A DNA stretch of 25,945 nt from Octopus sinensis. Its lineage: Eukaryota. The notes under the pieces were generated by a model that saw only the letters and a program-made list of their open reading frames with translations, searched no databases and was not told the DNA's origin. Below are positions 1 through 25,945 of the stretch, in pieces. The DNA lies in contig NW_021836009.1 in the NCBI RefSeq assembly GCF_006345805.1, positions 1 through 25,945 on the forward strand. Direction: 5' to 3'. The position numbers and the translations under genes were made by a program. The first letter of the stretch is position 1, and the number at the start of each line of letters is the position of its first letter.

Positions 1-387
1 TTTCTTACTTTTTTTCTTTGTTTCTGTTTGTTTTCTTGTTTCTTTTTACCTTTTTTTTTATTAATTATATACTTGGAAACTTTTGTTTAGTGATGATGGT
101 TTAACACGCCTACATAAACGCACTGATGGATATAGAGACGTAGAGCGCTCACACACGAGCATATATGCGCGTATTCTGATGCGCAGATACAGAGAACGAA
201 AGCTTTACACAGAGAGATACATAGATGCATACGCACAATAGGCAAACACACACACACATACCACATCACACGCACTCTCTACATATGTGTGTGTGGGTGC
301 GTGTGTGTATGTGTGTGTGTGATATATATATATTACTGACATATTCCCACACACATGCACAGATACATATCAATGTGTGTTCATAAA

Positions 388-449
388 CAGACAAACAGAT
401 AGACTGATAGACAGAGAGATTGAAAACAGACAGACAGGCAGACAAATGA

Positions 450-505
<56 letters not shown>

Positions 506-620
506 GTAGGTAGGTAGGTAGGTAGGTAGGTAGGTAGGTAGGTACATACATACATACATACATGCATTCATACATACATACATGCATTCATACATACACA
601 CATACATACATACATAGATA
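388..620. repeat. Compound tetranucleotide microsatellite (GACA)n-(GATA)n-(GGTA)n-(CATA)n
   Basis: Read directly: GATA run ~451-504, GGTA run ~505-544, CATA run ~545-617. Confidence 0.97.
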
Positions 621-1039
621 TATGGGGGATATGATAGAAATTATAAAGAGGAAGACGACGTGAGAAACAGAAAGAAAGAAGCAAACAAATGACAAAGAAA
701 GAAAGAAAGAAGGAAAGAGTGACCTGTAGTGGAAGAGATAATGATGGAATACGTGCGCACGTGTGTGTGTGTGTGTGTTTTGTGCTCTGAACAGTTTAAG
801 AAACGATGCGAGATAGGTAAACAGATCGATATAAATATATACACATACATGAATATATATGCGTGTGCGTGTGTGCATGTGTGTGTGCGTCTCTTCGTTA
901 GAATAGACAGCTAAATAGATGGAGAGTTTTAATGATTAATTACAAGGAAAGGGACGCAAATATCCGCATTGACTGTGATTCAGCTATGTCAATAAACCTA
1001 CTGAATCAACCGTACATATATACCTACACACACATATGT

Positions 1040-1075
1040 TTGTGTGTGGGAGTGTGTGTGTGTGCGTGTGTGTGT

Positions 1076-1121
<46 letters not shown>

Positions 1122-1140
1122 GTGCGTATGTGTGTGTTGT
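1040..1140. repeat. (TG)n microsatellite
   Basis: Long TG run; further TG/CA tracts at ~241-360, 757-890 and 1238-1272. Confidence 0.95.
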
Positions 1141-1272
1141 GGAAGTGTGGAAGTCAGCTCGTGACCGAGTAAGATCGCTTCTGAAAACACACAAAGTGCG
1201 TGCAAACGTTTACAAGAGTCTTAGAAGCACAAGTACATGCACATACAAACACACTCATACACACACACACAC

Positions 1273-2080
1273 TTAAGAACTCATGTCTCTGGTTTAAAGC
1301 ATTTTTTTCCTGGAACAGAATGAAGAACTTTTCTGAGAGGCAAAGATTACATTTCATAGGTCTTTTATAAGCTCCACGTCTGCATGCTGATGCTTTTTCT
1401 AGAATTTTCCAGGTTACATTGAAATGATGGGTGTCATTCTCTTTCAATTCCCAGAAATGCATTGCAAGACAAGTTGCTGTCCTGTTCTCGGGGTATCGGA
1501 AAGAATTTCGGTGGAAATAGAATGGAGTCTTGAATGAATTTCCCGAAGCCCCTGTGTATGTTTTATATTCTTCTGAGCCATCTACTTGGACTCTATAAAC
1601 AATTCCTTTTTCAAAACATTTGCCTTCCAACGGACAGGAAGTCTGATCATTTAAGTTGCAGTAACTCAGATTAGATTCGGCACTGTAGTTGTCTGTAATA
1701 AGTTTCGTGTTCTGCTGGCTAATACAAGAGGCGAAGTTTTTGCAACAAAAATAGATGACCTTCAGTGTTTTCCTATTAAATATTCTATAGAACTTATGAC
1801 TAGACTGAAAATACTTAGAAACTAATTTTAAGGATTCCCTACCTATTTTAGTTTTTACGGCAATATCAAATGCGGGGTTAAACCACAAAACTTTCCTAGT
1901 TCTTGTTCTGTGTGGTCTATTATTGCTAGAATTAACTTGAGTATATTGGATCTTCTCCGCGAATCCACTTTTCCTAAATACTATATTGTAATAAGGTGCA
2001 GCATTTTGAAATGCCGTCTCATCTGAATAAATTGATGATATTCGCCTTCCTTCATTACTAACTACGTTCGAAATAAGGGA
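1273..2080 (-). mobile_element. Penelope-like element (PLE) 3' fragment: RT thumb/linker plus GIY-YIG endonuclease, degenerate
   Basis: The minus frame is open from 2080 to 1154. It reads GRRISSIYSDETAFQNAAPYY..KSGF..RKVLWFNPAF..KTKIG..IFNRKTLK..CN..CPLEGKC..GIVY..YTG..FK..H..SFR..W.I..KCNLCLSEK..LNQR. This matches the typical PLE pattern WFNPPF / IFNRNTVKVSYSC / CNC..CPL.G.C / YIG / CNLCL.EK / LNKR. It is truncated by (TA)n at the 5' side and (TG)n at the 3' side. Confidence 0.9.
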
Positions 2081-2122
2081 TTATTATGGAAAAGGAGGAG
2101 ACAGGGAATATATAGGGAAATA

Positions 2123-2129
2123 GGGGATG

Positions 2130-2210
<81 letters not shown>

Positions 2211-2221
2211 TATATTATATG

Positions 2222-2252
<31 letters not shown>

Positions 2253-2255
2253 ACA
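2123..2255. repeat. (TA)n/(TATG)n microsatellite
   Basis: Direct reading; similar tracts at 2424-2733 and 2917-3020. Confidence 0.95.
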
Positions 2256-2423
2256 GGCGCAGGCGTGGCTGTGAGATAAGAAGCTTGCCTCCCAAGCACA
2301 TGCTTCTGGGTTCAGTCCCACTGCGTGGCACCTATAGTAGAGGACACTTGCCCAAGGTGCCACGCAGTGGGACTGAACCCAGAAGCATGTGCTTGGGAGG
2401 CAAGCTTCTTATCACACAGCCAC
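2256..2423. mobile_element. Family A SINE head present as an inverted duplication (69-bp arms, 21-nt spacer)
   Basis: 2265-2333 and 2355-2423 are reverse complements with 1 mismatch. The sequence matches the tRNA-like head of the family A copies at 15509 and 18947. Confidence 0.9.
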
Positions 2424-2733
2424 ATACATACATATATATATGTATGTATATATGTAAATATATATATAATATATATATATGTAACTATATATATGCATGT
2501 ATGTATATATAGAGGTATATATATATATATATTTGTTAAATATATATGTATGTATGTATATTATATTATATATATATCTATTAACATATATATATATGTA
2601 AATATATATATGTATGTATGTATATATATATGTATATAAATATAGATATATATTAATATATATATTATATGTATAATATATATATGTATGTATGTATATA
2701 TATATATATATATTATAATATATATATATATAT

Positions 2734-2916
2734 AACAATTGCAGCGTGGAAAGTGTTTGTAAGCCATTTAAGAAACACACAAAAGCCGTTCGATTCACTT
2801 CCAACGGCTTTTGTGTGTTTCTTAAATGGCTTACAAGCACCTTCCACGCTGCAATTGTTTTCGTTTCAGCACACCATCTCAGATCAATTCACTTGCTATG
2901 CAAGTACATCTCCGTA

Positions 2917-2918
<2 letters not shown>
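2734..2918. repeat. Fold-back of an unidentified interspersed repeat (57-bp arms, 12-nt loop)
   Basis: 2734-2790 and 2803-2859 are reverse complements with 2 differences. The right arm continues ~60 bp as non-simple sequence. Confidence 0.8.
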
Positions 2919-3007
<89 letters not shown>

Positions 3008-3599
3008 CATACATATATGTGCATGCCTGTGAATGACTTTATACGTTATGTGTAATTGTAACTTATATTTAAGACTTATCGAAGTTTTATGTCGGCGAAT
3101 AAAAACAAGACCCAAACACATATATATTTTCATACGTACCACACACACACACGCACAACACACATAATGTACGCCTATGTATATTTAAAACGTGCAAGCA
3201 GATAGATAGATAAAGAGAGAGAGAGAGAAACATACATACATACATACATATGCATATGCATATACATACATTCTCACATACTTTTACATATACATAGGTT
3301 CAAGGAGTAACACACGTGCAGATAAAATCTTTGGATGTAATTCCATTATATTTTGATAAATGCATTAAAGGTTGTCTTAATTTAAAGAATTTCTTTTTTA
3401 ATCTAATTGATTTTTTGAAAACATATTTTAGTGATGCTTCTCTGTTTAGAAAGAAAAATTAATCATTTCGCTGACGTCATTGTGGGTTTGTTTAGAAAAC
3501 AAACCAACAGACAAATACATTAATAAATGGCTCAAAACATGTCGGTGAAATGGGAGAGGTTTTTAGAGCTGTGAAGTGACTGCTACATGTTATTTTTGT

Positions 3600-3670
3600 T
3601 TTGCTCTATGCGTTCAAATCATTCCGAGGTCGACTTCGCATTTTATCCCATCAAGGTCAATAAATAAATT
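3600..3670 (+). mobile_element. Old family B SINE fragment
   Basis: GTTCAAATCATTCCGAGGTCGACTTCGCATTTTATCC resembles the B consensus GTTCAAATTCCGCCGAGGTCGACTTTGCCTTTCATCC. Confidence 0.6.
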
Positions 3671-3684
3671 GCCGGCGTCGTAAA

Positions 3685-4055
3685 GGCACGTGGCTGGGCG
3701 GTAAAAAGCTTGATTCCCAACCACATGGTTCCAGGTTCTGTCCCACTGCGTAGCACATTGGGCAAGTATCGTCTACTATAGCCTCGGGCCGACCAGAGAC
3801 TTGTGAGTCGATTTGGAAGGCCGAAACTCAAAGTAGCCCGTCGTATGTATATATATATATTTGTGTCCCCCACCACATCCTGGCGACTAGTGTTGATGTG
3901 TTTACGTCCCTATAACGTAGCAGTTCGGCAAAAGAAACAGATAAAATAAATACCAGATTTGAAACAAAGTACTGGGGTCTATTCATTCGACTAAAAATTC
4001 TTCAAAGCGGTGTCCCAGCATGGCCGCTGCATAATGACTGAAACAATTAAGATAA
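3685..4055 (+). mobile_element. Family A tRNA-derived SINE, diverged, near full length
   Basis: Head GTGGCTG..GGTAA..CCACATGG..GGTTC.GTCCC, CORE-like TTGGGCAAGT, central TA tract, tail CCAGCATGGCC..AATGACTGAAAC. Confidence 0.85.
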
Positions 4056-4056
4056 T

Positions 4057-4305
4057 GCTTAGGATGTGGTACTCATATAGCAAGATCGCGGTTTTGATTC
4101 CCTGACAGGGCAGCGTGTTATCTTGAACAAAATCTCTTATTTTACGTCACTCCAGGACACTCACCGGCAAATGAATACAAATACGACGATCAAGCATGCC
4201 GCTCAAGGGCTGCATTTTAATCTCGGTCACTTATATGGCTTTGAAACTGGGTAACTGGCTCTGTGAGCCTTAATACTTGAGACAGTAGTATCCAGTCATT
4301 TCTTT
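4057..4305 (+). mobile_element. Diverged tRNA-derived SINE (family D-like head)
   Basis: AAGATCGCGGTTTTGATTCC B-box-like motif followed by TCTTGAACAAAA, resembling the CTTGAGCAAGAC motif of the 9547 copy. Confidence 0.5.
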
Positions 4306-4430
4306 CATTGTTCACCCTCTCTTAAAACTGACTACGTTGAAGGTGAATAGAAAAGAAGGCTCCCATTGCTCCCCACTAATTCTTTATCTGCTATACTGTA
4401 GGCATCATAAACACCAATGAGAGTATCAAA

Positions 4431-4734
4431 AGCGGCGAGCTGGCAGAAACGTTAGCACGCCGGGCGAAATGCGTAGTCGTATTTCGTCTGCCGCTACGTT
4501 CTGAGTTCAAATTCCGCCGAGGTTGACTTTGCCTTTCATCCTTTCGGGGTCGATAAATTAAGTACCAGTTACACACTGGGGTCGATATAATCGACTTAAT
4601 CCGTATGTCTCTCCTTGTTTGTCCTCTCTGTGTTTAGTCCCTTGTGGGTAGTAAAGAAATAGGTATTTCGTCTGCCGCTACGTTTTGACTTCAAACTGCC
4701 ATTCATCCTTTCGGGGTCGATTAAATAAGTACCA
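4431..4734 (+). mobile_element. Family B SINE: head, one ~184-bp unit with tail i, and a partial second unit
   Basis: A-box TGGCAGAAACGTTAG, B-box GAGTTCAAATTCC, tail ..GTGGGTAGTAAAGAAATA, then GGTATTTCGTC (4662-4672) restarts the unit. The second unit has a GCC-microhomology deletion and stops at AAGTACCA. Confidence 0.92.
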
Positions 4735-6338
4735 CTTCATTAGTTGCTACTGTGCTGCTTTGCAGCAATTTTGTTTGTGCTTCTCATAGAGGAAGGTCGA
4801 CTTAGTGAAAAAGATGTCTGAAGAAAACTTCAGCTATTCAGATATGTCATCTTCAGAGGAAGAAGCTTTTGAAAACGGTCAAGAGAATGGACGAAAAATT
4901 AAATGGAGAAAAGAGAAACTTTGTGGACGTGACAAAGTGCCAGGGAAATGATATTAATATTGTAATATTTGAAAATTACAAACGTTTATTAAGTCTCGAT
5001 GGATGTGACGTTAAATTGCCCCCCACCCCCACCCCGCAAGATACCTTTAATAATATCAAAGAAAGAACAAATTTGTACAAGACGTTTTCAATAATTGAAG
5101 GAAGGATTGACGTCGTGACCACGGATCAGGTGGAGAAGGCGTTGGGACCGATATGGCATGAAATTGAGTACCTTGCGAGAGGTGCTAAGTTCGGAGTAGT
5201 GGAGGTAAGATTCAAGGACGCGGCAACAGCAAAAAAACACGCAGCGACTACCATTAAGAGTAAAGAAGTTGTGCTTTTGCCCACTTACCGTGGACAACGT
5301 GCGACCAGAGTTAAGGGAGGGAATTCCGCCAGAGATAGATGTGGCCTGGATAGCAGCCGCTGTCCTTCTGGGGAGTGAGGACAACATAGCGGTTCTCCAG
5401 GCTACAAAAATGCTATGTGCTATATGGAAGGGACAGATACTGGACATGGTTTTTCAAGATTGAACCGAAACCCTAGAAAACATTACAGAAACAATAATTA
5501 TGGACGACGCGATAATGAGGATCAGGGTGGAGGGTAGAATCCTTCGATGCTTTAAATGTGGCCTGAAGGGCCACATTAGAGTGGACTGCCCTTCACTGAC
5601 CAGAAAGACGGAGGAGATATAAGAGAAAGATCCCCTCATCCCCCCACAAAAGAGCAAGAAAATAAGAAAGAATACAAACTATCAACAGAAGTAGAGAAGA
5701 TAGAAATAGACAATGAATGGGAAACAATAGGAAAATGGAACAAGAGAAAAAGAAAAAATTAAGCCTTATAACCATCCAACACCCAACCACACCCTCTTCA
5801 ACCCACCCTCCCCCTACAGACACCAAACCTGTCCATCCCTCTCTGACACATAAAATGTACAAACAGACAAGAACTTCCAGACTCTACCCAACTGTCAGAC
5901 TCTACCCAACACCCAGACTCTACCCAAGTAATGTATGATGACTCAAATGAAACACTGTGTAAAGAAGTGTTATCTTGGGAAGACTTTAAAACAGTTGGAA
6001 CGAGTTTTGACAACATAAAGGGATGGCACTGTTGCGCGTTGTACTCAGATGAACACAAAGAAAAAAATAACAAGATTTAAAAGCGGATATGGGAGTTGGG
6101 AGGTGAAATTGGTGGGAGAATCCGGAATCGATATTCTAGCGGGAACGAAGTTTAAAAGGTTTAAATGAAACTGCTATGAAGTGGGGCAGAATGGCTTCAT
6201 TCCATTTTTCATTTTACTTTTCATGTCATTTTTTTTTTCATACATTGGTTCTAATTTTTGTTCCCTCTGTTTGTATGTCCCCGCATATTGTGGATTGTCC
6301 TTTATATGTTCGCCCCGTAGTGGGTAATATAGAAGATT
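4735..6338 (+). mobile_element. ORF1-only L1/Tx1-like non-LTR element (HAL1-like), decayed
   Basis: ATG at 4814 (MSEENFSYSDMSSSEEE). Frameshifted ORF1-like peptide ..EVRFKDA..LLPTYRGQRATRVK/GIPPEID.. and ..IRVEGRILRCFKCGLKGHIRVDCP (CX2CX4HX4C at 5548-5589). In-frame TGA at 5461. The coding-like tail decays by ~6170, followed by a T-rich 3' UTR. No endonuclease or RT motifs. Clade assignment is by motif recall. Confidence 0.7.
5870..5930 (+). repeat. Three 18-bp tandem units containing CAGACTCTACCCAA (PDSTQ-type peptide repeat) in the ORF1 C-terminal region
   Basis: CCAGACTCTACCCAACTG TCAGACTCTACCCAACAC CCAGACTCTACCCAAGTA. Confidence 0.9.
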
Positions 6339-6530
6339 AGAATTGTTAGCCGGGCAAAATGCTTAGCGGCATTTCGTTTTAGGTCAAACGCCGCCGGGGT
6401 CGACTTTGCCTTTCGTCCTTTCGGAGGCGATAAGATAAATACCAATTGAAGACCAGAACCGAAGAAATCGACTTAGCCACTCTTCTCAAATCTGCTAGAT
6501 CTATTCAGAATTTTGAAACCATTATTATTG
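6339..6530 (+). mobile_element. Old family B SINE beginning at the A-box, tail ii
   Basis: AGAATTGTTAGC..GGGCAAAATGCTTAGCGGCATTTCG..GTCGACTTTGCCTTTCGTCC..GAATTTTGAAACCATTATT. Confidence 0.8.
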
Positions 6531-7371
6531 TTGCTGTTGTTGTTGTTGTTGTTGTTCTCGTTTTTTTTGTTTTTGTTTTTGTTTTTTTTTCAACAGGTTA
6601 GCTTGACATTGTAAGGCATATTTCATTAGCGAAATGAAAAGAAGTGAAAAGGGAGAAGAAATCATTACTATCATTGTGAATTTTGCTGGGTATGGCTCTT
6701 ACCCGGAATCCCACCCTCACTCACGACTCTAACCAACGTTGGATTCTATACGATTGTAATGGTAGCTCACAGGCTCAAACATTAATTGTGACTTGAAATT
6801 AAATCTTTTGACATCTTAAAAGGGGGGCGAAAATCACGTGAACCATAGCAATCTAATTAATTTTTAAATTACCCAATTTCTAAAGATTGCACCCAGAAAA
6901 ATGATATTACTAAAGCAATTATTTAAATTTTCTTTATCGTCACTTAATTTTTATTATACTTTTTATTATATTTCATTATTACATTTATTTGTTATACACA
7001 TTGTCTTTTTTTTATTCACTTCGTTTTGCGTTATTTGTTTGTTTGTTTTTGTTTGTTTTTTTTGTTTGTTTTTTTTCTTTTGTTTGTTTTCTCATGCGCA
7101 ATGTGTTTGGTTACTTGTAATTTTCGTTCAACTGTTTGTTTTTTTTTTGTTTTTTTTTGTATTTTTTGTGTTCAACTGATGGAGATTTTTTTTTAAAAAA
7201 TACCTTTCGCTTTCGGTCTCGTGTTTCTATTCCAATTTTCCTCTCTTTATCAATTTGTATGTATGTTTTTATTTATTTATTTGTTTTTTTTATTGTCTTC
7301 GTTTGACTCAATTATGAACAACAGATCTAGAAACGAACAGACATACACTCACATATACGCATGCCTTCACA

Positions 7372-7555
7372 CACACACACACACACAGAAAACTGACAGA
7401 CAGACAGATAGATAGATAGATACAAACATACATAAATACACACATACATTCATTCAAACATACATGCATTCATACATTATACAGCCATGCACATACATAC
7501 ATACACACATACATACATACATACATACATACACATATACATAATACAAACATAC
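7372..7555. repeat. (CA)n-(GACA)n-(GATA)n-(CATA)n compound microsatellite
   Basis: Direct reading; preceded by T-rich low-complexity sequence at ~6900-7200. Confidence 0.9.
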
Positions 7556-8515
7556 TTAATTGCTTCTTTAAAGTTTTCTCTATTGATTTTCTATAAAAAA
7601 TTATGGCACTGCTAACACAGTAGACTTACAAAAACATTCAATATACTTTGTAGTATATTATAGTGGCATAATGAAATACGGTGTCCTTACAGGTCATTAA
7701 TACTTCATTGCTGCAACTCAATTTCGAGCAATGCTAATATCTGATTGTTCTCTTAAACATGAATAGCACAGATGTCGCTTTTCAGTCCTACGAAGAAGCT
7801 ATACTCCTTTGCATAGATGTGATAACTATGGGTGCATGTTGCAGTATATGTTTAGAGAGCTTACCACCCATGCCGGTGCATGCTTTTTAACGTTGGGAAT
7901 GACCTTCCACGGAGCCTAATCCCACTCTATAAACAACGCGTGTATTTTGCTCCAAAAACAACTTGTCTATAGGACTGGATATAAATTAATTCACAGGCGT
8001 TACAACAGTGTCTTCGTTCTTCTAATGTGATATCTAAACAAAGACTAGAAGTCTCTCACTTCCAGCTATTGGCCGGCTGTTTATTCTACTGAGTTAATCT
8101 GCCCTTCGACATGTTCTGTTTTCTGTCCTGCAGGCTGTCCAAGGAAAATTACCTTTGTTACTATTAGTTTTATTAGATGCGAAGGACCAACCATGTAACA
8201 GATTTTACTCGTTTAGCTGTTACTCAGAGTTACCATACATGCATAAATACGCACAACTATTTCACTGTTTCCTCTTACTATTACGATCTGATACCTTTCT
8301 ATCAGAAGCTCTTTCACTAAAGAAGGCATTCTATACATAGCTTGAACAGTCAGCCAAATTGCTGGGAGTGAGATACATGGGCCAAGAGACAGCAACGAAA
8401 TGAACAGCGTCATTGGTGAACTCAGCTAAAAGCAGCCCTTAATTGGATCTTAAGCCGAGCACTGTCGTTGATGAACTTTGTTAAAAGCAAACAAGTGCTA
8501 ACAGTAAATAAGACC

Positions 8516-9096
8516 TATTTCTTTACTACCCACAAGGGGCTAAACACAGAGGGGACAAACAAGGACAGACAAACGGATTAAGTCGATTACATCGACCCCA
8601 GTGCGTAACTGGTACTTAGTTTATCGACCCCGAAAGGATGAAAGGCAAAGTCGACCTCGGCGGAATTTGAACTCAGAACGTAACGGCAGACGAAATACCT
8701 ATTTCTTTATTACCCACAGGGGACTAAACACAGAGGGGACAAACAAGGAAGACAAACGGATTAAGTCGATTACATCGACCCCAGTGCATGACTGGTACTT
8801 ATTTTATCGACCCCGAAAGGATGAAAGGCAAAGTCGACCTCGGCGGAATTTGAACTCAGAACGTAACGGCAGACGAAATACCTATTTCTTTACTACCCAC
8901 AAGGGGCTAAACACAGAGGGAACAAACAAGGACAGACAAACGGATTAAGTCGATTACATCGACCCAAGTGCGTAGCTGGTACTTAGTTTATCGACCCCAA
9001 AACGATGAAAGGAAAAGTCGACCTCGGCGGAATTTGAACTCAGAACGTAACGGCAGGCGAAATAGCGCTACGCATTTCGCCCGGCGAGCTTGCGTT
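8516..9096 (-). mobile_element. Family B SINE array: 5'-truncated head plus three ~184-bp tandem units, with 11-bp TSD
   Basis: CTATTTC recurs at 8515, 8699 and 8882 (periods 184 and 183). TAAATAAGACC is present at both 8505-8515 and 9097-9107. Confidence 0.95.
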
Positions 9097-9476
9097 TAAA
9101 TAAGACCGACGCATTGATATCAATCGCGTGCATTTCACTATTCTGGTGTAGCAGGTACAAAAGCCATGAGCAGGGTAACTTCCTCCGGACAAAAATAATT
9201 TATACGTAGCAGTAATGTATTAAGGTTAGTTCATTCAAATCTAATCTTCTCTTGACTGTACTTCGTGCCATTGATTAAATTTTCCATCAAAATACGCTCA
9301 TTATTTTGAAAGTCCATTGAACTTCTCAAGTGTTTGTGGTGGTATATTACGTAAAAATAAATTTCAAAAATATTTTACAATTTACCATCCTAAGTGGAAT
9401 TTTCAATCAAAGTAGACAGACGTAATTTAAAAGTGAAAATATTACTGAACAAACACGAATTTATTAGATAATACAC

Positions 9477-9522
<46 letters not shown>

Positions 9523-9546
9523 TCATATAACGAAAGTTAATAAACT

Positions 9547-9846
9547 GGTACTGCGTCGGTTGCGACGACTAGTGTTTCAGTTTATCCGATCAACAGAACA
9601 GCCTCCTCGTGGTATTAATATGCAAGTTACCGTACACTCCACAGACACGCGTATATCTAACGTGACACACAGTGCGAGAAGGCTGGCCATTTGAAATACA
9701 GGTACAACTCATTTTTGCCAAGTGAGGGCACTGGAGGAACGTGAAGGAAAATGTCTTGCTCAAGGACACGACACGCCGCCGAGTATTGATCTCATGACAT
9801 TACGATCGTGAGCTGAATGCCCTAACCACTAGGCCACACACCTTCA
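9547..9846 (-). mobile_element. Family D tRNA-derived SINE
   Basis: Reverse strand reads TGGCCTAGTGGTTAGGGCATTC (A-box), then GTCCTTGAGCAAGACA (CORE-like), then a 3' half shared with the family C copy at 14618. Confidence 0.8.
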
Positions 9847-9871
9847 CCACATAAACAATATGTAAACATTA

Positions 9872-10257
9872 GGCTCAGGCGTTACTGTGTGGTAAGAAGC
9901 TTGCTTCCCAACCATATGGTTTCGGGTTCAGTCCCACTGTGTGGATCCTTGGGAAAGTGTCTTCTACTATAGCCTCGGGTCGACAAAACGCCTTGTAAGT
10001 AAATTTGGTGGACGGAAACTGAAAGAAGCCTGTCGAATATGTGTGTGTGTGTGTGTCCCCATCACTGCTTGACAACCGGTATTAGTGTGTTTATGTCCCC
10101 GTAACTTAGCGATGTGGTACAGAGATCGATAGAATAAGTACTAAGCTTTAAAAAATAAGTCCTAGGATTGATATGTTCGACTAAGACCTTTGAAGGCAGC
10201 AGTGCTCCAGCATGGCAGTAGTCAAATGACTGAAACAAGTAAAAGAATATAAGAATA
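9872..10257 (+). mobile_element. Family A SINE, near full length
   Basis: Head, GGGTTCAGTCCC, central (TG)n, tail CTCCAGCATGG..CAAATGACTGAAACAAGTAAAAGAATA. Confidence 0.9.
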
Positions 10258-10327
10258 CATAGTTTTATCAACTGTCGTATATTTTCGTGAATTCACACAC
10301 ATTTCTATAGCATCAACTCCACTTTAA

Positions 10328-10417
10328 CATAAGTACCAGTTATGTACTGAGGTTTATGTAATCGACTGACCCCTCTCCACAAAAGTTCATGCCTTGTGTC
10401 GATAGAAGAGAGCATTA
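10328..10417 (+). mobile_element. Family B SINE 3' fragment
   Basis: TAAGTACCAGTT..TGTAATCGACT..CCTTGTG matches the B body and tail. Confidence 0.65.
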
Positions 10418-10907
10418 AATACTTTGGGTGCATAATGTAGGGACGTGTTTGGGAAAACGCTTTAATTCATTTGTGAATATAAATAATAAAGAGAAGACAC
10501 ATGCATAGTTTTGCTCGCAACTCATAAAACAGAAAATGTTTATTTAATATCATTTGCCACACATAACGCATATGAAATATCGTGTTCTTTAAAAGAATTT
10601 TTGGTAAACTTAATGAACCAAGAAAAATCTAAAGAAAATAATTTTAAAAACAGAGAATAAAACTGACTTTTCAAAAGGAAATTGCATTGGCTTTTGTCAA
10701 GTTAATTAAAATAGATTACCTGCCGCAAATTATAATGAGGATCTTTAACACCTGCCGAAAGAAAAATCACACAAAATTGCATTTATTTCGGAAAAACAAC
10801 AAATGATAATAGTGTTTACTTTCTATGAGTTAATGCTATAAAAATGTATATAAATTCACGAATACAAACGACAGTTAATAAAGCCATTTATTATTGTTTA
10901 CATATGC

Positions 10908-11320
10908 GTTTCAAATTTTGGCACAAGGCCAGCAGTTTCGATGGAGGGGGGTAAGGCGATTATGTTAACTCCATTGCACAACCTAGTACGTATTTTATCG
11001 ATACACAAAGGGATAAAAGGCAAAGTCTACCTCGGCGGAATTTGAACTCAGAACTAAAAGATGGACGAAATGCCCCTATGCTTTTCATCAAGTAAGCTAA
11101 CGATTCTTTTCTACTCTAGGCACAAGGTCCGGAAATTCCGGGGGTGGGAGCCAGTCGATTAGATCAACCCCAATACGCGACTAGTACTTAATTTATCGAT
11201 CCTGAAAGAATAACGGCTAAAGTCGACCTCGGCGGAATTTGAACTCAGACCGTTAAGACGGACGAAATACTACTCAGCATTTCGTCCGGCGTGCTAACGT
11301 TTCTGCCAGCTTGATGCCTT
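10908..11320 (-). mobile_element. Family B head-to-tail dimer (tail iii copy joined to the A-box of a tail ii copy)
   Basis: In sense: full copy 11320-11102 ending CCTTGTGCCTAGAGTAGAAA, then AGAATCGTTAGC.. through ..CCTTGTGCCAAAATTTGAAAC. Confidence 0.85.
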
Positions 11321-11340
11321 AAGCAGTGTTTATATATATA

Positions 11341-11586
11341 TATTTTTTACTTGTTTCAGTCATTTGACTGCCGCCATGCTGGAGCACCGCCTTTAGTCGA
11401 GCAAATCGCCTCCAGGAATTATTCTTTGGAAGCCTAGTACTTATTCTATCGGTCTCTTTGGCCGAACCACTAGCTTACGGGGACGTAAAGACACCAACAT
11501 CGGTTGTCAAGCGATGTTGGGGTGACAAACACATACACACAAACATATACACACACCCGCACACACCACACACACACACACATATA

Positions 11587-11643
<57 letters not shown>

Positions 11644-11810
11644 TACATATATACGACAGGCTTCTTTCAGTTTCCGCCTACCAAATCCACTCACAAGGCT
11701 TTGGTCGGCCTGAGGATATAGTAGAAGACACTTTCCCAAGGTGTCACACTGTGGGAATGAACCCGGAAGCATGTGGTTGGTAAGCGAGCTACTTACCACA
11801 CAACCACTCC
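11341..11810 (-). mobile_element. Family A SINE, full length, expanded central (TA)n
   Basis: Reverse complement of the family A head at 11700-11810 and of the tail at 11341-11530. Confidence 0.9.
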
Positions 11811-11827
11811 TTTTATAATGTATGTGC

Positions 11828-11874
<47 letters not shown>

Positions 11875-12820
11875 GTGTTTTATCTAATAAAGCCGTGTTT
11901 GCTCAGCAATATTTTGACTTTTAAATTACGTCTGTCTACTTTGATTGAAAATTCTACTTTGAATGGTAAATTGTAAAATATTTTTAAAATTTATTTTTGC
12001 GTAATATAACGCTACAAACACTTGATAAGTTCAATGGACTGTCAGGTAATGAATGTGCTATGGTGGAAAATCTAATCAATAGCAAAGAAGACGATATTTG
12101 AATGAACTGATCTCAGTATATTACTGTTACATGTAGATTGATTTTGTCCGAAGGTAGTTACTTTGCTAATCATTTTCGAACCCGCTAGAGCAGAGTAGCG
12201 AGATGAACGCGAGTGGTTGCTTTTAGTGAAGTTCAGCAACGGCTGTGCTTAGCTTAAAATCCCACCAGTTTGCCGATATTGGCTTCTAACTGAGTTCGCC
12301 AATTATGCTGTTCGTTTCGATGGTCCATGCACCACCCGTTTATCATCGCATTCTGACCTACACGTGAGTTTAGGGGAGTCAACCAATCATACCATCGGTT
12401 TGATACTTTTTCTTGTCTTCATAGGAGTCTTTAATGATATTCACTGTTGCGAAGGCTTGGATCTCCCGGCGAGTCGACATCCAGGAGATTTTCCTAATCA
12501 TTTCAACTGAAAAATAATACATAACTTATTGAATTCCCCCAACTCTCAGGGAGATTAAAGTTAATAAGGCGTTGAGGAAATTTGAATTCACGTCTTGGAG
12601 AAATTTAACCAAACAGCCTAAATTCCTTTTGTCCAGCAGTTTATTAATTGATTATTGATTTTAGTGATAATAGATTCTTGGAGCTAGAAAATATTAACAT
12701 TCGTCCTAAGCAGGACTTCCACATTATGTTGGCAAATAATCTCTACTCTAGTGTACTGTTACTGAATGTCTCTCGTTGAGAGATTTAGTAATCAGTGGCT
12801 GTGTGTCACTTTGAAAATTA

Positions 12821-12964
12821 TATATTTCGAACAAGAGTTTAGCAGCGCCATCTGTAGCCGAGCAGTTATTCTGTGCTGACGAAAGGAAATAACCCAGACA
12901 CCGCGGTACGCAAATATTACTTTGTGCTGAGTGGGAACGCTAAACTCCCTTGTTCGAAAATATA
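12821..12964. mobile_element. Possible small MITE (~25-bp terminal inverted repeats)
   Basis: TATATTTCGAACAAGAGTTTAGC (12821-12843) versus GCTAAACTCCCTTGTTCGAAAATATA (12939-12964). Confidence 0.45.
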
Positions 12965-13140
12965 AGGACATATATAGTGTGTCGTATAGCCAGCTGTAGA
13001 CGATGCTTCTTGGGGCTAAATAGCAGAAAAACTCGTCCTAACCAGAACTGCTACATTATGTTGGCAAATAATCTTTACTCAAGTATACTGAATTCTCTCG
13101 TTGAGAGATTTCGAAATAATAGATTTTCTATTTGACAATA

Positions 13141-13292
13141 GTTTCGAAATTTGGCATAAGGAGGGGAAGACAATTACCTCAATTGACTGGTACTTATTAC
13201 ATCGACCCCGAAAGGGTGAATAGCAAAGTCGACGACGAAATACCACTAAGCATTTTGTCCGGCGTACAAACGACTCTGCCGGCTCACCGCCT
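13141..13292 (-). mobile_element. Family B SINE with internal deletions, tail ii
   Basis: ATCGACCCCGAAAGG..GCAAAGTCGAC|GACGAAATACC..GCATTTTGTCCGGC..CTCACCGCC; deletion at a GAC microhomology. Confidence 0.8.
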
Positions 13293-13299
13293 TAAATTG

Positions 13300-13980
13300 A
13301 TTTTACTAATAATAACGTTTAGCATTTCGTCTATGACAGATTTTAAGGAAGATGTTAATTAACTCAACCTTGGTGGTAGATAATTAAATAATTTCTCGAG
13401 TCGGTGAAGAATAAAAGGCAGCCATTTCTAGAAAGTTGCAGAATGTTAAGAAACTTACTTGAACACGGCATGAAATTGTTTCCAACGTTGGTAGGATTTG
13501 AACTCACAACCTAGAGAAAGCTAACCAAATTCCCCGAGGCCTTTAACTCATTACTAAAATGTTTTTCTATAATTTTTCCCCAATTTCTATTATGGACTCA
13601 TGTTCTGAATTTTGTGGGAGGGCTGTTAGTGAATTATATGTTTCCAGCTTAACAGGTGCTTTATTCTAAAGATTCTGAAAGAAAAAATTCGGTTGAATTT
13701 AAATTAAGAACGTAAACCCGGGGAAAATGCCGCTGAGCATTTTGTCCGGCACGTTAACTATTCTACCAGCTCGCCACCGTCGTCGGTTGCCTATAAATTT
13801 TAGTGATAATGACGCTTAGCAAAAAACAGAACGATGCTACAGATTTTAGGGAAGAAGTTGATTAAAATTAATTCAACCCATGTAGTTGATTGGTAATTAA
13901 TTTCCTGATTCCGGGAAGGATGAAAGGCAAATTCAGTTCCGGAAAGATAGAGAATGCAGAATATTCAGAGACGTGGCTAA
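13300..13980 (-). mobile_element. Cluster of old, highly diverged family B SINE remnants
   Basis: The clearest is 13650-13780 (GAAAATGCCGCTGAGCATTTTGTCCGGC..CCAGCTCGCC); also GGATGAAAGGCAAA at ~13918. Boundaries are approximate. Confidence 0.55.
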
Positions 13981-14038
13981 GCTTTATATGGAAATGTTCA
14001 AGGCTTTTAACATTGTTACGCACCGATTAAAGTAATAA

Positions 14039-14206
14039 TACCGGATTTACGGGTGTATAAGACGTACTCCCTCATAAGAACTACCCGCTACCCGTGTTAT
14101 CAAAGGATATTTTCAGGAAAAATAAATCTAGTATGTTTTATGATACACATATTTTAAAGTGGTTTTGATAGGCAAAATGTAAGATTCTATGCCGGTAAAT
14201 ACAATA
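14039..14206. mobile_element. Degenerate Tc1/mariner (pogo/Tigger-like) MITE
   Basis: 5' TACCGGATTTACGGGTGTATAAGACG and 3' TATGCCGGTAAATACAATA resemble the TACCGTATTT.CCGG.GTATAAGACG TIR type; TA at both ends. Confidence 0.5.
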
Positions 14207-14209
14207 CAG

Positions 14210-14495
14210 CAGTGGTTCTCACCCGGGACCCACATGACTCTTGGGAGTCAACATGACCATCGAGGGTCTACATGACCATGGAGAGTCCATGTAAGATATT
14301 TTTTGTGAAAATTTATGCGCAATAATTGGCTTATACTACAATATACCAAATATTAAAATTTTTACCACAATTCCTAATAATACCTAATTGTAAGAATATA
14401 ATAGGAACTTTAAAACATCGAATAGCACTCAGGGTCCACCCAAGTAGAATAGGAGTCAAATGGGGTTGAGAGGTAGAGATTGTTGAGAATCATTA
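14210..14495. mobile_element. hAT (Charlie-like) MITE
   Basis: CAGTGGTTCTC.. / ..GTTGAGAATCATTA termini; putative 8-bp TSD CAATACAG/CAATATAA (6/8 match); internal ~19-bp ACATGAC subrepeats. Confidence 0.65.
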
Positions 14496-14617
14496 CAATA
14501 TAATGGCAGCATACTGAAATGAAGTATGAAACCATAAATTTATCACAAATAATCTACGTCATGGGAGTATTGTTTGCCAGTGCTATCTTCTTTCAGACCA
14601 GCAGTATAGTTGCTTAT

Positions 14618-15002
14618 GTGGAGGCGCAATAGCCCCGTGGTTAGGACAGTGGACTCGCGGTCATAGGATCGCGGTTTCGATTCCCAGACCGGGCGTTGTG
14701 AGTGTTTATTGAGCGAAAACACCTAAAAGCTCCACGAGGCTCTGGCAGGGGATGGTGGTGATCCCTGCTGTACTCTTTCACCACAACTTTCTCTCACTCT
14801 TACTTCCTGTTTCTGTTGTACCTGTATTTCAAAGGGCCAGCCTTGTCACACTCTGTGTCACGCTGAATCTCCTCGAGAACTACGTTAAGGGTACACGTGT
14901 CTGTGGAGTGCTCAGCCACTTACACGTTAATTTCACAAGCAAGCTGTTCCGTTGATCGTATCAGCTGGGACCCTCATCGTCGCAACCGACGGAGTGCTCC
15001 TT
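14618..15002 (+). mobile_element. Family C tRNA-derived (Arg-like) SINE, full length, with 13-bp TSD
   Basis: GTGGAGGCGCAATAGCCCCGTGGTTAGG (A-box), GGTTTCGATTCCC (B-box). TATAGTTGCTTAT is present at both 14605-14617 and 15003-15015. Confidence 0.93.
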
Positions 15003-15297
15003 TATAGTTGCTTATATACAGGATGTAAAACTCGTATATCTGGCTTTAGTGCCTTATGTAATTGCGATGGGTCACCAGAGTGGTACAGCACTGCTATGGC
15101 TTTGCTGCCATCCACTCACTACAATTGGTTGACAAGCGGATTGGAGTTTAACATACTTTTTCATCTATCTAGAAGAATTTGTTTGAAGACAATTAAAATA
15201 GTGTTTCTTAAAGGTAATATAGTCATTAAATGTAAGACACATATCAGGTGCAGGTTATCTATCTTTTATCTTTTGCTTGTTCCAGTCATTAAAAATG

Positions 15298-15460
15298 TAT
15301 CGACCCCAGAACTTATTTTTTTTAAAGTCTGGTACTTATTTCATCAGTTTGTTTTGCTGAACCGCTAAGTTACGAGGACGTAAGCACGCCCCCCCCCTAA
15401 TGTCGAGCGGTGAAGTTGGGACAATCACAGACGCAAAGACATACACACACATATATACAT
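15298..15460 (-). mobile_element. Family A SINE 3' fragment
   Basis: GGTACTTATT..GCTGAACCGCTAAGTTACGAGGACGTAA matches 11430-11490. Confidence 0.75.
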
Positions 15461-15508
15461 GTGCACAAAATATGTATTAAATATATATTTTTTTTTTTCT
15501 TATATATA

Positions 15509-15924
15509 GGCACAAGAGTGGCTGTGTGGTAAGTAACTTGCTTACCAAACACATGGTTCCGGGTTCAGTCCCATTGTGTGGCACCTTGGGGAAGTGCCTT
15601 CTACTATAGCCTCGGCCGACCAAGCCTTGTAAGTGGATTTGGTAGACGGAAACTGAAAGCAGCCCGTCGTATATATGTGTGCGTATGCATATGTTTGTGT
15701 GTCTGTACTTGTCCTCCTAACATCGACTCTGAAATGATGAAAGGCAAAGTCGACCTCAGTGGAATGCTGGTGTGTTTGCGTCCCCGTCACTTAGCGGTTC
15801 GGCAAGAGTGTCCGATAGAATAAGTACTAGGTTTACAAAGAATAAGTCCTGTGGTCGGTTTGTTTGACTAAAGGCGGTACTCCAGCATGGCAACAGTCAA
15901 ATGACTGAAACAAATAAAAGAATA
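15509..15924 (+). mobile_element. Family A SINE, full length, containing a short antisense family B patch
   Basis: Canonical head and tail; ATGATGAAAGGCAAAGTCGACCTC at ~15735-15758 belongs to family B. Confidence 0.9.
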
Positions 15925-15932
15925 TACATGCA

Positions 15933-16220
15933 CACATCTGTGTGGTTTGTGGTAGGAGGTGCTTGAGTCGTGCGTGCTGGGTCAGCGGTCAGAGAACTCA
16001 CAGGAACCGACGCATGATAAATTGTGATATTGCTATTGTTCACAACAGAACATGGGCCACATGTGGAAAAGTGTGCCTCTCAGTTGGAAGATTGAAAAAG
16101 CATGTCAAATGAGTCCATACTGTGGCACCTGTTTCTTCTGCCAGCCAGGGCAGCTGTGCATTATGTAATAGAAATTGCAAATCATTCGCCGGGCTCAAAT
16201 GTCCTACAAGGGACTCACGT
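15933..16220 (+). pseudogene. Three decayed C2H2 zinc fingers, probably the ORF2 C-terminus of an RTE-type LINE
   Basis: Frame +3, not in the ORF track: HICVVCGRRCLSRACWVSGQRTH..WATCGKVCLSVGRLKKHVK*VH..CALCNRNCKSFAGLK. The pattern is CxxCxRxCxSxxGLxxHxRxH, without TGEKP linkers. Confidence 0.6.
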
Positions 16221-16401
16221 TGTATCAACAATGACCCATTTCAGTGATTCTTTCTAGCAATAGCTTTGCTTGTATATGAGAAAGAAACTAAGATGAAGAC
16301 ATGTATCACACGTGATTATAGGCCTTTTGCGTCGCCTCTGTTGTTGTTTGTTCGTTTGAAACCCTAACTATCTACAAATTTTATATATTTTAATATTTTT
16401 T

Positions 16402-16846
16402 TCAGAACGTAAAGACAGACGAAATACCTATTTCTTTTACTAACCACAAGGGTCTAAATACAGAGAGGACAAACAAGGATAGACAAACGGATTAGGTCGA
16501 TTATATCGACCCCAGTGCGTAACTGGTACTTAATTTTATCGACCCCGAAAGGATGAAAAGCAAAGAGGATCACGGCGGAATTTGAACTCAGAACGTAACG
16601 GCAGACGAAATACCTATTTCTTTATTACCCACAAGGGGTTAAACACAGAGGGGACAAACAAGGACAGACAAACGGATTAAGTCCATTATATCGACCCCAG
16701 TGCGTAACTGGTACTTAATATTATCGACCCCGATAGGATGAAAGGCAAAGTGGACCACGGCGGAATTTGAACTCAGAACGTAACGGCAGACGAAATACCG
16801 ATAAGCGTTTCGCCTGGCATGCAAACAATTCTACAAGCTCACCGCC
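16402..16846 (-). mobile_element. Family B array: diverged head, two tail-i units (185-186 bp) and a 26-bp older-type stub
   Basis: GACGAAATACC at 16418-16428, 16604-16614 and 16789-16799. The stub has GTAAAGACAGAC (older variant) versus GTAACGGCAGAC in the units. Confidence 0.92.
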
Positions 16847-16865
16847 TTCAAAGTATTAATAATAA

Positions 16866-17055
16866 TGGTTTCAAATTTTGGCATAAAGACATCAGCTTCA
16901 GGGAAGGGATAAACCGATTACCTGGGCTCCAATGTTCAACTTGTAATTATTTTATCGAACCCGACCGGATGAAAGGCAAAGTCAACCTGAAGGGAACTTG
17001 AACACAGAACGTAAAGACGGACGAAATGTCGCTAAGCATTTTGTCCTGCATGCTA

Positions 17056-17057
<2 letters not shown>
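16866..17057 (-). mobile_element. Old family B SINE, tail ii, starting at the A-box
   Basis: GGTTTCAAATTTTGGC..GGATGAAAGGCAAAGTC..GACGAAATGTCGCTAAGCATTTTGTCC..GCTAA. Confidence 0.8.
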
Positions 17058-17116
<59 letters not shown>

Positions 17117-17386
17117 CCCTTCTACTATAGGTTCAAGACCTTAATTTATCGACCCCGAAATGATGAAAGGCAAAGTTGACCTCGGCGGAATTTGAACACA
17201 GACTGTAAAGCTGGGCGAATGATAATAATAATTAGTATATCAAATTTTTGCCCCAAGGGCAGCTTTGGGGAGATGGAGATGAGATGATTACATCGATCCC
17301 CAGTTTTTAATTTATCGACCCCGAAAGGATAAAAGGCAAAGGTGACCTCGGCGGAAATTGAACTCAGAACGTAAAGCCGGGCGAAA
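17058..17386 (-). mobile_element. Family B dimer, both units starting at TTCGCCC, ending in tail iii plus (ATT)n
   Basis: Two ATCGACCCCGAAA..GGCAAAG..CTCGGCGGAA..GGGCGAA blocks (~17145-17220 and ~17310-17386); (AAT)n at 17058-17116. Confidence 0.85.
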
Positions 17387-17710
17387 GAGAAGAAGAAGAA
17401 GAAGAAGAAGAAGAAGGAGGAGGAGGAGGAGGAGGAGGAGGAGGAGGAGAAGGAGAAGAGGGGGAGGAGAAGGGAGAGGGGAAGAAGACGAAGAAGAAGA
17501 AGGAGGATGAGGGGGAGAAGGAGGACGAGGAGGGGAAGAAGAAGAAGAAGAAGAAGAAGGAGGGGATGACAAGGAGAAGGAGGAGGAGGAGGGGGAGGAG
17601 GGGAAAGAAGACGAAGAAGAAGAAGGCAGGGGAGGAGGAGGAGGAGGGAAGAAGAAGAAGAAGAAGAAGAAGAAAAGAAGAAGAAGAAGAAGAAGAAGGA
17701 GAAGAAGAAC
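17387..17710. repeat. (GAA)n/(GAG)n polypurine tract
   Basis: ~320 bp of almost pure purine on the + strand. Confidence 0.95.
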
Positions 17711-18089
17711 TGGAGACAATCAATACACACAGTGTATCGCAATCTAAAAACATAACATCCCATCGTTTAGCCATCAATCTCTCACTAATATTTTTGCGTA
17801 GATTCCTCTCGTTGTGGCTTAAAAGAAAAGAGTACACAGTCCAGTAGCCAAAAATAACGATAATATCAACGGCAACGTCAACCAGAACAACAACAATAAA
17901 GGTTATGGAAATAATAATTGGTTTTTTTTTTTTTCTAATGTATATGCAGAGAAGAAAAAAAAAGATGAATAATTATTTTTCAGAAATTAAAGAAAACAAA
18001 ATCAGTCAAAGATACAAAAATTGTGATGAACAAACGAAAACAACCCGAAACGAGAAAAGATGAATTCTGATACATGCAAACATGCTCTC

Positions 18090-18144
18090 GCATGTGTATG
18101 TGTGTGTGTGTGGGGGGGGGATATACACATATAAATACACACAC

Positions 18145-18187
<43 letters not shown>

Positions 18188-18273
18188 CACTCACACACAC
18201 ACACATATATACATACATGTATATATATGCATATATTTATAAATATATATATGCTAATAATTATATATATACG

Positions 18274-18307
<34 letters not shown>

Positions 18308-18480
18308 TATATGTATATATATATGTAGATGTGTGTATATATGTATGTATATATATATATATAGGTACAAATGCTTACACACACATACACGCATATATAT
18401 AATCACACACACGTACATATACACTCACATACATGCATACATACATAGACACATGCATTCAAATATACACATGTATTAAG
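18090..18480. repeat. Compound (TG)/(CA)/(TA) microsatellite
   Basis: Direct reading. Confidence 0.9.
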
Positions 18481-18946
18481 AAAAACAAGTGATATGAGAA
18501 AAAATAAACAGAATTTTTAAAATGGCTGTTTGTAGAGAGTTCAGTATTTAAACGTTGTTGATTCTATATTGTTTGTTCAGATCATCGGAATGTGTATCTG
18601 TTGCGTACGTATGAGTGCGTGCATTCGTACGAGCGTGAGTATTTAGCGCTTTGCTATTCATCACCGTTAACATCTAAACCATCATCATCTTAATCCCTAT
18701 CATCTTCCTAATCCTTGTCATCATCCACATCATGATCATCATCATCATCATCATCATCCTAATCGTCATCAATAACAGCAGAATCAGCAGCGGCAGCGGC
18801 AGCAACATTCTGCCGGACTCGACATCAGCATCACTTGTTGAACTTCAACGTCCGTATGTCTTGTATTTGGTCAGCTTAACCTTTGCATCATGCACACACA
18901 AATATACGTTCATGCATACATGTATACATATATACATACATACATA

Positions 18947-19272
18947 AGCGCAGGAGTGGCTGTGTGGTAAGTAGCTTGCTTACCAACCACATGGTTCCGG
19001 ATTCAGTCATGCTTCGTGGCACCTTGGGCAAGTATCTTCTACTATAGCCTCGAGCCGACCAAAGCCTTGTGAGTGCATTTGGTAGACGGAAACTGAAAGA
19101 AGCCCGGCTTATATATGTATATATATGTATGTGTATATGTTTTGCATCAGTGTGTGTTTGCCCCCCCCCCCTCCAACATCGCTTGACAACCGATGCTGGT
19201 GTGTTTAGGTACCCGTAACTTAGCGGTTCGGCAAAAGAGAACGATAGAATAAGTACTAGGCTTACTAGGCTT
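18947..19272 (+). mobile_element. Family A SINE, 3' end missing
   Basis: AGCGCAGGAGTGGCTGTGTGGTAAG..; ends in the duplicated ACTAGGCTT ACTAGGCTT, then (TA)n. Confidence 0.9.
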
Positions 19273-19357
19273 ATATATGTGTTATATATATATGTATATA
19301 TATATATATATTATATGATATATATATATATTATTATGTGTATATATATATTATATA

Positions 19358-19420
<63 letters not shown>

Positions 19421-19425
19421 ATATG

Positions 19426-19456
<31 letters not shown>

Positions 19457-19530
19457 ATATATATTATATATATAATATATAATATATATATATATATATT
19501 CACACATACACACACACATATACATATATA
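19273..19530. repeat. (TA)n-rich microsatellite
   Basis: Direct reading; a second tract at 19716-19760. Confidence 0.95.
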
Positions 19531-19712
19531 CATAGCCCTTAAATATTCTCCGATCACCATTTACGAAAAAGCAACAATTATATGCAACTGTCTCTACAGT
19601 AATAATACAAGGAAATATAAAGTGGAAACAAAATCAGCACCTTGATCAAGCATTAGCTAAACTAATGACATTTGTAATGGTACGATCAGTCATTATTCTT
19701 ATACTACTCACA

Positions 19713-19762
<50 letters not shown>

Positions 19763-19814
19763 TAGAGAATCATTGTTGAATTGCATATTAGTGTTTTTTT
19801 CTCTAATTTATATA

Positions 19815-20970
19815 TCATACTAGCAGCATAACCCGGCGTTGCCCGGGTATGTAAGAGCCCCTAGTAGGCAACGACTAATCCCAATCTAGTCCTTTCCTTC
19901 TAGGGAACGAAGGCGCATGTGTAGGTTGCAATGTCTTCTCTTCACTCCCAAATAACTATCAAACAGCTATCGATAATTCAACCCAACCAATTCCTACTAG
20001 GAAGAAATTACATTCAAGACTTTATCCCCAACACCGCCACTTCTGCCAATAAGCTGCTGCAGCCGCAAGTTATTCGAATACTTTTTTTGTTTAAACTTTC
20101 TTTATAACTACCACCCCAAACGTTTTACCTTAAATTTTTGACGTACCCTAAGGGTCCTCAGACGCTACTTGCAAACTCTTGGTTTATTATAAACCGCTTT
20201 TGTCGTGTGCACCAAAAAACCTTTTCCATTCGTTTGTTCAGTTTGGTCACTTTTGACTTTTTCGTTGTTGTCACTCACATTGGTGCCTGCTTTTTTGCCG
20301 TTTTTGTATATTTTTATACATTTTAGGATACTTACCCTACATTTTCCGAGAGTTAAAAAGGTCGAGTTGCATCCCCTAAACAGTCTGTGGTTTGTGTTTA
20401 ATACACAAATCGGTTTGCTATGTGTGCCACATATGATTTAGTTAACCGATTTTTTCCAGTAATAAAGTATCCTATTGGAATAAAAAGGGCCATATAGCTC
20501 CTTGGAGCAGACATGATGCTCGCTGTGAATTAAAAAAAAATTCCTGCCAATTTGTGAAAGATATTGTCGAAAATATGTCATCTTGAATGTGAACGCGATT
20601 TCCCAAAATGGCATGATTTTATCGATTTTTTTCTGATGGTAAGGTATTGCATGGAAAACTAACGTCAGAATTAAGTTTCTTAGGGTAACATTAAGCTTCA
20701 CCATGAGTTTGGTGAAAATCGATTGCAAGTTGCGAAAACTACAACAGAAAATGCGTTGCTTATAAAAAGCTTAGATTCTCGACCCCATGTCGAACTTAGC
20801 GATTTTTTCAGAACTAGGGGAACTTTTCAAAATTTTCGCTGCGTTAGTTTTGAATTATGACATTGGGCTATGTATGTGTCAAGTTTCATCAGAATCGGTT
20901 GAAAGCCGTGGTCAGGGTGAGGGTACAACCTGACAGACACACAGACAAACTGCCGTTTATATAGAGAGAG
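19815..20970 (+). mobile_element. Non-autonomous rolling-circle element (Helitron/HINE, DINE-1/Lep1-like)
   Basis: 5' TACTAGC..ACCCGG-CGTTGC-CCGGGT hairpin (19831-19848). 3' AAGTTTCATCAGAATCGGTT..GACAGACACACAGACAAAC..TTTATATAG resembles the Lep1/DINE-type 3' end. No ORF. Exact termini are uncertain. Confidence 0.65.
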
Positions 20971-21040
20971 GTATTTATATTGTGAAATTTGATTTAATAC
21001 TAAATTGAATTTTTCCCTGTAAGTTTGGAGTTATACTCCC

Positions 21041-21133
<93 letters not shown>

Positions 21134-21135
21134 TA

Positions 21136-21516
21136 TATTCTTTTACTCTCTTACGTGTTTCAGTCATTTGACTACCGCCATTTTGGAGCACCGCCCTTAA
21201 CCCAACAAATTGTAAGCCTAGCACTTATTTTATCGGGCTCATTCGCCGAACTGCTAAGTTTATATATATGAAACGTATGTATTTGTGTGTCTGTGTTTGT
21301 ACTCGCACCCTCACATAACAGCCGATGTTGGGGTTGTGTTTAAGTCCCCGCAACTTAGCGGTTCGGCGAATATATATATATTATATATATATATATATAT
21401 ATACGACGGGCTTCTTTCACTTTCTGTCTACCAAATCCATTCACAATGCTTTGGGACTGAACCCGGACTATGTGGCCTGGGAAGAAAGCTTCTTACCTCA
21501 CAGCCATGATTGCACC
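21136..21516 (-). mobile_element. Family A SINE, diverged, internally deleted
   Basis: TTTCAGTCATTTGACT..GGAGCACCGCC tail and GGGACTGAACCC..CTTAC..CACAGCCA head. Confidence 0.85.
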
Positions 21517-21518
21517 TG

Positions 21519-21562
<44 letters not shown>

Positions 21563-21799
21563 CACTCACACACACACACACACACACATTATATATATAT
21601 ATATATAGAATAAGCACCAGTAATATGCTGGGATCTTTATGTTTATGTAAAGGAGATTCATCATTTGTTATGTTTCATGTTTCATTCTTGTTCGTTCGGG
21701 GTTTTTTTTTGGGGGGGGGGTCTTCATTTTCATGTTGTTGTTTTTTTCAGTCTCCTCTCCTTACTATTGCTCTTCCTTACTTCTCAACGATCCTTCACA

Positions 21800-22519
21800 A
21801 TTTCCCTGCTGATGATATTGCTACTGCTCCTCCTCCTCCTCCCGTCCTCCTCCTTTTTTACTCATCAACATCATGAGCATCATCATCATCATCATCATTC
21901 ATCCTTTCACCCCTTCTCCTTTGATTCCCTTCATCATCATCGTCATTATAATCATCATCATCACCATCAGTTCATTTGTATTTGCTCTATTGCAAAGTCA
22001 TTAATAAATATGTTTCTGGATCCTCTTCTTCCTCCTCCCCTTCATTTTATTTTATTCTCTTTTATGTTCTTTTCCTTTACGTTCTCCCTTCTTCTTCTTC
22101 TTCTTCTTCTTCTTCTTCTTCTTCTTCTCTTCTTCTTCTTTTCTTCTTCTTCTTCTTCATCGTCATCATCATCACTGCTATCATCAGTAAAAGCATTGTT
22201 AAAATCCTCCACAAAGCACAGTTTGATAAAAAAAAAAAGACGAAATGAAATACAACAGCAAAACAAAACAACAACACTAAGAATTCAAATAAATAATTAA
22301 ATAAATAAATAAATAAATAACGTGTATGAATGAAGAAAGAGAGGAAGATAAGGAGAAAAGAAAAGAAAAAAAACTGGATGGAGCAGACGATAGTTTGGTC
22401 ATGATGGATGGCCATTGCAAAGATTAGTTTAAATCAGAAAAATGAATTTTTACTGTGGAGAGGGAAGGGGGAAAAGAGAAAGAGAGAAAGAAGAATGAGT
22501 GAGGGAGTGATTCTGAGGT

Positions 22520-22563
<44 letters not shown>

Positions 22564-23076
22564 GCATTTGTTTAAGGAAGAATGACAAAAATAATAAAAC
22601 TGGAATTCCACATTTGAAAAAGAAAGAAAATGCTGAGAATGAATACGAATTACAATAACAACAGCAACAATAACGGTAACAGGAATAACAGCAGCAAATG
22701 ATGGCCGATAATCACGTCGGTAATAACGAATAACAATGGCAAAAATAACAACAATAACAAAACGACAAAAAGAAAAGAAAAGAAATAATAATAAAAGTTT
22801 TTTCGGTGGGCAACAAGAACAAGAGCAACGAGCAATAAGAACGATAGCAACTTCATCATCGGCAGCAGGCGCAACAACAGTTACTACTACTACAACAACT
22901 ACTACTACTACTACTATTACTACTACTACAGTTGCAGCAAAAATAATAATAACAATCACTGCAGCAGTAATAACAGTTACAACAACAAAGATTGTGAACG
23001 GGAACGACGACGACCACAACTGTCTCGACAACAAGACCTAATAGTACTGCTGTTGTTGCTGCTGCTGCTGCTGCCC

Positions 23077-23115
<39 letters not shown>

Positions 23116-23260
23116 ATACTACATCAATAGCAGCAATTACAATAACATCAGAAGTAGTGATAGGAAGCAAATAACAGCTAGTATAAAGGCAAGTTTGACT
23201 ATAACTATAGCACATAATAACCATAGCTACTAAATCTCTAATGTTATTGTCAGTTACTAA
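21800..23260. repeat. Low-complexity mosaic: (TCC)/(CAT)/(TTC)n, (GA)n, (AAC)/(TAC)/(CTG)n
   Basis: Direct reading. Confidence 0.9.
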
Positions 23261-23266
23261 AAACAA

Positions 23267-23670
23267 GGTGCAGAACTAGCTGAATCGTTAGCACGCCGGG
23301 CGAAAGGCTTTGCGGTATTTCGTCTGCCGCTACGTTCTGAGTTCAAATTCCGCCGAGGCCGACTTAGCCTTTCATCCCTTCGGGGTCGATTAAATAAGTA
23401 CCAGTTACGCACTGGCCTCGATATAATCGATTTAATCCGTTTGTCTGTCCTTGTTTGTCCTCTCTGTGTTTAGCCCCTTGTGAGTAGTAAAGAAATAGGT
23501 ATTTCGTCCGTCTTTGCCTCCTGAGTTCAAATCCTGCAGAGGTTGACTTCACTTTTTATCCTTTCGGTGGTTGATAAAATAAGTACCAGTTGAGCACTGG
23601 CGTCGATGTAATTGACTTCATCTCTCTCACGAAATTACTGGCCTTGTATCAGAATTTAAAACCGTTATTA
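23267..23670 (+). mobile_element. Family B: head, one young 184-bp tail-i unit, and the remainder of an older tail-ii copy
   Basis: GGTATTTCGTC at 23314-23324 and 23498-23508. The downstream unit is more diverged and ends GGCCTTGTATCAGAATTTAAAACC. Confidence 0.9.
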
Positions 23671-23748
23671 ATTATTAAATTATAACAAGTAACAATGGCA
23701 GGAACAACAGCTACAGCTAGAACGCGATCAAAATCAGCAACAGCAGCG

Positions 23749-24284
23749 GTGGAGGCGCAATGGCCCAGTGGTTAGGGCAGTGGACTCGCGGTCCCAAGGA
23801 CGCCGTTTCGATTCCCAAACCGGGCATTGTGAGTGTTAATAAAGCTCCACGAGGCTCCGGTGAGGTGGGGTGTGAACCCCACTGTTCTCTTTCACCACAA
23901 CTTTCTCTCACTCCTTCCTCCTACTTCTGCCACAAAGCAGAGGAACCATGGTGTAACCCACTATGGTGTGGTAAACTTTAAGACCCTAGTCTAGATTGCG
24001 AATGCTCTGTACACCAGGATGGTTCAGCTCTCCACCCGTTAAAAGCCATCGTTTACAGAATGAGGATAACAACGTAAATTTCGCGCCCGTGCAATCGCTA
24101 GTCTATCGCGTGTGGTGGGTGGATTTTCAAGTTGCCACACGCATTCTTAGTAGCTTAGAGTAGATTCGAATTAGAGATTATTCTTTGTGGCTAATGGCGG
24201 GATTCCTGATCGGAAGAAGAAGAAGAAGAAGAAGAAGAAGAAGAAGAGAAGAAGAAGAAGAAGAAGAAGAAGAAGAAGAAGAAG
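23749..24284 (+). mobile_element. Chimeric family C SINE with an alternative 3' half and a (GAA)n tail
   Basis: The head matches 14618 to ~23920, then unrelated sequence to ..GGGATTCCTGATCG(GAA)n. Candidate TSD ACAGCAGCG at 23740-23748 and 24285-24293. Confidence 0.7.
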
Positions 24285-24294
24285 ACAGCAGCGA

Positions 24295-24660
24295 CAACGT
24301 TGGCAACAAAAATTACCAATTGCAACGATAACAGGACAACAAAAACAAATCAATAATAACAACTAAGGCAAAAGCAACAGCAATATTAACAACAACAACT
24401 ACAGCAACAACAGCGTCAACAACAGAAAACATCAACTGCAAGAACAACGATATAAACAGCAGCAATGACAACAGCAACAACTAAACCGGCAACAAATGCA
24501 TAATAGCAACAACAACAAAAAAAGAGTCAGAAACAGTATAACAACAACAGCAACGATCGCAACAAAAACAATAGCAACAACTGTAACACTAGCAGCAACA
24601 ACAATATTAACGAAAACAAGAATAACAGAATTGCTAACGAATAATACGGGTAGCAATAAC
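24295..24660. repeat. (AAC)/(AGC)-rich low complexity
   Basis: Direct reading. Confidence 0.85.
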
Positions 24661-25114
24661 ATCTGCTGCCACTGGAGCCGTTAATCAATTAAATGAAACG
24701 TTTAGAAAATGTAAAGAATTTTTTTTTAAAATTATAATTTATAAAAATGTTAAGTAAAAGCATATAAAGGCGAGAAATAAAAGTATGGAAGGAAGGAAGG
24801 AAAAGAAAAACAGAATAGAGATAAAGAGAGTTGGGAGAGGAGAGTGATGGTGTGAATAGAGTGACTGTGGAAGGAGAGAAACATACTGCGAGATTGATGG
24901 ATATCGGGAGCCATGTTCGATGTTATTTTCATATTTATAAGTCAATAAACAGCATCGCATTTGAACGTAGCCATTTTTAATTGTTGTCAATAAAGAGATT
25001 AAAAAATATCAGCAACAGCATCAGCAGCAGCAGCACCACCACCACCACCGCCATTTTCCACCACCAGCAGCAGCAGTGATTGCTACACTAACTACCACAA
25101 AAGAGAAGGATAAA

Positions 25115-25333
25115 GATTTCAAATTTTGGCACACAGTGACTGCGATTTCGAAGTGGAGGGGGATAAGTTGATTACATCAATCCCAGCGCTTGAATGATAT
25201 TTATTTTATCGACCTCGAAAGGATGAAAGGCAAGGTCGACTCCCGTTGGAATTTGAACACAGAACCTAGCGACAGATGGAATGCTGCTAATTATCTTGTC
25301 CGGCATGCTAGCGTTTCTGCCAGCTCGCTGCCT
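25115..25333 (-). mobile_element. Family B SINE, full length, diverged, tail ii
   Basis: TTTCAAATTTTGGCAC..ATCGACCTCGAAAGGATGAAAGGCAAGGTCGAC..GCGTTTCTGCCAGCTCGCTGCC. Confidence 0.85.
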
Positions 25334-25335
25334 TG

Positions 25336-25383
<48 letters not shown>

Positions 25384-25906
25384 TGCTTCATACTACTAAC
25401 ACTGATTATGAGGAAAGCAAAAGCTAAGTATGTATTCAAAAGTCTCCAACAAAAAGTCAACCAGCTGTTATTTATGGATGACCTCAAACTTTATGGTAAG
25501 GATGAATCGCAAGTCCGTTCCCTCGTTTATACGGTGTATACTTTCAGTGCTGATATCAGAATGGAGTTCGGACTGAGAAAGTGTGATGTGTTAGTCTTGA
25601 AGAGAGGCAAAATCAAATACCGTCATGAGAGGTTTTAAAGCAGATAGAAGAGACGACCTATAAGTACTTGGGGATTTTGGAAATGGAAAATTGATGAAGA
25701 AAGAAATGACAGAAAAATTTAAGGTGCAGTAATTGCGCAGACTGAGGCTGATCCTTAAGTCGAAATTAAATGGATGGAATAAGATCGAAGCTATCAACAC
25801 TTGGGTGGTTTCACTCCTTAGATATGGAGCAATGGTAATCGCATGAACAGTAGACGAACTAAACAGCTTAGACAGAAAGACAAGGAAGGTGCTAACTAGA
25901 TATGGG
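25384..25906 (+). pseudogene. Reverse transcriptase fragment of an R4/Dong-like non-LTR retrotransposon
   Basis: LRK-like IMRKAKAKY, NQLLFMDDLKLYGK (FMDD at 25471-25482), FSADIRMEFGLRKC. After frameshifts: YKYLGILE, RRLRLILKSKLNGWNKIEAINTW and LDRKTRKVLTRYG. Contains stops and frameshifts. Confidence 0.85.
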
Positions 25907-25945
25907 TCATAATAATAATGATGATGATGATGAGGAGGAGGATGA

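Follow-up and report, generated by a model that had tools for sequence, protein, structure and literature searches.

Head-to-tail chains of a tRNA-type SINE in octopus DNA share a junction at the apex of a head hairpin

The window analysed here, a stretch of 25,945 nucleotides of Octopus sinensis DNA (contig NW_021836009.1), contains about 22 matches to a group of related SINEs of tRNA type (candidate tRNA-derived SINE2 elements), which are short non-coding dispersed repeats with many diverged copies. About 27 such matches are found in 76 kb of O. bimaculoides. In all we covered about 102 kb of octopus DNA, consisting of the 26-kb window, the 76-kb O. bimaculoides locus L001 and a 543-bp contig (L002), the last two reached via O. 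bimaculoides proteins that match a spurious ORF running across a SINE junction. One family, B, is a 229-nt tRNA-type SINE, and none of its loci in the window is a plain monomer. The clearest of these loci is an array of three units flanked by a target site duplication (TSD):

8516-9096, minus strand: B SINE array, a 5'-truncated head followed by three units of 184, 183 and 184 nt
9097-9107, minus strand: 5' copy of the TSD, GGTCTTATTTA, an exact 11/11 direct repeat with 8505-8515
9067-9096, minus strand: truncated SINE head, element positions ~17-46 by alignment to full-length copies, beginning AACGCAAGC
8883-9066, minus strand: unit 1, 184 nt, positions 47-229, starting GCTATTTCGCC and ending ..GTGGGTAGTAAAGAAATA
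8700-8882, minus strand: unit 2, 183 nt, starting GGTATTTCGTC immediately after the tail of unit 1
8516-8699, minus strand: unit 3, 184 nt, starting GGTATTTCGTC, its tail adjoining the 3' copy of the TSD
8505-8515, minus strand: 3' copy of the TSD, GGTCTTATTTA, abutting the tail of unit 3

The 11-bp TSD reported in a preliminary description of this DNA is exact, matching at 11 of 11 positions with zero offset at both element ends (chance about 4^-11 for a fixed pair). The same description spoke of exact 184-bp arrays; the units measure 183-186 nt instead, and TRF finds a period of 183 with 3.0 copies and 94 % matches in the focal array. From the focal head the initial ~16 nt are missing, and with them most of the A-box-like region; the 5' arm of the hairpin considered below is present, as is its loop. 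Units 1 and 3 have C128, G157 and C195 in common, while unit 2 belongs to a different sub-lineage, with A128 and the tail GTAATAAAG. A head without its 5' end and the three units that follow it, all enclosed by one perfect TSD of 11 bp, carry the signature of a single retro-insertion. The features typical of target-primed reverse transcription (TPRT) are seen in this array (TSD, head cut at ~17), and a TSD of 11 bp, TATAAGGCCTA, also flanks a monomer in L001.

Three further chains contain B, and a fourth joins other families:

4431-4745, plus strand: second chain, full-length B to 4661, junction at 4662, then a partial B of another sub-lineage
16402-16846, minus strand: third chain, full-length B (16846-16615), a second B unit (16614-16429) and a 27-nt A-type stub (16428-16402)
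23271-23680, plus strand: fourth chain, full-length B to 23497, joined at 23498 to C-type positions 47-end
10905-11318, minus strand: comparison chain, in which a C-tailed SINE follows a full-length A-tailed one, with the junction at 11103/11102

Only the focal array has a single TSD pair around all its units, the three other B chains being without a clear one: none was detectable at 4431-4745, and the only candidate for the fourth chain is a weak 6-bp AACAAG. The downstream unit of the second chain carries an internal deletion and a 3' truncation. The third chain is the 3' end of a six-unit SINE chain on the same strand that reaches to about 17386. Upstream of the three full-length first units (starting at 4431, 16846 and 23271) an orphan head fragment is absent in 3/3 cases, and none lies upstream of any chain.

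The window has seven tails of the form GTGGGTA[AG]TAAAGAAATA, six of which run into GGTATTTCGTC and one into unique DNA. The six junctions lie at 4662, 8699, 8882, 16428, 16614 and 23498, where they had been placed before, and at all six the later unit starts at head position 47. Internal units all have complete 3' tails, ..GTGGGTA[AG]TAAAGAAATA. While GGTATTTCGTC does follow all six tails as originally described, it is not specific to junctions, being ordinary head sequence of several SINE families here. GAAATA, proposed as the true 3' end of B, does not hold for all copies, as two B monomers from other sources continue with GAAATAAATAA and GAAATAAATATA before their flanks, and these flanks are unrelated. 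The proposed GGTnTT likeness of the unique target to the head site is seen at 5/7 positions (chance P=0.013), but for a single target. Likewise, the units following the junctions at 16428 and 23498 do differ from their B neighbour, but are not merely older B as had been supposed: the former is 27 nt of A-type head sequence, and the latter has an (ATT)n-type tail of its own and belongs to a different family. Because the junctions at 23498 (B to C), 16428 (B to an A-type stub) and 4662 (B to another B sub-lineage) are heterologous, this highly non-random junction was formed more than once, in agreement with the preliminary description. All statistics given here rest on four loci and are modest in strength.

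A conserved 13-bp hairpin in the head has its loop immediately before position 47, the base at which its 3' arm begins. GGTATTTCGTC is this 3' arm, and the junction falls exactly at the apex. The hairpin folds with -17.2 kcal/mol (z = -3.5), pairing across 17 copies holds in 89 % of cells compared to 38-55 % when slid, and three compensatory changes are found. In copies having both arms, GTCCG 3' arms accompany GGAC heads; in the chimera of B and C (23271-23680) the 5' arm is of B type, GGGCG, instead of the kind that accompanies the C-type unit downstream of it. The hairpin region is also a deletion hotspot in other copies.

Copies outside family B begin at the apex as well:

17138-17386, minus strand: two non-B SINE copies with 5' ends at the apex (model positions 52-53), one after a (CTT)n microsatellite and the other after an (ATT)n tail

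Together with a copy at L001 75469, those at 17386 and 17219 of the window begin at model positions 49-53 beside unrelated DNA. These are 3 of 21 truncated starts that fall within a 7-nt interval (P=0.06). In other families the position of the junction varies with the tail sequence. A tails (...AGAAT) join after the head's own AGAAT, with a 5-nt overlap, at two loci (window 11103 and O. bimaculoides L001 69653); in the comparison chain the C-tailed SINE starts at head position ~19, and the tail end AGAAT matches head positions 14-18.

We looked at the distribution of differences among the focal units and found 11 differences from the consensus in unit 1, 7 in unit 2 and 3 in unit 3, which is the least diverged. 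Private differences follow the same order (8, ~4 and 0; P=0.008 for unit 1 against unit 3). The focal head differs from an independent consensus at 5/30 positions. After correction for the ~3.3-fold faster divergence of heads than bodies, 6.0 differences are expected for a head as diverged as unit 1 but only 1.6 for one as diverged as unit 3 (P=0.026, likelihood ratio ~8); uncorrected values for the latter (P=0.0002-0.0025) are too optimistic because of this faster divergence. The comparison suggests, at modest strength, that the focal head fits the first unit and not the last.

The 16.8-kb array has a head diverged at 9/45 positions compared to 7/184 for the body, an excess that is not diagnostic since heads are generally ~3.3 times more diverged than bodies. 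Its downstream unit has 13 differences from consensus versus 7, and some variants are common to its units 1 and 2 but absent from all other copies. We also scanned seven window units for T4 runs: 5/7 have none, and those present (two in focal unit 1, one in the unit at 16614) all come from private changes. The consensus unit is without a T4 run, so Pol III read-through is possible.

We tentatively interpret the chains, at somewhat below even probability, as head-to-tail concatemers of an octopus tRNA-type SINE that arose during retrotransposition and were inserted in one event, by a template switch of the reverse transcriptase (RT) or from a multi-unit read-through RNA. The junction would then be the 5' end of the downstream copy's cDNA. 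The RT would copy a SINE RNA from its tail to the hairpin apex and move to the 3' end of a second SINE RNA; alternatively it would copy a multi-unit Pol III read-through transcript that already holds the junction. By either route a single integration would place the whole chain, giving it one TSD and the usual truncation at the 5' end. The sequence itself displays the architecture of the chains, the single TSD, the apex position, the heterologous neighbours, the divergence pattern and the A-tail microhomology; the template switch itself, a 3'-extended B RNA and propagation via multimer RNA are inferred. Multiple template jumps by a LINE RT (PMC2104539) and serial jumping by the R2 RT (PMC8857657) are documented, and template switching is the usual explanation for module exchange between SINEs (PMC4758252).

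We hypothesize that the position of the junction is set by annealing of the 3' end of the acceptor RNA to the nascent cDNA. Such annealing can be seen with A tails (AGAAT), whereas in the case of B the RNA would need a few read-through bases, either GG or GGUAUUU up to a weak TATTT terminator, and the extended RNA would end ..GAAAUAGGUAUUU; TATTT has been described as a Pol III terminator of SINEs (PMC8466645). In the proposed model these read-through bases would also explain why the unique target starts with GGT. Once a junction exists, the repetition of positions 47 onward may let local unequal recombination add units. Two other pairings were considered and rejected: microhomology of GAAAT in the B tail with the 5' arm of the head predicts a junction at position 40, and a second use of the original target, paired through TATTT, would give GAAATAGGTCTTATTTCG, neither of which is observed.

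Several observations fit concatemer formation poorly. Six of seven B tails are junctions and the window has no plain B monomer, a frequency that is high for sporadic RT jumps, so that multimer RNA or a strong homology effect is needed. B tails are without visible microhomology unless an RNA 3' extension, itself unobserved, is assumed. The chains at 4662 and 16428 end in 3'-truncated downstream units, which TPRT does not make, and later deletions must therefore be assumed. The gradient 11 > 7 > 3 would be a coincidence in a one-shot insertion, whereas it is expected if units were added serially on the 3' side. Four loci underlie all the tests, and that of the head reaches only P=0.026 after correction.

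The preliminary description proposed instead that an endonuclease drops the SINE into its own family and that homologous 5' joining then yields seamless arrays. In a more general form, which we consider rather unlikely, a partner LINE endonuclease, or homology of a 3'-extended B RNA to the nicked head, sends B copies into the site between C and GGTATTTCGTC in resident heads, and homology-based 5' joining hides the seam as the arrays grow. The 3' junctions, exact at the tail end in 6/6 cases as in ordinary TPRT, agree with this, as does the single unique target, which has C|GGT and 5/7 positions in common with the site in the head. Of the seven B tails, six lie directly against that site, the downstream units can be other families, and in the 16.8-kb array the head has diverged further than the body. 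There are precedents in the target-specific Tx1 LINEs and in SINEU-3, which inserts into Mariner-N4_AMi; a co-transcribed target sequence can strengthen such specificity (PMC4494074), and O. vulgaris has active LINEs of the L1-Tx1 and Dong-R4 groups (PMC13282606). Under this model, however, the head and the last unit would be parts of one old element. The prediction that the resident is older than the insert fails in the focal array, the sole young one, where the last unit is the least diverged (3 differences versus 7 and 11) and the head is mismatched to it and fits unit 1. The B-type GGGCG arm of the B-to-C chimera, the absence of orphan heads upstream of the 3/3 full-length first units, the change of junction position with tail type in other families and the apex 5' ends seen without any B tail also stand against it, and the head excess at 16.8 kb is not diagnostic. 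Self-targeting is therefore weakened, by modest tests on four loci. Taken together, these observations seem better explained by annealing or by a stop of the RT than by a specific endonuclease. We are slightly more doubtful still of the version in which a SINE subfamily homes into the hairpin apex of SINE heads, its own family included, through a partner endonuclease that prefers this sequence or structure or through pairing of a GGUAUUU end, left by read-through, with the nicked head, with arrays built by repeated self-insertion. To our knowledge a self-targeting SINE has not been described before; if true, it would represent a new kind of target specificity for non-autonomous retroelements.

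Serial growth on the 3' side would give upstream units that are older than downstream ones. Here the resident tail, or the boundary between tail and TSD, would be nicked again, possibly aided by the perfect pairing of the incoming B RNA tail with the bottom strand of the resident tail, and an incoming copy 5'-truncated at the apex would be joined to the resident tail end. This predicts the order 11 > 7 > 3, the continuity of the head with unit 1 and the single enclosing TSD; T4 runs in unit 1 fit as late mutations. LINE cDNAs are known to be joined at their 5' side by microhomology-mediated 'annealing' (PMC4760211), which fits the AGAAT junctions, and insertion into older SINE tails is a recognised route to B2 and Dip multimers (PMC8466645). 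We nevertheless consider it improbable: it leaves the likeness of the unique target to the head site unexplained, leaves the B junction at position 47 without microhomology, and requires the top-strand break to hit the exact tail end every time, while heterologous (C-type) incoming RNAs do not pair with a B tail and the downstream unit of the 16.8-kb array is the more diverged (13 vs 7). An origin at the DNA level appears to us very improbable. Here the stretch that runs from position 47 through the tail would be duplicated in place by replication slippage, unequal crossing-over or a break at the palindromic hairpin, a mechanism that has been proposed for SINE-derived satellites. It would account for the variants that two units of the 16.8-kb array share with no other copy, and accords with the deletion hotspot at the hairpin and with a SINE-like tandem array of different phase in L001; unequal recombination has been offered for squamate (PMC10702118) and bivalve (PMC11481361) arrays. 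It cannot, however, join different families or sub-lineages, as at 23498, 16428, 4662 and among the focal units; private differences of 8, ~4 and 0 (P=0.008) misfit copies identical at birth; and identical breakpoints at four loci would need a special cause. Simple tandem duplication, the alternative weighed in the preliminary description, is indeed insufficient and is rejected for 3/4 arrays, by divergence and by neighbours of different sub-lineage or family.

A close parallel to the octopus chains is found in the blood clam Scapharca broughtonii, where TSD1-(SINE)n-TSD1 arrays have one TSD pair around several head-to-tail units, the first with a tRNA-related head and the later ones cut at one fixed head position (PMC11481361). 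Clam internal units miss part of the 3' tail whereas octopus internal tails are complete, and only the octopus units are noted to restart at a hairpin apex and to have neighbours that may be different families; for the clam the authors suggest unequal recombination. The SINE-derived satellites (sSats) of squamate reptiles are likewise tandem repeats of a SINE portion with a longer terminal unit that reaches the SINE terminus, have arisen repeatedly and independently, and have same-locus insertion mentioned as a possible route (PMC10702118). They comprise hundreds of homogenised units near telomeres, in contrast to the octopus chains, which are interspersed and have 2-3 units, one of the chains with a clean TSD. 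Head-to-tail units are also common (11-49 % of copies) among B2, Dip and Ves multimers and Alu-type dimers, whose origin has been left open between insertion into tails and retroposition of a multimeric template; these have full-length units joined at A-rich tails (PMC8466645), unlike the octopus units, which start at position 47 (19 for A tails).

The tripartite chimeras of Magnaporthe (PMC2104539) and serial jumping by the R2 RT (PMC8857657) resemble the proposed mechanism in that RNAs are copied serially in one TPRT event with one TSD and each upstream part ends at its RNA 3' end. There the switch is usually at the 5' end of the donor RNA, whereas the octopus switch would take place internally, at the apex of a hairpin, or else at a processed 5' end, and much more often. 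Tx1-clade LINEs and SINEU-3 show that a SINE can inherit from its partner LINE a preference for a sequence inside another repeat, a precedent for self-targeting, but in that case the target is visibly split and the partner LINE shares it (PMC4494074), while no split target is seen in the octopus chains. On present evidence the B chains are an orderly but unexceptional case of SINE multimer formation.

SINEs make up 11.6 % of the O. vulgaris genome and more than one tenth of octopus genomes (PMC13282606). If chains arise in reverse transcription at a defined hairpin, this would show concretely how interspersed repeats can turn into tandem ones and how mosaic SINE families can form, steps that are usually only inferred. 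The fixed position of the junction makes the question of chain origin testable.

As to the identity of B, a B-box-like GAGTTCAAATTCC and an A-box-like TGGCAGAATCG are recognised by eye only. ARAGORN finds no tRNA in the SINE head and no Rfam tRNA family matches at E<=1; the miRNA-like Rfam matches are far below gathering scores, lie in low-complexity or palindromic DNA, and were discarded. The octopus tRNA-derived SINEs OR1, OR2 and OK were reportedly described by Ohshima and Okada in 1994. B resembles these in being a tRNA-type octopus SINE, and its central region (..TTTCATCCTTTCGGGGTCGATAAATTAAGTACC..) looks CORE-like, which would make it a candidate CORE-SINE. OR2 is counted among the CORE-SINEs (PMC4758252).

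Searches beyond octopus returned no match to the junction pattern in viral contigs, and the SINE is absent from the ENA holobiont contigs reached via an RT fragment. Contigs from metagenomes and prokaryotic genomes contain the tail pattern at 45 loci, each of them a chance 19-20-mer that has no homology to a SINE. In the O. bimaculoides locus, an apparent duplication at ~40.8 kb of L001 is an assembly-gap artefact, and the SINE-like tandem array of different phase lies at 37218-37621. A B-like tail without SINE body is found in the window at 6250-6338, with no LINE coding remnants upstream of it. A protein search with a GIY-YIG-like ORF of the window led to only two short contigs. RT sequence occurs just once in the window, as a degraded fragment at 25333-25945 that has no relation to the B tail.

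The focal array is a minus-strand chain (8516-9096) of B, a 229-nt tRNA-type SINE family, in a window with the general character of microsatellite-rich animal DNA. The parts of the array and its flanks are as follows:

9107-9097, minus strand: target site duplication (TSD) copy GGTCTTATTTA, 5' side of the array
9096-9067, minus strand: SINE head, from about element position 17
9066-8883, minus strand: unit 1, 184 nt
8882-8700, minus strand: unit 2, 183 nt
8699-8516, minus strand: unit 3, 184 nt
8515-8505, minus strand: second TSD copy GGTCTTATTTA, 3' side of the array

The 11-bp TSD recognized in the preliminary description is an exact repeat, flush with both array ends. TRF finds a period of 183 with three copies and 94% matches, and the three units have the same tail, ..GTGGGTA[AG]TAAAGAAATA. 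Because full-length copies elsewhere are about 229 nt long and start (AA)GGCGGCGAGCTGGCAGAA.., the focal copy is 5'-truncated, as is frequent in retro-insertions.

A spurious ORF spanning the repeat junction matches O. bimaculoides proteins, which places the source among octopuses or their close relatives. A protein-based search yielded two additional sequences, L001 (76 kb from a chromosome of O. bimaculoides) and L002 (a contig of 543 bp). A second such search gave contigs of other organisms, all without the SINE, and scanning viral, metagenome and prokaryotic genome collections for further copies turned up either nothing or chance matches only. The whole analysis covers about 102 kb of DNA.

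Seven B tails are found in the window, one followed by unique DNA and six immediately by GGTATTTCGTC, ordinary head sequence common to several SINE families. These six junctions (4662, 8699, 8882, 16428, 16614 and 23498) lie exactly where they had been placed; the units described as exactly 184 bp are in reality 183-186 nt long. GAAATA, previously taken as the true 3' end, is not universal: the B monomers of L001 and L002 end in GAAATAAATAA and GAAATAAATATA, in unique DNA, and one of the two has its own 11-bp TSD. A B tail stands upstream of none of about 11 heads in L001 versus 6 of 12 in the window; in the genome from which the window comes, the junction thus goes together with B tails.

Simple tandem duplication is ruled out for three of the four arrays by mismatches of sub-lineage or family between neighbouring units. 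In the focal array, units 1 and 3 have three markers in common while unit 2 is of another sub-lineage; private differences number 8, about 4 and 0 for units 1, 2 and 3 (unit 1 versus unit 3, P=0.008). The partial unit past 4662 differs in sub-lineage from the preceding unit. Past 23498 the unit has the body and tail of C, another family, and is not the older subfamily variant it was thought to be; the 27-nt stub past 16428 is head sequence of a further family, A. Only in the 16.8-kb array (16402-16846, minus strand) do the two units share variants absent from all other copies, and this array fits a local duplication or one RNA copied twice. Given the neighbours that differ at three of four arrays, the junction has formed repeatedly, as first suggested, and we consider a purely DNA-level origin of the arrays very improbable.

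All B junctions fall on the apex of a hairpin whose pairing is conserved: GGTATTTCGTC begins with a G at position 47, where the loop ends and the 3' arm starts. The 13-bp head hairpin GGGCGAAAUGCU[UAGC]GGUAUUUCGUCU (-17.2 kcal/mol, z = -3.5) was compared in 17 copies, drawn from the window and O. bimaculoides: 89% of cells are paired, compared to 38-55% when slid, and double changes of the compensatory kind number three, a count that 2 of 500 shuffles reach. The SINE head is unrecognised as a tRNA by ARAGORN and Rfam. Across all full-length copies of the window and L001, the CpG-rich heads (positions 1-46) have diverged from consensus about 3.3 times as much as the bodies, and age comparisons of SINE parts must allow for this faster divergence. 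In L001 (69670-69700), telomere-like (TTAGGG)n lies within the hairpin loop of one SINE head (GTGCTTAG|GGTTAGGGTTAGGGTTAGG..|GTGCTTAGCAACATTTC).

Other tails join elsewhere. Two of seven A-type tails (..GTAGAAAAGAAT) directly abut head position 19, at L001 69653 and at window 11103 (here with a C-type tail on the unit downstream); AGAAT at the A tail end is identical to head positions 14-18. An (ATT)n tail is joined at about position 52. Since A, (ATT)n and B tails join at different head positions, the junction position varies with the tail sequence. Three non-B copies start at model positions 49-53 beside DNA other than a B tail:

window 17386: apex start after (CTT)n
window 17219: apex start
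L001 75469: apex start after unrelated sequence

These represent 3 of 21 truncated starts, within a 7-nt window (P=0.06), making the hairpin apex a hotspot of 5' ends in the absence of B tails as well. Because the position follows the tail and this hotspot exists without B tails, we favour annealing and a reverse transcriptase (RT) stop or switch over endonuclease specificity. At 17386-16402 (minus strand), six SINE units with three tail families form a one-strand chain, each adjoining the previous tail or a microsatellite. L001 75298-75566 consists of SINE positions 1-112, 59 nt of unrelated sequence and a second SINE from position 49, the hairpin apex.

We hypothesize that GGTATTTCGTC may be the end of the downstream copy's cDNA rather than the target of the upstream copy. 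The RT would copy one SINE RNA as far as the hairpin apex and then go on along the 3' end of a second SINE RNA; alternatively, its template may be a multi-unit transcript made by read-through. A T4 terminator is absent from the consensus unit. The concatemer would integrate in one event, and this would explain why there is only one TSD, why the array is 5'-truncated and why its head belongs with unit 1. Annealing would account directly for the AGAAT junctions; for the B junctions it would need a short read-through RNA 3' end, GG or GGUAUUU up to TATTT, described as a weak SINE terminator (PMC8466645). We infer that the extension of such a B RNA would pair both with a cDNA whose end is position 47 and with a primer at a GGT-starting target. 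PMC2104539 and PMC8857657 report template jumping for LINE and R2 reverse transcriptases, SINE mosaics have been attributed to template switching (PMC4758252) and 5' joining can be mediated by microhomology (PMC4760211).

The preliminary description proposed instead a self-targeting SINE, a model in which the head and last unit would be one old element, with younger copies between them. Two observations favour it: six of the seven B tails are junctions, and the one target in unique DNA agrees with the head site at 5 of 7 positions (P=0.013). Other results speak against its mechanism. In the only young array, the one whose TSD is intact, divergence from an independent consensus is lowest in the last unit (3 differences versus 7 and 11). 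The head, with 5 differences in 30, fits unit 1 (6.0 expected) and fits unit 3 poorly (1.6 expected, likelihood ratio about 8; P=0.026 after the 3.3-fold head correction, the uncorrected version being too optimistic). As weak evidence, the head of the B-to-C chimera (23271-23680, plus strand) has a GGGCG arm whereas its downstream unit has a GTCCG arm of the kind found with GGAC heads; GGGCG accompanies a GTCTG 3' arm in all 10 copies having both arms. An orphan head fragment was found upstream of none of three full-length first units. Self-targeting therefore needs seamless homologous joining that leaves a new-type head at every event; this endonuclease reading is weakened and we regard it as unlikely. 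Serial addition at the 3' side would explain the 11 > 7 > 3 divergence gradient better than RT switching does, and seems to us distinctly unlikely. Formation of the chain by RT template switch or jump, or by copying of multi-unit RNA, is the reading we tentatively hold, at somewhat below even chances; its weak points are that gradient, the high junction frequency and two 3'-truncated terminal units.

The pattern is real; it is orderly and it recurs. Its simplest reading is as a new case of SINE multimer formation, in which the junction is unusually precise and lies at a hairpin apex. Multimers make up 11-49% of B2, Dip and Ves copies (PMC8466645), SINE-derived satellites are reported in squamates (PMC10702118), and in the clam S. 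broughtonii a single TSD pair encloses arrays whose first head is complete and whose later units are head-truncated (PMC11481361). Tx1 LINEs and one SINE with target specificity exist (PMC4494074), but their defining split target was not found here. Octopus OR2 is listed as a CORE-SINE (PMC4758252), and a recent O. vulgaris repeat annotation leaves such arrays unmentioned (PMC13282606).

Several other features were observed. At 6250-6338 (plus strand) lies sequence resembling a B 3' region (..GTTCGCCCCGTAGTGGGTAATATAGAAGATT); neither a SINE head nor a core precedes it, and a C-type SINE from head position 15 directly follows. This region may stem from a decayed SINE or, as its 3' end, from a truncated partner LINE; no RT remnants were found upstream of it. 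A degraded, frameshifted RT fragment (25333-25945, plus strand; RVT_1, E=1.7e-4) adjoins a C-type SINE (25162-25332, minus strand); homologues of it turned up only on ENA holobiont contigs, these without the SINE. A 244-aa ORF (1154-1888, minus strand), possibly encoding a protein of a transposable element, contains the GIY-YIG-like motif GIVYRV..YTGASG; it has no Pfam match even at E<=10 and two homologues (40-43% identity) on short ENA/Logan contigs. Two near-perfect palindromes, at 2265-2423 (69-nt arms, 99% complementary, 21-nt spacer) and 2734-2859 (60-nt arms, 95% complementary, 6-nt spacer), have sub-threshold miRNA-like Rfam matches and may be foldback or MITE-like elements. In L001, an apparent junction at about 40785-40800 is an assembly-gap artefact, an N run flanked by a duplicated SINE segment. 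L001 37218-37621 is a SINE-derived tandem array of different phase: three SINE-like units of an older family, in which about position 133 is followed by a new start at head positions 3-9.
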